A DNA stretch of 63,874 nucleotides, the filler included, from Lenisia limosa (Eukaryota > Protista > Breviatea): assembly GCA_001655205.1 (NCBI GenBank). It is 7 parts of 7 records of this genome, joined end to end, with 100 filler letters (N's around TTAATTAATTAA, not from the genome) between each part and the next. Parts side by side here need not be neighbours in the genome. Positions count along the whole stretch, not along the records: positions 1 to 21,269 come from LPNZ01010013.1; 6 more parts are not named here. One strand, given 5' to 3'. Shown here one piece after another: positions 1 to 63,874 of this stretch (position 1 is the first letter of the stretch; each line of letters starts with the position of its first letter). Position numbers and translations under genes: made by a program. Below the pieces are notes generated by a model that was given only the letters and a program-made list of their open reading frames with translations, ran no database searches and had not been told where the DNA came from.

Positions 1-87
1 GGGGGTAACATGATATTTCATTTCCAGGCAAGTGCTCTTGGAAGGCTTCAGCCATACTGTCTTATTGTCTTCTCCCTCATCTTTCAG

Positions 88-1202
88 CGCCCGAGGTTGT
101 GAAGGGCCTGCCCTACGGTCCCGAGGTGGACTGGTGGGGTGTCGGCTGCCTTCTCTACGAAATGCTCACCGGAATCGTGGGGGGTCTGAGAAGATTTCTT
201 TTCCACATTATTGCTCTCCCTTCTTTTAATTGTTTTGCTTATTGTGACTATTTCAGCCCCCGTTCTACAGTGAAACTTCTGAAAAAGAAACGTTCGACAA
301 CATCCTTAAGTAGGCTTTGAGGAGATCGCCGGTGTACTGTTCTGTTGATTCATTTCTTCCTTTCATGCTTTTCTCACGGTCCTTTTTTCTTTACAATTGT
401 ATGTTTTCTTTCCTTATTGTTTCCACCTCTCACATTGCAGGGGTACTCCCGACTATCCCCCCTATCTGCCTTCTGACGCCCAGTGTCTCATTGAACAGGT
501 GAGGGGACCTAGTAACTTTTTTGTATACGATAGTCTCATCATTCTTCTCTTGTAGGGTATTAGCTTAGTACTGTTATCACTCTTGTAGCTTTTGACTGTG
601 GATGCGTCACAGCGTCTTGGTTCCGGTACAAATGGCGCCAACGCAATCAAGGTTTGCACGTGGTTGTAGAACTGTCAACTTTTTCAAAAAAGAGGAGAGG
701 GATGAACTTGTTCTAACATGAATTGTGCGTTATCTATTTTTTCTTTCTTTTCGCAAGCCTTTTCTTGAACTCATTCTTGCTACTCCTCCACCGTATCCTC
801 CTCTTATTAATGAGTAGTGCTACCTTAATTGATCACACTCACCCCCCCCCCCCNNNNNNNNNNNNNNNNNNNNNNNNNNNNNNNNNNNNNNNNNNNNNNN
901 NNNNNNNNNNNNNNNNNNCGCGAGATTGCGCCACCCCTCGGGTTCAAGCCGAAGCTGGACAGCGAGCTGGATGTTCGGCACTTTGACGCCGAATTCACGT
1001 GTCAGGACCCCCTGGATTCTGATGACGAGGTGCGTGCAGTCCTCGTTGATAGACTGGTGCTTTTTTGACCATCCACCCTTTGCAAACGTGTGATAGTTGT
1101 ACACGACCAAATTGCTTACTTCTTCAGGACCAAGGCAACACCAACTTGGACACTCATTTCGAAGGATTCACTTATGTTGATCGCTCTCTTCTTGATAGCT
1201 AA
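88..1202 (+). CDS. AGC-family Ser/Thr kinase (Akt/SGK/S6K/PKC-like), 3' exons only
   Basis: Spliced exons give APEVVKGLPYGPEVDWWGVGCLLYEMLTG, GTPDYPPYLPSDAQCLIEQ, LLTVDASQRLGSGTNGANAIK, FKPKLDSELDVRHFDAEFT and the hydrophobic motif HFEGFTYVDRS*. The 5' part lies outside the window. Confidence 0.93.
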
Positions 1203-1549
1203 GCTCTTTTAAATTAAGTTTCTTTTCTGTATGGTACATTTCCATTTCTTTTCGATATTATGCATTTATTAGTATGGGTACTGCTGGATTTCCCCTGTGG
1301 TGTAAGACTTAGTCATGGCGATCAACGTCACATCACTTATCCCTCCTCACTGACCACCTGACCATAGTTCGTGTGGACTTCATTCCCTTCTGATTATTTT
1401 TATAGATGCAGCTGTCAGAATATCACTCAGATTTTCTTTCAAAGTTTTTGCTTGTGGGGGGGGGGGGTCCACATTCACAACGTCATGCATATGATATAGA
1501 AAATTGAAAAAGAAACCTAGAAAACAAAAACAAAACAAACATGAAACAC

Positions 1550-4500
1550 TTATTGGATATTGAACCCCTCTGGTACCTTGACTTCTTTCTTGGATTCCCT
1601 CACAAGCTGCTGAAGCTGTGCCTGAAGTGTCAGCGACCTTAAGGACTGTGGGGATATAAAGATTTCTTAAGTATTGTGTGTAATGGTATGCTAAAAAAAC
1701 CCCTCCCGTTACACACCCTGCTAACCTTTACCGTTGGAATACCTTCGGGAATAACAGGTATGATGGACTTTTCAATATAAGTCACTAGTTTCGGAAACTG
1801 GTGTGGGAACCGTTTATTCAGAGTATACCCGCCATTCTGTAGGAGTCATCAAAAGCTCACGCGTACGTAATAAAGCATCACCCTCTTACCTGCAGCAAAG
1901 CAACGAGCACATGACCCGACACTTTTCGAACTTTGCTGTTCAGCAATCGGGCCACAACCGTCCAGAGATCGTTGTAGTACATGGGCTTGTCTTAAGGGTG
2001 ACAGAGGAACAGGGAAAGAGGTTCTAACCCAATACAAAGACCACTGAAAACCATACTACAGTAACAGCCAGTCAGCTCACCTTCGCCAAGATAGTCGATA
2101 GAGCAGTACGCAGCATAGAGAGAAGCATAGCCCCTCATCCTCTCCCAAAACTGCGATTCTGACTCGAGTTTATCGTCAGGGCCTTTCTGTGGGAAGATAT
2201 ATAACATGATTGAAAACATTGCCACTCTTGATCAATAACACCTTATTATTCCGTCACCCTTGCTAGCACCATGCCGACCTTGTATCCTGCTGAAAGTCGG
2301 AATTCCTCTGCTGTCTGGTTCTGAAATATAATGGGCAATATTTTTTTGGAATTCCACAAGGTTCTTTGAAACACGAGCTTACTATCCTACTCCACCCAAA
2401 AAGGACAAAAAAAAAGTCAACCTGATGAACAGTAGTATCCAGCCCTGGGAATACTTACCTTGTCCTTAGCAGGGAATTTCGGGGCCAAATACGGGCAGTG
2501 TCTGAATAAGAGGGCCATGTAAAGGTCATGAAGCTCAGGAAACTCCTTGACAAGCATAATCATGACACAAGCAATGGGGAATGATGAAGACTGAACAGGT
2601 GAATTTCAATCAAAGGAAGGCACAAGCTGAATCCATCCATAACAGATGTATCCAAGACAAAGACCCGATCGACCCACGGGATGGACATGACATTGTGACG
2701 ATCCCTGATCGACGAATTTATTGGCAACGATGATTCTGACGTAAGTCTGAATAGCCAAATCGCCTTGTTGTTGCAGCACGGCTTTCAACGCATCGGCCTA
2801 AGAGATATGACGGTAATGATCAAGAGAGTACATAAAACAAAATGATCAACAGATCTGAATCGAACCTTGGCGATGATCTGTGCCTGGGAAGCTGAGATCT
2901 GAGAGATCGGAACGTGAATGGCCTTTTTGATGGACTGTCTCAAGGTCCTAAACTCGTAACAGGGCAGAGGCTTAAAATCAAATCTTTTGCTAATGTGCCC
3001 ATGCGATATGCATATTCGAGTCGCCTTCTCACAAAAACCCATTGGGCTTACATTAAGCCAGGAATGACAACAATACACCAATCCGTTGTCCTCACTTATG
3101 CTCATTGGTTGTAGCATGGATAAGGGAATCAGCGTGTGTCTTCAGCGTCTCGTAATTGGTCATAATTTCATTGTAGCTCTTCTCAGCGGCAACAGAGGGG
3201 AATACTATATAATTAGTCCGGAAATGGGAAAGATACATATAATATCATATAGTTTAGCAAAGTTACCCCAAACTGATACAATACACTACCCCAACCCGAA
3301 GCCGAGAGGCCAGCTGCAACAGTTGTGGGTTTAGAAGGCGGGGTTTTGGACGGAGCATCGGGTATGGCGGCGGGGGCTGCCTTCTTGTCGGGGGTGGCTA
3401 TGAAATGACCATGTGCTCATTGTGTTGGAGCAACAAAAACAATCTTAGGGCGCCTACTTGGGAGAGTGGAGGTTGTGGTATTTATCAGGCCAGCAAAAGG
3501 TGACGACTTGGGGGGTTCTGCTTCCTTCTAAAAAATGGATTTTGCGTGTAAAATAGTCAAAATACTAAGTAGAAGATTTGCTATTGGCAATAGGCTTCCT
3601 TTTTGGGTTCGTTTAATAGTCCCATTTCATCTCAAAAACTCATTTCAAAACACCACACAACCCTGCCCACTTCCTCTTTGGGTTTGACCGTCAGAATATC
3701 AACCGGTTTGTTCAGCTCCAACTTTGGCTTTGGTGGAGTCTTCGGCTGAACGGTTGGAATTGGGCCACTTGCACAACCTCATACACTCCGAATATTCAGA
3801 ACAAATGCTGAAAAACAGACTCCTCCCCATGGTATTGTGTATTTCATTTAAATTTAAACAATAAGCTCTCAAACACTGAACGTCATCTTCATGTCGCTCA
3901 CTTTTGTTTTCTCTTTCAGTAACTCCAAACGCTTCAGCTCAGCTTCCTTCAACTGCTGCAGTCTTTTGGCCTCTTCATCATATCGCTTCTGCATACCAGT
4001 AAAGAGAAGGGTGGTATTTCTGAAAGATCCTTCCATACTTTACTTTTGCTGAGATAAATGATTCCAAATCTTAAGTCTCCTCAGGAGTAAGATTGTCAGC
4101 TTACTTGTTCTTCGAGGATCTTTATTCTCTCTTGGCGAAGTTGTTCCCTTTCTCTTTCCATCTCCTTTCGCTCGTTTAGGGCTTTTCTTCTCTCAAGATC
4201 TAGACAATCACGAGGACAAGGCAGAAAGCAACTAAGCACATACCAACTTTCCACAGTTGAAAACTCTTGTATAATAAGCCTGAAGTATCCCCACCACCAT
4301 TATTATTCCATCCCATCCCACAATCAGCTGACGCCTGGGCCTCGCAATAGCTCATCAAGAGACTGCGAATATTGTCTTCTTCCGACGGTGCCCCCCTGTC
4401 ACAATGAAAATCGCTCAGCAAGACGTTTATGCTCAATGGATTTATTAAAAACCTCGATAAATATGTATCTTTTTGGAGAGTAGGGACGACTATAGCAAGG

Positions 4501-5895
4501 AAAGTTAAAATAAGTCAGGTAAAGCTGGTTGCTCACAGAGACAGGGTCGATAGTCGTGAAGATTGTACCTCCGGGACTAAACTGTCAGAAAAAAAAAAAA
4601 TAGTACTAGCGGAAGTTACAAACCCAAACTAGAGGCTAATTAACTCAGCCTCAAGGTCAAAGCTTCTTCTCACCCCCAGTGTTGTTTCCTACAATTACAG
4701 CAATCACTCTCGATGCGCTCCACTGATATGCACAACCACAACCATAATATATATACTATATATATATAGTATATGATATATCATATATGATATATAAGTA
4801 CCTCTTTATATGATCCTTATTTTTACAATCTCCATCCAAACAACCAGCAACCTTCGTCGTCAAGAGATGCCAGGATACTTTGTCGCAATGCAGTCTAAAG
4901 GGGTAACATACTGCAGCTACCTCAGTTGATGATGCTACAGAAACAAGAAGAAAAATGTCTATTAATATAATAAGGCGTGTAACACTCCATCTATTCACAT
5001 CAACAAGCCATCTTAATATCAGGAAAGCATCCTCACGTAATATGTTAACATTTCGTTCTTTGATCAACATAGTCATTCCAAGCTGCCCTTTGCCTGCTCA
5101 CCTCCACTCTAGCTTGGTTGAGGGGCTGCGGCTCCCCAAACAGGTTCATGCGGGTTGGTCTGGTGTGGTAATAAAATGGGGGGGTGGGTATGAAACGAAT
5201 GAAAAAACCCTCCACAAAAATGCATTTAAAAATCGGTTAATGTTGGAGAGAAAGAATTGTACTTTGTGACAGTAATTAAGCCTTGGTATTACGTATTGAA
5301 TTCCATATTAATCTTGAACAAAGAGATGGACACAGTCCAGGACGTGATGNNNNNNNNNNNNNNNNNNNNNNNNNNNNNNNNNNNNNNNNNNNNNNNNNNN
5401 NNNNNNNNNNNNNNNNNNNNNNNNNNNNNNNNNNNNNNNNNNNNNNNNNNNNNNNNNNNNNNNNNNNNACTCTTCTTCTTCTGTTGTTGATCCGTCGACT
5501 TCTGGGGGAGGGGGAATAGTTTCAGTTGTTTTGGCAGGCGTTGGGAGTGTTTCAAATGATTTTGTAAAGTAGAGGGAGGTGGTAGCTTGGGGAGGAGGCT
5601 TGGGGACATAAGAAGAGGTGAGATTCTGCCGCTGAGACGCTCTCAGAGCCGACGCTCGTAAGTAATAGTTTTCATCTTCATCTTCAGTGCTTCCATCATT
5701 GCCGTCAGGATCGTTTTCTTCAAGAGATGCTTTCACTAAATCTTTACCAACCGCTTCCATAGAAAACGCAGACTTATAGTTGACTTCCGCATATCCTAAA
5801 CATGGTGAGAATGGTGCATGGAAATATAGCTTCTTCATACGTCCAGAAAAGTGAACATCAGGTTCTGTAGGGCTCTCTGTCGGAACACTGGCCAT
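1550..5895 (-). CDS. GLE1: mRNA export factor GLE1-like (multi-exon)
   Basis: Exons give RQSIKKAIHVPISQISASQAQII, IIVANKFVDQG, SSFPIACVMIMLVKEFPELHDLYMALLFRHCPYLAPKFP and ESQFWERMRGYASLYAAY, matching the GLE1 C-terminal domain. A coiled-coil exon (MQKRYDEEAKRLQQLKEAELKR) lies upstream. The start at ORF 5895 is inferred. Confidence 0.85.
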
Positions 5896-6271
5896 AATGA
5901 TGGCCGTCTAGTACAATAGGTGATATATCTAAAGGATACCTTCGATAAAATTCCACATGCTCTTTCTCTTACTTTTCTATGATCTAACAGATCTACTTTC
6001 CTTTTTTGCCAAATTAGGCAAGAATGGCACTCTCTTTATGAAGAAAATGTTCCAATCATTGCGTTATTTCTTTGTGTCTTCTCTTCCAGTTGTGTTCTTT
6101 GAGACACAAGCGCTATCAGTAGAAAAGGCTCTCTTCGTTGCATTTTTAAGAGGAGCGCTGGATGCAAGTACTGAAGTATGTGACGGGATAGTCACACCGG
6201 GAACGCCCGTATTGTGGACCATTTGAATGTGCATGGTGACTTTTTCATTTGAATGATTTCTAACAAAGTAG

Positions 6272-9200
6272 AGCGCTAGCCCCCGTGACACGATTTTCTG
6301 CCTTGCAAACAGTTCGGCACTTACGGACCATTATGACAAGTAAGGGGGGGGGGGGGGGNNNNNNNNNNNNNNNNNNNNNNNNNNNNNNNNNNNNNNNNNN
6401 NNNNNNNNNNNNNNNNNNNNNNNNNNNNNNNNNNNNNNNNNNNNNNNNNNTGATCTGATTATTTAGAAAATCCCTTTGATGAGACATCTCTCAGAACCCT
6501 TGAGGTACACTCAGATTTGATTTGGATGAAACAAAAGCCAAAAATATTCCATTGGCTGGCATCATTTCAATAATACTTAGATGCGTTCCTCATGGTATCT
6601 AGGTTAATGGTAGCGAGTACTCTTATTACGACATTAGAGCGCAATGCTCTCACCTTGGTAGGAGATTTGATGTTGCAATGGGGACTGCCTTTTCACTGAT
6701 TTGCAAACAAATTATTAACGAAAGACCGGGTTAACTTCTTATAGACAAACTACCATACTCGATCCGCGTATTACTCGAGGCAGCCATCAGAAAATGTGAC
6801 AAGTCCGAGGGTATAGTATACATCATAGAATAGGTCAACCAACCACAGCAGTTTCCCCAATATCCCTTCAATATCAACCATTCTACATGACAATTCAGCT
6901 TCTCGGTTACTGAAGCGGACGTTGCCACTGTGAAAAACTGGGAACAAACTTCAAAGGTAAGTAACTACACATACTGCGCGCAATACCAAGTTTTTCTAAA
7001 TTTCAGGAAGGGAAGGAAATTGCCTTTTCCCCCTCGAGGGTTATTCTTCAAGATTTCACGTAAGCGTAGCCTATTCCCTTTGACTTTTATTAATCAATAA
7101 AACATAATGCCATTCCTTGACTTTCAACCTGGATACTGGACTTCCCATACTGATAGTGTAGAGGAGTGCCAGCAGTGGTGGACTTAGCGGCCATGCGAGA
7201 TGCCCATAAACGACTGGGTAGGCATATAATAACAAAAGAAATCATCATGCTTCGTCTTGGAGGTAAAACCTGCAACATCAGCAGTAACTCTCATAGGAGG
7301 AGACCCATCCAAAATCACCCCCCAAACCCAAGTGGATTTGGTCATAGATCACAGTGTTCAGGTTGACGTTGCAGGAGTGTATNNNNNNNNNNNNNNNNNN
7401 NNNNNNNNNNNNNNNNNNNNNNNNNNNNNNNNNNNNNNNNNNNNNNNNNNNNNNNNNNNNNNNNNNNNNNNNNNNNACGTCCAGTCGTGTCCTTTATTTC
7501 TGACCTTTATAGTCCCACTGCTGTGGCTGACAATATGAAAAAGGAGTTTGAGAGGAACCACGAGAGATTCGCATTCCTGAAGTGGGGGAGCTCAGCCTTC
7601 GACAATCTCCGCATTATTCCGCCGGGGGGTGGCATTGTGCACCAGGTATGATAGTTGGCGTGCGATACTGCTATGTACTTTGTTATATACACTTTATTGG
7701 GGCTTTGAACACGAGTAACTGCGTTAGTTGTGTGATGCGTTGTTGCTCCCTGTCCCACCTAAACAGTTCTCATGATGAATTTATCAGCTTTACAATTCCA
7801 GGTCAATTTAGAGTACCTTGCCCACGTGGTCATGAAAGGCAAAGACAACCTGGTATATCCTGATAGCCTTGTGGGCACCGACTCGCATACGACAATGATC
7901 AACGGTCTTGGCGTCACGGGATGGGGTGGGAGGGCTTCAGGTTCAGGTTCAATAGGATCCGCCCGGTAATGGTTAACTTACATTGTGTTAAAATTTTATG
8001 TGATATTCAATCCACGGCTTGGGTTGAGATTTTTCGAAATTTTTTAAAACTCAAACAAAATGGACGTTAGACTTTCTACTTTTCGCCTTGTCTTATTCCT
8101 TCAGGTGTAGGAGGTATCGAAGCCGAAGCGGTCATGCTTGGCCAACCGATCAGACTCACTTTACCAGAGGTTGGTCAAAACAACTTCTTTAGAATGAGCA
8201 ACTGATAACATTGATAATAGGGATCAAATCATAGAATATATAATGCACAAATAATATCCGTTCCAGAGTATCAAATCTGACATATCAGGTTGTGGGCTTC
8301 AACTTACACGGTACCCTTCCGCCAACTTCAACCGCCACTGATCTGGTGCTGACTGTCGTCCAGGTGGGGTGTTTGGTTCCCAATTTCTCATACTATATCG
8401 AGGAGTTATCGAACTCACTTTGGACAAATCCACCTCCATCCTTCACAGGGACAGTGCGTTAATGTTTTTAAAGTGACTGTTCTTCAGCTGCTGCGCCAAA
8501 CCGGAGTGGTCGGCAAGTTTATTGAGTTCTACGGCCCGGGCTTATCTGGACTGAGCATTGCCGATCGCGCCACTATCGCGTAAGCTCCAATATGTTTATT
8601 TGCTTGTTGGTAAACATAAAGATCTACAGTAGATACTTAATCATGTCACCAATTTAGCAACATGTGCCCTGAATACGGTGCCACCATGGGCTTCTTTCCT
8701 CCTGATGAGGAGTCCCTGAATTATCTCCGGTGGCTGGGGCTGTGACTACATCACTGGGGGTTGAGACATTTCTTGCCATGTCTATGATTTGGTTTGATCA
8801 AAGGCGAAAATATTATGTATGTTGATCACATCCACTTAACGGAGGCCTATTGACTTGTGACCTGTGTCATCCCTTAGAACCACTGATAGAGGAGACCAAG
8901 CAACGTTGTGTGAGAAGTATCTCAAGGCTCAGGTACGAATACAATTGAGAATAACTGTAACAATATACTATTTAAGCAGGAGTCCAATTAAATTGCGAAA
9001 ACAATGTTTTTTTGGAATTTCGCCGTGGAATATTGCAAGAATATGCACTTTTCTGGGTCAACTCCAAGTGATTGGAAGATATAATATTTTTTCGTTTTCT
9101 AGGTATTAACTTTTCCTGAAATATTGGTCAAATCGTAAAGTTTCTAGTCTAAAATCACCCATAGAAAGTTTCTGGTCTATAATCACCCATAGAAAGTACT

Positions 9201-12200
9201 AAATTCTATTAATTTAGATAATGATTTATAAAGTGATGTAAAACAGAGACATTACTGTGCCCTCAGGAATTCAGCTAAAAATCTCACGGAAACGATTAAA
9301 CTCAACATTATACAATTGTCCACCCCAGGCCCCAAATCGTATTAACTGGGTTACAAACATTTAATGGGACTCCCGCTTTAACCAATTCCTTCATCATTCA
9401 CAGTCTCTAATTCCTTACCCCACAGTCTCTCATGATGTCTGAAGCAGCCGCGATCCCCTCATATAGCCAAACAGTAGAGCTTGACTTGAGCACAGTGGTT
9501 CCCTCCTTATCGGGACCAAAAAGGCCACAGGTAGATATGGGCTGTCTCTTGTAGAACATAATTTCGTTGAAGCGGTTAGGTTAGTGACGTATTTCGGGAC
9601 TCAATAGAGCTTTAGTCACAAAAAGCCTGTAAACTCTCTTGATTTTATGTGACCATGGTATCTCGCAACCCACTAACCTGCTAGGACCGCGTTCCAATGA
9701 CGGAAATGAAAACAACTTTCGCCAAGTCGTTGCGTGAACCAGTCTCTCTGCAGTCCTTCGGCGTGGCAGACGTCAACAAAAGTCCGCATGTGATGTTAGT
9801 CATTTTTGACTTTGTTATTCTGAATGACTTCATAGTTGTCTATTCTTCAAAGCATGTATTGCATGACAATTGTCCGTCATTCCATCCTTACCATTTGTTC
9901 AGAAGCCGAGGTGGTTGTGAAAGACACAACAAGCGTGATCCATCATGGGTCCGTGGTTCTCGCCGCCATCACGTCCTGCACCAACACCAGCAATCCGTCA
10001 GTGATGCTTGGTGCCGGCATGCTGGCCGAAAGAGCCGTCAAGCGAGGCCTCTCGGTCAAGGTGGGGTACCATGTTAGCTATCCAAGGCCTTCTCTCCCTA
10101 ACCAGTATTACTCAATATCACAGACCAGTACGCCCAATACTCATATTCCACAGCTGTTCACAATATCTGTCTATATTCTAGTGTATTATATTATGGCATG
10201 GTGTGGTGTGGACAACTTCAACAGATACCCCTCCCTTTATCCCATCCATACTCGTGACCCTCTAGCCATGGGTCAAAACGTCCCTTTCGCCAGGGTCGGG
10301 TGTTGTAGAGTTGTACCTCAGGAACAGTGGCTATCTTAAGTCCCTTGAAAAACTGGTACGAATTGTTGCCTTCCCGTATTGCATCAACATTAGAATTTCC
10401 TTGTGTCATTCCTTATAGGGCTTCAACGTTGTCGGCTTCGGCTGCATGACTTGTATCGGCAACTCTGGGCCTTTGGACAACAACATTGTGGATGCAATCA
10501 CTGACAAGTGGGGTGTTTAGACGCTAAGCCCCAAACTGACCATTCAGTGACCTGGTTGTTGCTGGCGTTTTGAGCGGCAATAGGAACTTTGAAGGCAGAA
10601 TTCACCCCCACATTCAAGTAGGTTATTGAGACGTTGGAGTATTTCTTACACCTTAGGCCAACTACCTCGCAAGTCCCATTCTGGTTGGTAAATAGGAACA
10701 ATGACAGTTTGTACACACACGGGTTGTAATTTTATTTTCCCAAGCGACGTTCTTTATTACCACTATCCAAACATGGTGCTATTGAAGAAGTTCACTAACC
10801 GCCAGGTCGTAGCATACGCGCTGGCCGGTCGCGTTGATATCGACTTCGACGCTGAACCTCTGGGTATGGAACCACATGTCTAACCGGAATCTTCCTGGAC
10901 ATTCCTAATTTATTCATATCATATCTTATGGCGATCTCAGCCTCCTCACAAATCAGGTGTTGACAAATATGGGGAGAACGTGTATCTTCGAGACATCTTT
11001 CCGGACAGTGACGCCATCAGTGACGGTACGCTGGTGCATCAAAGGAGAAACCTAAGTGTAAATACTAATGGCTGAATAATATAGTATGGGCGCGTGCCCA
11101 TACTATTATTTGGGTACATCGTGTTAGTCATAATATTAATGAGTTTCGTCATCGTTTCTTCAGCTCAGACCAGTTTTCTTGACACATTCAGTGGTGAATA
11201 GTTATGTCACTGCCGACCTCTTTAAGGAGGGCTATTTGCACGTAACAGAAGGGGACAGTTCATGGCAAAACATCGATGTAGGCCCCCTAATAGGAAATCA
11301 TATGACATACTATGGGATCGGCCGGATGCAGCCATGCTTTATTTCCTATTCTGCCAAGCAAATATTTTATTATATACTATTACTTAGAATAGTATTATAT
11401 CATACTAACGCCTTTTTGAAAGATGCCTCTTTTGGCTCACTTTCAGGTCGAGAAATCTGTGACATACCCTTGGTCAGACAGCACATACATTCACAACCCC
11501 CCGTTCTTCAAGACAATGCAGAAGACACCCGAACCGATCAAACCGTTCAATGTCGGTCATTTGCTGAGCTGGGTGAAATGAATAGATTGACATGCTTCAG
11601 GCCATATCTATGACCTTATGTTCTCTTACTATCAAGGAGTTACCTTGCCTTCTGATGCTTGGAGACTCCATCACTACTGACCACATATCTCCTGCCGGCT
11701 CCATATGTGGGTGTTGGCGTTTGATCCAAATCTTTAATAACATGGTACCGCTATTCCGATAAGGTTATAGTGAAGCCCCGATGACCCTTCAGCTTACCGC
11801 TCTCCTGCAGCGCGCTACTTAGAGGACCACGGCATTGATAGAAGGGACTTCAATACCTATGGCTCACGAAGGGGCAATGACGAAGTTGGAGGGGAGCAGA
11901 TTAGTTATATGTTTATCATTCTGTCCCCGTTGACCATGCAGGTAATGGTTCGAGGCACATTTGCAAACGTTCGACTGGTCAACAAACTAGCCTCCAAAAC
12001 CGGCCCATTCACCTACAACCATCTCACTGGGGAAGAGGTGGGCGTCACCTTGAGACTGGGTATTCGAGTAGTTTTCTTCCTCGACAAACAAGACCCCTTA
12101 CCTCGCTAGGACTTCATATACAACGTGGCAATGGACTACAAGGAAGGCTCAGTTATCGTTGCTGGTAAGCCCCTTCAAGACTATGGTCATTTCAGATCCC

Positions 12201-13109
12201 TTTTTATGCATTCTCTAAATGGAGTTGAGGTATTGCTTTAGTGTTCTATTATCGCTTTACACCTCACGAGAATTAACAAATTGACTGGCCTGGGCTTTGT
12301 TTGTTGTTATCAACCCTCGTGTGTTGTCAGCAGCCAACAGAGTTGATTTTGGGCTTTTTGTTTGTTTCATAAATTTTTCCAGTCCCATATAAGGACTAAC
12401 ACCACTCCCCTCACCAGGCAAGGACTACGGAAGTGGGTCGTCACGTGACTGGGCGGCCAAGGGCCCGGCTCTGCAGGGGGTTAGGGCTATTATCGCCGAG
12501 AGCTTCGAGAGAATCCACAGATCGTGGGCTCGATTCCTGGATTGGCGTATTAGATTTACACAGGAGTATCAGTTTTGTAGCAATAAATGAGGGCCAATTC
12601 GTCTAAAATCCAACCAGTATCTCCTTTTCCATTTGATATCACATCGTTGATAATTCTGTCGGACAGCAATCACCCTCGTAGCAACTTGGCAGGCATGGGT
12701 ATTTTGCCCCTTCAGTTCAGCGAAGGAGACTCAGCTGACAGCCTAGGTCTCACCGGCAAGGTATGGCACTGTCTTCCTCGTACTCTATGTGGCTTTTATT
12801 GTTAAGGAGCGATTCACCATTCAACTCCCTGACGAGATTGAGCCAAAAATGCCTGTCGTAATCAAAGTAAGTTGCTGTGTCTCAGTTACATTTTTTTAAA
12901 AAAAAATTCTTAGCCTTTCTAGTCCTTCTAGCCATATGACCTATCTGATACAATAACGCTTCAGACTTCTTCTGGAAAGTCCCTGAGCTGCATTTTACGT
13001 TTCGACACTCTGGCGGAAGTCGAGTATTTCAGAAACCAGGTTTGTGTCTTTCACTTCAATCCTTACCTTCCAGGGAATCCTGAACTATGTCATCCGCTCA
13101 ATGCTCTGA
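6272..13109 (+). CDS. ACO1: Aconitate hydratase, AcnA/IRP1 type, many introns
   Basis: Exons give [71 protein letters not shown] (4Fe-4S Cys), [16 protein letters not shown] and [11 protein letters not shown] (stop 13107-13109). The 5' end is not fully resolved. Confidence 0.97.
12284..12381 (+). repeat. Dispersed intronic repeat family R1 (representative copy)
   Basis: ACTGGCCTGGGCTTTGTTTG...TCAACCCTCGTGTGTTG...CAACAGAGTTGATTTTGGGC...GTTTCATAAATTTTCCA. Related copies at 16056-16158(-), 20320-20346(-), 21811-21866, 24023-24116, 24268-24390, 27769-27840, 28141-28268, 28389-28454(-), 28970-29010, 58830-58950(-) and 63597-63650(-). Confidence 0.85.
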
Positions 13110-13215
13110 ACCAGATACTGCACACCTTTGTCTTTATACCTCTAGAAATGAACCCTTATTGTGCAGCAAACTGGTGCAAGAAAAGAACACCATACATAAA
13201 TACAAAGCTAAGAAA

Positions 13216-16200
13216 TTACCACTTGTCACTCCACTCCTCTTTTTGTCCAGACTGGCCAAACTCCGATTCGTCCGCTTCTTCTTTTTCAGCCTGGGAGGGG
13301 GGCAAAATGATGGCTAAATGAAGAAAACTTCAATTAGGGGGTTATGATAAGAGAATGCACCAGCTTCGATGAGCGAAAGAGGTGGATGAAAGCAACAATC
13401 CATGGAAACTACGCACCTCCTGTAATTTGCCGCTTCTGATAGCCATTGCCTTCTCAATTTGAGAGCCCAATGAGCCCTCCTTATACTGCTGAATCCCTGG
13501 CTTGGCCTTGGGCAGAGCAGAAATCTGGATATGTTAAACCAACTAACAATATTCCGCCCTTCGTTTCAATAGTGTTTGTACCTTCTTGAGGGAGTTTCTA
13601 ATGTTTTGAATGTCAAGCGCAGCTTGCTGGAGCTTGGATTTCTGTTCGATCTTCGGCATCTCAATTTGCTCTGAAAGAGATGAAAATAGCGTCATTGAGC
13701 AGGGTGATGTATCTCAAAAAAACTGGAATGGTAGGGATGGCCCTCAATGGGTTCAAAAATGGTGCTACTTGTAACAGGGAAAGTAAATGTCCGGCATTAT
13801 CCCAAGACCTCACCAGAAGAGGCTTTTAGTGCAACATCAGCCAAGGACTTGAAGGTGATCTTAGGGATCTTGACTACAGGTGGAGAGGGTGAGGAGAGCG
13901 GACAAAAAAAATGGGGAATAGATGACGGGAATATTTTGGGAATGGGGATACTAAAAAAAGGAAGAAAATTCAACATCTAACAAAAGACCCCGAGAAGCAG
14001 GCCCACTTTTTGATGCTGATGTTGTGACAAGCTTCGGTTGGATGGACAGAGCTGGATAATCAGAGGGGCTGAGTACAAAATGAATATTTCATGTGGGGAG
14101 TAATTCGAGTTAACTTTTGGATACTCAAAAAGTTAACAACTCATATAAAATAACAGTATGTACTGATTAACTAGATCCTTGAAGAAAGATGTTTCGAGTC
14201 TACATGGTTATAAATAATCAAATTTCAAGATAAAGGATTAAAACTGACTGTCAAAGAACTTATAATGACTATTCCGACCAATGTAAAACTATGTAAAGAA
14301 ATGTGAGCTCATCAGGTATCATACAATCGAACCACGTAACCCTTAATTTTTTAAAAATGTGAAAAACTGCAATTCTGTTCCAAACAAAATATAAAAGCGG
14401 CAATACCAATCCATATCTCAGTCAATATTTAGAACCACAAGTGTGCTTTCTAAGAGCATCAAAAAAGGNNNNNNNNNNNNNNNNNNNNNNNNNNNNNNNN
14501 NNNNNNNNNNNNNNNNNNNNNNNNNNNNNNNNNNNNNNNNNNNNNNNNNNNNNNNNNNNNNNNNNNNNNNNNNNNNNNNNNNNNNNNNNNNNNNNNNNNN
14601 NNNNNNNNNNNNNNNNNNNNNNNNNNNNNNNNNNNNNNNNNNGGTGGTGATTGGCGTGGCCGCGACCGGGGCAATCTGGGCGACAGTGGGTAGGAGGGAC
14701 ACCATCGGTACCGAAAGTTCAGGTTGCACCTGAGGGATGAGAATTCTGGCATCGATAGGGGATTCAACCCTCCAGGATGAATGACACTGCAATCAGCAAA
14801 CAGCCCCCCCCCCCCNNNNNNNNNNNNNNNNNNNNNNNNNNNNNNNNNNNNNNNNNNNNNNNNNNNNNNNNNNNNNNNNNNNNNNNNNNNNNNNNNNNNN
14901 NNNNNNNNNNNNNNNNNNNNNNNNNNNNNGGGAGTTGGGTGGGTTGAGCAGCCACGGCCGCGGACATGAGAACGGTACTGTTGGCAGTGGCTACGGTGGC
15001 GGCGAGAGCGGCAGATGATGCACGCACGCAGACGGCTCGGTTACTGAACTGAACTGTTCCGTCGGCTGTGGAGATGTAAATGCCGGTTCCAGGTTAGTTT
15101 GGGGTAGTTGGATACTGTTTTTATTATTGTGAAAAGTAACAATTTATCTCAGAGTGATGATAACTAGTTCAAGCCGCACGTACCAGCGATAACTGGAGTC
15201 AACTTGGTGCCCTCTATTGCCTTTGAGGCTGCTGTAACAGCCAGGGTTGTCAACGCGGTCATCTGAGGGGTCAAAGAGGACTGGTGGAGTCACAATGGTT
15301 AGTTTGTTCAAAAACTAACCTTTTCATCTTCATCTTGCTCCACAACAATAGGGGCAGCAATAGGAGCTGTTCGAGTAAGTCTACAGAAGGGACTGAGGAA
15401 TGCCCATTGGAACTCAAATCAACAACTTGTGCAGAAAAATAAGACAAATGTGCGAGTGGATATTGATACAGTACATATACATACAGTGTATACTCAACAA
15501 AGGATTGCGCATACATGACCTTTTAATCAATAGTAACGTACCGGGAGGAGGAGGCAAGTCTTCACCTGTCTGGGCATTGATTGCTTTGACAGCAACAGGC
15601 TCAGCAAACACCACATCACCTGAGGAATGAGGCGGAAATTAATCTGAAAATAATGATAATAGAACTGTTCAACACAAGATGACAAACTCACCACTGGGCA
15701 GTTTGTAGGCCTGAGACGCGGCGTTAAGTACCGACGGAACAATCGGAAGCTCCGAGCCATCTGAAGCCACCGCCTTGGTTGCCGTGGCCGTGGCAAGGGT
15801 GTACTCTCCCTCCGAGGTCATTACCACTTCTAAACTGATAAAACTAGTCACATTGGTAAATCGCTTGGTAAGAAGGATCTCTTCAGTGGCCAGGCATATT
15901 CCATTCCATCAGATAAGCCACCAACTAGCAGGAGGGGCGACATAGACGCTTTGGACCGGCATCGGCGGCGGGAGGGCGACAAAGGACCCATCTGGTGCGG
16001 TGACCTTCATCGGAACAGCAGTGGCACTCAGCAGATCTCCGTCGGCTCCTGTGGAGGGGGGGGGGTAAAATTGGAAAATTTATGAAACAAAAAAAAGCTC
16101 AAAATCAACTCTGTTGGCTGACAACACACAACAAAACAAACAAAGCCCAGAGCAGTCGGGGGAGGGTATGTGGGGTAATAGATTGTCCTTGTATAAAGTG

Positions 16201-19200
16201 GTGTTACCTGCTAATTTGTACTTGACATCTTAATCGCAGAAGACGTAATAATGTTCCCAATACATATTAATTATTGTCGCGAAAGTGCAGGGATCACCAA
16301 AACCACCTATTGTGCGACCCCCTCCCCACCTCTGAAGACCTGTTGCGGTGGCAGGGGGCACACCGCTTGACCCTGAGCTGTGGTCACCGCTGTGGCCGCG
16401 ACCGGGGGTGCGAACTCCAAAGACGCATCGGCAGTCTGAGCTCTCACTGGCACGGCCTCCGCAAAGGTTAGTGACCCGTCACTCAGACGCACCGGCACGG
16501 CGTTCTCGGGCAGCGAGTCCGAGCATTCGTTGCAGGCCACTGCAGGCAGTGCTATTTCAACGTCGTCAACGGTTACGGCCTTCATTGGGATTGCAGACGC
16601 AAATCCGACCTGAGAAACTCAGTAAGTCGTGTTCTGAGTGCAGGAGTGGTCAACACTAGCATTTATGTCTCCCAAGATTGAACAATACATTCACCCACTA
16701 ACCTCTCCCTCAGAATCTCTGAAAACGGACATGGGTTTGGGGGCTAAAAGAGGAGCAGAAATGCCAGACACAGTTGGCATACCTGAAGGTGTTAGAAAAA
16801 GGCACGAATGCAGACCTCATAACTTTTTTCTACTCGAAAAAAAAGCAAAAAAAAAAGACAGGAAAATAGATGATAGATTGTATGGCGTGTTGGTCAAGCA
16901 TGCTTTTTGGGGACTGAGAGAAACATAGTGTTAATGAACAACCAGTATACCCCCCTCACCAATGGGAACAGTCGGAAGGTCCAGTTCTTCGCCGGACCGC
17001 AGCTTTGCCTTGCACTCCACTGCGGTGGCGTAGGTCACTTTGCCGTCCACAGTACGCACCGGGACCGGAAGCTCCTGCGGCGTGCTTGCGGCCGCGGCCA
17101 CAGCCAAGACCTCCATGGGGACCTCGGGAAGCTCGTCGCCGGCACTTCCGACGGCAATGAGGGGGATGGCCTCGGCGACCGTGATGTCGCCGCTTTCGGT
17201 CTTGTAGAAGCCGGGCTCAGCTTTGACAACAGCTGGTATCGCGCCGCATGATGTAGCTAATTTAACAGGGGCGGCTTGGACAATGGGGGGCAAGGCGGTG
17301 CCTTGTTCGTCGACAGCGCTACACGGCACTGCGGTGGCGTACTTGGTGGTTCCGTCGGCTGTTTGGACGGCGACTGGCTGCTGAGAAGCGAAAGACGGCG
17401 GCGGGGGGAGGAGGTCATGCCCACTAGCGTCAACGGCCTTGAGCGGCACGGGAACAGCGTTGAATATGTCTCCGTCGGAACCTCGGAAGAACTGAGCTGC
17501 CGGCGCGGGTTCAACTGCTGACATTACACCCAAAGCCGTTGGCACAACGGGGGCGGCCGAAGCGGTAACGGGCTCTAGAGCCGCATCTGTGCCGTCTTTC
17601 AATACGGCCTTGCAGGGGACAGCCTCGGCAGCATAGGTAATGGTACCGTCGGCAAGGGCAATGGGAATGTTGTGCATGCCGGGGGCGGCCACTGGAGGGG
17701 GTGGCAAGACTGAGCCATCCATGGTCGTTGCTTTAACAGGAACAGAGGAGGCGATGAAAACAGAGTTATCAACATTTCGGAAGGCCATGACGGGGGCCAC
17801 AACCTCCGGACAGGCCAAGATGCCCTGGGAAGATGGAATGAGGACAGGAGCAGGCGGCATAGGGACCTCAAGGCCCGATTCGGTAGTTGCCATAACGGGA
17901 ATGGGGGTGGCGTAGACGATTGAACCGTCGAGAGCCCGGACCGGAGCGGCGAGAGATTGGACTGTGTCGGCCGCAGCAACCTATGAGGTTAGAAGAAGAA
18001 AGACTTGGGAANNNNNNNNNNNNNNNNNNNNNNNNNNNNNNNNNNNNNNNNNNNNNNNNNNNNNNNNNNNNNNNNNNNNNNNNNNNNNNNNNNNNNNNNN
18101 NNNNNNNNNNNNNNNNNNNNNNNNNNNNNNNNNNNNNNNNNNNNNNNNNNNNNNNNNNNNNNNNNNNNNNNNNNNNNNNNNNNNNNNNNNNGAGAAATGT
18201 GCGGAAAGCCTAAGGTGACATCCACATTATCACAGAGTACAGTATATTGAGAGTCCTTACAAAAAACAAACTGCTACATACCTTGGGAGGGGGAGGAAGA
18301 GTCTCACCGGACACGGCAATAACCTTGGTGGCAATCGGAGTGACATAACTGATCGTTCCGTCGGCAAGCTCCATGGGAACAGCCACATCAGCCGCACCCG
18401 CACAGAGGCCTGCAGCGACTGAAGAAGGCGGTGCGGGCAGTGGCGATCCGTTGACAGCCTCGATGCTGTGCGGGACAGCCTCGGCAAAGACGACCTTATC
18501 ATCAAGAGTCACAACAGCCACAGTTCCTTTAGGTGCAGGAGCCGTTGGCATGTCGATGCTGCGCGCCTGGGCCACGCTCTCAGTCGCCACGGTGGCGTAG
18601 AAGATAGCGCCGTCGTCGGCCTTGAAAGGGCGGAGAGAAGCAGCAACTGCGGCGGCGGAGACCACACCAACAGTGTCAACAATGTCGTCGAAGTTCGGCA
18701 GCGGCGGCAGTTCGGACTCATCCAGGGCCACGGGGCGCACGTCGACGGGCTTGGCATACACAACTTCGCCATGGTTGTTCCGAGCCGGAACCAGTTCGGA
18801 TTGGCTTCCGACTGTAGCTTCTGAGGCTTCCAATACGGCCGGCGGCGGGGGTAACGCGCTGCCATCGGCGGCAACAAGAACCGTCGGAACGGCCTGGGTG
18901 AACATGACGTCACCATTTTCCATTCTGAAGGGCCGGGCCGCGGCAAGAGGGGCAGCGGAAGTGACTTGGTCCGGTTCGGGCAACACGGTTCCGTCCAAGG
19001 CTGTGAACTTCAGCGGCACGGCTTCGGCGTAACTAATTTCACCGGTCTCTGCTCTGACCGGCTCGAAATTGGCGTTGTCTTCGATCATTCTTGACACGAC
19101 GACGGGTGGCGGCGGCGGAAGAACTGAGCCGTCTGCAGCCTCGCCCTTGACAGCCACTGCAGCGCCAAAGAGAACGCTTCCGTCGGCCATCTTGTAGGGC

Positions 19201-21269
19201 TTGAAGTCGGCAAGTCGTCTTGACGGCATGCTTGAGTCCACAGCAGCAACCGTGATGGCTGAAGGGGCCTCAGGCAGAACAGTGTCGTCCAATGCCACAA
19301 AGGTCACGCCAACAGCCTCGGCATACTGCAGCGCACCCTCGTTGTCCTGGACCACCTCATACGACAGGCCATTCTGTGTGCCCTCGAGAACAGCAGCGGG
19401 CGGCGGCGGGAGACTGATGCCATGAGTTGTCACGGCCTTAGCGGCTACAGCTGACGCGTAGATCACTGATCCGTCCTCGAGCTTGAAAGGCTTCATGGTG
19501 TTCAGTCTGTCGGCTCCTGACACGCCCGCAACCGCAGCAACAGCAGCCACTGCGGGAGGTGGCGGTAACGCTGTACCGTCGGAAGCTACATACTCCACGT
19601 GGGCGGGGGCGGCGAATGCCACGTCACCATCGGTAGTTCGAACCGGAACAGCCTGGACTTCCGATAAGGCGCTTCCGACAGCCGGCGGCGGCGGCAGAAC
19701 GGTACCATCAGCCGCAGCAACCTGGATGGGTACAGCGGTGGCGTAGATGACGTCACCATTGGTGGTTTGGAAGGGTCTGAGAGTGGAGAGAACGGCCGGG
19801 GCGGCAGTAGCGCCAGTAGCTTGCGACACTTCAGCCAGGGTCGGGAGGTCAGGAAGAGTCTGGCGCGCTGAAAACTCGACAGCAATGGCCTCGGCATAGG
19901 CAATGTCTCCATTTTGCTTCGTGACAGGCTGGAGCTGGTTCAAGGGGGTGTAGAGCGAGTCGTGGACCGTGGAGGGAGGAGGGGGGAGAATAGCGTCATC
20001 GAGAGGAACAATTGCCTTGGCTGGAAGGGGAACAGCGTACACAACGTCCCCATTGAGGAGCTTGAAGGGCCTGAGGGTGGGGACTGTTACTTCGCTGCAC
20101 ATTTCAGGCATTTCAGGCAACTCAGGAAGAACCGTATCATCAAGAGCTGAGAACACCACTGGTACAGGTTCAGCGTATACGATGGAGTTGTCGGCCTTAC
20201 GAACTGCTGTCAGCTGTTCGGACGGGGTCACTACTGAAGCGGCAACAACTTCTGAGGGGGAGAGGGGGAGGGGGGGTAAAACGGAGGAAATTTCGATGGC
20301 GTAAAGGTACTAACCAGTACAATTGGAAATTTATGAAACAAAAAAGTCAGACGTGATGGAACGGCAAAGCGGAATCCGTTATAACTAGTTTGGCAATAAT
20401 AATAGAAATAACATCATCAAAGCACACAATAAGACAAAAATTAAGAGAAAAGGAGACATAACAGCAAAAAGACTCATCGAAGACGCCAAACAACCCAAAC
20501 AAGCATACCCGGGAGAGCAGGTAGGACGGTGCCGTCAGCGGGTGCAGCCGCATCTACTGTGGCCGCGACGGCGTAAATAACGCGACCGTCTTCAGTTTCA
20601 AATGCCTGGGCGTGTTAGTAGTGTTACTAATGTTGAAAAGTTCCATAAATCTGAGGAGGTGGGTATTAGGGATTTAAAAAAAATATGGAACTGAACAAAA
20701 GATACCGAGAAGAAAAATTGAACATACAAATCAAAAACGACGTACTACTGTCTGATATTTGCAAAACTGGTGACGACACACTGCTTGAGAAAAAAAAAAA
20801 TAGCACTACAGCAGCATACCTTGACATCGCCAAGAGTAGCCTCGGGGTTTGCCTTCTGGATGGGCCCGGGAACGGCAAGGGGCGGCGGCGGGGCGGACTT
20901 GCCGTCATTGGTCACGTGCTTGACTGACACAGCCTCGCAGTACGTGATTGAACCGTCGGCAAGACGCACGGGTTCAAGAGCCTGGTTTTGGCCTTCTAAA
21001 AAGGGGGTAAGGTGGTAATGGTATGGAGTAATGCTAAAATCAAACAGATAAAACGTTCAGGGTGACAGAAGCGTTCAGTCCACAGTCATACCAGCAGAAG
21101 GGGGCGGCGGAAGGTCATCACCGTTGTCTTGGACCATTTTGACCTTCATGGGCTCGCCAAACACCGTTTGGCCATCAACGGTCTTGTAAGCAAGGGGCTG
21201 AGGCGCACCGTCCGGCACCAGTTGCAAAACGTACAGTGGAATCGGCTCAGTGGGGGCTGGGGGGGGGGG
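13216..21269 (-). CDS. Giant uncharacterised repeat protein (~30 repeats, many ending LPPPP) with a putative C-terminal WH2-C-A module; 5' end lost at contig linker
   Basis: Long open exons (about 18283-20252 and 16931-17990) plus many short GT-AG exons encode PFxxxDGxxxYAxAVPxxxxxxDGxxLPPPP units. Terminal exons 13582-13670, 13417-13524 and 13216-13290 are in phase and read ...KLQQAALDIQNIRNSLKK/ISALPKAKPGIQQYKEGSLGSQIEKAMAIRSGKLQE/AEKEEADESEFGQSGQKEEWSDKW*. Continuity across masked segments at 14.5-14.9 kb is inferred. Confidence 0.75.
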
Positions 21270-21369
21270 NNNNNNNNNNNNNNNNNNNNNNNNNNNNNNN
21301 NNNNNNNNNNNNNTTAATTAATTAANNNNNNNNNNNNNNNNNNNNNNNNNNNNNNNNNNNNNNNNNNNN
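21270..21369. other. Artificial contig linker (44N-TTAATTAATTAA-44N); also at 29378-29477, 55706-55805, 58414-58513, 59965-60064 and 62264-62363
   Basis: Identical 100-bp structure occurs six times. The 12-mer gives stops in all six frames. Confidence 0.95.
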
Positions 21370-22005
21370 GGCTTTATCGTCATGGCTTCAGCGGGTGAGG
21401 AAGCCTATACCTCCCCCACATCATGTTTATTGTTTGTTTTTAAGAAGCAATTTCAAATGTCAAAATATGTTACACGTTTCTGATTATTTATGCTCGATTT
21501 CAGATAGTCGATCTTTTGTTTATTTCAAAAGAGAATTGTTATTCAATTTTTGGATGAAATATCATATGAACTGAAATTGGTCTCTTAAAATATTTACGAA
21601 ATTACAAATGGATAACTATATTGCTATCCTTGTTTTGCGTCCCTCTTTAACTGAAAAAAAATTACCTTTTAACACAGAGTCTTTTTTTTTGTTTTTAACC
21701 ATTCATCCCTGTGGAAGTGATACCGTTCCCCTCTTACCACATAGGGACGAATGCAAGGGCACTGAGAGAGTTCGACTGAGGTGAGCTAAACTAGAGGACC
21801 ATATTCACCCCAGTGATGGGATGCGGTGCTGCTGAAGCGACTGGCCTAGGCTTTGTTTGTTTTGTTNNNNNNNNNNNNNNNNNNNNNNNNNNNNNNNNNN
21901 NNNNNNNNNNNNNNNNNNNNNNNNNNNNNNNNNNNNNNNNNNNNNNNNNNNNNNNNNNNNNNNNNNNNNNNNNNNNNNNNNNNNNNNNNNNNNNNNNNNN
22001 NNNNN

Positions 22006-24581
22006 CATCCATCACGGCGCTGCAGAACTCCACCGCCCTGACGTCGCCTCTACCCGGCCCGGGTGCTATCAGGTGCGGGGGTGTTAGCATATGAAGAAAT
22101 AATTATATCACAACATGTCGATATCACTATTATATATTTTTTTACTAGTTGCATTATACTGTACACTTGTAGTATGATATCACGTATAATACACCCCCCC
22201 GCAGATCGCCCAGTGCACCGCCCTCGCAAGTCGGCACGCCACGCCGACGCTCAGCCTCACCTTCCGTCAACTCCATGCACTCCGTCTCCCGCTCCTCATC
22301 ACCCGCACCGCCTGTAGTGGGGGGGGGGGGTAAACTATTGCTCTTTTAAAGCAAAAAACAAAACGCTGATAAAACACAAGAGTTACGAACCAGTTATACA
22401 TATAGTACTTCGATATATAGTGAGNNNNNNNNNNNNNNNNNNNNNNNNNNNNNNNNNNNNNNNNNNNNNNNNNNNNNNNNNNNNNNNNNNNNNNNNNNNN
22501 NNNNNNNNNNNNNNNNNNNNNNTCGTATCATATTATATGTGCTCCTGTTTCACTTTCGGTGACACAAGAAAAGTTCCATTAATCCTCGATAAGTATCAAT
22601 GTTTTAAGTTCTTTTGGGAACCTCAAGTAAATTTCTACCTCTCACTAGAGCATCGCTTCAGAAATCAGCCTAGTTTTCGAGTCAAATTTGGCCATTGCTT
22701 TGCTACTTTTGAGGCCCTGAATAACAGACACATTACAAACAATCTAGCGAAGCCAATAAATCTGCAAAGGGTCACCATAAACAAATTCCCTTTTTTACTC
22801 TATGTGGTTGTACGTGTTTCTAATAACCCTGCAGTCAAGACCAAGGTCCTCTTCGGCCCTCTCATCGTCCCTCAATACCTACACCGACAACTCAAATAAC
22901 CAGGTACGCTTCATTCAACGTTCAGACGACTTTATGAGGGGGGGGGGNNNNNNNNNNNNNNNNNNNNNNNNNNNNNNNNNNNNNNNNNNNNNNNNNNNNN
23001 NNNNNNNNNNNNNNNNNNNNNNNNNNNCATTTCTCAACAAATTGTCGAAACCTCTCGATATCTATTCAGGGTTTGTCTCTTCAATGATCAAGTGTCTATT
23101 TCATGGTTTCTCACTTAGTACACATATTTGTTCAGACAGCAGACATTTTCACCCTTGCTCTTTCCCCTTCTTTTCTGAAATAGTCCTCCCCCCCTCTAAG
23201 CGATTTCAGTCTGTTTCTCGCGAAGGAATTGATCCTCGATTTGCCACACCCCAGGTACGTTTGGCCCTCTTTTTGCTCTTATACGTACTTTTTACTATAA
23301 TAAATGTCACGTGGGACATATACATATGTGTGGTACGCTATTTTTTTTTTTATTTTTTTTTTTAATTGAACAGATTCCTAATGCTTATTATACANNNNNN
23401 NNNNNNNNNNNNNNNNNNNNNNNNNNNNNNNNNNNNNNNNNNNNNNNNNNNNNNNNCCCTCACCTTTATAGGCAGCCCCGCGACCCTCCTCTCATTCATC
23501 CTATCCCTCTTCAGGTTTGATAAGCCATTGCAACAGTTTTTGATATGAAATATTCCTACCGTATACATGAAACTTCCTTCTCAATGTTTCTTGTTATTTC
23601 TCACCCCGACAATCTGCCAGTGTCGTTTTGTGTCACATCACTTTTCGGTTCATTTTCACACGAGTGGATTATCATTTTCCACGCAGTGATATGAAACCCC
23701 ATATCCACTCGTATGATTATTGACCAAGTCTCAATGATACTCTCATACGCTTGGGATGAACCCTCGTGTTATCTTCGTTCATCATTTCGACTCGAAAGTC
23801 GGTCATATGCTCATTTCACTACCCCGAGTTAACATACCACAGTTTCCACGTCTCTGGCGGCGCACAGACAGTCCCAGGCGCAGCAGATTGCCAACGCCCA
23901 CAACTCTGATCATCGCCAGGTATGCGGCATTCATGGTGTGTGTCAGTGTTCTGGGTTCGTGACTAGATGGTACGTTGTGTGATCTCAGGGTTTGGTTTCT
24001 CTTTTTTTTTCAAGTGTGGAAGGGGGCTTTTTTTTTGTTGTTCTCAACTCTCGTGTGTCAGGCAACAGGGTTAATTTTGGGCTTTTTATTTTTGTTTCAT
24101 GAATTTTCCAATTTTATCTTTCCTTTTCCAGGCCGCAGCAACGCCCATAAACATGCATTCGCTGCAGTCCCTCCGCCCTGCCTCCTCCCCCGCACCTTCG
24201 CGACCAAACCTGGGGTATGGCGGTGATGTGTTGTTATATTAATACGGGTATTGGTTAAATTTGGCTTCAGTGATGGGATGCGGTTCTGCACTGGCCTGGG
24301 CTTTGTTTGTTTTGTTGCTATCAACCCTCGTGTGTTGTTAGCTGACGTTATTGATTTGGGCTTTTTGTTTCATAAACTTTCCAATTGTACAACGTGTACA
24401 TATGACAACCCCCTATGCATAATACACCTAACACCCCAGTGGATCGCGATTACAGAGCCCGCGCCGGCAGCCTCCTCCCACATCCACTCCGAGCCAAAAC
24501 GCGGCCGTACGCCAACAACAGCTTCTCGAACGCCTCATACGCGAGCGCAAGGAGGAGTTGAGACTCGAGGGGGCGAGATAG
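22006..24581 (+). CDS. Ser/Pro/Gln-rich low-complexity protein, 3' exons, function unknown
   Basis: Series of GT-AG bounded exons (SPSAPPSQVGTPRRRSASPS, SRPRSSSALSS, VLPPSKRFQSVSREGIDPRFATPQ, ...QQQLLERLIRERKEELRLEGAR*). No recognisable domain. Confidence 0.6.
23631..23820 (+). repeat. Dispersed intronic repeat family R3 (~190 bp)
   Basis: Shared ATCTTCGTTCATCATTTCGACTCGAAAGTCGGTCATATG and CATTTTCCACGCAGTGATATG. Copies at 30499-30689(-) and 48106-48416(+, with internal insertion). Confidence 0.8.
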
Positions 24582-25023
24582 GCCCCTAGGTTTTGTTCTT
24601 TCTTCAGGTATCTTGTGTTAGTACTGGGTTTATGTATTCTATTGTAATTCTACATTGCAACAGTGTTGCTTCTTCCCTTGTCTTCCACTTCATGAGGCTC
24701 TTTGAGAGTTTTGGGTTCTATTTGATATTCCTTGGGGGTATCACACATACCAGCTATATCAACTGCAAATCAGCAAATCAACCTTGGAGGAATATAGTGG
24801 ACATTGTAACATTGCATTATAAGCTCTTGTTTGACTGGTGTTATTGTTTGATTGATGAAACGGTGGATGTTCTGGATAGAAAAAAAAAGGTGTGTTGGAT
24901 GATGACGGAGTACAAAGAATTCGATCATGAAAGTAACTGAGCGGAGGAATTATCTGCGATGCGTACCAGGTCGGGTTTCTTTTTTATTTTTTCATTTCGT
25001 CAAACTGTCCTCATCTCCTCATT

Positions 25024-28000
25024 ATGATGCAACGAAGTCGTCAAGGAGGCCTAAATAGGCCCAAGGCGAAGAAGATTGTGATTAGAGGCTTGACAGAAGC
25101 AAAGGTCTCGCCTGGGTTGCCGGATGGCTTTAGGGAGTCCAGCTGGCTCAAGTTAAACACCGCCGTGTCGGCAATGTATGACAAATCCAATATTGCAACC
25201 CCTTTGGAAGAGCTTTACCAGGTAACCAACTTCCTTTTAATTCATCGCTTTCAGTCCGTTGGAGATCTCTGTCAACATGGCCAGCAAGAGTGGCTCTACC
25301 ACAAGCTTCAAGCTGTCATTAAGAGTCACATGAGCCGTCTTCTTGATATTGTCAAAGGGTGGGGATGGAATGCTTCAGATCACAGGGTGGGGATGGTGAG
25401 TCGAAAGTAGAAACGGAGTTGTTATGCATTGGATGCGATTGTATTATACTGTTCCCAATATCTCTTATTAACTTGGTGTGGACGGCTTTGGCGAGACACT
25501 TCCTTTGCTATTTCTCACTTCTGCATATTGTTGGATACCTGAGAAAGGTTATTGGCGCATGGTTCGAAGCCTTCCACACCTCGTTGATAGTGCAGGATAA
25601 AATTAAATGCTCCATTGTATTGGTGGTGTCCATTGAGAAATGATTTTGAACATGTTGTCTTGACCGACATATTCCAATACTCAGGAGAACTGGTCAAGAC
25701 TTGCCATGGTGACTCTCTTCCAATTGCGTGTAGCAAGGCCCTCATCTCATCACATACCATACATCTTTTTTTTTCCCCCCTTGACATAGTAAAAAATTAC
25801 TCGAATATATGTACACATATCGATGTTTTCTTTTATTGGCGTAATAATCCGTTTTGCTTTGAGGCATCAAAGGATATGGATATATCGACATTGATATGGA
25901 TAGTCTTCATTTTGAGTTCATTTGGAATATCCCACAAGTGTGTTTGCCTATGACATAATCTCTTTTGTCATACTGATCATAGAATACAGATAGTTATTGT
26001 TAACGGCATTCACCGTTTTCTTGCAAGTACAATCTAGGGATAAATTCTAATAGCACTAAATCTGGTGTAGGTTGGAGTACAAGGACGAGACCCAGTTTGC
26101 CCTCTTGATGAACCAAGTCTGGTCGGATTTCAGCACCCAAACCGTGAGAGAGGGGTGATTGTCTATCAATACTACCTTTTTATTACAATAAATCGAGATA
26201 CAAATAATAACATAGGGATACCAGCTTTTTTTACCCGAATTAACGGCACGGTGCCCCCTTTTTTCGTTACCGTACCTCCTTGTAGAACTGCTTCTTGTTT
26301 GAGAACAGGAGTATATAGCAATGAAAAATAGAAATAAAGATGTATCATGCTTATAAGAGATATTGGATTATTGTATAATAGTTCACCCAATCATTTAAGA
26401 AAAATTCATAGGTATACCGTCAACATATTTTTCCATACCTGGTAGAATTTCATTCGAGCCGTTTTTTGTCACTGTTGTATCGTCACCCTTTTACCGAAAG
26501 GTGACAGATGAAATTTTCAACTCACCTTCCTTGAAACATCCATATTGTGGATTACTTATTTGCCTTTTTCTGAAGTTAAATTGACATTTATCATTCTTAA
26601 ACATTCTATCATCTGTCCAGTCACTCCAATTCACACAAACGTGTTTCACAGTATAGTCCTCCATTCGAAATGTGTTCCTGATCCTCGACCGCACCTACGC
26701 CGCCGCCGCAACCGGCCGCATTCCTATTTGGTATGCTGGGAAGGCATGCAGAAAGCTATGTGTACAGAGTCGTAAGGCAAATAACTGGAACTAATATTAT
26801 ATTCGAGGTCACGTTGTTTTATTGCCCATCTACACATAATCCTTATAAAGGACCCGCACTCATCTTTAGGGAGTTCTCAGTTGGCCTGCTAAAAGACGAG
26901 ATCCTAAATGAGCCCTCAGTATCGGAGACCCTTATTTCGGCCATCACAGTCCTCATTGAGAAGGACAGGTAATCGGGCTGGGTATAACCTTCCTAATATG
27001 GAAGAATATCAGATATAACATTCCTAATATAGAAGAGTATCAGATATAACATTCATCTTGTTCATTCCCTGAGAAACCCTTTTTTTTTCTTTAGAAAACG
27101 TTTAATGTTGCAAAATAAAGGCTTAACCTTGATAGTGTGGAAATAGCTTAATGCTTAATCTTGTAGAAAAGGCGAGTCAGTCAACAAAAGCGACCTGAGA
27201 GGGCTGATTAAGATGTGCAGTGCCACCAACATATACAGTCGCCTCGTGGAGCCTAGGATATTAACGTCAACGCGGGCGTTCTACTCACATCAGCGTTGGG
27301 GGGCGGGGGGTTTAAGTAGTCATATTATACTACTAGATACTATGTACATGTATTTACAGTGACAGAGATAAGTCTTCACCGATTTGCTTAATGATATTCT
27401 AAGGAAAATCGGTCAAGACTTATCGGTCACTGTATATCATGTGGGGCTGATTCTGTCTACAATGTCCATCAGGTTTAATAGCATTGTTTATTAGGACCCC
27501 TCCTTTTGGAAGAGCTGTCAATTCCCGAATTTATGCAATACACCAAGACCAAGTTGAAGGAAGAGTCGGACAGGTATGGGGGGGATGAGTGTAATAAGAG
27601 GTGTGTAACATGTATAAAGTGGCGTGTCACAGATTATTATTTTATATTACATATACAGTGACGAGTGACAGGGAAGTCTTGACCGATTTTCCTTGGGAAA
27701 TCAGACAGCAAATCGGACAGGACTTATCCCAGTCACTGTATATTTCCATTTTCACTCTCCGCACGGTGGATGCGGGGCTGCAGAAGCAATTGGCTTGGGC
27801 TTTGTTGTTTTCAACTCTGTGTGTAATTTTGGGGGGTTTTAAAAGGTCTTTGGTACACTGGGATTTTTCGACGAGCACTGAACATACACCGAACTAGCTG
27901 CTGAACTGAACTTTTTCTATCCATTTATTCCTTTTATGCTGAAATTTCGATGGAAGAATTCCTCTTTAAATTCAAACTTCATTCCATTTTTACTCCGACA

Positions 28001-28835
28001 CGCAGATGTTCAGATACCCTTCCCTGCTCGTCGCGCAATCTGATCTCTGAGATCTTGGATGAGGAGCTTATAAAATCTACTGCTGAAAAGACCGTCAATG
28101 ATGGTGGGTGGGGGATAAGAACTGGAAAGGGGTTGAATTTGTATCAACTCTCGTGTGTTGTCACAGAGTTGTTTTTGTGTTTTTTTGTTTCACAATTTTC
28201 CAATTTTACAGTTTTGATTTTGTGTTTTTTTGTTTCATAAATTTTCCTATTTCACCCCCCCCCCCCAGGTTTAGACCATCTTTTGGACATGGACAGTTAC
28301 AACGACATGGCGTTGATGTGCGGCCTTATGTCGAGGGTCAATGCCACCGTCCTTATCTACAACAGAATCAAGGACTATATTGTGGTATGGGGGGGGGGTA
28401 AACAAATTGGAAATATATGAAATTTAAAAGCCCAAATCAACTCTGTTGGCTGGGAGGAGGCTGATTTAACAACAGAGACGCGTCAAGACCACACCATCAT
28501 TATAGTTTATTATTTATCCACCTCATTACTTGCTTTTCAACTCCATGCTTTCAAAAATAAACCCAGCCACTTTGTTGACCACTTCAGGTTTGTTCATCCA
28601 ACTATTTTCAAACAAGCATGACTCATATTACTGCTGAACAGTTTTGTTTAGTTAAATTGTGACAGCTTTCCCCAGTTGATTCATATTTCAATTGCAGCGT
28701 CCCTCACTTTTCCAGTCTAGGGGCCATGCAATCCTGTCTGCCGACGATGCCGAAAAGGCGGGGGTTGAGAGCCTTATCGCCTTCCGCAATAAAGTCATGG
28801 ACGCTTGCCACTTCTCTTTCAGCAACTCTGCTTGT
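25024..28835 (+). CDS. CUL4: Cullin-4-like E3 scaffold, N-terminal half (truncated by contig linker at ~29.4 kb)
   Basis: KKIVIRGL...LPDGFRESSWLKLNTAV...LEELYQ/SVGDLCQH, QVWSDFSTQT, IRNVFLILDRTY, GLDHLLDMDSYNDMALMCGLMSRV and VESLIAFRNKVMD match CUL4 cullin repeats. Confidence 0.88.
27357..27432. mobile_element. Tc1/mariner-type (Stowaway-like) hairpin MITE, family M1
   Basis: TA|CAGTGACAGAGATAAGTCTTCACCGATTT...AAATCGGTCAAGACTTATCGGTCACTG|TA: long terminal inverted arms, CAGTG ends, TA flanks. Confidence 0.75.
27656..27738. mobile_element. Second M1 hairpin MITE
   Basis: TA|CAGTGAC...GTCACTG|TA sharing the AAGTCTTGACCGATTT core with 27357-27432. A partial copy starts at 31457. Confidence 0.7.
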
Positions 28836-29477
28836 GGGGAGGGTAAAAAAAATTGTATCTGACAATGTGTTATCAATTAAACATAACCTTGTGATAAAAA
28901 CAATACATAAAGATACCATAGGAGGCCAAACTACCGCCCCTCCCCGTAGCTCACTAAACCTGATCCTCTTTTTGTTGTTTTATAAATTTTCCAATTGCAC
29001 CCCCCCCCCTCCACCCAACCCGCTAGCTTTCCAAATTTTATCTCTCATATTCCAAATTTACCCCGAGTAGTTACTCTCATCAATATCCCTGAGATTGGAG
29101 GTTACTACCTGATACTTATACTTATATTCCTCTTTTCTAATATTACGAGTTTACCCTTTTTATCACTAATTACGAATTACTCGAGTAGTTACGGCGGCAT
29201 TGGTTGGGTCGGCCAATCGAATCGACTCTGCTCCAGTGGGGGGGCGACTATTTCAGTTTCAAAACCATGGATAATATCGATATTTTTCGAGAATTGATCG
29301 TCTTTTTTTTGGAACCTAAAGTGAAGCGCTAATATTATTATTGGTGGTTGGTGATGATAGTTAACCATTCTTACCATNNNNNNNNNNNNNNNNNNNNNNN
29401 NNNNNNNNNNNNNNNNNNNNNTTAATTAATTAANNNNNNNNNNNNNNNNNNNNNNNNNNNNNNNNNNNNNNNNNNNN

Positions 29478-29620
29478 ATGTAAAGACAGACCACCCCTTA
29501 CTTGCCATCAATGTAAAGACAGACCACCCCTTACTTGAAAGAATGTAAAGAAAGAAAACTTCCCCCTTACGTGTCACGAATATAAAATTTCCTGACATCT
29601 TCCCCCTTACTTGCCATGAA
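29478..29620. repeat. Degenerate ~33-bp tandem repeat at contig end
   Basis: ATGTAAAGACAGACCACCCCTTACTTGCCATCA repeated and decaying. Confidence 0.7.
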
Positions 29621-32600
29621 TGTACTGACGAACATCGGGATCAGAATCCTCTCTGGCCTCAATCTAAGAAAGTTAACATGGAACCATATTCGCGTGGTAA
29701 CAATATTATTTTTTGAGATTCAAGGTGGCGCAATAAAGGCGGAAAGCAAACCCTTGAAATAAGGAGATTGCTAATGATCTTCTGGATTCCGTTGCTGTCC
29801 GCTGAAGAGGTAAATAACGGCGTGAAATGGATTAACCAGACCTTAGCGAAGATGATGGAGTACTTGGGAAATATCACGGAAATCAATATCGTTGAGCACA
29901 CATCATTGATGTGATATAACACATAAAACATTTCTTTTTAAAAAAACACAATTCCACAAAACAAATATTATTTTATTTACCCCCCCCCCCCCAGCCTACA
30001 CCCGGGGGTGGCTGTGAGTGCCAGAACCCTGAAGTTATGCGTTCTTTGGGCGATCTAAATGGTCAATAAAGGAGCAAAGAGACAATACCATGGTCGTGAT
30101 CATCGATGTCATGAGTCGGACCTCTTCAGATATCATCATAATTAGGGCTTTCCCTCAGTCCCCAAAAAAAGGCCGAATTTCTCAACAAATCTCCGAAAAA
30201 AAACGATATTTTTTTCGGTCTTTTTCGGACCGAAGGGAAGCCCTAATCATAAACCCTCAGCATACCAATGGCTTCTCACATCATGCCATCCCCAACAACT
30301 GCCGTACCCAAGATTGGAATAATTTCCAACAAACTCATACCCTCAAACAATACCATTCCACAACAAATATCACGCCCATAATAGCATTACTCCCAACATC
30401 TCACACCCAGCACACAATTGGTTTCTCATATCCACAATACCCATGATACGTTAACCCATATCCACAATACCCATGATATGTTAACCCATATCCACTTGTT
30501 ATATGGTCATATGACCGACTTTCGAGTCGAAATGATGAACGAAGATAACACGAGGGTTTATCCCGAGTGTATCAGAGTATCATTGAGACTTGTTGGTCAA
30601 TTATCATACAAGTGGATATGAGGTATCAGAATACTGCGTGGAAAATGACAGTTCACACTTGTGAAAATGATCCAAAAAGTGATATGACAATACTCTACAA
30701 ATTTCACACCATCGGAATGACGTTGGCGAATGCGTAGTTTCCAGTGGCCTTGTGGGCCTCATCAACCACAATCAGGACTATCCGATGGGCTGGGCACGAT
30801 TCTGGAGGTCAATAAGCCTGAGGAATATAGAACATTCTTCATATGTTTTTAAGTATCAACTTCTCTTTTCTTCTATTTTGGGAGAGATAATGAGGGCTTC
30901 CCTACGGTTCCAAAAAGACCAGTTAAAAATATTGATTTTTATCGAGGATTTATCGAGAAATTTAGTCTTTTATTCAGCCCGTAGAGAAGCCCAAGATATA
31001 ATCCAAATCATTATATTATACCACTTGAACCATGCTCCCACCTTTTTGTAAGTCCTTTTCCAGTGTTTGTGGGGTGCAGTAAATGACTCGCTTTGTCCTC
31101 CAATGGGCAAAGCGTTCTTCCCAGGGGATTTGCCCGGTCAGCTGAATGGATTCACTCTACAACTGCGGTCAGCTTGGTGCTATTTCGGTCGCGAACAAGT
31201 TTGAATTGAATCGTCCAATATCAACACTATATCAAATCAGCCTTTTCCGGATCAAAGTGTCTTATGTACAGTAATTAGTGCTTCACTTCGGATCGAAAAA
31301 AGACTGAATTTCTCGATAAATCCCTAATAGTGATCAGAATCATTTATCTAAATATCTAGATCATATGTACATATTTTATGCACTCGGAACCCCCAAAATC
31401 CCCCTTGTGTTCGCCGCTAGCAGCCCCTAAAGGATACAGCGTATTCTAGTAGTATACAGTGACCGGGATAAGTCGGTCTTTTCCCGACCAACATACAGCC
31501 CCAGCCCAGCTCACACTTGGAATACCGGCAACAGTGCGACATGCGTGGATCTGTTGATCTACTAGGGGTCTTGTTGGTGCCATGAAAATAATCAGACCTG
31601 GGGGGGAGGGGGGTGTAAAAACAAGAAAGATACTAATAGTGAAGGTACTTCATTTGTGGGCTTGTTAAATATCATTCCATCATGAAAGTAAAATCGGTGC
31701 TTACAACTCCCAACCAACCTTCAGGAAACCACCTCCAGTAGTTGAGCATGATGACGGCAGCAACAAAGGTCTTTCCGAGGCCTGTGGGGAGACTGACAAG
31801 GGTGTTGTCCTTGATTACTGCCTGTTGAATGATAATTAGGAGGTAATAATGATAGAGATGAGTTGCGAAGTCTTCTTGTTAAAGAGCATTCTTAACAGTA
31901 GATGGATGCTCATGTTGAAAGAAGCGTCTGAATAAATTGTGATATCAATGGCTCTCAATTAAGCAAACCAGCCCTCAATATAAGCAAGTTGGAAACGAAC
32001 GAAATAACTGTTCTTTTATTAGACTGTCATAACCTCCCAAATATTTGCAAAAAAAGAAAAGTAATGAACCAGTTTCAAAGCATCATAGCAAGAAAGTTGT
32101 AAAAATGGGGGAAATAACTGGAAGTATTTGGCTGTCGAAGTGGGTGTCCCTCGCACCTGGATCATGGCTTTTTGGTACTGTCGGATCGGCATATTCACTA
32201 AAGAAATAAATATAGAGATTTTGGCTTTTCTGACCTCCCACATAGAGTTTTCTGAGTTCCCAGTATAATGACTATTGTATACCATATGATATGATGCGGT
32301 TTGAAGAAATAATAACATTATACATGTGTAGTATAATGGGAAACAAAACAAGGTTGTATCTGACTGAAGCCGTCCACACAATCACTTCAAAAGATACAAC
32401 ATTCAGCAAACCAGGATATCCCGTCCACACCACCACTTCAAAAGATACAATATTCAGCAAACCAGGATACAGCCGTCCACACCATCACTTCAAAAGATAC
32501 AACATTCAGCAAACCAGGATACACCCGTCCACACCACCACTTCAAAAGATATAATAACATTCAGCAAACCAGGATACACCAGGCTTCGAGTGTGTTCAAG

Positions 32601-33410
32601 TACAGGTTCTGGGGGTTTGGGTGCATTTTTATCAACCTAAAATGTCACATCTTTACCCAGGATCTCTCATGAAACATCGGTGTGACTCACGTCAGGATAG
32701 GGGAAGACACCTGCAGTGGTCACATCCAGTCCTAAGGTCGACCCATCCCCGGGTTTCCTCCAGTTTCCACCTAGAAAATAAATTGTAGCCATATCATAAT
32801 AAGCACTATGGTTATGGGGGGAGTTGTTGGAAGATAAGGGTGACTGTTATCATAAATATCACGAAAGAATTCAATACGCAGTCCGACCTTGACCATTGCT
32901 TGGGGCTTCTGGTTTAGGGCTTGATGGCTTCCGATTACCGCCACCTGTTTCATATTTTAGAAAAAAGGCTCGGTGACAATACAAGATGAGAGTACATTTT
33001 TGTTTATCATAACATTTAAAGGTGATTTACCCAACCATTTACCGCCTTCAATCCCCATGATGACTTACCAAAATAGCTTGTTATACTCTGTTGCCCGCCT
33101 TTCTTTTGTTGCGGCTTTTCTTGCTGCGTAGCTGGGGGCTGCTGATACATTGGCACTGTGGTAGTAAGTATATACTCGAAAACTAATCATGCTTCTTGAA
33201 CACATATAACATAATATAATGTGCCATAATCAATGTCAACGAATAAATGATAGTATTGGCCAGAACCATCCTATCTTCATCTCCCATTGCTTTGCAAGAA
33301 GCCCTCACTCTGCTCTTGGTTGGCCCTCCACGCGGATCCGCTGTCAAAGTCCTCAACCGGGTCGAAAACCTGGGCATCTTTGAAGAAAGGCTTCGGTGGC
33401 TCTTTTGGTT
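29620..33410 (-). CDS. FANCM: FANCM/Mph1-type DEAH helicase, N-terminal part (3' end lost at linker)
   Basis: Exons give [84 protein letters not shown] and [11 protein letters not shown] (SF2 motifs Q, I, Ia, II, III). Confidence 0.93.
30145..30243. mobile_element. ~99-bp MITE, family M2
   Basis: TA|GGGCTTTCCCTCAGTCC...GGACCGAAGGGAAGCCC|TA (14/17 TIR match). Related copies at 30894-30992, 59771-59860 and 62819-62914, and partial ones at ~29270-29329, 31278-31328, ~50900-50960 and ~62440-62512. Confidence 0.75.
32370..32581. repeat. Intronic minisatellite, 51-52 bp x4
   Basis: Unit CCGTCCACACCACCACTTCAAAAGATACAACATTCAGCAAACCAGGATACA starts at 32370, 32421, 32473 and 32525. Confidence 0.92.
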
Positions 33411-33559
33411 CTGAATATAGTCAAAAGGAAAAAGTCGATTTGCTCCACTTAAATCTTGTTCATTTATTAAAAAAAACTGCTCTGAAACATGCTAATATAT
33501 TAAATAAAAAGCCCCCAGTTAAGGCTTTGCTACAGTTATAAAAAAAACGGAATAAATAA

Positions 33560-34740
33560 GCCTATTCAAAAAGAAGCCCTCCACCCACCCCGATTATCTG
33601 GATGTCCCGGGAGCCGATGAAAGGCTTGTAGGTTGTTTTGAAAGCCACCTTGGTTTGGAGCCCCCTGATTGTACCCTTTGCTGCTTTGGTTATTCCCTTG
33701 ATTATACCCTTGGTGATGTCCTTGGTTTGGAACTTGATTTTGCCCGGGATGTGGCGCAAACTGTGGTGCTTGCTGGTAGTTATTCGGTCTCTGTTGTGGG
33801 ACGTTGCGTGAGAACTGTTGGTAGCCGCCATGCTGTTGGGGTGGTCTGGTGTTATTACTCGGAGACTGGTAGCCTGGAATTCGTGGCGGATACGACTACA
33901 AAGTGAAAATAGTGCCATTGCTGACGTCATATTGTACTAAATTCAATCAATCATTTGAAGAACTATCACAAAATATCTGACAACATAGTATAATAGCATA
34001 GTATCATTATTAGTAATTCCATACACATAAGAAGTTATGATTTTTTTGAGTCAAGCCTAGTTGACTCTTCCGTAACCATTGAACTGTCCCCATTTCTGTC
34101 ATCCCTTTTAAAAAAACACCAATGAAAACCCTCACCTGTTGCAAGGGCTGCTGCTGCTGTTGACCCTGAAAGGAGTGAGGAAAGCTATTCGTTTGACTCA
34201 TTAACTGGACAAGTCGAAAGTATACACCCATGTGGGTTATTGCGTGGTTTTTTTTGTTTGTTTGGGGATTACCCCCCCTTCTGCAGCAAACCTGAAATTG
34301 CTGATTCTGATAGATCATGGGTCGAGGCAGTGTCTGGCCTTGGGGGGTGAAGCCTGGGTTACCTGGAATGTAACCGCTGTCTTGGATTCTTGCCTTTTAA
34401 TTCAATGAGTTTAAAGGAAATTGATTAGACAATAAGCTAATTTAGAAATATTTCAGACACTTACTGTATGTAAATGCATATAACCATGCTTGTTGCACGA
34501 GGTAAACAATAAAAAAGGGGAANNNNNNNNNNNNNNNNNNNNNNNNNNNNNNNNNNNNNNNNNNNNNNNNNNNNNNNNNNNNNNNNNNNNNNNNNNNCCT
34601 CCTTGGCCATGGGGATTTTCTCCCCCCGGTATTGGAACCCCATTGTTCATTGCCTTAACGACTGGGGGATGGAAGATGGATGGCAGACAGGTGGAAGGAG
34701 ATCATGATCAGAGGGATGGCGACTCCTGCTTTTAATACCT
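33560..34740 (-). CDS. Gln/Asn/Gly/Pro-rich low-complexity exons, probably the extended N-terminus of the FANCM-like gene
   Basis: Exon ~33585-33900 reads PQQHGGYQQFSRNVPQQRPNNYQQAPQFAPHPGQNQVPNQGHHQGYNQGNNQ. Further Q-rich exons lie at 34.1-34.4 kb, on the same strand and directly upstream of the helicase exons. Confidence 0.55.
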
Positions 34741-35559
34741 ATATGGTATCATCAGTGTAGATTTCAACGTGTTTGCGGGAGTGAAAAAGGCAAAAAAGTG
34801 CTTCAAAGAAATAAAAAAAATTGCTAGTTGAAGTTGAAGATCTTGCTGATCAAGTGTATATGTTTCAGTCATCAACAAAAAGACAAAAAGTCCTCCTCTC
34901 AACTCATCTTACTCAGGAATTTCTTTGAAAATAACCTATTTTGTTCAAAACTAACATGCTTTCCCTCTCATCACACTTCCTCCCCACACTTCGGATGGTT
35001 ACATCTACCATTTCTGTTCCTCTTACCTCTCGCGGATTCGCCACTATCAGTGGGATGGTTGGTCGCCACTATCACAAACATATCTTTGGCGTGTTGATTA
35101 TTTTACAATATTATGAAAAATTTGGTTGTTAGATGAAGGCAGTATAGCTCACCGTTGGTTCAATGGACAAAAGAGGAATGTTCTTGACACTTTCGTTAGC
35201 CCGTTCTATGATATCATTTTCCACCGAGAAACCATAGAAACCTCTTCCTTTTTCATTAAATTTTCTCGATTATTGTTCTCTCGATTTATATTTGATGCAG
35301 CGATTCTTTCCTCACTGTCGCAGGTGACGTTGCAAAGCAGGTCTGCTCTCCTGACTCAGCATGCGGAGCACCTGTAAGCAAGTTGAATAATAATTAGGGC
35401 TTTACTCCGATCCAGAAAATGACTTTCTCGAGATATTATTGATATACTTAGAAAGTTTACCAATTTCTTTTCTACTCGAGTGAAGCCTAATAGTCTAACT
35501 ACTTCTGCTGCATTTTGGACAAATTTGTTCACCTCCAATGTTAACCATTTTAGACCGGT

Positions 35560-36427
35560 ATGCATGAAAAGTGCCACCAGTCCGGACTTGATGCACTCGC
35601 CAACTTCAGAAAGAAGCCTCTCAAACTCAACTGTGCACAGGTTGCGGGATGTGTGGTAAATGTACTACTTTTTAACTTGTTTTATATGTATGGTTCTGTC
35701 TTTTTTGTTTTATTAATTTTAACTGTAAACTATTTTTTTTTGAAATACAGCGCTTTAATTCAAAACAAATTGCCAGAGCTAAAGCACACAGTATCATATT
35801 CATCTTTGATAGAACATAAACAGTCGCTTCTCTTTTGCAATCTGTCTTTGAAGTTGCAAATTGCCTGTACCCCCCCCCCCCGTGTTNNNNNNNNNNNNNN
35901 NNNNNNNNNNNNNNNNNNNNNNNNNNNNNNNNNNNNNNNNNNNNNNNNNNNNNNNNNNNNNNNNNNNNNNNNNNNNCCACGCCTTTGCTGACGACCTCGG
36001 TCTTGAAGGTGATGCATTGGCAGCCCGTCTTAAGAGTTTAAAGAAACATGGTAAAGGTAATGCTCCGGAAGGCCTCTGCGGCTCCCTGTGGTCTGGTGTG
36101 ACCATTGTTGAAGAAATCGGCAACCCAGAGTGTAAGCTTTGGGTTATATAGCATGAGAGTGACAAGCAAGTTTTATCTGATGAAATTAGGTGCTAAGAAG
36201 TTGATGGATTGCTTTGAGAGCGCTGCCGGGTCCCACGAATGCGAAAAGGTGAGTGGATATGAGGAATTGTAAGTGTTAGTGCAATACAGTTTTCTCAATA
36301 ATCATTCTTGGACTATTTCATATTGTTCCAGGTCATTGATAAAGTCAGCTGCCACGACTGTGTGTACATCAGTGGATATGTCCTGAGAAAGTGTCTTCTA
36401 ACCAAAGATCAAGGTAAAGTGTGTTAG
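35560..36427 (+). CDS. C-GCAxxG-C-C family putative redox-active protein
   Basis: Spliced product has LNCAQ...HGKGNAPEGLCGSLWSG...AGSHEC...SCHDCV, the NCAQ / GxxxxGxCG / C / C pattern of the family (Pfam C_GCAxxG_C_C). About 145 aa, at least 3 introns. Confidence 0.7.
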
Positions 36428-37053
36428 CCGCCAGAAACCATATTTAAAACCATGTGATGTCTTCTTTTTGATCTTTTTGTGCAATGTATCTTTTGAAAAA
36501 AGCGAAAAAGCATAAGGAGCACTGAAGGAGGACAGGAGGAATACCAATACCAAATTTTAGTAGTTTTGTGATTGTGTTCCTGAGTTTTGTAATTTATCTA
36601 TAAAAAGCTGTAATATCACAATTTACCAGATATGATATGATATTGATATGATTCATATATCACATTTGAGGAACGGAAAACTAATGTTTTTCAGCTGTGT
36701 TTTAGTATTTAGTGTGGTGGTATGTAACTTGTAGGTAACTTAGAGTTTAGGAGTTTTTTATTAAACACAAACTATGACCAAAAATAGTGGAATTTCGCAC
36801 CCCCAGGTTTTAATTAATAAAATTCCCATTTTCCCTTTTCGGCGACAACGAGAAATGCGAGAAATCTAATAACAACTCTGAGTGAACTAATAATAAAGAA
36901 AGAAACTGTAAAGAAAGACTAAAGCTACTAAACAAAACAGCGAAGCGTGTAGCCCAGCCTCTCAGGCAGGTACATTGCCTGCACTCTTTAGATACAGGGG
37001 AATTAACAAAATAAACTGTCTTTAATACCGCCTCTAGGTGGATAAACGCAACA

Positions 37054-38421
37054 ATGGCCTTAGCTAGCCCTGATCCAGACAGTAACATTGAGCACTACAC
37101 TTTTCAGGTATTCTCTTTTGTTTACAGCCTTTTATTGATTGATTAGGTGATTCGTGACGGTGGTAGACTGGAAGAAGTAGAGGGTTGTTTCAGAAGGGGT
37201 TGTGATCATCTTGCCAAAGACAAGGTTGGAGGGGCAAATATCCCCTTGTCACTATCAAACAAGAAATCCCCATTCCCCCTTGAATAAACTGACTCTTTCA
37301 CCTTGTTGCTGTATTTTTTTTCCCGGCTCTTGAAAAGGCTGGTGAAAAGTCTGATGCTGTTATTTTGAATATCGCTTTTTTGCCACCCTTCCCTTTATAG
37401 TAGAGGACTTCGGTATTGTGGTGATTTGGCTTTTATTTGTTCATTACCCATGATATATATAGAACTGACTACCATAAAAAATCGTGCTTTTCTTTGATAG
37501 CGATTGGGTTTTCAGCTACTTCTAACCCTTTTCAGGATGGCAACACTCTTCTCCATTATGCCGTTGAAGTGAATCGAGTTGATTTGGTGAAGCTTCTCAT
37601 TGCAAAAGGTGTCGATCCTCTTTCAAAAAGTGATGTATGGGGGGGGGGGGGGGNNNNNNNNNNNNNNNNNNNNNNNNNNNNNNNNNNNNNNNNNNNNNNN
37701 NNNNNNNNNNNNNNNNNNNNNNNNNNNNNNNNNNNNNNNNNNNNNNNNNNNNNNNNNGATAAATCTTCGACAAACATCGAAACAGCGATTTTACCTGGGT
37801 TTTTTTTTGGAAACAGGGTGTTCCCAAGGACAAATTATTCCTTTTTTCATGGCCTCTACTCTCGTCTTTTTGCCCTCGCATTCTTCCTTTTCACTTCCCG
37901 TTTCAGAACATTTGATATTACAAATGTACGTATCACATCTGATTTTCTGTTTATAACGTATCTACAATATGATCTTGTGTTTTTGTATTTCATACCGAGA
38001 TAGATATACACTACGGAGACAGGTAAGGTTGATACCAATGTCATCTTATTAGTCTTCTCATTTCATATTTTCAATAAACCCATTTGAATGTACATTTTGG
38101 TCATTGCTATTAGGTGGGGTGGGGCTGCATTCAGCTTGCTGCCGCAAGAGGATTCCATGAGGTAGGGGAGGGGACGCATTTTAATTTTGGCCAAGTAATG
38201 ACATATTTATTGCATATCTGATCAAAGCTTTCAATATATACTTGTTTAATAAGGATAATGAGAATACATTATCACAGATCACTAATATAAAGGTTCTTGG
38301 AGCACTGATGGGACGTGAAATGGTTTGGAACAAGACAACTGGAGAAGTCAGTTTCAGGGACTCACCTTACGTTTCCCCAATTCTGAAGTTCCCAACCAGG
38401 AAGGGGAGAGTAGCAAAGTAG
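37054..38421 (+). CDS. Small ankyrin-repeat protein
   Basis: Exons give ...DKDGNTLLHYAVEVNRVDLVKLLIAKGVDP...GWGCIQLAAARGFHE... with in-phase GT-AG junctions. Confidence 0.75.
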
Positions 38422-38782
38422 TGGATACCATATTTATTAGTTTTTTTTTTGTTTCTTGTTTCAGTTGTGTTGTTTCTTCTTGGATAGTTATGTATCTGCA
38501 CCGATTGTTTGACTGTTGATATTGGTATTGATGTTGCACCTTATTGATATTGAACAAGATATATATATATAATATTCAGTTGGGTGTTACTAGGTTACAA
38601 TTACAAACAATTGCAAAACAACAGCAAAACAAAGGTGTATTTGGTGATCAAACTTGATCAGAGGATCAGAGGTGTCAGGACACAGATATGGATATCAGAG
38701 ATATGTGGTGGGTCGTTACCCTACGTATCTCAGCTTTAAAAGCATAATCCTTTGCACTTTTTCATCTTTTCATTTCATCAAT

Positions 38783-40236
38783 ATGGACTCTAAAACTGCA
38801 GTTTCAGCCGGATTCCCAATGGATGACCAAGGTCGCACCTATCACTTGGAAACAGCTGAAGGACAAGGTATTGTGTTTCGGTCTTATGGGCGTATTTACT
38901 TCCGTTTAGTTGCTAACAGGATCATTTTGTGCCACACTGGCGGATTTGCTCTGGAGATTGCCAAAAAGATGACATCTGTTCACTTTAAGCACGTCTCTGG
39001 ACGCGATTACGTGACTTACACGGGCCTTTACAAAGATGTTAGTATATATTTGGTTATTTTGCACCAATAAGCACTCCCTTTCTTGAACTTGCATGACTAC
39101 TTTTAGGTTCCTCTTACTGTTTGTGCTCTGAATGGATTGGTTTGTGGGATTTTAGATGAATATGGGGATAAAATTGGTGTTGCTTTTGTATTGTTTAATT
39201 GAAGAGGAACTATAAACGTTTGTGAGTGGGTGTTCTCGAACTTTTCCTTAGGTTAGTCTTTCCTGTAATTCATATTTATTTTTTTTAGGGTCCTTCTATG
39301 ATTGATTTTGCCATTCGTGAAATGAAGGCAATTCTCCCACCATGCCCCACAGCTATGGTTCTTCTGTAAGTACTTTTAAAAGGTCCCATTTTTTTTTGTG
39401 TGCTTTTTTTTTTTTTCCTTTCGTTTCTCAGACTCTTGTAGGTCGGAAATGGCAACGACCCCGAAGAAATACTACCAATATAGTACCCTTGTTGCCAAGG
39501 ATAGGTATGTGACTGCAGTTCCGTGCTGTTACGCTGTAGTGTTGCTGTTGTCCGCAACCCCAATGCCGATCAATCTTCCACCAACCCCCTTGAACATTAC
39601 ACTCTCCAAACTGCTGCACCTGCCGATACTGAACTTGTTGAGATCTTGACTGGCAAGCTTACTGACGCCAAGGTTTGTTCCTTTTCTGTCGGTTGGTGTG
39701 TGTGACTGCTCAGGTGTCTGTCAAGTCTGGTACCAACTGCTCATCTTCATCGTACCTATTCTCTAGAGGTCTGTTGCATTTTCGATCTAGAGTGTCATTT
39801 GAAGCACTTACCTTGTAGCTATTGATGATACCAACTTCGAGGAGGGATCACAAGGTCTTCTCGACGCTGTTGTGAACAGCAACGAGCAAATAGCCTGCCT
39901 CGATATGGAGACCTTCCATCTGTAGGTTTATTGCCACCTCATTATTGTCTAGTTTCGATCTTGCTCGCATCAGTTCCGACAAAGAAGCCCCCATCTGCCC
40001 CGCAATGGTTGCCGTTCTCACTCGTGCTAAGGACGAGACCATCAAAATGAGTGAAATCTCACAACGCGCTCTTGCCAGATCTGTAATCACCCCTGTCCTT
40101 AACAGTATGGTCGCGTGGACCCCAAAGGTATGTTCATCTATCCCTTTTTTTACCTATCTCCCAAAAGCCCTTACTATTTCAGAAGGACATTGCCCCCCAG
40201 AACCCCGTGTGGGAAGGCCCTGCTATCAGCCTCTAG
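38783..40236 (+). CDS. Nucleoside (uridine-type) phosphorylase-like, PNP_UDP_1 fold
   Basis: FPMDDQGRTYHL...VANRII, RDYVTYTGLYK, GPSMIDFAIREM, CLDMETFHLFDLA match the eukaryotic uridine-phosphorylase-like subfamily. Confidence 0.8.
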
Positions 40237-40374
40237 AGTGTTTCTATCTGTATATATACATCCAATCACAAACAATCTGATTTAATTTGCTTACCGTTAT
40301 ATATGACATCAGATTCACTATTATTACATTTCGTATCATACCTATTTTCCATAATATGACGAGACACTGGATAG

Positions 40375-43300
40375 TTAGTTTTTCAAGGAACTCACATTGG
40401 TTTGCCCTTCTTTTTCCTTGAGGTATCCTGTTGAGGCCTGTGTCTATAGTATAATAAAAAAAAAGGAAGACGAAACCCACCCCTTTTCAGCAGCGATATC
40501 CTGGAGATCTGAAAACATACCCAACTGGGCTGAAATTTGATTTTCTCTTTCAACTTCATTGTAGCCTGCCTGAAAATTCGTCAAGTTGGGGACAAATTAT
40601 AACAGATGATGAGAACTGTCATACCTCCATGTCGTCGACATCGCCAGCGTCGTCATAATCATTACGGTTGTATCCGAACATGTTGCTAATGATCGAGGAA
40701 TAATTGTTCTAAAGATTACTCCTTGACCGAAACAACAAACCTCATCAACTTCTTCCTCGTCAGCCAAGAAAGACATTGGATGGACACTTCCGTCTTCGTA
40801 TTCGATTTCATCATCATCAACAATGAAGCCGTCATCTTCGAACTCGCTCATATCCGAGTCGTCACTGAGCCCCTCGAATGCGTCACGTTTTACCTTCTTC
40901 GTTGTTTCAATGGATACTCCCTCAAGATCGGACACCTCCTGATTTTGAGATAACGTCACAATCATACCTCGTCATCTTGGTCATCATCATCATGTTCTGA
41001 TTCTGATTCCTGAACCAGCTCGTCACCCATCCACTGGCCTGACATGATTTCTCCCTGGATGGAACTACAAAAATTATCAAAAACCTTTTGCCTGACTTGA
41101 GAACTTCACGCTCGTTAGCATCAAGACCCTTGACCTTTGAAAGTGACGACAGAATTTCTGAAAAGTCAGGTTATTGTTGTCCATTTTTAATGTTCACCAA
41201 ACCCACCAGCCATATTATTGCTTCGAAGNNNNNNNNNNNNNNNNNNNNNNNNNNNNNNNNNNNNNNNNNNNNNNNNNNNNNNNNNNNNNNNNNNTCACGC
41301 TCCTAGTAAAAGTTGAAAATAATCCAGGCAATCACGCAATATTTTGAAATGGGAAAGTTGCCGACACCAACCTTATCCGCCTTGACATCAACAATTTGAT
41401 CAGGGGCAGAGTATTGATCTTCATCGGGTGCCTGCTTCCGACTTGCCACAGCCCGGGTGGACAGTTCTGCGAGTTAAACAATAAGCCATCATACTTTGAG
41501 CCATTGACGGCTTGGAAAAGGCGGCACGCCCAGGTCCCTTTGTCGGAACAGTTTTGTTATCGGGCTCCATCATGTTATTTCGTAACTTAGCGATGACTCT
41601 CATACGGATGGCAGTCTAGATTTCATAAATTAAGCAAGCAACGTACAGGGTCTGCTTCTTCAGATGGGTTGTCCTTTTGCAACTCTAAAGGATGATAAAC
41701 TAAACTATCATGCCAACCCATTTCAGCGTCACAAAATGCTTTGCGCATTTTAGACTTGAAGAGCATTTGGTTGGCCTCCGAGAGAGATGGCGCTCGCTAC
41801 GCCGTAAAAACAGACACAAAAAACATCGCTTTGTTAGCCCTCTTACAAACTTGGTGTTATACATTATACTAGTTTGGCCATTCCTAAGATGTTAATGTGA
41901 TGACAAAGCAGAAGAAACTTACGGGAGAGGAGTGAAACGAGCTTGCTGCGCACGGCTTTTGGCTCGGAGTTTGTTCATTCTTGGATTCTTGAACGGACTA
42001 AATGTAAATAAAATGTTTAAAGCACTATCAATCAAAGTATTATTTGGTGCTTCAACAAAAGCAACTCTATTTACCAACGCTGGTTTTCGCTGAGCCGATT
42101 TTCGTTTGGTATCACCAATGTTCCTCCCTGAACGAATTTTTGCCTGTTGATAAGGAAAATCTCAAAAAATACACTGAATTGAAGGAGGTTTCAAACCTGA
42201 GCCTGAACAACCTTGGTAGGAGGTGATGCAGATTTGGGGGTAATGCGATTGTTGTGCATTAAAGAAGGTTTGGCAGGAATAATCTATTAAGTTAAGTTTG
42301 TTGAAACAGAAAATGAAATAAAAAATGATGTTAGCCACAAACAAGTTTTCGTCCAAATAAGCCATCATTGTTATTTGTCGGTTTCTTTTTGATAGGAACG
42401 TGCTGCCTCTCCATTTTAAGATCAATATCTTCCTGAAAATGTAAGCGTTATGTATCTCCAAGGGCAACCTTAATGTGTTGATTTTTGGAATTTTGTTCCG
42501 CCTGCTTCAAAAGGTCTTCATAAGACACAGGGCCTGTCTACAGAAGTTGTTATATTCAAAGAACAAAATAACCTTTTTTGGCCGCTTTCTGGCATCACGA
42601 TAGGCCCGCGCTTCAACAGAGCTCATGACAGCCTAAATCATAAAACAGAGGTTTAACCAAACCGCCTTGGGAACACTTTCGCCGGGTGTAGCCATTTGTC
42701 GCCGTTTGGCTGCTGCACGGATTTTGGCTTCAGTTTCAGCCTTTTTCTGATGTTCTCGTGCCTACATGGTCAATAATTAGTGGAGAAGAGAAGCTTTTTT
42801 TGCAGCCCAGTTATTATAGTATATGCTGAATCTTTATTCCCCTCTGTCACTTAATTTACCTTGGGCATACCTTCTGGATTTCGGAATTGGTTTGCGGTCG
42901 AAAGATACTCTTTGATTGGACAGATTCTCTTTTTCGCCTTTGCAATTTTCTCTCCTCAATTTCTGAATGTCAAAAAACCTTCCATTTAACTTACGTTTTG
43001 TCTCCACAATAGGAATGTTGATTTTTGACTTCGGCTGGTATGACCTAAGAACATCCTTTTAAGTTATGTATCAAACACTGAACCCCATACCAGGTCAATG
43101 GATTTGTTTTTCAACGCCTCTAGTCGTGCTCCTTCCTCTTGTTTCCTTTGGGACTTTTTGTTTATAAATTCAGAATAAGCCTACTTCTCTTTCACTTCGC
43201 TTCTTAGACCGGGTAGTACGGAAAGCAAGGTCTATAAAATAAACAGCAATAACTTGCTTACTTTCGGGGAGTTTTTGAATATTGGGAGAAAATAACATCA

Positions 43301-43386
43301 CAATTATGTAGTAGGCTCTATTTCCAACCTTTTGCCTTGCTATCTGAGACCTTTGAGGCTTGGTTTAGAAGTGCAAGATAAGACAT
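40375..43386 (-). CDS. SPT2: SPT2-like chromatin protein / histone chaperone
   Basis: Start MSYLALLNQASK, basic coiled-coil middle, then DDGFIVDDDE...SSIISNMFGYNRNDYDDAGDVDDMEAGYNEVERE (SPT2 C-terminal signature). The 3' end is approximate. Confidence 0.75.
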
Positions 43387-43888
43387 CTCAAATAACGGTA
43401 ACGGTAGAGCCCTGCTGAAATTAGTATTCATTCTTGAATTATTCAACTCCGCCCCTGGAATAAAATAAATGATTTAAAACCCAATACCTTCAAACACTGC
43501 CACTTGACTTGATGTGCTCAGACCCTGATGAACAGCAGCTGATCTAATCTAAAACTATCCTCACCATTTCATTCAACCTGGTCCTGTGGGGGATGCTGCA
43601 ATGCGCAGATGTACAGATGTGGTGAATGACAAGCAGCTATATGATGATGTGTAATAAATATGTGCTGTATGGTTGTATGTGGTATGTGGGTCTGTGGTTT
43701 TGTGGTTTTGTCGTGTTAAATATATGTACATACATCTTGATTACTTTGGATTACCCACCTCTTCGTTTTCCAAAGTCCCCGCCTCTTTATTCTTCCCCAG
43801 ACAAAGCAACAACAGACTTGTCGAGTCGTTTCTGAGGGTCAGTTTCAGTTTTCGCACAGTTTTCGCGTAGTTTCTTAACCACTTCAAA

Positions 43889-45668
43889 ATGAAGGCGGCA
43901 GTGGGTTTAAACTGTTTTGAGTGCGTTATTATTCTACTCCTTCATAATAATTAGGTAACAAACATTGACTGTTTCTATGGGGGCATTGCCAAACTCGCTG
44001 GTTCGTATCTTATTAAGAATGCTGGAAGGGCAGGTTTGTAATGTTTGGTTTGATGATTTTTTTTTATTATTTTTTTAGCCTTCATTGATAACAACACTCG
44101 CTTCTGTGTTCCAAGACTGTTGAAAGAGCTTGAGACGCAGAATATGAAACCCCAAGATGTTTGAAAATTGTAGCTTTGATTATTCTAATACTCTAGGTTG
44201 ACTATGTTATTATTACACATGTTCACCTTGGTTCGTTGGGAGCATTCAGTATTCATATTCAATGAATGTTCAAGACCCGTTATTCAGTATTTTTAACCCC
44301 CAGATCACGCATCCGGGTCAGCAGAGCTGATGAAGGCCTGTCCTAACGCCAAGCTTCTTGCCCATCCTCGCGCTGGTTTGTGCTCTTTTCTTATGACTCT
44401 TTCAGCTCGTCATGCAATCAACCCATCTCGTTTGGTGGCCTCGGCAACCCAGGTATGCTGAAAGGCTGCAAGTTGATGCTTTAGGTCTATGGAGAGGAGG
44501 CAATGGCGAATTTGTATGGAGACATCGAGGGTATCCCAAGTGAAAGAGTCGTGGAGGTCAAGGTGTGTTCTATTGTGTAGACACTTATAAAATAGGATGG
44601 AGAGACCTTCTCTCTTGGAGACTCAAGACCCTTAAAGTTCCTCCACACTCTTGGCCATGCGAAGCATCACATGTGTGTTCTTGACAAGGTTAGTTGCCTC
44701 AAACCTTGCCCTTCTTCTAACTGTTAGATGGCAGATACTGTCTTCACTGGTGACTCCTTTGGTACATGCTACCAGCACCTTGGGGTATGTGCCTCTCTTA
44801 TCAATAAGTGAATTTTTACACCCCAGATTCCAAACCCCTTCGTGATGCCCACGATGAGCCCCACAGATTTCGATTTCAAAGAAGCGGTCAAGGTGGGTAC
44901 TACCTTAGCATGGCTCACAATGCAGACAATCGACACTCTGAGGGACACTGGAGTCTCCGAATGTCGCCCTACGCACTTTGGCGCGTTCCCTCTCAACGAT
45001 GACACTTGCAACCAGGTTTGTTGCGCCTCCAGTTATTGTTTAAAAAAACATCACTACATTTGATATCATAACACTTCAGATGAAGCATCGTTTGACTTTC
45101 GCGAATACCATTGTGCAAGTAAGAGAAGGATATCTTTATAACATCACAATGAGTGAAAACTGTTTTATTTCCAAGGATGCTGAAAAGATGGAGGCAGATT
45201 GCTCATTTGATGAATTGACTGACTTTTGCACTAAGAAGTTGGGGGGGGGGGGGGGGGGNNNNNNNNNNNNNNNNNNNNNNNNNNNNNNNNNNNNNNNNNN
45301 NNNNNNNNNNNNNNNNNNNNNNNNNNNNNNNNNNNNNNNNNNNNNNNNNNNNNNNNNNNNNNNNNNNGAGTTGATCTTGGCGGGTGCACCTGAGACAGAC
45401 AAGTGCCTTGAGTTCTTCAAAACAGATATTGATGTTAACGGACAGGTAAGCAGAACGGGATGGGATGAACTGTTTAAAAGGGGTCTGTGACCAATGTTAG
45501 CTTGGGAGGTGGCTAGACTTCTTCAAGTCGGGTATAGATGTGAGTGGAAAGGTGAGTTGAAGAGCGCAAAGTGTCGCTTTGGAAAATGCTCATTATTTTT
45601 AACCATTTCAGGGATTGGCATTTGCTGCCCATATGATCTGTGAGAAGAGACGCAAGGCTGCTGCTTAA
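43889..45668 (+). CDS. Metallo-beta-lactamase-fold hydrolase (glyoxalase II-like)
   Basis: THVHL/DH (HxHxDH split by an intron), HTLGHAKHH, VFTGDSF, PTHFG and C-terminal DIDVNGQ/GLAFAA...*. Confidence 0.88.
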
Positions 45669-45776
45669 TTGTGTTGGCAATGGAGAGGGAATTCAATTGT
45701 CCAGAGTTGGTTGGAGTGAACAAAGCAGATAAGACACTTAACGGACCTCACAGTCGAAACAGAAAACAGAAGCAGG

Positions 45777-46917
45777 TTAAACTCTTCTTGGATTTTCCGG
45801 GGACTTATTCCAGCGCTCACGGCACATGTGCTTCAGCTGACTCAATTTCAAAGACGGGAACTCCTCCCTTATGGGTCAGTTCGAAGTGTAACAATCAGCC
45901 AACAAAAAAAAAAGACTTTTTAACAACCATGTCTCAGTTAAAAAGATGTCAATTACATATTTATGATATAAGCTGACAATCCATAAAAAAAAACTCCCAC
46001 AAACTTCATCATTGGAAGTTGTCTTGCCTCATATTCGATATAAGTAGTTTTTGATTGGTCCCTGAACAGTCAAAACCAGACGATGCTGTGGCCCAAAAGA
46101 GACCCGAAGGCCCAACAAACACAGACAGCGCCTTGAGTGCCCCTTCAACTCCAGTAGCCTCAATATCATCTATTCCTCTCTCGCGGTTCAGATTATCTTC
46201 TAGTGTCTAGATGGTGATATTGAAGTTCCTCGAGTGGTACTAATGCAGACAGTACCTCACCTTAGGCTGTTCCTTAACCCTTGGGTTCTTGGGGGCCTCG
46301 GGCTTCACAACCTGTTTTGATGATAATTTTAAGTTTCTCCAAAATATAACAATATTCTTTCATTGGCAATATATACATCGATAATAACGAATGGAACCCC
46401 ACCTGAGAAGCTAACGCACGTGCCATCATTTGAGCCCGTGTCACCTGGTCGGTCAGAAAGAGGTGGTCTACTATGGTTTCACACCTTTGGTGTCACTGGC
46501 TTCTTGGACTTTCTCGTCATCTCTTTCGTAATTTGTGCATCCTCATCTGCTAAAATTGCCTGTATATGATAAAGAAAAAGGTAAAGGAATGTAAAAGCCA
46601 GGCTCAACTTACGTTCTTTGCCTCCTTGTTGAGCCTCTTGCGCTCCAACGCGGAAGCCTCATCATCTTTTCTTTGTGACTTCTTATTCAGCCGTTTGTTC
46701 ACCTTTTCATCGCTCTCCACCCATTTCTAGAATTTTGTTATTTAAATCCAGAGCAGCCAGCACTGATATCTCCCCANNNNNNNNNNNNNNNNNNNNNNNN
46801 NNNNNNNNNNNNNNNNNNNNNNNNNNNNNNNNNNNNNNNNNNNNNNNNNNNNNNNNNNNNNNNNNNNTTTTTCAAGTGAAGCTTCTCCTTGGTTCCAGTC
46901 TTCTTCTTTGAATTCAT
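45777..46917 (-). CDS. CCDC124: CCDC124 (Lso2-like) ribosome-associated coiled-coil protein
   Basis: KWVESDEKVNKRLNKKSQRKDDEASALERK, KVTRAQM, EDNLNRER...GALKALSV, YIEYEARQLPMMK and LKLSQLKHMCRERWNKSPENP align in order with CCDC124. Confidence 0.85.
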
Positions 46918-47304
46918 CTTGGCAATTTAGTCGTTTAACTATATGTAAATAATAATAATAAGGTTGTTGGTGCGAAGTGTTCACTTATACTCTTCGTATT
47001 TCTTTCTACTATACTCACTGATTAATCTGATAATACTCTCACACTATACTCGCCACTATACTAAGCACTGACTACAACAAACAAATAAAACAAGCACGTT
47101 ACGTCAACGCAAACATGAACGCGCGCGCCTTTTTTTTGGTTCCCACTGCCATCAGCCATTCTCCTTCGCCACTGTTATTACAGGCCGCCAACAGGCCCAG
47201 ATCAGGCCACCACTTACTACTTACTAAGAAGAAAGGCTAGGAGTGATTGTGGAGGTGTAGCGGTGTAGCTCTAGGAGGACCTTGCTTCCGTCACATTGTC
47301 AAAG

Positions 47305-50300
47305 ATGACTGGTAAGTCTGTGCTTCTTCATATTTATTTTCCAGCCCGACTATCTACGATTGACCAAGCTACTATCCACAAGATATGCTCTGACCAAGTT
47401 CTTCTCGTGAGTTGTGACAGTCTTTTGTTTCTTAATAACACAACATGTTTTTTTTTTTACTTCGTAGGACCTCGGAGCAGCAGTTAAGGAGCTTGTAGAG
47501 AACAGTGTTGATGCTGGTGGGTAAACTTTTTCATTTTAACAGAAGATGATCGCAAATGCAGCTTCATCAAATCTTGTTATATTCTCTCATAAAGTGCAGG
47601 AGCTACAACAGTGGACGTGAAGTTCTTCGATCATGGTCTTTCAGTTGAAGTTTGTGGGCTATCTCAAGACTGTTTTTGGATTGAGCGACAATATTTTACG
47701 AGTTTCTGACCTCGTAGGTGACAGATAACGGAAGTGGTGTTCCCCCAGAAATGCACAAAGAACTAAGTTAGTCGAGTTATATATTTTTGGCGATTCGTTT
47801 ATATGAACTGTCTATCTTGTGCGACATCTTTGTTCTCACCACCAGCGCGGAGGCACCATACCTCCAAACTTCGCCGGTTTTCAGATTTGGAAAGTGTCGC
47901 GTCATTCGGGTTCCGAGGAGAGGCCCTGCACTCTCTTTGCCAGCTTTCCGACGTTGAGGTGTGTTCTGCTTTGTTTCTGACACTTCAGATTACAACGCGA
48001 ACTGAAAAGGAAATCGCTGGCAATCGCCTTGTCTACGATCACTCTGGTGAACTGACCAGTGTCACTCCAATGGCAAGACAGGTTGGCAAATGGGCATAAT
48101 TACCATGTCACTTTTGGATCATTTTCACATGTGTGAAATATCATTTTCCGCGCAGTGATATGATACGTCATAAAGTATCAAAGCTTCCCGTCCAATTAAT
48201 AGCGAATGTAATATAGCAATTAATACTGTAATTAATAGTTTTTTGATCAGATACCATCTTTTTAAGGATTATTATTTATTAATTGCACTATTTGGGCGGG
48301 TTCTTACTCATATCCACTCATGTGAGAATTGACTGACACGTCTTTATTAATGATAAGCCCTCATGCTATCTTCGTTCATCTTTTCGACTCGAAAGCCGGA
48401 CATATGATCATATCACTGGTGGGGGCTACCATATTCCGAAAAATGGGGATTTTTTGACGCGCCCCAAAGAACGATTTATCTTTAGATCGGAACAACTGTG
48501 AAATTCTCGAATCTCTTCTCAACACTACCGGTGCGTCACCGTGAGTTCCTCAAAAACAAAAAGAAAGAGGTGGGGTAGAATTCTGTCAAATTTTATGTTC
48601 AATATGTCTCTCTTCTGAGTATTTAACGTTTTAGTACACTCGTGCAATTCAGCTTCTCCAAGGTTATGCTGTTGGGCTGGAGGGAATCCGCTTTACTGTT
48701 TCACACAAGCCACTCAAAGGGTTTGTGCAAGGTGTTAAGTTGACTCATCAATATAGCAGTTTATCTGTCGCGTTGCACACCCCAGGTGGCCAAGCCAAAT
48801 ACCTCGATAACGCTTGCGCTGTTTTTGCCGCCAAAGTTAATGGGTTTCTTATTGGAGACTATGACAGCTTCATCATTTTAACTTTTTAGCTCAGAAATAT
48901 GGTGGTACCCTTGGACGCTTCTGTTCTGTCAAGGTTTGTTGTGAAAACCGGATCAAAAAATAGTTTTAAACCATAATGTAGTGGAGTTACTCTAAGCGGA
49001 CATACTTCGAAACCTGCCCGTGACTGTAGCCGACCAACTTCCGACAGAATTCTGTTTTTCCTGAACTCTCGTCCTGTTGAACTTCCAAAGGTATTATTTT
49101 GTCTTGAATCGTAATATTCACCTTTTAAGGTGGCTCGAACCATCACCGAATGCTTCCGCACTGTCATTCCGGGTGCCTTTCCTATTGCAATTTGTCTTCT
49201 TACGGCGCCTCCTGGTGGGTGCTTCCATGTAATGGTAATAACCTACATGTATACGTCATATAATTCATGGTTTCGGTTAACGTCCCAGGGACCTATGATG
49301 TCAACGTGACTCCTGATAAGCGAACTGTTTTTATCAAGGATGAGGATGCCCTTCTGGATGTGATCAGAGTTGGCGTATCTACTTTTCTGTTATTTCTCTT
49401 GCCTATGGTTTTACTTATTATTTAGACTGCTCTGGAAGTGGTGTATGCGTCTGATATTCAAACCATTTCAATTCAGCAATCTATCACTGCTTTTGCTTCT
49501 CCACAGCCTAAGCCTTCCCTTCATGGTTCAGGGAGTCCGCTATCTCTCCTCTTTGCCCAAGGTCATAACATTTAACAACTCTAGAAAGTTCGACCCCAGA
49601 AACTCTTGATGTTTTCAGCCAGTTTTCTTCAGCCTCTACTGCGCCTATGAAAAGAAGAGTATGGTTCACTCATCTTTTTCATCATCTTGATAACCTGCTT
49701 CTTTCCTCTCCTTCTCTTTTTGGCGCTTGAATCATGATCCAGCCTGACTCGCTGCTTGAATCTTATGCTTCTGGCAAGCCCTCAGCAGCTCCTCATCGCA
49801 ACAAGGTTTGTTTTCCATGAAGGAAAATATTCTTATTCGCAATGAACTAGAAATATGGAAAATTTTGAATGTAATCGTTTTCAGGAAAAAAAGGCGCGGG
49901 TCTTGCTGTTCAATGACAGGGATGAAGAACCGGAGGAAGAGCTTGAGGGGTGCGTGACTTTCCACTATTTTCTCACGGATAAGGGATTTGAGTGATTTTA
50001 TTGCGGGTGAAGAGGAGAGTATACCTGTTACTGAAGACGAAGACGTTGACACTGATGAAGAAGAGAAGAGAGCAACTCAATACAGGTAGTGTGGATGGCC
50101 TCGGGCTTTTTCTATTTCTCATTTTAACACATTGCAAGAGGGTGACTCTTCTAGGCTTGAAGACATGGAACAAGAGAAACAAATGCGATTGAGAGTAATT
50201 GGGCAAAAAATAGAAATCTTCTATAAGATAAGTTCCTACTGTGATTGCTGTAGGAAGAATTCGAAGCAAAGATACAGGAGACAGCGCCTTTGTTACACAT

Positions 50301-51894
50301 AATCAACGGGTTCAGTAGTAGCGAGTTGGCAGGGTTTTTTTTACGTTGTTTGATTTATCAATCTATAATGGTTGACCGAAAAAAATGACTTTTATCGCAA
50401 ATCTACACGTTCCCGTTATATTGGCTCACAATTTTAGTGAAGAGGACAAAGATGTTTTCTCAACAGAAGGTTTGTTACATCGGGAGTGCATTGGAAAGGC
50501 CGTTATTATCCCTCTCTGGTTCATGCAAAAGGCTTAGAAGCGAATGCAGAGTATACAGAAGGTTCAATTTTTGGCTCCTTTGACACGGCTAAATCTGGAC
50601 TGGAGGGAGGACAAAGATGTGCGGATGTAGGCATTTTTCGTGTTGTGACAATCTAGGAAACTTTTCGAGCGGATATGGATAATTCTGCCAAGAAAGTCTG
50701 TGAAAAAGAACTTGATCGAATATTTGAGGTTTGATTTTGAAGGAAAGGGCTCACAAAACAGAAAAAGGACTTTCGACGAATGAGAGTTATTGGGCAGTTC
50801 AATAAAGGATTCATTATTGCGAGTCTTGGACCAGACCTTTTCATCGTTGACCAGGTGGGAGCCTGTTTTGGCTGAAACTTTACCTTTTCAATTTTGGGTT
50901 CGATCTCTATCGTCATTGAGGATTTATGGAGAAATTTAGTCTTTTGGGGATGGAAAATGCCCCCCATTGCTTTCGTGCTTTGATGTCTTTTATATTCACA
51001 GCATGCCTCTGACGAGAAGTACATGTACGAATACCTCAGGAAAACGGACAGTAAAAAGGTCCAGCCACTTGTTTGGTGAGCTCTCCCTAAACGGGATCTT
51101 AGACAATGCTCTCTAAACATTGTAGTCCCCGGACAATCCCTCTGACTGCAGCTGACGAGGAGGTGGTGACGTCAAATATCGAAGCGCTCAAACAGAGAGG
51201 TTTCGTGGTTGGTTGAGAGTGGAGAATTAGTTTCACAGTTCCTTTTGTTTTCTTTTTTTTTTTTTTTTTTTCACTAACATTTAACAATGTTAACATATCC
51301 AAGGTGAGTGTGTCTGAGGCTAAACCACCTGGTTCTCGAATTTCGTTAGTTGCCCTTCCAGTCATCAGAGGGAAAACTCTCAACAGTAATGGTGAGTCGT
51401 GGCTTCAGCCTTCAATGATTCTGACAACTTAGATTTTCAAGAAGTCGTAGCTATTATCAGGCAGTGTGGTGAAGGCAAATTTGAGGTATGAGACCATTCT
51501 GGATTGGCTCGTAAATTTTTTTGTACCCAATATTTGCATTGAATACAGCTAGAGCGTCTGTCCTCACCATAATAATTAGACTCAGTTATAACGCCTTAGG
51601 CATCCGCGTTGAACCGCATTTACGCAATGAAAGCATGTCACTCAGCTGTGCGTTTTGGTGACTCATTATCACTTGCCCAACAGGATAGAGTGGGTTGCTG
51701 GATGGTGATATGCACTTTTCACAAGATTCTTACCTTTTCAGATACTGGAGCACTTGTCAACAATGGACCACCCATGGAATTGCCCGTTTGTGGAGGAAGG
51801 ACGACTATTCCTATTTTCTCCTTCATCTTTCAGGCATGGAAGACCTACAATGCGTCATCTTTACCGACTTGCCACCAAAGCTACGTTATCATGA
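47305..51894 (+). CDS. PMS2: Mismatch repair endonuclease PMS2 (MutL-alpha subunit; yeast PMS1)
   Basis: [66 protein letters not shown] (DQHAxxE endonuclease motif), ACHSAVRFG and [15 protein letters not shown]. Confidence 0.95.
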
Positions 51895-52105
51895 TCGTGA
51901 CTCTCTGTTTATAAGCGGTTTTGAAGTAATGCTGCTTCAGGCAAAAAAATTCCCTCAGGTCTGAACCGTTTGTGATGTAACCCAGAAAATGAAAGTGAAT
52001 ACATTTCTTCTGTATTTCATAAAAAAACAAAAACCGATGAACAAAAAGATCGTGAAAATTTGATCTCAGCTTATGACAATAAACAATAATATACAAAAAG
52101 AATCC

Positions 52106-54495
52106 TTAGTCCTCAACTACAACAGTATTATTCACAAATTGGCTCTTCATTCGTGTTAGCTCAACAACAACAGGCAGGTGATCACTGATGAATTCTCCCT
52201 GGGATGGTTACGTACATGAACGTGGCAGGGACCAACCCTGTACTCTCCACTAGTCTGGAAGGGGAACGGTATCATTGTTGCATCCGAGCTGAAGTATGGC
52301 TCTTCGAGACCCTTCTTATCATCTCTCATCCTGGGGATAAACGACAGCTAATTGACTTACTTCCCTTGGTATGCGTTGAGAGTGGTACTTGGGACCATGA
52401 CAAAGTCAATTCTTCGGTTAACTGTTCCTTTACAGAATCCAGCCTGGTAAATGAATCACTTAACTTCCAATCATGGTCAAATGTACATAATACCAGAGCC
52501 CTCGTACAGCACACATCTGTGTTTGAATGAGCCACAAAAGGCTCCGTATTGCTCCGCTTCGAGGCCACCCCGTGAACGAGTACGTTGGCCCGCAATGCCG
52601 AAGCTATGAGAGTTAGATACACTCACTCTGCCTTAACACAATTTCATGTTCTCTTACCGGCCAATTATTACGAGCTTCTGCCACTCGAACAATGTCAACT
52701 GAAGTATTACCAGGAAGCTGTGAAAACCCAAGATAACATGACAACTAGGTTTGAAGAAGAATCAAGCCCATATGTACCCACCTAGAGTCCATGGTACTCT
52801 CCATACATCACTAGGAGGTTGAGTGAGTAGTTCTACACTTGACCAAGTTGGAAGTGCTAAATGTTTGTCAAAAAAGCAGGTGACATTTCAAGTACCATTT
52901 AAGTCTCCCAAAAGGATAGCAGCAGGATTGCCCAAAGCGGAGGTTATGGCACCTAGCATAGCAACTAATGTCCGGGTTGACGAGATGCGCTCCTCTTCAA
53001 ATTGGACTGTGTTTCCTTTTTGATCAGAAAGAGGTGGTAGAAAATTAGTTCATTATTCATAAGTCCTGTCACCTGACGGCATGTGAAGATTGACAAGAAT
53101 GAAGATTTCACCGGAATCCCTCCATTTCATTCGGCTACAGATGTCAGTCAAATTCCAGTTACCCAACCGCATGATCCCGATGTTACGTTGTTGGGCTATT
53201 GGGTCTTTTATGCCCTCCACCCAAAAGTAGCCGTTGGACAGCATGGTAACCTAAAGATTTAAGGTTCCGTGGGTTTAGTAAACAGCTTACCTGGTGTTTT
53301 CCTCTTGTTGGTAATGTAATCCACAGTAATTCCTCCTAATCAGTGAATTAGATAATGTGAATTTGCCAAAATGATAATTACCTTTTCCCCTCAAACTGTT
53401 GTCCATTCATCACCAGGTGAAATTATTGCAGAGTTGTACGCAATTGGTGTGTTGGTGGGGGACTTTCCAGGAGTTTGTCCACTGATACTATTCAAATGAG
53501 ACGGTTTTAGAAAAGATGCTATGGATTGTTATGTGAAATTGCGTATATCACTGTACCAACATAACCCCAGGTACATTGGAAGAAAATCAAGACGATATGT
53601 GGCTGATGCTGCAAATGCGAAGAGCTTTTGAAGGTCATAAAATTGCCTAAACAGTAAAAGTAGAGAAACCAGACGTACTCCTCAATGCATTCCTGAATTC
53701 CAAGAATGTCAGGTTGCCAATTGAGAATTTCTGCGGCGAGTGCTTCTCTTCGTTTGTTCCAATGCTACATTGAGGAAGGGTGAATTGGTATGTTTCATGT
53801 GAGAACGGTTTGAAGTAATTGACTTATCCCACTTTTCCTCCAGTGTCAGTTTCCCGAGACTCAAGATTCTTTCGGAAGATATTGTAAGTCATAACCTAAA
53901 GAATGATTCTGTAGTTGGAAAAACTTTGATAACAGTCATGCTTTCCCAAAAAAAACTCTGGTGTTCCCCTCCCACTGTGAACTCATGTACAGTTTTGGTT
54001 GAATTCTGCGAGGGTCCACTTTCTTCTTGTTGAACATCTACAACACGAGGACGCACAACTATTCCCGTTTAAGAAGATAAAAGCTGTAGAAATGGAAATA
54101 GAAATATTACTAATCATCAAACTCACTTTTAGAATGAAAAGGGATTCCTTGCGCTTTGGACTGGTACTTGCTCTTAAAAAGAGATTCGTCGAAAGAATTT
54201 TCATTGATATGCGTAACCCTAGACGGTGAAACATAAGGCACGCTCACCATTCAGATGTGTAGCGTTCATTGAAATCTTCCTCTCCCTCAGTGGTGTTGAC
54301 CCACGGATTATCAATGGATGGTCTTTCGGCGAAGCAAGATGGTAACGCCAAGTCTGCAGACCAAATGTCATATGTTCCTGGTTCTTTGAGTGGACAAATT
54401 GGCACTCGGAAGAGCATCCACTCAAAGATCATTCCGAGCCCAAGAAGTCCAAATATCGTCGCCAATAAACATATTCGACACTTTGGCGGTCGCAT
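52106..54495 (-). CDS. Endonuclease/exonuclease/phosphatase (EEP) family protein with N-terminal signal anchor
   Basis: MTYNIF, DILGIQEC, NGYFW, ILVNLHM, ILLGDLN, RIDFVMV and ISDHLPV occur in canonical EEP order. N-terminal hydrophobic stretch ICLLATIFGLLGLGMIFEWMLF. Confidence 0.88.
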
Positions 54496-55001
54496 ATTGT
54501 GCTACTAAAAGCAGCTATGAGCTAATGCAACCACAGCATTACATTACAAAAGAATGTAATGTCAAAACGTGATCAAGGTTAAGTGTGAATAGCAAAGGAA
54601 GAATGAAAGAAGGAAGAACCAGAAATATATCAACAAAACGTGCAATAAACAATATCTAACACTAAAATGGAGAGAGAGCAACAAGAAAGACTTTCTGTCA
54701 ATTACCAATTTTGGAAAGATTATTTGGCTCGGTCGGTAGATGACGCGAAACGGGGGGTTTTCTTTTTTGTTTAATAGTAGTTATTGGAACAACATAAATA
54801 ATAAGGGTTATCGCATGCCGTTTGGCTCGATGATATAATGTTTTATTTTTTGTATGTTGCTTTTCCAAAAATGGGACTTTTGTTCTTGTTTTTACAGCTT
54901 TATTTGGTAGGTTATATTCAATTTGCCATCATTTCACAATAGTTGTTTTTGACATTCGCAAGCGGTATTGAGGGGGGTTTTCACTGTCATTCTCAAGATA
55001 A

Positions 55002-55480
55002 TTAGTATATTACTCTGAGAAAAACAGGGATTGAGGTCGCATAGCATTGTCTCCTTGTGAAGTCTAATTTTCCAAGTCCAGATGGAGGCTTTTCCGGCCT
55101 TCTAACCATCATCTTACTATCATGTAAAACTTCCAATTGAGTCGTTCTACCGTTATAATCAGCCCAACAAAGAAGGTCCGAACACTGGTAGGTGGCCCTC
55201 CTCCTGATACAGTGCTGACAAGCTTCTGACAGGAGCAAACTCACTTGTTTAGGACTTGAGGAGCCAAACCAGATTCGTTGTTGACGCCTACGATGACGCC
55301 TACCTTGTAGTTGTTGTGGATAGTCACGGGGATGACTCAGCAGTAGACTTTGCTTTTTCGATTTCATCTCCGCAGCTCACTGGCGCTTCAGGTATTCAGT
55401 ATGAGGGATGTCTTTTACCTGTGGACATCTTACCAAGTTTAAATCTTTGATAGCATCATCTTCCGATAGGGTTTCAGTAT
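55002..55480 (-). CDS. 3' exons of an unidentified gene (cut by linker at 55.7 kb)
   Basis: Exon-like blocks EMKSKKQSLLLSHPRDYPQQLQ and SPKQVSLLLSEACQHCIRRRATYQC with plausible splice sites. No family recognised. Confidence 0.35.
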
Positions 55481-56239
55481 TGATATTGTATATTGTCAGG
55501 TCCCGTCCAAATAATTGAATAGCGCTATTTAGCTATCAATAGTGCTATTTTTAAATAATTATATATACTATATGATATACTATGTATATTATACTAAAAT
55601 CTATTATATAGTGTGATAGTACATATTACTAATACCACTAATGGTATATATTAATATATATATCGATATCCACGTCTACAAAAACAAGTGCTTTTTGGAT
55701 AAACCNNNNNNNNNNNNNNNNNNNNNNNNNNNNNNNNNNNNNNNNNNNNTTAATTAATTAANNNNNNNNNNNNNNNNNNNNNNNNNNNNNNNNNNNNNNN
55801 NNNNNGGGGGGGGGGGGTAACACATTTCATTGAGGGCTTCATTCATAAAGAGGGTAAAACATGATGATAAATGTGTTGATTTGGAGAAAACAATACTCAG
55901 CCCCTACTTTGCTTTGATTTGGAGGAATACGATGTTGATGGTCACCTTCTTGTGGAATCCTACACTAAGCAGGCCTCTTTGTCCAGGATAGACAATGATA
56001 AGCTGGGGGGGGGGGCTATTAAAATGATTAACTGCTGGAGGNNNNNNNNNNNNNNNNNNNNNNNNNNNNNNNNNNNNNNNNNNNNNNNNNNNNNNNNNNN
56101 NNNNNNNNNNNNNNNNNNNNNNNNNNNNNNNNNNNNNNNNNNNNNNNNNNNNNNNNNNNNNNNNNTGGAGTTGAGATATTAACAAGGAAACAGATGGAGG
56201 AGCATTAAAACATTGGCTATCACAAGGAATTGAGCATCA

Positions 56240-58410
56240 AAACATTCAATTTGCCTACTTCGTCACCCTGGGTCACATCGAACATATCTGAAACGTTTCC
56301 GTCACTCTAAAGAAGGTGAAAGAGTACATAATGAGCTTGGGATAGTCAAAAGAGAATGACAAACCGCCCCTCTATTGTCTTCCATTCTCCACAATAGATT
56401 CCACATTCCCACCTCAAATTTCCTGGCCAATTCATCGGCATCATCCTCCATCCGAGTCAGAAATGTGTCCATAACTGCCAACATGTCTTCCGAGGTGTGA
56501 AGGTCCCTGGGGGGGGGGGGGGGGNNNNNNNNNNNNNNNNNNNNNNNNNNNNNNNNNNNNNNNNNNNNNNNNNNNNNNNNNNNNNNNNNNNNNNNNNNNN
56601 NNNNNNNNNNNNNNNNNNNNNNNNNNNNNNNNNNNNNNNNNNNGTTGGCTTACAACACACGAGGGCTGATAACAACAAAACAAACCTGGGGGTGAACTAT
56701 GGGAATTTCGATGAATAATACTTGCGTAAAGGTTCTATTGAAAATTCAGAATTGAAGACTACCCCCCCCAGGCCATCCCAAAATGGAGGCTCACTTTCTC
56801 TGTTCGTCTTTGAGGAAGTGTTTGTTCTCTTCAATGACTTCAGCTGGGCAGTCAGTGGGGAATATATTTACGAAATCCCTTTGAGTTTGTATGTAGCCCC
56901 GGATTTATCACATTGTTCTCCAAATTTAAAACATCAGGTAAAAAAGCGAAAAAGTGACCAAAAAAACAACAACACATCTCCCCCACAGATATTGATCCTC
57001 AGCAGCCAGTTCCTAGCATCGAGCCTCTCCTCCATGTCCGTGCTGGGGTGCAGGAGAGCGTTGACAAGCTGCCACGCGCCAAGTTCGCGTGGCCACGCAC
57101 GAGGCTCAGAGAGGTCTATGGGGGCTATGGGGAAGGGGGGGGGGGGGGNNNNNNNNNNNNNNNNNNNNNNNNNNNNNNNNNNNNNNNNNNNNNNNNNNNN
57201 NNNNNNNNNNNNNNNNNNNNNNNNNNNNNNNNNNNNNNNNNNNNNNNNNNNNNNNNGAGTCAGACTGGGTTCAAAACCGTAAATACCTGGAATGAAACGG
57301 GTAAATAAGGTAATTGAGTAACTCAACATACCAGAGAGAGAAGATAGAGATGATGTTGACGATGTTGACTTTGGGGAGGGCTTTGGCGAGGCCCTTCGGT
57401 CAACAAACGATAAGTGTCTGGAGGGTAAAGAAAACACGAAGATTTCAAAAGAGTCAACTTCCGCTGACACTGCTGCCCCCCCCCCACCTTGGACGTTGGG
57501 CGTTGTTGTTATTGGGGCTCTGGGCAACAGGCGAGGAAGTGGGGGACATGAGGGATGATGCTGTGCCCATGCGAGTCAGGACTGGCTGCGCAAGAGGGAG
57601 TGAAAAGGGGTATATTTGAAACAAACTCAACCAAGAGCAAGAATCAAACTTAGTATCTAATGGTGTGGTGCAGGGAGTAAAATATATAAAACTGGTGAAA
57701 TGGAAATGTATGTATGTAGCAACCAAATACAAACGGGTAGGCTGAGTGAATTCTACTCTGATTCTTACCTTTGGGGTTTGTGGTGAGGTCGGATTTGAAG
57801 ATGCTGGGGGTGGCGAGGATGAATTGGGCTAGGGGTGTGTGAGGGGGTTGTGCTTTGATGAGGTCATTAATAGGTCGACTATAAAGAACTGTGTGAGAAT
57901 TGTAATAATTTATGACCTAAATCAAAACCCATTAATTATGTTATATAGTATTTAATGTCCAAAATTCCAAGAGGACCATAGCTCACTGATGGGGACTCTT
58001 CTGGAATGATTTGACTGAAAGCAGTGGATTCAACAGCCACCTGTAAAACGTCAAACAAGGGCTTTAGATCCAATTCAACCCATCCAAACAAGCCCAATTC
58101 AACACCCATCCAAACACCCACCGAGTCCGGGGCTTCAGCACCGGTCAGAGACAGAAGCGGGATGAGGCAGCTGAATTTCGGTCTACGCGGGGTTAGTGCC
58201 GTCTATAATGGGTGTGTATTGATACAAAGAAACAAAAGGGTCTCTGGACAAAGCCGTTTACACCATCTCGGTCATTATAAGTTCATTCAAATACCAAGTG
58301 TACCCCACTTGTGTTGGGGAACTGGGAGTTGGGGCGGCTGGTCCTGGATGCGGATGGTGAACTGGATGAGCTGACGAGCTTTGTCATTTGAGAGACACGC
58401 GTCTGTGAGA
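56240..58410 (-). CDS. Unidentified multi-exon gene fragment: Ser/Pro-rich region followed by a helical-looking domain
   Basis: GT-AG exons PNSSSPPPASSNPTSPQTPK, RRASPKPSPKSTSSTSS, DLSEPRAWPRELGAWQLVNALLHPSTDMEERLDARNWLLRI, DLHTSEDMLAVMDTFLTRMEDDADELARKFE. Confidence 0.55.
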
Positions 58411-58675
58411 ACGNNNNNNNNNNNNNNNNNNNNNNNNNNNNNNNNNNNNNNNNNNNNTTAATTAATTAANNNNNNNNNNNNNNNNNNNNNNNNNNNNNNN
58501 NNNNNNNNNNNNNATTATTATTAATAGTAATAATAGTATTATAATAATAAATAAATAAAAAAAAAATACAAATAACACTCATAATAATATTAATAATAAT
58601 AAAATAATCATAATAATAAAAAAATAATCATAATAATAATAATAATAATTTTAATACACCCTGCCCAAACCTGAG

Positions 58676-59965
58676 CAGTATCCTTCTCATTCTGGGCAGT
58701 TTCGACTGCAGATAGTCTATTGCTCATGATTGCTTGTTGGGAGTCCCGTGTGTTGTTGGCAGTTACCTCGGCTATGGCTATCGCATCTTCAAGTTCGACC
58801 TGCCAGGGTAAGTGGGAAATATATGACAAAAAAAACCAAATCAATTCTGTTGGCACAATTGGAAATTTTATGAAACAAAAAGAACCCAAAAATCAACTCT
58901 GGTGGCCGACAACACACAGAAATTGGAATAACACAGGTTGATTTTGAGTGGGCTATGTAAAGCAATGAGAAACAATAAAACAAAAACAAGGTAGTAATCA
59001 CGTTTATAAGAGAAATAAGATTATAGTATCTGGTCGAAGCCGTCCACACCACGCTTATAAGAGGTATTGAATTATAGTATAATGTTAATTCACCCAATCA
59101 TTTGCCTTACAACTCTGTGCATACATAAATTGGCTACATAATGACCCACCCTCTGTCTAAATAATCAGTACATGACCCCTACCCTCCTTCTACATTTGAG
59201 ACCTCCCCATAACAAGCCCAACAATCTTGCTGATTAACAGTACATGACCGCCACCCCTCAAAACAACATTTATTTTTCCATCCCCCCGGTTCACCTGAGC
59301 AATTTCTTCAAGCGCCAGAACAAGCACGAGTTGGTCGTAGTCTTCAATGAGGGACTCAACTTCCTCATTCGCCTCTTCACGGCGTTTTAGCTGGCTTTGA
59401 ACCTATGGAAGGGGTAAATGAAGAACATTTCGATGAAGAATTGGGAGGAGGTGTGGGGGTGTAAACAATTATGAGAGAAAAAAAAGAGCCCTGAGACAAT
59501 AAACAAATATAATAAAACAACAACTTTCAGAATGGTGGGAAGGGGGGGGGGGGGTAAAANNNNNNNNNNNNNNNNNNNNNNNNNNNNNNNNNNNNNNNNN
59601 NNNNNNNNNNNNNNNNNNNNNNNNNNNNNNNNNNNNNNNNNNNNNNNNNNNNNNNNNNNNNNNNNNNNNNNNNNNNNNNNNNNNNNNNNNNNNNNNNNNN
59701 NNNNNNNNNNNNNNNNNNNNNNNNNNNNNNNNNGCAAGCCTTCATTTTAGTATCCGCAATATGATGATTAGGGCCTCCCTACGGTCCCAAAAAGACTGAA
59801 TTTCTCGATAAATCCTCGATAAATATCGATATTTCAACGATTCGGAGCGTAGGGAAGCCGCTCTAATTATCTCGAAACAAACCTCCAATTGTGTATCCTT
59901 GACCTTCAAAACAGTGCTGTCCTTCTTCTCAATTCCTGCCAGAACCAGCTGTTTATGAGACGTCN
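58676..59965 (-). CDS. Coiled-coil protein fragment (internal exons)
   Basis: VQSQLKRREEANEEVESLIEDYDQL and VELEDAIAIAEVTANNTRDSQQAIMSNRLSAVETAQNEKDTAQ, bounded by AG/GT. Confidence 0.5.
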
Positions 59966-60898
59966 NNNNNNNNNNNNNNNNNNNNNNNNNNNNNNNNNNN
60001 NNNNNNNNTTAATTAATTAANNNNNNNNNNNNNNNNNNNNNNNNNNNNNNNNNNNNNNNNNNNNTGTACATACATTATATGCATATGTGTATATGTTGAG
60101 TTGACAGTGAGAGAGAGAGAGAGAGAAAGAAAGAGAGAAAGGTAGACATATCATATGATATATCACACCGTCCAGAAATATGTGAAATTTTGGATATGTG
60201 TGAAAAATGTTTAAATTCTTGGTTTCATGATTTTCCCATACATCCAACACTATTTGCATTGCTCTGAGTGCGTCATGTAGTTTTTTTTCTTCTGAAAAAA
60301 GCCAAACAACTTTGTCATATACTAATTGAAAACAACCATGTATTATTATCCTTCAAAATTGTCAAAAAAACTACGTAAAAATCATTTTTACATTTGGCTA
60401 CTCATTCTTCTTCTCATAGCTAGAAAATTTGAACGATAAGTGAAACACACCAATGTAAAAAGGGGGCAAGTACAATCACTTGGACTCTCAGATGCAGAAC
60501 TCACACTATCATCACTTTCTTTTTTTTAAAAAAAGTTATTTTTGGTTCAAAATGACGAAAAAATGGTCAAATTTCACATATCGATCAATATATTATCTAT
60601 AATTTGACATATTTCTGGACGGTGTGATATGTTGAGTTGATTCACATGATAGACATGGCGTATTATGTCGAGTTGATTCACATGCGTATGATATCATTAC
60701 TTTATTACTGGTAAAATATACCATATGTATGTAGTATACCAAGGTGTAAATTGATATGATATTAGATAATATATACACATTAATATGATATTGTGTTCGT
60801 TTGTATCCTTGACTTTTTTTGTGTCCCTATTGTTTTTTTTTTGTTTTTTCTGTATCTCCATGTTTATCGGGTTTGCTTGCTCTCAAAACTAACCCCAC

Positions 60899-62262
60899 AG
60901 CTTCGTGGTACAGAACCAACGTTCAAGTATTGCCTTCCAAGGCGCCTTTGCTGATCCCATGCCTTCAGGGTTTGTCAGAAAAGAAAACTATTGGATTACT
61001 ATTAGCATATAATACAGCAGAACACATATGTACAGTTACAAACATCTACATGTATAATCTTTGGTCTGGTATATGTATACTATGTACATATCGATATATC
61101 TAAAATTTGACATATTTCTGGACGGTGTGATATCCTCTTTTTTTTTTTGCTTTTTTTTGACATAAACATAGTGTTCTCAGTTCTAATCGAGAGTGAGAAT
61201 TCCAATACTTTCTGGGTTCACAGGGAAGCTCAGGTTTAAATTATTTATCTTCTTGATGTTCCAGGTTTGCTACCAAGTCAAATTCGATTGTTTACGGCAC
61301 ATCACAAGCGGAATCAAAGTAGGGGGGTAGGTACATGGGAGGCACGCAGAAAGCTGTGCGCAGAGAGTTGCAAGGCAAATGATNNNNNNNNNNNNNNNNN
61401 NNNNNNNNNNNNNNNNNNNNNNNNNNNNNNNNNNNNNNNNNNNNNNNNNNNNNNNNNNNNNNNNNNNNNNNNNNNNNNNNNNNNNNNNNNNNNNNNNNNN
61501 NNNNNNNNNNNNTAATTATACATGCAATATATTATAATCTGATGGGGGTGTAATGTACCAGAGAGTTGCAGGGATATCACACCCAAAAAGCTGCATCCCC
61601 TGTGGTGAAAGAATATGATATAACAAGTGACCACCCCAGGTTCTGTGACCCTACCCTTGACACCCTGCTCAATGATCTTGACGAAAGTGCGCTGGCAATG
61701 GGTGAAATGACCATTATGGATCCCGGTACGGTCTACTCCAGCCCCGACCAAAGCGGATCCGCCTCCCCGGTGCGTGGTCATGATTTTGATGACAAAAATA
61801 CGATAAATTCTAAGGATACCAAACAAACAAAATACATGGGGATAATCGCAAAACTAACATACTCCAAAAAGGGGTGATGGTTTTTTTTTGCACCGGTTTT
61901 GGTAATAATGGCTCTTTTGTTTAAAACTCAAGCAAGTTATTTCTGTGATTGGAAACTGCTGTTCTTGTGGAATATTGTTGGAGCTTGATTTTCACAAGTA
62001 TCCTAATATTTGTCACGTTAAAATTCAAAAATAGGCAATTTGACACGAAAACAGGCCCCACAGTCCTCTCTCAACTCCATTGCACCCCCTTCCGCTGCCG
62101 CCCCTGCGCCTCCCCCCACTACCTCCGTAAGCTGCTACTATATCAACTGTCTTGTTTTCTGTCATTTCCTCAATCTCCACGGTGTGTACGGAGTTTTTCT
62201 CATCTGTATAGCCTGTCCCCCCCATTCCTCTCCAGCAGAACACCCCTTCTCCAAGGCCGGTA
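60899..62262 (+). CDS. Pro-rich unidentified gene fragment
   Basis: Exon-like blocks at ~60.9, 61.27, 61.56-61.8, 62.06 (PPSAAAPAPPPLPP) and 62.21 kb with AG/GT ends. Confidence 0.4.
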
Positions 62263-62969
62263 CNNNNNNNNNNNNNNNNNNNNNNNNNNNNNNNNNNNNN
62301 NNNNNNNTTAATTAATTAANNNNNNNNNNNNNNNNNNNNNNNNNNNNNNNNNNNNNNNNNNNNTGGCTGCTTTCCAACTTTTGGCGCACTATTCAGCTAC
62401 GGCCTTTGTTGGCCGGCATTTTATCAAGGTGGTGGGTAAATAGTACACAAAAAGATTGAATTTCTTGTAATATTGATATTTTCCCGGTCTTTTTCGGACC
62501 TTAGGGAAGCCCTAGATTTGACTGATCAACTTTAAAGCAGGTTATAGTTCGAGAAATTGTCACCGATATCCGAACATAAACTAACGGTTACGTCATCTTT
62601 TCACTATTATTTAACTATGATTTAGGTCATTATGAATATCATAACTGTTGTTCTCAAAATAATAATTCTACTTTTATACTAAATCTAAATCACGCAAGTC
62701 ACGCCGTGTTACTTTTCTTTTTGTCTTTAGATAAACCAGTTTTTGGAACTATTGTAACGATCACCACTTCATGTCATAAAAAGATGGTTTTTACATCTTA
62801 TGGCATATTATACTCACTGGGGTTTCACTTCTGTTTGAAAAAAACTGGGCAGTATTGATAATTTTTGAAGATTTATCGTCAAATTATGTCTTTTTTCGAA
62901 CCGAAGTGAAGCCGTAATACTTACCCCGTGCTTTAACCATTTAATATCTTATGGAATGTACTCACCCCT

Positions 62970-63210
62970 ACAACCTGCTTTACCTTATTACATACTCCAA
63001 CAACCTGCTTTAACCTTATTACATACTCCAACAGCCTGCTTTAACCTTATTGCATACTCCAACAACCTGCTTTAACCCAATCATATCATCCTCCAACAAC
63101 CTGCTTTAACCCAATCATCATCCTCCAACAACCTGCTTTAACCCAATCATATCATCCTCCAATAACCTGCTTTAACCCAATCATATCATCCTCCAACAAC
63201 CAGCTTTACC
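62970..63210. repeat. Minisatellite, ~31-34 bp units with two variants
   Basis: ACAACCTGCTTTAACCTTATTACATACTCCA x~3, then ACAACCTGCTTTAACCCAATCATATCATCCTCCA x~4. Confidence 0.9.
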
Positions 63211-63289
63211 TCTATCTTTTTATATCTTGTGGCATATACTCACCTCTACAACCTACTTTCACCCCTATCTTCTTTTGTCTTTTTTTTAA

Positions 63290-63790
63290 CCGTATCAACT
63301 AGGTTCGAAACGCTGCTCTGGAGGACATCCTCCTTGAAGCTGGCAGGATCGCCTTTGAAAAAACTAGGGTGGGAGGGGCAATAAAACGAAGAAAATTCCA
63401 TCTCTATCGAAACTAGGATCATAGAGATCCAGCGGTTGACTACACAAAGAAACATCCACAGAAAAAGTATAGACGTACAGTATACTGGATAAGCTACTTA
63501 GCTACTTAGAAAGGGGTGGGAAACGATCTGTACAGAAAATTACCTGGGTGAAGAGGGGGAAAGAAAGCAGGATTGCCTTTTGAAAAGACCTGGGTGTTGG
63601 GGGTAAATTGGAACATTTATGAAACAATAAAAAAAAAAAAAAAAACTTGGGCATAGGCTATTTCTTTTACTCGGGTACCTGGGAGAGGGAGAGTAGGAGG
63701 GGGATTACCATACCTCACAGAATTTCAGGTTGATCTTTGTCTCGGACGGCCACTACCCAGCACGGCAATTGAGGCGCTTCAGATGTATAA
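63290..63790 (-). CDS. Unidentified gene fragment (short exons)
   Basis: FFKGDPASFKEDVLQSSVSNLVDT and a short exon at ~63540-63590 preceded by the intronic R1 repeat and a CAG acceptor. Confidence 0.3.
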
Positions 63791-63874
63791 TGGTGGGGGT
63801 ACGGCAGATGTATAATGACCGGGATATATGATTTCCAAAGGAAAACAGGCCAAGTCTTATTCTGGTCACTGTAT

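Follow-up and report, generated by a model that had tools for sequence, protein, structure and literature searches.

Listeria ActA and Rickettsia RickA are bacterial Arp2/3 activators with proline repeats, and in ActA the activating region is N-terminal and the FPPPP repeats number only four. Formins are built from an Arm-like DID, an FH1 polyproline segment, FH2 and a WH2-like DAD. The WASP-family nucleation-promoting factors now comprise WASP/N-WASP, WAVE/SCAR, WASH, WHAMM/JMY, WAWH and WAML, and their general layout sets a proline-rich region ahead of VCA; the WH2 helix of the family keeps two conserved large hydrophobic residues, and the C domain forms a helix in which a triad of large hydrophobics, spaced by three, precedes a K/R doublet or triplet and then a terminal large hydrophobic (PMC3298513). 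The core motif of EVH1 class I ligands is [F/L]PPPP (PMC4165403 and references therein), and LPPPP is an experimentally demonstrated EVH1 ligand in Drosophila Abi and WAVE1 (PMC4165403). Where, among these, should one put a very long repeat protein from Lenisia limosa whose last three coding exons recall a WCA module? An earlier note on this DNA had called it a candidate new class of Arp2/3 activator. We think that "candidate" is a fair label and that "new class" exceeds the evidence: as far as sequence can tell, there is about one chance in two that the tail is a divergent WASP-type WCA and the protein a plausible new WASP-type nucleation-promoting factor.

The window (the whole stretch of DNA analysed, 63,874 nucleotides long) contains, at 13216-21269, the 3' portion of a single spliced, polyadenylated eukaryotic gene on the minus strand, as seen from an RNA contig and a gapless assembly of the same locus. 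The RNA contig (1,356 nt, from a library of poly(A) RNA) begins in a repeat exon, which it covers at 15614-15542 (VVFAEPVAVKAINAQTGEDLPPPP, …GEDLPPPP; positions 1-73 of its record 1), and continues to the stop at 13216 and on into a 3'UTR that reaches at least 13070. It skips 13290-13416, 13525-13581, 13671-13813, 13874-14006, 15066-15183, 15263-15319 and 15367-15541, each of which reads CT..AC on the plus strand and so GT..AG on the minus; altogether, 11 minus-strand exons are joined over ten junctions, eight of them GT-AG introns within the window. Because this one contig links a repeat exon to the stop, the three terminal exons are part of the repeat gene, and they and the repeat exons are one gene. 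The C-terminal peptides quoted in the earlier note are all encoded by three short minus-strand exons whose splice sites are canonical, and the joins that it proposed between the 13.2-13.9 kb exons and the repeat exons upstream are those that the RNA contig crosses. The same contig also runs into a convergent aconitase gene whose 3' end overlaps in antisense, which tells us that contigs of that run can merge overlapping transcripts. An Atlas search with this neighbouring aconitase ORF returns clusters labelled as bacterial and no others.

The gapless contig (ENA ERZ3820729 NODE_108, locus L001, from the same sample, identical to the window at 0 mismatches) reads through and closes the three N gaps, whose true lengths are 117, 75 and 117 nt and all of which fall at poly-G runs. 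Two of the three conceal coding sequence: the gap at 14816-14929 hides 67 coding nt (…PTAAAVVAPVSPIPELDSAKAAK) and a donor site, and that at 14469-14642 hides 37 coding nt (TSSTVTMEKQVA) and a donor site, as read from L001 and from the RNA contig, in which 65-67 and 37 of these letters are also present. The third, at 18012..18191, is really 117 nt long, intronic and marked by a G15 run (L001 12041-12157). In both the RNA contig and L001, the reading frame continues unbroken through the gaps to the stop, giving a product of at least 1,668 aa in our model, ~1,630 of them encoded within the window; the gene extends 5' past the window edge, and the N-terminus lies outside it.

Reading in the direction of transcription (all exons are on the minus strand), the repeat body begins with an exon at 21092..21256 (…LVPDGAPQPLAYKTVDGQTVFGEPMKVKMVQDNGDDLPPPPSA), placed by frame, motif and inferred GT-AG junctions, followed by exons at 20820..20995 (…EPVRLADGSITYCEAVSVKHVTNDGKSAPPPP…) and 20509..20605 (AFETEDGRVIYAVAATVDAAAPADGTVLPALP), both with putative junctions. 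Next comes a large exon at 18282..20251 with 14 repeat units and seven LPPPP motifs, which ends in the donor AAG/gtatgt at 18282/18281 and lies inside a 699-aa open frame (20309-18213); the called protein P0001 is the ORF that opens at the first start codon of this frame (20231-18210, 673 aa). A second large exon, at 16943..17980 (P0002, 7-8 units), is covered by a low-depth RNA contig over 17198-17502. Exons follow at 16330..16609 (putative junctions, the preceding exon having a weak donor, GTTGTT), 15926..16048 (…GADGDLLSATAVPMKVTAPDGSFVALPPPMP…) and 15692..15829 (…SEGEYTLATATATKAVASDGSELPIVP…), the last two likewise putative, and the final canonical repeat exon, within which the RNA contig begins, is at 15542..15619 (GDVVFAEPVAVKAINAQTGEDLPPPP). 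Four linker exons within 14643..15366, fixed by RNA contig joints and L001, then contribute an Ala/Val/Thr-rich stretch that includes a single degenerate repeat unit; singly, they are 15366-15320, 15262-15184, 15065-14930 with the 67 nt in gap 14816-14929, and 14729-14643 with the 37 nt in gap 14469-14642. Two short exons within 13814..14051 (14051-14007 and 13873-13814, …LSIQPKLVTTSASKIKIPKITFKSLADVALKASS), joined in the RNA contig, lead to the tail. With only two long exons called as proteins, the calling of uninterrupted ORFs does miss the WCA-like tail, just as had been noted.

What kind of body is this? An internal HMM finds ~31 units of ~41 aa over ~1,400 aa, built as a beta-hairpin followed by LPPPP or LPxxP, with the consensus P-[VF]-[RK]-x-x-DG-x-Φ-x-[YF]-A-x-A-V-P-x-K-A-x-x-x-DG-x-x-LPPPP and with LPPPP-type and LPxxP-type units in alternation. 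The 1,668-aa model holds 11 LPPPP, one APPPP and eight LPxxP motifs; the 11 exact LPPPP match the EVH1 class I core and are candidate ligands. The last LPPPP stands ~200 aa before the WH2-like element, and an Ala/Val/Thr-rich linker of ~200 aa separates the repeats from the 84-aa tail. A proline-rich region is present 5' of the VCA-like tail, atypically set inside repeat units. There is no DNA-level tandem repeat in the body, so the units are old and diverged. AlphaFold2, run on a segment of two units with an internal alignment of 10 rows, weakly predicts hairpins with no packing between units (pLDDT 63.7, pTM 0.27).

The description of this body as an unrecognised repeat with scattered LPPPP is borne out: Pfam names no family in the repeat exons, and phmmer with the 673-aa repeat exon against 1.84 billion protein representatives returns only itself and the neighbouring exon, both of them singleton clusters. 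Two scans of metagenome contigs, one with P0002 and one with P0001, give no related locus, and the ESM Atlas look-alikes of the repeat exon score at most 0.53, well under the noise level. Nor are the N-terminal modules known from the WASP family seen, in line with the earlier claim: Pfam, run exon by exon over the repeat exons and 20 upstream exon-sized segments of L001 (the gene's 5' end being undefined), finds no WH1, SHD/WHD, WAHD1, WHAMM/JMY N-terminal region, IMD or GBD in the window or in those segments. The only upstream match is Arm, at a sub-threshold E = 0.04, and the N-terminus may be Arm-like. The same-strand exons immediately upstream resemble cytosolic Arm/HEAT repeats.

The tail itself is spread over three exons, all joined in the RNA contig. 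The first (13670-13582) encodes (S)EQIEMPKIEQKSKLQQAALDIQNIRNSLKK with the WH2-like element KSKLQQAALDIQNIRNSLKK, the Ile of its LKKI being supplied by the next exon; the second (13524-13417) encodes the V-C linker and the C-like helix (ISALPKAKPGIQQYKEGSLGSQIEKAMAIRSGKLQE, helix LGSQIEKAMAIRSGKL); and the third (13290-13216) encodes the acidic tail AEKEEADESEFGQSGQKEEWSDKW and the stop. That is, LKKI is followed by 17 aa, then LGSQIEKAMAIRSGKL, then an acidic tail ending …EEWSDKW and the stop, so that V-, C- and A-like elements sit in canonical order and spacing at the protein's extreme C-terminus; in human N-WASP, the corresponding spacing is 16 residues (our own count from the sequence in PMC6624021). 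The WH2-like element, A-A-L-D-I-Q-NIRNS-LKKI, has the LKK core and the linker Ile, and its final residue is Ile. In the C element, L-x3-I-x3-M-x2-RS-x2-L, the hydrophobic triad and terminal Leu match, the Arg-Ser aligns at the same offset as the KRS of N-WASP/WASP, and AlphaFold2 predicts a helix (residues 19-31, LGSQIEKAMAIRS, pLDDT 84-91) that coincides with the C pattern. The last 26 aa hold 10 Asp/Glu and three Lys (net -7), one Phe and two Trp, one of them C-terminal; no other Trp occurs in the 1,668 aa, and both fall within the last seven residues. A hydrophobic-moment scan adds little. Aligned globally and colinearly with the N-WASP VCA, the tail reaches z = 4.0, a score matched by one of 1,000 shuffles; with the WASP VCA, it reaches z = 3.0. 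The composite of V, C and acidic tail with terminal W, a relaxed pattern set post hoc from the sequence itself, does not occur once among 300,000 shuffles of the last 111 aa or among 1,000,000 random 111-mers.

Might the body be the whole story? It is quite possible, if somewhat doubtful to us, that the protein is a multivalent proline-motif scaffold with no nucleation-promoting activity, whose body recruits EVH1, profilin, SH3 or WW partners and whose C-terminus is at most a weak monomer-binding WH2-like helix with a charged tail of other use, as in proteins of the WIP/verprolin or MIM type; the likeness to a WCA would then arise from short degenerate motifs. No sequence search recognises WH2 or VCA in the tail: the proposed HMM check came back empty, with no Pfam WH2 match at E <= 10, phmmer finds no chain at E <= 10 in the PDB, which includes WASP/WAVE VCA complexes, and BLASTP against the human WASP and N-WASP VCA gives nothing at E <= 100. 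(The tail's sole Pfam match, to DUF1151, is sub-threshold at E = 0.04 and was disregarded.) The strict WASP-family WH2 pattern, applied as a regular expression, fails where a relaxed one matches, the helix having Ala-Ala (…QQAALDIQ…) in place of the two large hydrophobics; the C element has a single Arg (R-S-G-K) and no K/R doublet; and, compared without gaps with the C elements of WASP/N-WASP, it reaches just the top ~1% of the same protein's 16-mers, an unexceptional similarity. A net charge of only -7, with three Lys, suits the scaffold reading too. The earlier reading of the tail as a WCA thus gets partial support: the V-C-A order, the triad, Arg and terminal Leu of the predicted C helix and the acidic end with its final W fit, the strict WH2 pattern and the K/R doublet do not, and colinear alignment goes no higher than z = 3-4.

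Conservation would speak to this, and no orthologue turned up in the collections searched, which also leans toward the scaffold. A word-index search with the last 125 aa gives one match, P0003, a 231-nt secondary copy of the WH2-like exon with flanking intron, which lies on a different contig of the same assembly, with its acceptor changed from AG to AA and a 3-nt insertion; none of the gene's other exons stands beside it, and so it offers no conservation test. (A GCA inserted behind 13618, read at one point as an allele, is this secondary copy, and the allele was rejected.) Against the scaffold stand three independent elements, correctly ordered and spaced, that end the protein and follow its polyproline sites, together with the placement of the protein's only two Trp, the helix predicted exactly on the C pattern and the colinear alignments at z = 3-4.

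Could the protein lie outside the cell altogether? The composition of the body (Ala 17%, Val 12%, Pro 12%, with many Thr and Ser), its repeated xPPPP motifs and the poor order predicted for it (ESM Atlas pLDDT 0.43, besides the low AlphaFold2 pTM) would suit a secreted or cell-surface hydroxyproline-rich, extensin-like repeat protein in which xPPPP served as glycosylation or cross-linking modules and the C-terminal motifs were coincidental. SPPPP is typical of extensins, whereas the motif here is LPPPP; in the visible part no signal peptide or transmembrane segment is seen, the upstream same-strand exons look like cytosolic Arm/HEAT and the tail has a cytoskeletal-type motif set, and we regard this reading as improbable. 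More improbable still is that the WCA exons are a separate short gene tied to the repeats by an assembly artefact, a suspicion fed by the contig's run into aconitase: that merge is of antisense, overlapping 3' ends, whereas the link to the repeats crosses ten splice junctions on one strand with the frame unbroken to the stop.

Suppose, then, that the tail is a divergent WCA. The LKKI element and the helix before it would bind an actin monomer, the Arp2/3 complex would be the docking site for the C helix and the acidic F…EEW…W end, and branched nucleation would be promoted in this way. With its dozen LPPPP sites, the body would become a long multivalent platform, concentrating Ena/VASP, or possibly profilin-actin, beside the nucleating end. 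Our fuller picture, tentative and a little short of even odds, is of a novel WASP-family-like factor of 1,700 to ~3,000 aa from a nearly unsampled lineage: a possible Arm/HEAT-like solenoid that could autoinhibit the tail, ~31 beta-hairpin units with LPPPP/LPxxP as a multivalent Ena/VASP or profilin-actin rail, and a divergent WCA firing Arp2/3, in effect an endogenous eukaryotic counterpart of the ActA design. If the tail does activate Arp2/3, the protein would be a further subfamily among the few nucleation-promoting factors listed so far, with a body unlike that of any known factor (dozens of structured units, each closed by an EVH1-type ligand). It would bear on the coupling of branching to elongation on a single scaffold and on the extent to which a WH2 helix may diverge and yet function, and it would show that exon-split WCA tails can escape annotation built on uninterrupted ORFs. 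If the tail is inactive, we have a well-documented orphan repeat protein of local interest only.

How does it compare with what is known? Should the upstream Arm-like exons belong to the gene, it would share with formins an Arm-type N-terminus, polyproline sites and a C-terminal amphipathic WH2-like helix, and the same kind of autoinhibition would be possible; unlike formins, it has no FH2 domain, and its acidic Trp tail is an Arp2/3-type feature. With the EVH1 ligands of Drosophila Abi and WAVE1, it shares an identical LPPPP core, there in proteins that cooperate with Arp2/3 activation (PMC4165403), but those have one or two sites in disordered regions, and here a candidate site closes many of the ~41-aa units. 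With the WASP family, it shares the overall layout of an N-terminus peculiar to each family, proline motifs and then V-C-A-like elements at the extreme C-terminus, as well as the C-helix pattern with its Arg-Ser offset, an acidic tail with Phe and terminal Trp and a V-C spacing near that of N-WASP. It departs from that family as a repeat protein without a WH1, SHD/WHD, WAHD, GBD or IMD match, in a WH2-like helix lacking the large hydrophobics, in the missing basic doublet and far less acidic tail, in structured units where the family has a low-complexity polyproline stretch and in having no detectable sequence homology; by descent, it would fall in no named WASP subfamily. Its functional likeness would be to the WAVE complex with Ena/VASP or to Listeria ActA. 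It is not homologous to ActA, and its module is C-terminal, its sites number 11-20 and its gene is eukaryotic and spliced; by analogy, both would carry, in one polypeptide, a candidate actin-binding/C/acidic region and tandem [F/L]PPPP repeats of the kind that recruits Ena/VASP.

The region at 13216-21269 of the window is eukaryotic, and its open frames, in which a motif of the form DGxxxYAxAVPxKAxxxDGxxLPPPP keeps recurring, place a repeat gene on the minus strand. Reading that strand between 13000 and 15700, we found three short, canonically spliced exons: a WH2-like exon at 13670-13582, (S)EQIEMPKIEQKSKLQQAALDIQNIRNSLKK; an exon at 13524-13417, ISALPKAKPGIQQYKEGSLGSQIEKAMAIRSGKLQE, carrying the V-C linker and C element (V, C and A being the WH2-like, central and acidic elements of a WASP-family tail, or WCA module); and the terminal coding exon at 13290-13216, AEKEEADESEFGQSGQKEEWSDKW, followed by the stop. 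They encode exactly the three peptides quoted in an earlier note, which had proposed, on a first reading of the DNA, that a giant repeat protein ending in a WCA module activates Arp2/3. How far does this gene reach, and is its tail really a WCA?

The 673-aa product of the large repeat exon (18282-20251) is also recorded on a 49-kb contig, L001, of ENA assembly ERZ3820729, which has zero N. Because L001 shows 0 mismatches and two small indels against the window (indels that we place in intronic homopolymer runs), it is the same sample and no independent individual, but as another assembly of it L001 fills the gaps. The gap at 18012-18191 has a true length of 117 nt and is intronic, with a G15 run; that at 14816-14929 is truly 75 nt, with 67 coding nt and then a GT donor and a G run; and that at 14469-14642 is 117 nt, with 37 coding nt and again a GT donor and G run. 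At the two coding gaps an RNA contig (described below) has 65(+2) and 37 letters, the 37 identical to L001, and the frame is unbroken across all gaps. Several introns have 12-15 consecutive G after their initial GT, or 11-12 consecutive C right before their AG (window 14469-14642, 14816-14929 and 18012-18191; L001 15308-15330, 15526-15540, 12085-12100, 8960-8973 and 14100-14121), an unusual composition for this genome; all three assembly gaps lie on such intronic G runs, and in two introns the G-rich 5' end could pair with the C-rich 3' end.

From L001 8749 to the stop, our gene model gives 1,668 aa, all except the first 37 encoded in the window. The junctions of the last ten introns are proven by RNA; upstream of 15619 we infer them, as phase-consistent GT-AG pairs chosen to keep repeat units intact (one relies on GTTGTT, a weak donor). 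Searched with an HMM made from its own units, the protein shows ~31 of them, each ~41 aa long, joined by linkers of 0-18 aa and of two alternating types: RPFKxxDGxxxYAxAVxxKAxxxDGxxLPPPP and EPVRxxxGxxxYAEAVxxxFxALDxTxLPExP. The model holds 11 LPPPP, 1 APPPP and 8 LPxxP motifs, and its composition is 17% Ala, 12% Val and 12% Pro. The array is old, since no tandem repeat is detectable in it at the DNA level and its units are 26-46% identical. For a segment of two units, aligned with the nine remaining unit pairs, AlphaFold2 opens each unit with a beta-hairpin and shows no packing between units (pLDDT 63.7, pTM 0.27), and the ESM Atlas model of the repeat exon has a pLDDT of 0.43; with low confidence, these models suggest small hairpin units strung flexibly together, with a polyproline site on each. 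A phmmer search of 1.84 billion representatives with the 673-aa product matched only itself and the product of the next exon (16943-17980), both singleton clusters. Two scans of metagenome contigs for related loci came back empty, no Pfam family matched the repeats, and ESM Atlas look-alikes of the repeat exon stayed at noise level. The last 125 aa had one protein match, P0003, which proved to be the secondary copy of the WH2-like exon described below.

At the 5' end, L001 reaches 8.9 kb past the window edge (21269). On the gene's strand, between about 540 and 8500 of L001, lie some 30 exon-sized, GC-rich, Arm/HEAT-like segments (for example …LRQALLALANITQSPDAQRLVAAFPEGIAYLLTLAIG…), with a possible start, MDNADNV…, near 540 after an AT-rich stretch; in an intron upstream of the repeats there is also a direct tandem duplication of ~41 nt (L001:7712-7795, ctcgctcaggcac.aat.actatgtattggctgtttttgtt). 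The best Pfam match to these segments is a sub-threshold Arm (E = 0.04), and Pfam finds no WH1, WHD, WAHD, GBD or IMD domain in them. They may form the repeat protein's N-terminal half: good splice sites in matching phases chain the last of the Arm-like exons, by way of three small GC-rich ones (near L001 7914-7982, 8164-8243 and 8406-8495, the chain ending at 8749), to the exon that opens the repeats. The odds are roughly even between this single gene and two genes, an Arm gene that stops at L001 8049 and a new one that begins from the ATG at 8197. Such crowding is not absurd in a compact genome, and this one is compact: downstream, an aconitase/IRP-like gene, whose C-terminal part lies at window 12690-13108 on the plus strand, converges on the repeat gene with the two stop codons just 107 nt apart, so that the 3'UTRs overlap antisense, and its last intron (about 13040-13073), spliced out in the RNA contig, is just 34 nt long. 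Exon fragments of a protein kinase, probably of AGC type, lie at the start of the piece (99-320 and 829-1068, plus strand, …GLPYGPEVDWWGVGCLLYEMLTG…).

For the 3' end there is RNA. This DNA occurs in two public runs from one study: one (X1) is a poly(A) RNA library, and the other (X2), of unrecorded library type, contains the introns too. Among the X1 contigs placed on 13050-19000, one of 1,356 nt falls into eleven pieces on the minus strand, including 15614-15542, 15366-15320, 15262-15184, 15065-14930 and 14731-14643 toward its 5' end and 14051-14007, 13873-13814, 13670-13582, 13524-13416 and 13289-13070 toward its 3' end. All visible skipped stretches read CT..AC on the plus strand, that is, GT..AG on the minus. 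The first piece translates to VVFAEPVAVKAINAQTGEDLPPPP, a canonical repeat unit, and the spliced sequence is a single open frame as far as the stop; a separate short gene for the terminal exons is therefore excluded, and ten junctions on one strand and in one frame bear out the earlier observation of a repeat gene with these terminal exons. The contig does extend beyond 13070 into the aconitase gene, so X1 contigs can merge overlapping antisense 3' ends, but that is a different case from ten same-strand, same-frame junctions. A second X1 contig, of low depth, spans 17198-17502, inside a repeat exon. An intronic A-rich low-complexity stretch at 16055-16160 attracts ~3,500 X2 contigs (summed depth ~103,000); this pile-up is a low-complexity mapping artefact or a very short dispersed repeat, and no gene feature.

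Is the tail a WCA? By the definitions of Kollmar et al. 2012 (PMC3298513), V, C and A stand in the right order at the extreme C-terminus, and 17 residues separate LKKI from the C element, as do 16 in human N-WASP (our count, sequence from PMC6624021). In the family's WH2 helix, two large hydrophobics are followed by two residues that are small or polar and then by I/L (PMC3298513). The tail has LKK at the core and, in the linker, a hydrophobic residue, but its helix, A-A-L-D-I-Q, with Ala-Ala in place of the large hydrophobics, fails the strict pattern and has no match to Pfam WH2. The C element, L-GSQ-I-EKA-M, presents three large hydrophobics spaced by three and a closing Leu, with an Arg-Ser at the same offset as the KRS of WASP and N-WASP, though with a single Arg and no doublet; AlphaFold2, run on this exon by itself, models LGSQIEKAMAIRS as a helix (pLDDT 84-91). 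Of the last 26 aa, 10 are acidic and 3 basic; they also include a Phe and the only two Trp of the whole model protein, one of them the final residue. A second, more degenerate helix-plus-LK element, FKSLADVALKAS (13814-13873, minus strand), precedes the WH2-like helix by 28 residues, the spacing between the two N-WASP WH2 domains (again our count from PMC6624021), which may be coincidence.

Searches with the tail found no PDB chain at E <= 10, and BLASTP against human WASP and N-WASP VCA gave nothing at E <= 100. Global alignment pairs AALD…LKK with ALLD…LKS, C helix with C helix and EEWSD with DEWED, at z = 4.0 against N-WASP (a score reached by 1/1,000 shuffles) and z = 3.0 against WASP; we take this colinearity as mildly positive. 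Compared alone with the C elements of WASP and N-WASP, the C element ranks no higher than the top ~1% of 16-mers from the same protein. A relaxed composite pattern occurred in 0/300,000 shuffles and 0/1,000,000 random 111-mers, an upper bound on significance, as the pattern was written after the sequence was seen. The WH2-like exon and flanking intron have a secondary copy of 231 nt (L002:3817-4047, on NODE_3506, another contig of the same assembly ERZ3820729, versus window 13582-13770), which is 88% identical and includes ~100 nt of the intron upstream and ~25 nt of the one downstream; its acceptor AG is AA, and it has a 3-nt (Ala) insertion in the exon and a 16-nt one in the intron. That contig, of 5 kb, has none of the gene's other exons, and the copy looks to be a duplicated fragment, now dead. 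It accounts for the variant X2 contig ('GCA put in'), and, exon and intron being conserved to equal degree, it is uninformative on selection. Of the WCA claim, order and place, the A element and the C triad with its Arg-Ser stand; the WH2 pattern, the K/R doublet and the database searches go against it. Overall, the tail is credible as a divergent, WCA-like one but is no recognised WCA. The protein fits none of the named WASP subfamilies and, as its WH2 helix fails the family pattern, is no more than a candidate for the broad VCA-bearing family.

To a gene whose structure, transcription, repeats and motif content are established, we would add a mechanism in which the tail would act like the VCA of a WASP-type protein, while the body would offer a multivalent platform of polyproline sites. 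Experiments have established LPPPP as an EVH1 ligand, of lower affinity, in Drosophila Abi and in WAVE1, where it couples Ena/VASP to Arp2/3 activation (PMC4165403). If the Arm-like region is part of the protein, it is conceivable, as speculation, that the solenoid autoinhibits the amphipathic tail helices, much as in formin DID-DAD. The closest functional analogy to the proposed arrangement is Listeria ActA, in which one protein has both an activating region and FPPPP repeats.

Follow-up and report, generated by a model that had tools for sequence, protein, structure and literature searches.

On the minus strand of the window, the 63,874-nucleotide stretch of Lenisia limosa DNA analyzed here, lies a gene for a long repeat protein in which two unit types, A and B, alternate without exception; the array is old and has no detectable relatives, and the gene is present as a single copy in the assembly. 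Beta-hairpins within the units, and their packing in a B+A pair, are predicted from models, and we infer a structural role for the product. About half of our confidence goes to the reading that this is a lineage-restricted gene of an intron-rich, anaerobic protist whose protein, of at least ~1500 residues, is a string of beads with a structural or spacer role.

The 14 big-exon units seeded a profile that was then run iteratively against positions 1 to 21269 translated in six frames. It identifies 29 clear units, which all lie at 15534 to 21197 on the minus strand and score E 1e-8 to 1e-17 in this translation (1e-11 to 1e-19 as units of the gene model); the same search shows no comparable units elsewhere in the window, on the other strand or in other frames (best other match, E 0.09). 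Unit starts are spaced 37 to 58 residues apart in the spliced frame, with a mean of 47.2, and the consensus is xxP[FV]+xxDGxVxYAxAVPxKxxAxDGxxLPPPP. A first-pass annotation of this DNA had described a ~45-residue repeat in ~30 copies with the same consensus motif, and both descriptions hold, with 29 clear units plus 1 weak unit and a period of ~47. Its ~2-kb exon with ~14 units is recovered at 18282 to 20251 with 14 units, and its array span of 15540 to 21260 marks the right region, although the gene extends on the minus strand below 15540, at least as far as 14930. A profile search of the 49-Mb assembly returns 28 units, all on this one contig, and the contigs numbered adjacent to it are unrelated.

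The gene occupies 14930 to 21269 on the minus strand and has at least 13 exons. Its 12 introns are all GT-AG and 57 to 301 bases long, and they maintain a single frame throughout; the 13 joined exons give a stop-free frame of 1467 codons (at least 1467 residues, with both ends incomplete). The 5' side is truncated by the contig end at 21269 and the 3' side by N gaps; an ENA contig of 49,004 bases is also recorded as carrying these ORFs. The features are as follows.

21092..21269, minus strand: exon 1 as seen, with unit 1 (B) in an open frame; donor G/GTATGA at 21092/21091; cut by the contig end.
20820..20995, minus strand: exon 2, with unit 2 (A), E 5e-17; AG acceptor and GT donor, in frame.
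20509..20605, minus strand: exon 3, with unit 3 (B); AG/GT borders, in frame.
18282..20251, minus strand: exon 4, 1970 bases, with units 4 to 17 as seven A+B pairs, E 5e-9 to 2e-16.
17981..18281, minus strand: intron 4, donor AAG/GTATGT and acceptor CATAG/GTT, both phase 0, flanking the gap 18012-18191.
16960..17980, minus strand: exon 5, with units 18 to 24 (n = 7), E 2e-11 to 5e-15; open frame of 340 codons.
16703..16782, minus strand: exon 6, linker and first strand of unit 25; AG/GT borders.
16330..16609, minus strand: exon 7, remainder of unit 25, unit 26 and start of unit 27.
15926..16048, minus strand: exon 8, remainder of unit 27; the splice regenerates QQVFRGADGD...
15692..15829, minus strand: exon 9, unit 28 and start of unit 29.
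15542..15619, minus strand: exon 10, remainder of unit 29, the last clear unit.
15320..15366, minus strand: putative exon 11, acidic linker APIAAPIVVEQDEDEK, placed by the sole acceptor in frame with exons 12 and 13.
15184..15262, minus strand: exon 12, Ala/Thr-rich.
14930..15065, minus strand: exon 13, weak unit 30 ADGTVQFSNRAV..., E 0.059 on the spliced frame; enters the N gap 14816-14929.
14643..14729, minus strand: candidate further exon VQPELSVPMVSLLPTVAQIAPVAATPITT; AG acceptor at 14731-14730; open, Ala/Val/Pro-rich; enters the N gap 14469-14642.

The contig stops within exon 1, which leaves the gene without its 5' end, and the candidate further exon runs into an N gap, which makes the 3' end unreadable. 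As the protein is known without either end, it may carry a signal peptide, an anchor or a terminal catalytic domain. The first 11 bases of exon 1, at the contig end, are poly-C, and the first four codons (PPPP), which come from this run, may be an assembly artifact. The spliced model was used for frame checks and unit counts; database and fold searches used single exons or exon parts.

The exons have a GC content of 0.60 versus 0.40 for the introns, and the coding frame of the exon at 18282 to 20251 has no stops in 656 codons, compared with 15 and 28 in the other two frames. Splicing of exon 6 to exon 7 joins ...FRDSEGE to VGFASAIPMK... and yields a complete unit 25 (E 5e-13), while the exon 8 donor, GTTGGT, is the weakest splice site in the gene model. 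The N gap at 18012 to 18191 falls within intron 4, which is flanked by unit 17 in the B slot and by unit 18, an A unit; both the frame and the A/B parity are preserved over the gap. A break in the alternation between units 17 and 18, with an exon hidden in the N gap, was considered and rejected, as unit 17 ends in LPPPP like a B unit and simply carries Met where the aromatic residue would be.

Position 4 of the unit alternates between Phe/Tyr (Met once) and Val (Ala once, Ile once) in 29 of 29 units, with zero exceptions; the chance of so strict an alternation over 29 units is ~1e-8 to 2e-7. B units have Phe or Tyr at this position and mostly end in LPPPP, whereas A units have Val and mostly end in LPxxP, with PPPP found in 10 of 15 B units versus 2 of 14 A units (Fisher P = 0.008). 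The spacing differs as well, being 44 residues from B to A and 50 from A to B (P = 0.002), and within the big exon unit pairs separated by an even number of steps are 38% identical, compared with 32% for odd steps (permutation P = 0.00075). Most of the alternation signal resides in position 4, with lesser parts from positions 2 and 20, the proline motif and the spacing; the first 20 columns with position 4 left out alternate at P = 0.056. The A/B pattern first remarked upon in the ~2-kb exon is confirmed and extends across the entire array, and the proposed higher-order dimer of ~95 residues is supported by identity parity, spacing and position 4 as a super-repeat of ~94 residues in at least 14.5 copies.

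Tandem Repeats Finder detects no long-period DNA array. Identity between units at third codon positions is 0.34 versus 0.27 by chance, which places synonymous sites near saturation, the conserved Gly is encoded by all four of its codons, and DNA identity between units is at most 65% over the first hairpin. Because synonymous sites are near saturation, the sequence argues that the array is old and maintained at the protein level; the near-saturated third positions and the four Gly codons bear out the earlier proposal of an old array under protein-level selection.

In AlphaFold2 models, the unit is predicted to form a beta-hairpin around the DG turn, with strands at positions 2 to 6 and 11 to 16 (pLDDT ~80 to 88), and the segment after the proline run appears as a low-confidence linker. 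The input alignments consisted of 9 to 10 internal repeats only. The B+A pair reaches a mean pLDDT of 73 and a borderline pTM of 0.49, with strands at 2 to 6, 11 to 16, 45 to 49 and 54 to 59, block means of 78 to 88 and linkers below 50. The A+B pair scores lower (pLDDT 64, pTM 0.24), a contrast that is not a clean test as the two predictions had different first sequences. Given the higher pTM of B+A and the shorter B-to-A spacing, the structural dimer is probably B+A rather than the A+B order assumed earlier. Two DG/NG-turn hairpins per unit had been anticipated; the first DG hairpin is modeled as such, but the second DG region gives isolated bridge residues only. Nor do the units look wholly disordered, as AlphaFold2 predicts a conserved hairpin core at the confidence given above.

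AlphaFold on unit pairs followed by Foldseek, as proposed at the outset, yields predicted hairpins and no fold match among PDB chains (best E 0.09 over the two models), and VIA-align against 48161 chains likewise gives none (best Z 2.9). With the B+A model, the leading entries of both fold searches repeatedly include Tudor and SH3-like small beta-barrels, among them PHF19, MTF2, LBR and the KDM4A double Tudor domain, at scores far too low to carry meaning (Z 2.0 to 2.9, where unrelated models typically reach 7 to 8; Foldseek E of 0.09 or higher). For the two hairpins packing as a small barrel, these entries offer at most a hint. For the 673-residue exon product, ESM Atlas gives a model with a pLDDT of 0.43 and a pTM of 0.25; a rigid fiber is not predicted, and the extended fiber suggested at first pass is possible.

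No Pfam family matches the whole exons, 28 single units or nine B+A dimers (E up to 1 to 10; chance matches at E 0.14 or worse), in keeping with the first-pass annotation. Searches of PDB sequences with phmmer and with the profile reach E 0.6 to 1.4 at best, ESM Atlas holds no relatives of the big exon, a metagenome scan with that exon found nothing, and a word-indexed search of 5.8 billion proteins with a 699-residue exon query returns only the query itself. The profile search for a described repeat family, also proposed earlier, was run exhaustively on 1.84 billion representative proteins and gives no strong match: it lists the window's own ORFs (P0001, P0002 and P0004), P0009 and five proteins made up of near-identical repeats. 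These five were rejected as spurious, with weak partial stretches adding up: P0003 and P0008 (bacterial wall protein-like), P0006 (bacterial FG-GAP-like) and P0005 and P0007 (mammalian repeat protein-like). By these searches, the repeat is new and without a detectable family, with P0009 as the sole lead.

P0009, an unnamed orphan of 773 residues, comes from a public sequencing run assembled in Logan. In this protein LQAFQDENGNIVYCDxxGNVV is repeated ten times in tandem with a period of 33 to 51 residues, the copies being separated by acidic linkers of Ala, Pro, Glu and Val. The unit profile matches its first hairpin with a whole-library E of 2.8e-4, and hhalign gives a probability of 85% and a score of 23.5, where 100 column shuffles reach 14.1 at most. 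The ungapped alignment covers only the first 14 to 16 positions, and a gapped one of equal score covers 28 to 29 columns; the second DG aligns too, given an 8-residue gap. Unlike the units of this gene, P0009 has no AVPxK segment, no LPPPP and no A/B alternation. Its N terminus, MGC, is a possible acylation site. No relatives of its own were found, ESM Atlas included, and this genome holds no copy of it. The alignments make homology to the present repeat plausible. A broader reading, in which B+A is a new autonomous small beta module with two DG-turn hairpins and proline stops, and this gene and P0009 are the first two representatives of a so far undescribed family of fiber proteins, associated with the membrane or cortex, in little-studied protists, strikes us as doubtful; under it, one candidate role would be in the cytoskeletal fibers of the feeding groove in anaerobic flagellates.

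Similar strand-turn-strand logic is seen in the choline/cell-wall-binding repeats (PF01473) and the YD repeats (PF05593), in which an aromatic-x-Asp-x-x-Gly motif and a hydrophobic strand leading to Tyr are repeated. Both families are absent at E up to 10 among 28 units and nine dimers, and their unit is ~20 residues, whereas the unit here is 47 and adds a proline stop and a long linker. Articulins, alveolins and epiplasmins are repetitive, Val/Pro-rich, beta-prone and lineage-restricted membrane-skeleton proteins of protists, with periods of ~12 residues (VPV-type motifs) and basic or neutral character. They have the same kind of role as we propose here; the present protein differs in its period of 47/94 residues and its acidity, and no sequence relation to them was found.

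In the favored bead-string reading, each super-repeat would run from a B unit with its LPPPP end through a short polar linker to an A unit with its LPxxP end and on to a longer Ala/Val-rich linker. Each unit would fold as a beta-hairpin around its Asp-Gly turn, and the two hairpins of a B+A pair would probably pack as one small beta module. The proline runs would terminate the sheet and stiffen its exit, and the Ala/Val-rich linkers would be flexible. With such modules, stiff exits and flexible linkers, the whole protein would most likely be an extended string of small folded beads, serving as a structural or spacer component (of a cortical or cytoskeletal fiber, a matrix or a coat) rather than as an enzyme.

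Of the other readings, an intrinsically disordered, low-complexity protein without a folded core, its repeat kept for composition or short linear motifs, would fit the poor ESM Atlas scores, the low pTM of the A+B model and the failure of both fold searches. We consider it unlikely, as the conserved columns are alternating hydrophobics around the DG turn, a hairpin-typical pattern kept despite near-saturated synonymous sites, and the B+A hairpin blocks are predicted with good confidence. That the array is no gene at all, being an artifact of assembly or a frame left open by chance in repeated, GC-rich DNA, is hardly credible: the draft contig has gaps, and poly-G/C runs lie beside these N gaps and at its end, but the 12 canonical introns in frame, the single open frame and the sharp exon/intron GC contrast argue against it, and the divergence of the units in DNA means that they are not a collapsed or misassembled recent repeat.

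The composition of the protein bears on two further readings. It is strongly acidic (161 Asp plus Glu versus 74 Lys plus Arg), with 17% Ala, 13% Val, 12% Pro, no Trp, 12 Cys and two N-glycosylation sequons; the spliced protein has 11 LPPPP and 21 LP..P motifs, and the proline motif is among the best-conserved unit columns. ActA, zyxin and lamellipodin cluster Ena/VASP through proline motifs, and their EVH1-ligand repeats resemble this protein in presenting LPPPP repeatedly in an acidic, extended chain. A multivalent scaffold in which the 11 LPPPP and ~10 LPxxP motifs recruit EVH1/WH1, profilin, WW or SH3 partners, with the hairpins merely spacing or presenting them, nonetheless seems distinctly unlikely. 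Whereas the known ligand repeats are short, disordered and without a conserved hairpin, the units here are predicted to have one, and 30 conserved hairpin residues per unit are needless for a pure motif array. FPPPP/LPPPP is the canonical EVH1-binding motif and LPPPPP a lower-affinity variant (PMC4543927). An exon-wise search of the 49-Mb draft assembly finds no WH1/EVH1 domain (PF00568), one candidate having failed to score. With one exception, the motifs also have neither the basic flank typical of SH3 ligands nor the PPxY or PPLP found in WW ligands, and four prolines are short for profilin. A secreted, extensin-type hydroxyproline-rich glycoprotein, whose hydroxylated and glycosylated PPPP runs would act as stiff rods within the coat of the cell or the wall of a cyst, would account for the regular PPPP spacing, the abundant Ala, Val, Ser and Thr, the scarce Cys and the length of the array. 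It is quite improbable: there is no Ser-Pro(3-5) or (SP)n, Leu precedes the proline runs, which come after DGxx, sequons are few, and the N terminus, where a signal peptide would lie, is beyond the contig end. We know of no extensin-like wall chemistry in this kind of protist.

If this protein is merely a lineage-specific spacer, it is another orphan among many in protist genomes. If B+A is truly a folded module, it would be new both as a small beta fold and as a repeat family, one with a clear two-unit higher-order period, and would offer a clean case of repeat evolution by dimer duplication, conserved past synonymous saturation. Few cytoskeletal fiber proteins are known from anaerobic, intron-rich flagellates, and a single-copy giant repeat protein would be a reasonable candidate for localization.

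A profile built from the 14 exon 4 units and refined by iterative search of the six-frame translation identifies 29 repeat units, all on the minus strand at 15534-21197 (E 1e-8 to 1e-17), with no comparable unit elsewhere in that translation. The unit consensus is xxP[F/V]+xxDGxVxYAxAVPxKxxAxDGxxLPPPP, with a period of 37 to 58 residues (mean, 47), in agreement with the approximately 30 copies of a ~45-residue repeat in the first-pass annotation. Exon 4 (18282-20251) does hold the 14 units ascribed to an exon of ~2 kb. The encoded protein is rich in Ala (17%), Val (13%), and Pro (12%) and is acidic (161 acidic versus 74 basic residues), with no Trp, 12 Cys, and two N-glycosylation sequons.

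The A/B higher-order pattern described earlier proves to be without exception at position 4 across all 29 units. Numbering from the 5' side of the gene, every odd-numbered (B) unit has Phe or Tyr at this position (Met once), while every even-numbered (A) unit has Val (Ala once, Ile once), an alternation with a chance probability of 1e-8 to 2e-7. Within exon 4, unit pairs at even distance are more similar than those at odd distance (permutation p 0.00075). The two types also differ at position 2 (Arg, Lys, or Gln versus Val or Glu) and at position 20, where B units have Lys; PPPP occurs in 10 of 15 B units versus 2 of 14 A units (p 0.008). An A unit starts 44 residues after the preceding B, and a B unit 50 residues after the preceding A (p 0.002); the two-unit period is 84 to 103 residues. 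As the first 20 columns without position 4 retain a weak alternation signal (p 0.056), A and B are close variants of a single unit.

Positions 1-21269 make up the entire contig that carries the array (C10013), in an assembly of 49.0 Mb and 11,727 contigs. Minus-strand reading and location of splice sites gave a model of 13 exons, with introns that are all GT...AG and 57 to 301 bases long. The joined frame runs for 1467 codons without a stop; it was used for frame checks and counting, while database searches and folds took single exons or exon parts. Exon GC content is 0.60, versus 0.40 in introns, and in exon 4 (1970 bases) one frame is open, the other two having 15 and 28 stops. Introns interrupt three units, whose full sequence is restored only by splicing, and this independently supports the splice model. 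The gene is truncated on its 5' side by the contig end and on its 3' side by N gaps (14816-14929 and 14469-14642). The repeat region annotated at 15540-21260 does contain the repeats, and the gene continues below its lower limit of 15540. The splice sites around a further gap, at 18012-18191, and a candidate exon are as follows.

18282 (last exon base), minus: donor before the gap, CCC AAG/GTATGT, phase 0
17980 (first exon base), minus: acceptor after the gap, CCTCATAG/GTT, phase 0
14643-14729, minus: candidate further exon

The gap lies between this donor and acceptor, and its flanks are in frame if they bound one intron. With the gap taken at its estimated size, this intron would measure 301 bases, near the length of the other introns. 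Since the A/B order is kept across the gap (unit 17 occupies a B slot, unit 18 is A), an odd number of missing units is ruled out; the gap, whose length is an estimate, could possibly hide a whole dimer.

Runs of C or G are seen at 21259-21269, at 14801-14815, in the 14930 region, and at bases 1-14 of the stretch from contig C10012. They sit at a contig end and immediately beside N gaps and look like sequencing or scaffolding artifacts; the PPPP that opens the readable frame is encoded by one of these runs and is not to be counted as a motif. On C10012, the poly-C run is followed by an open frame (bases 3-365; ...NGNPYYAHELALDMKQSG...) unrelated to the repeat gene. The database records of the window's own ORFs (P0001 and P0002) trace back to a 49,004-base ENA contig. 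As this is more than twice 21,269, another assembly version may hold the missing 5' end.

Tandem Repeats Finder detects no long-period DNA repeat. DNA identity between units in the first hairpin is 45% of bases (maximum, 65%), third positions agree at 0.34 versus 0.27 expected from composition, and the conserved Gly is encoded by GGT, GGA, GGC, and GGG. The array is old, with its motif maintained by selection on the protein, as the first-pass annotation held.

No relatives of the repeat were found in Pfam, as anticipated, or in the PDB by sequence, the ESM Atlas, a word-indexed search of 5.8 billion proteins, or a metagenome scan. A profile search of the L. limosa genome gave 28 matches, every one on the same contig, and no second locus. 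An exhaustive profile search revealed no family among 1.84 billion representatives, recovering the gene's own ORFs, five proteins of near-identical repeats, and P0009. The five were rejected as spurious, as weak partial matches sum up over their repeats. P0009, an orphan protein of 773 residues encoded on a 6078-base Logan contig, starts with MGCTNSK (a possible acylation signal) and carries ten LQAFQDENGNIVYCDxxGNVV repeats within acidic linkers. Its hairpin aligns with unit positions 1-16 (hhalign probability, 85%; score, 23.5; maximum of 100 column shuffles, 14.1), and allowing an 8-residue gap aligns the second DG as well. P0009 has no Pfam family, no relatives among the 5.8 billion proteins, and no copy in the L. 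limosa assembly; it may be distantly related to the repeat, or its hairpin repeat may have arisen by convergence.

AlphaFold2 with an alignment of ten A+B pairs (pLDDT 64, pTM 0.24) places hairpins at unit positions 2-5/11-16. With nine B+A pairs, pLDDT is 73 and pTM 0.49, the strands (2-6, 11-16, 45-49, and 54-59) having block means of 78 to 88 and the linkers lying below 50; both alignments are shallow and the first sequence differs between runs. The better B+A model and the shorter B-to-A spacing suggest that the predicted folded module is B+A. No known fold was matched by Foldseek (best E 0.09) or VIA-align (best Z 2.9, where unrelated models usually reach 7-8), the top VIA-align entries being Tudor-like small barrels far below that range. 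The ESM Atlas modeled the product of the whole exon at low confidence, so no rigid superstructure is predicted. Of the two hairpins per unit and the extended fibre proposed initially, a DG-turn hairpin in each unit is predicted by modeling, and a rigid fibre is not; overall, the initial observation is confirmed and extended and its interpretation supported in part.

Most likely, small beta modules are strung along the protein, each of which would comprise a pair of hairpins with DG turns, terminated by runs of proline and connected by flexible Ala/Val-rich linkers. The protein would then be extended and have a structural or spacer role. The LPPPP endings could instead make the protein a multivalent scaffold, but the family search of the assembly found no WH1/EVH1 domain. 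A secreted hydroxyproline-rich glycoprotein, whose N terminus would lie beyond the readable sequence, is a further main alternative, against which stands the absence of Ser-Pro motifs. A third main alternative, disorder and low complexity throughout, fits poorly with the conservation of the hairpin pattern and with the confidence of the models.

The surroundings and the assembly family search include the following loci.

7250-12600, plus: gene for aconitase, split into many short exons (Pfam matches to Aconitase and Aconitase_C with E 5e-10 to 9e-16)
C3365, C7467, C2193, C2673, C10004, C5970, C4901: seven contigs matched by [FeFe]-hydrogenase

As the hydrogenase large-subunit matches (best E 6e-45) spread over seven contigs, there are several intron-split genes. 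The same search gave two Zn-cluster matches and none for COX1, chlorophyll a/b-binding protein, AP2, homeodomain, or WH1. These results point to an intron-rich, non-photosynthetic protist that is anaerobic or microaerophilic. The aconitase gene, convergent with the repeat gene, shares its genome with several [FeFe]-hydrogenases, and COX1 has no match there; aconitase has 0 occurrences in the Kipferlia bialata genome paper (PMC5874029). At 5470-5895, on the minus strand, an open frame with an acidic Ser/Thr/Pro-rich product (MASVPTESPTEPDVHFSGRMKKLYFHAPF...) and no Pfam match enters the N gap 5350-5468.

The array represents a new repeat family with no known relatives and a two-unit higher-order period, while its general kind, a tandem-repeat protein of putative structural function, is an ordinary one.
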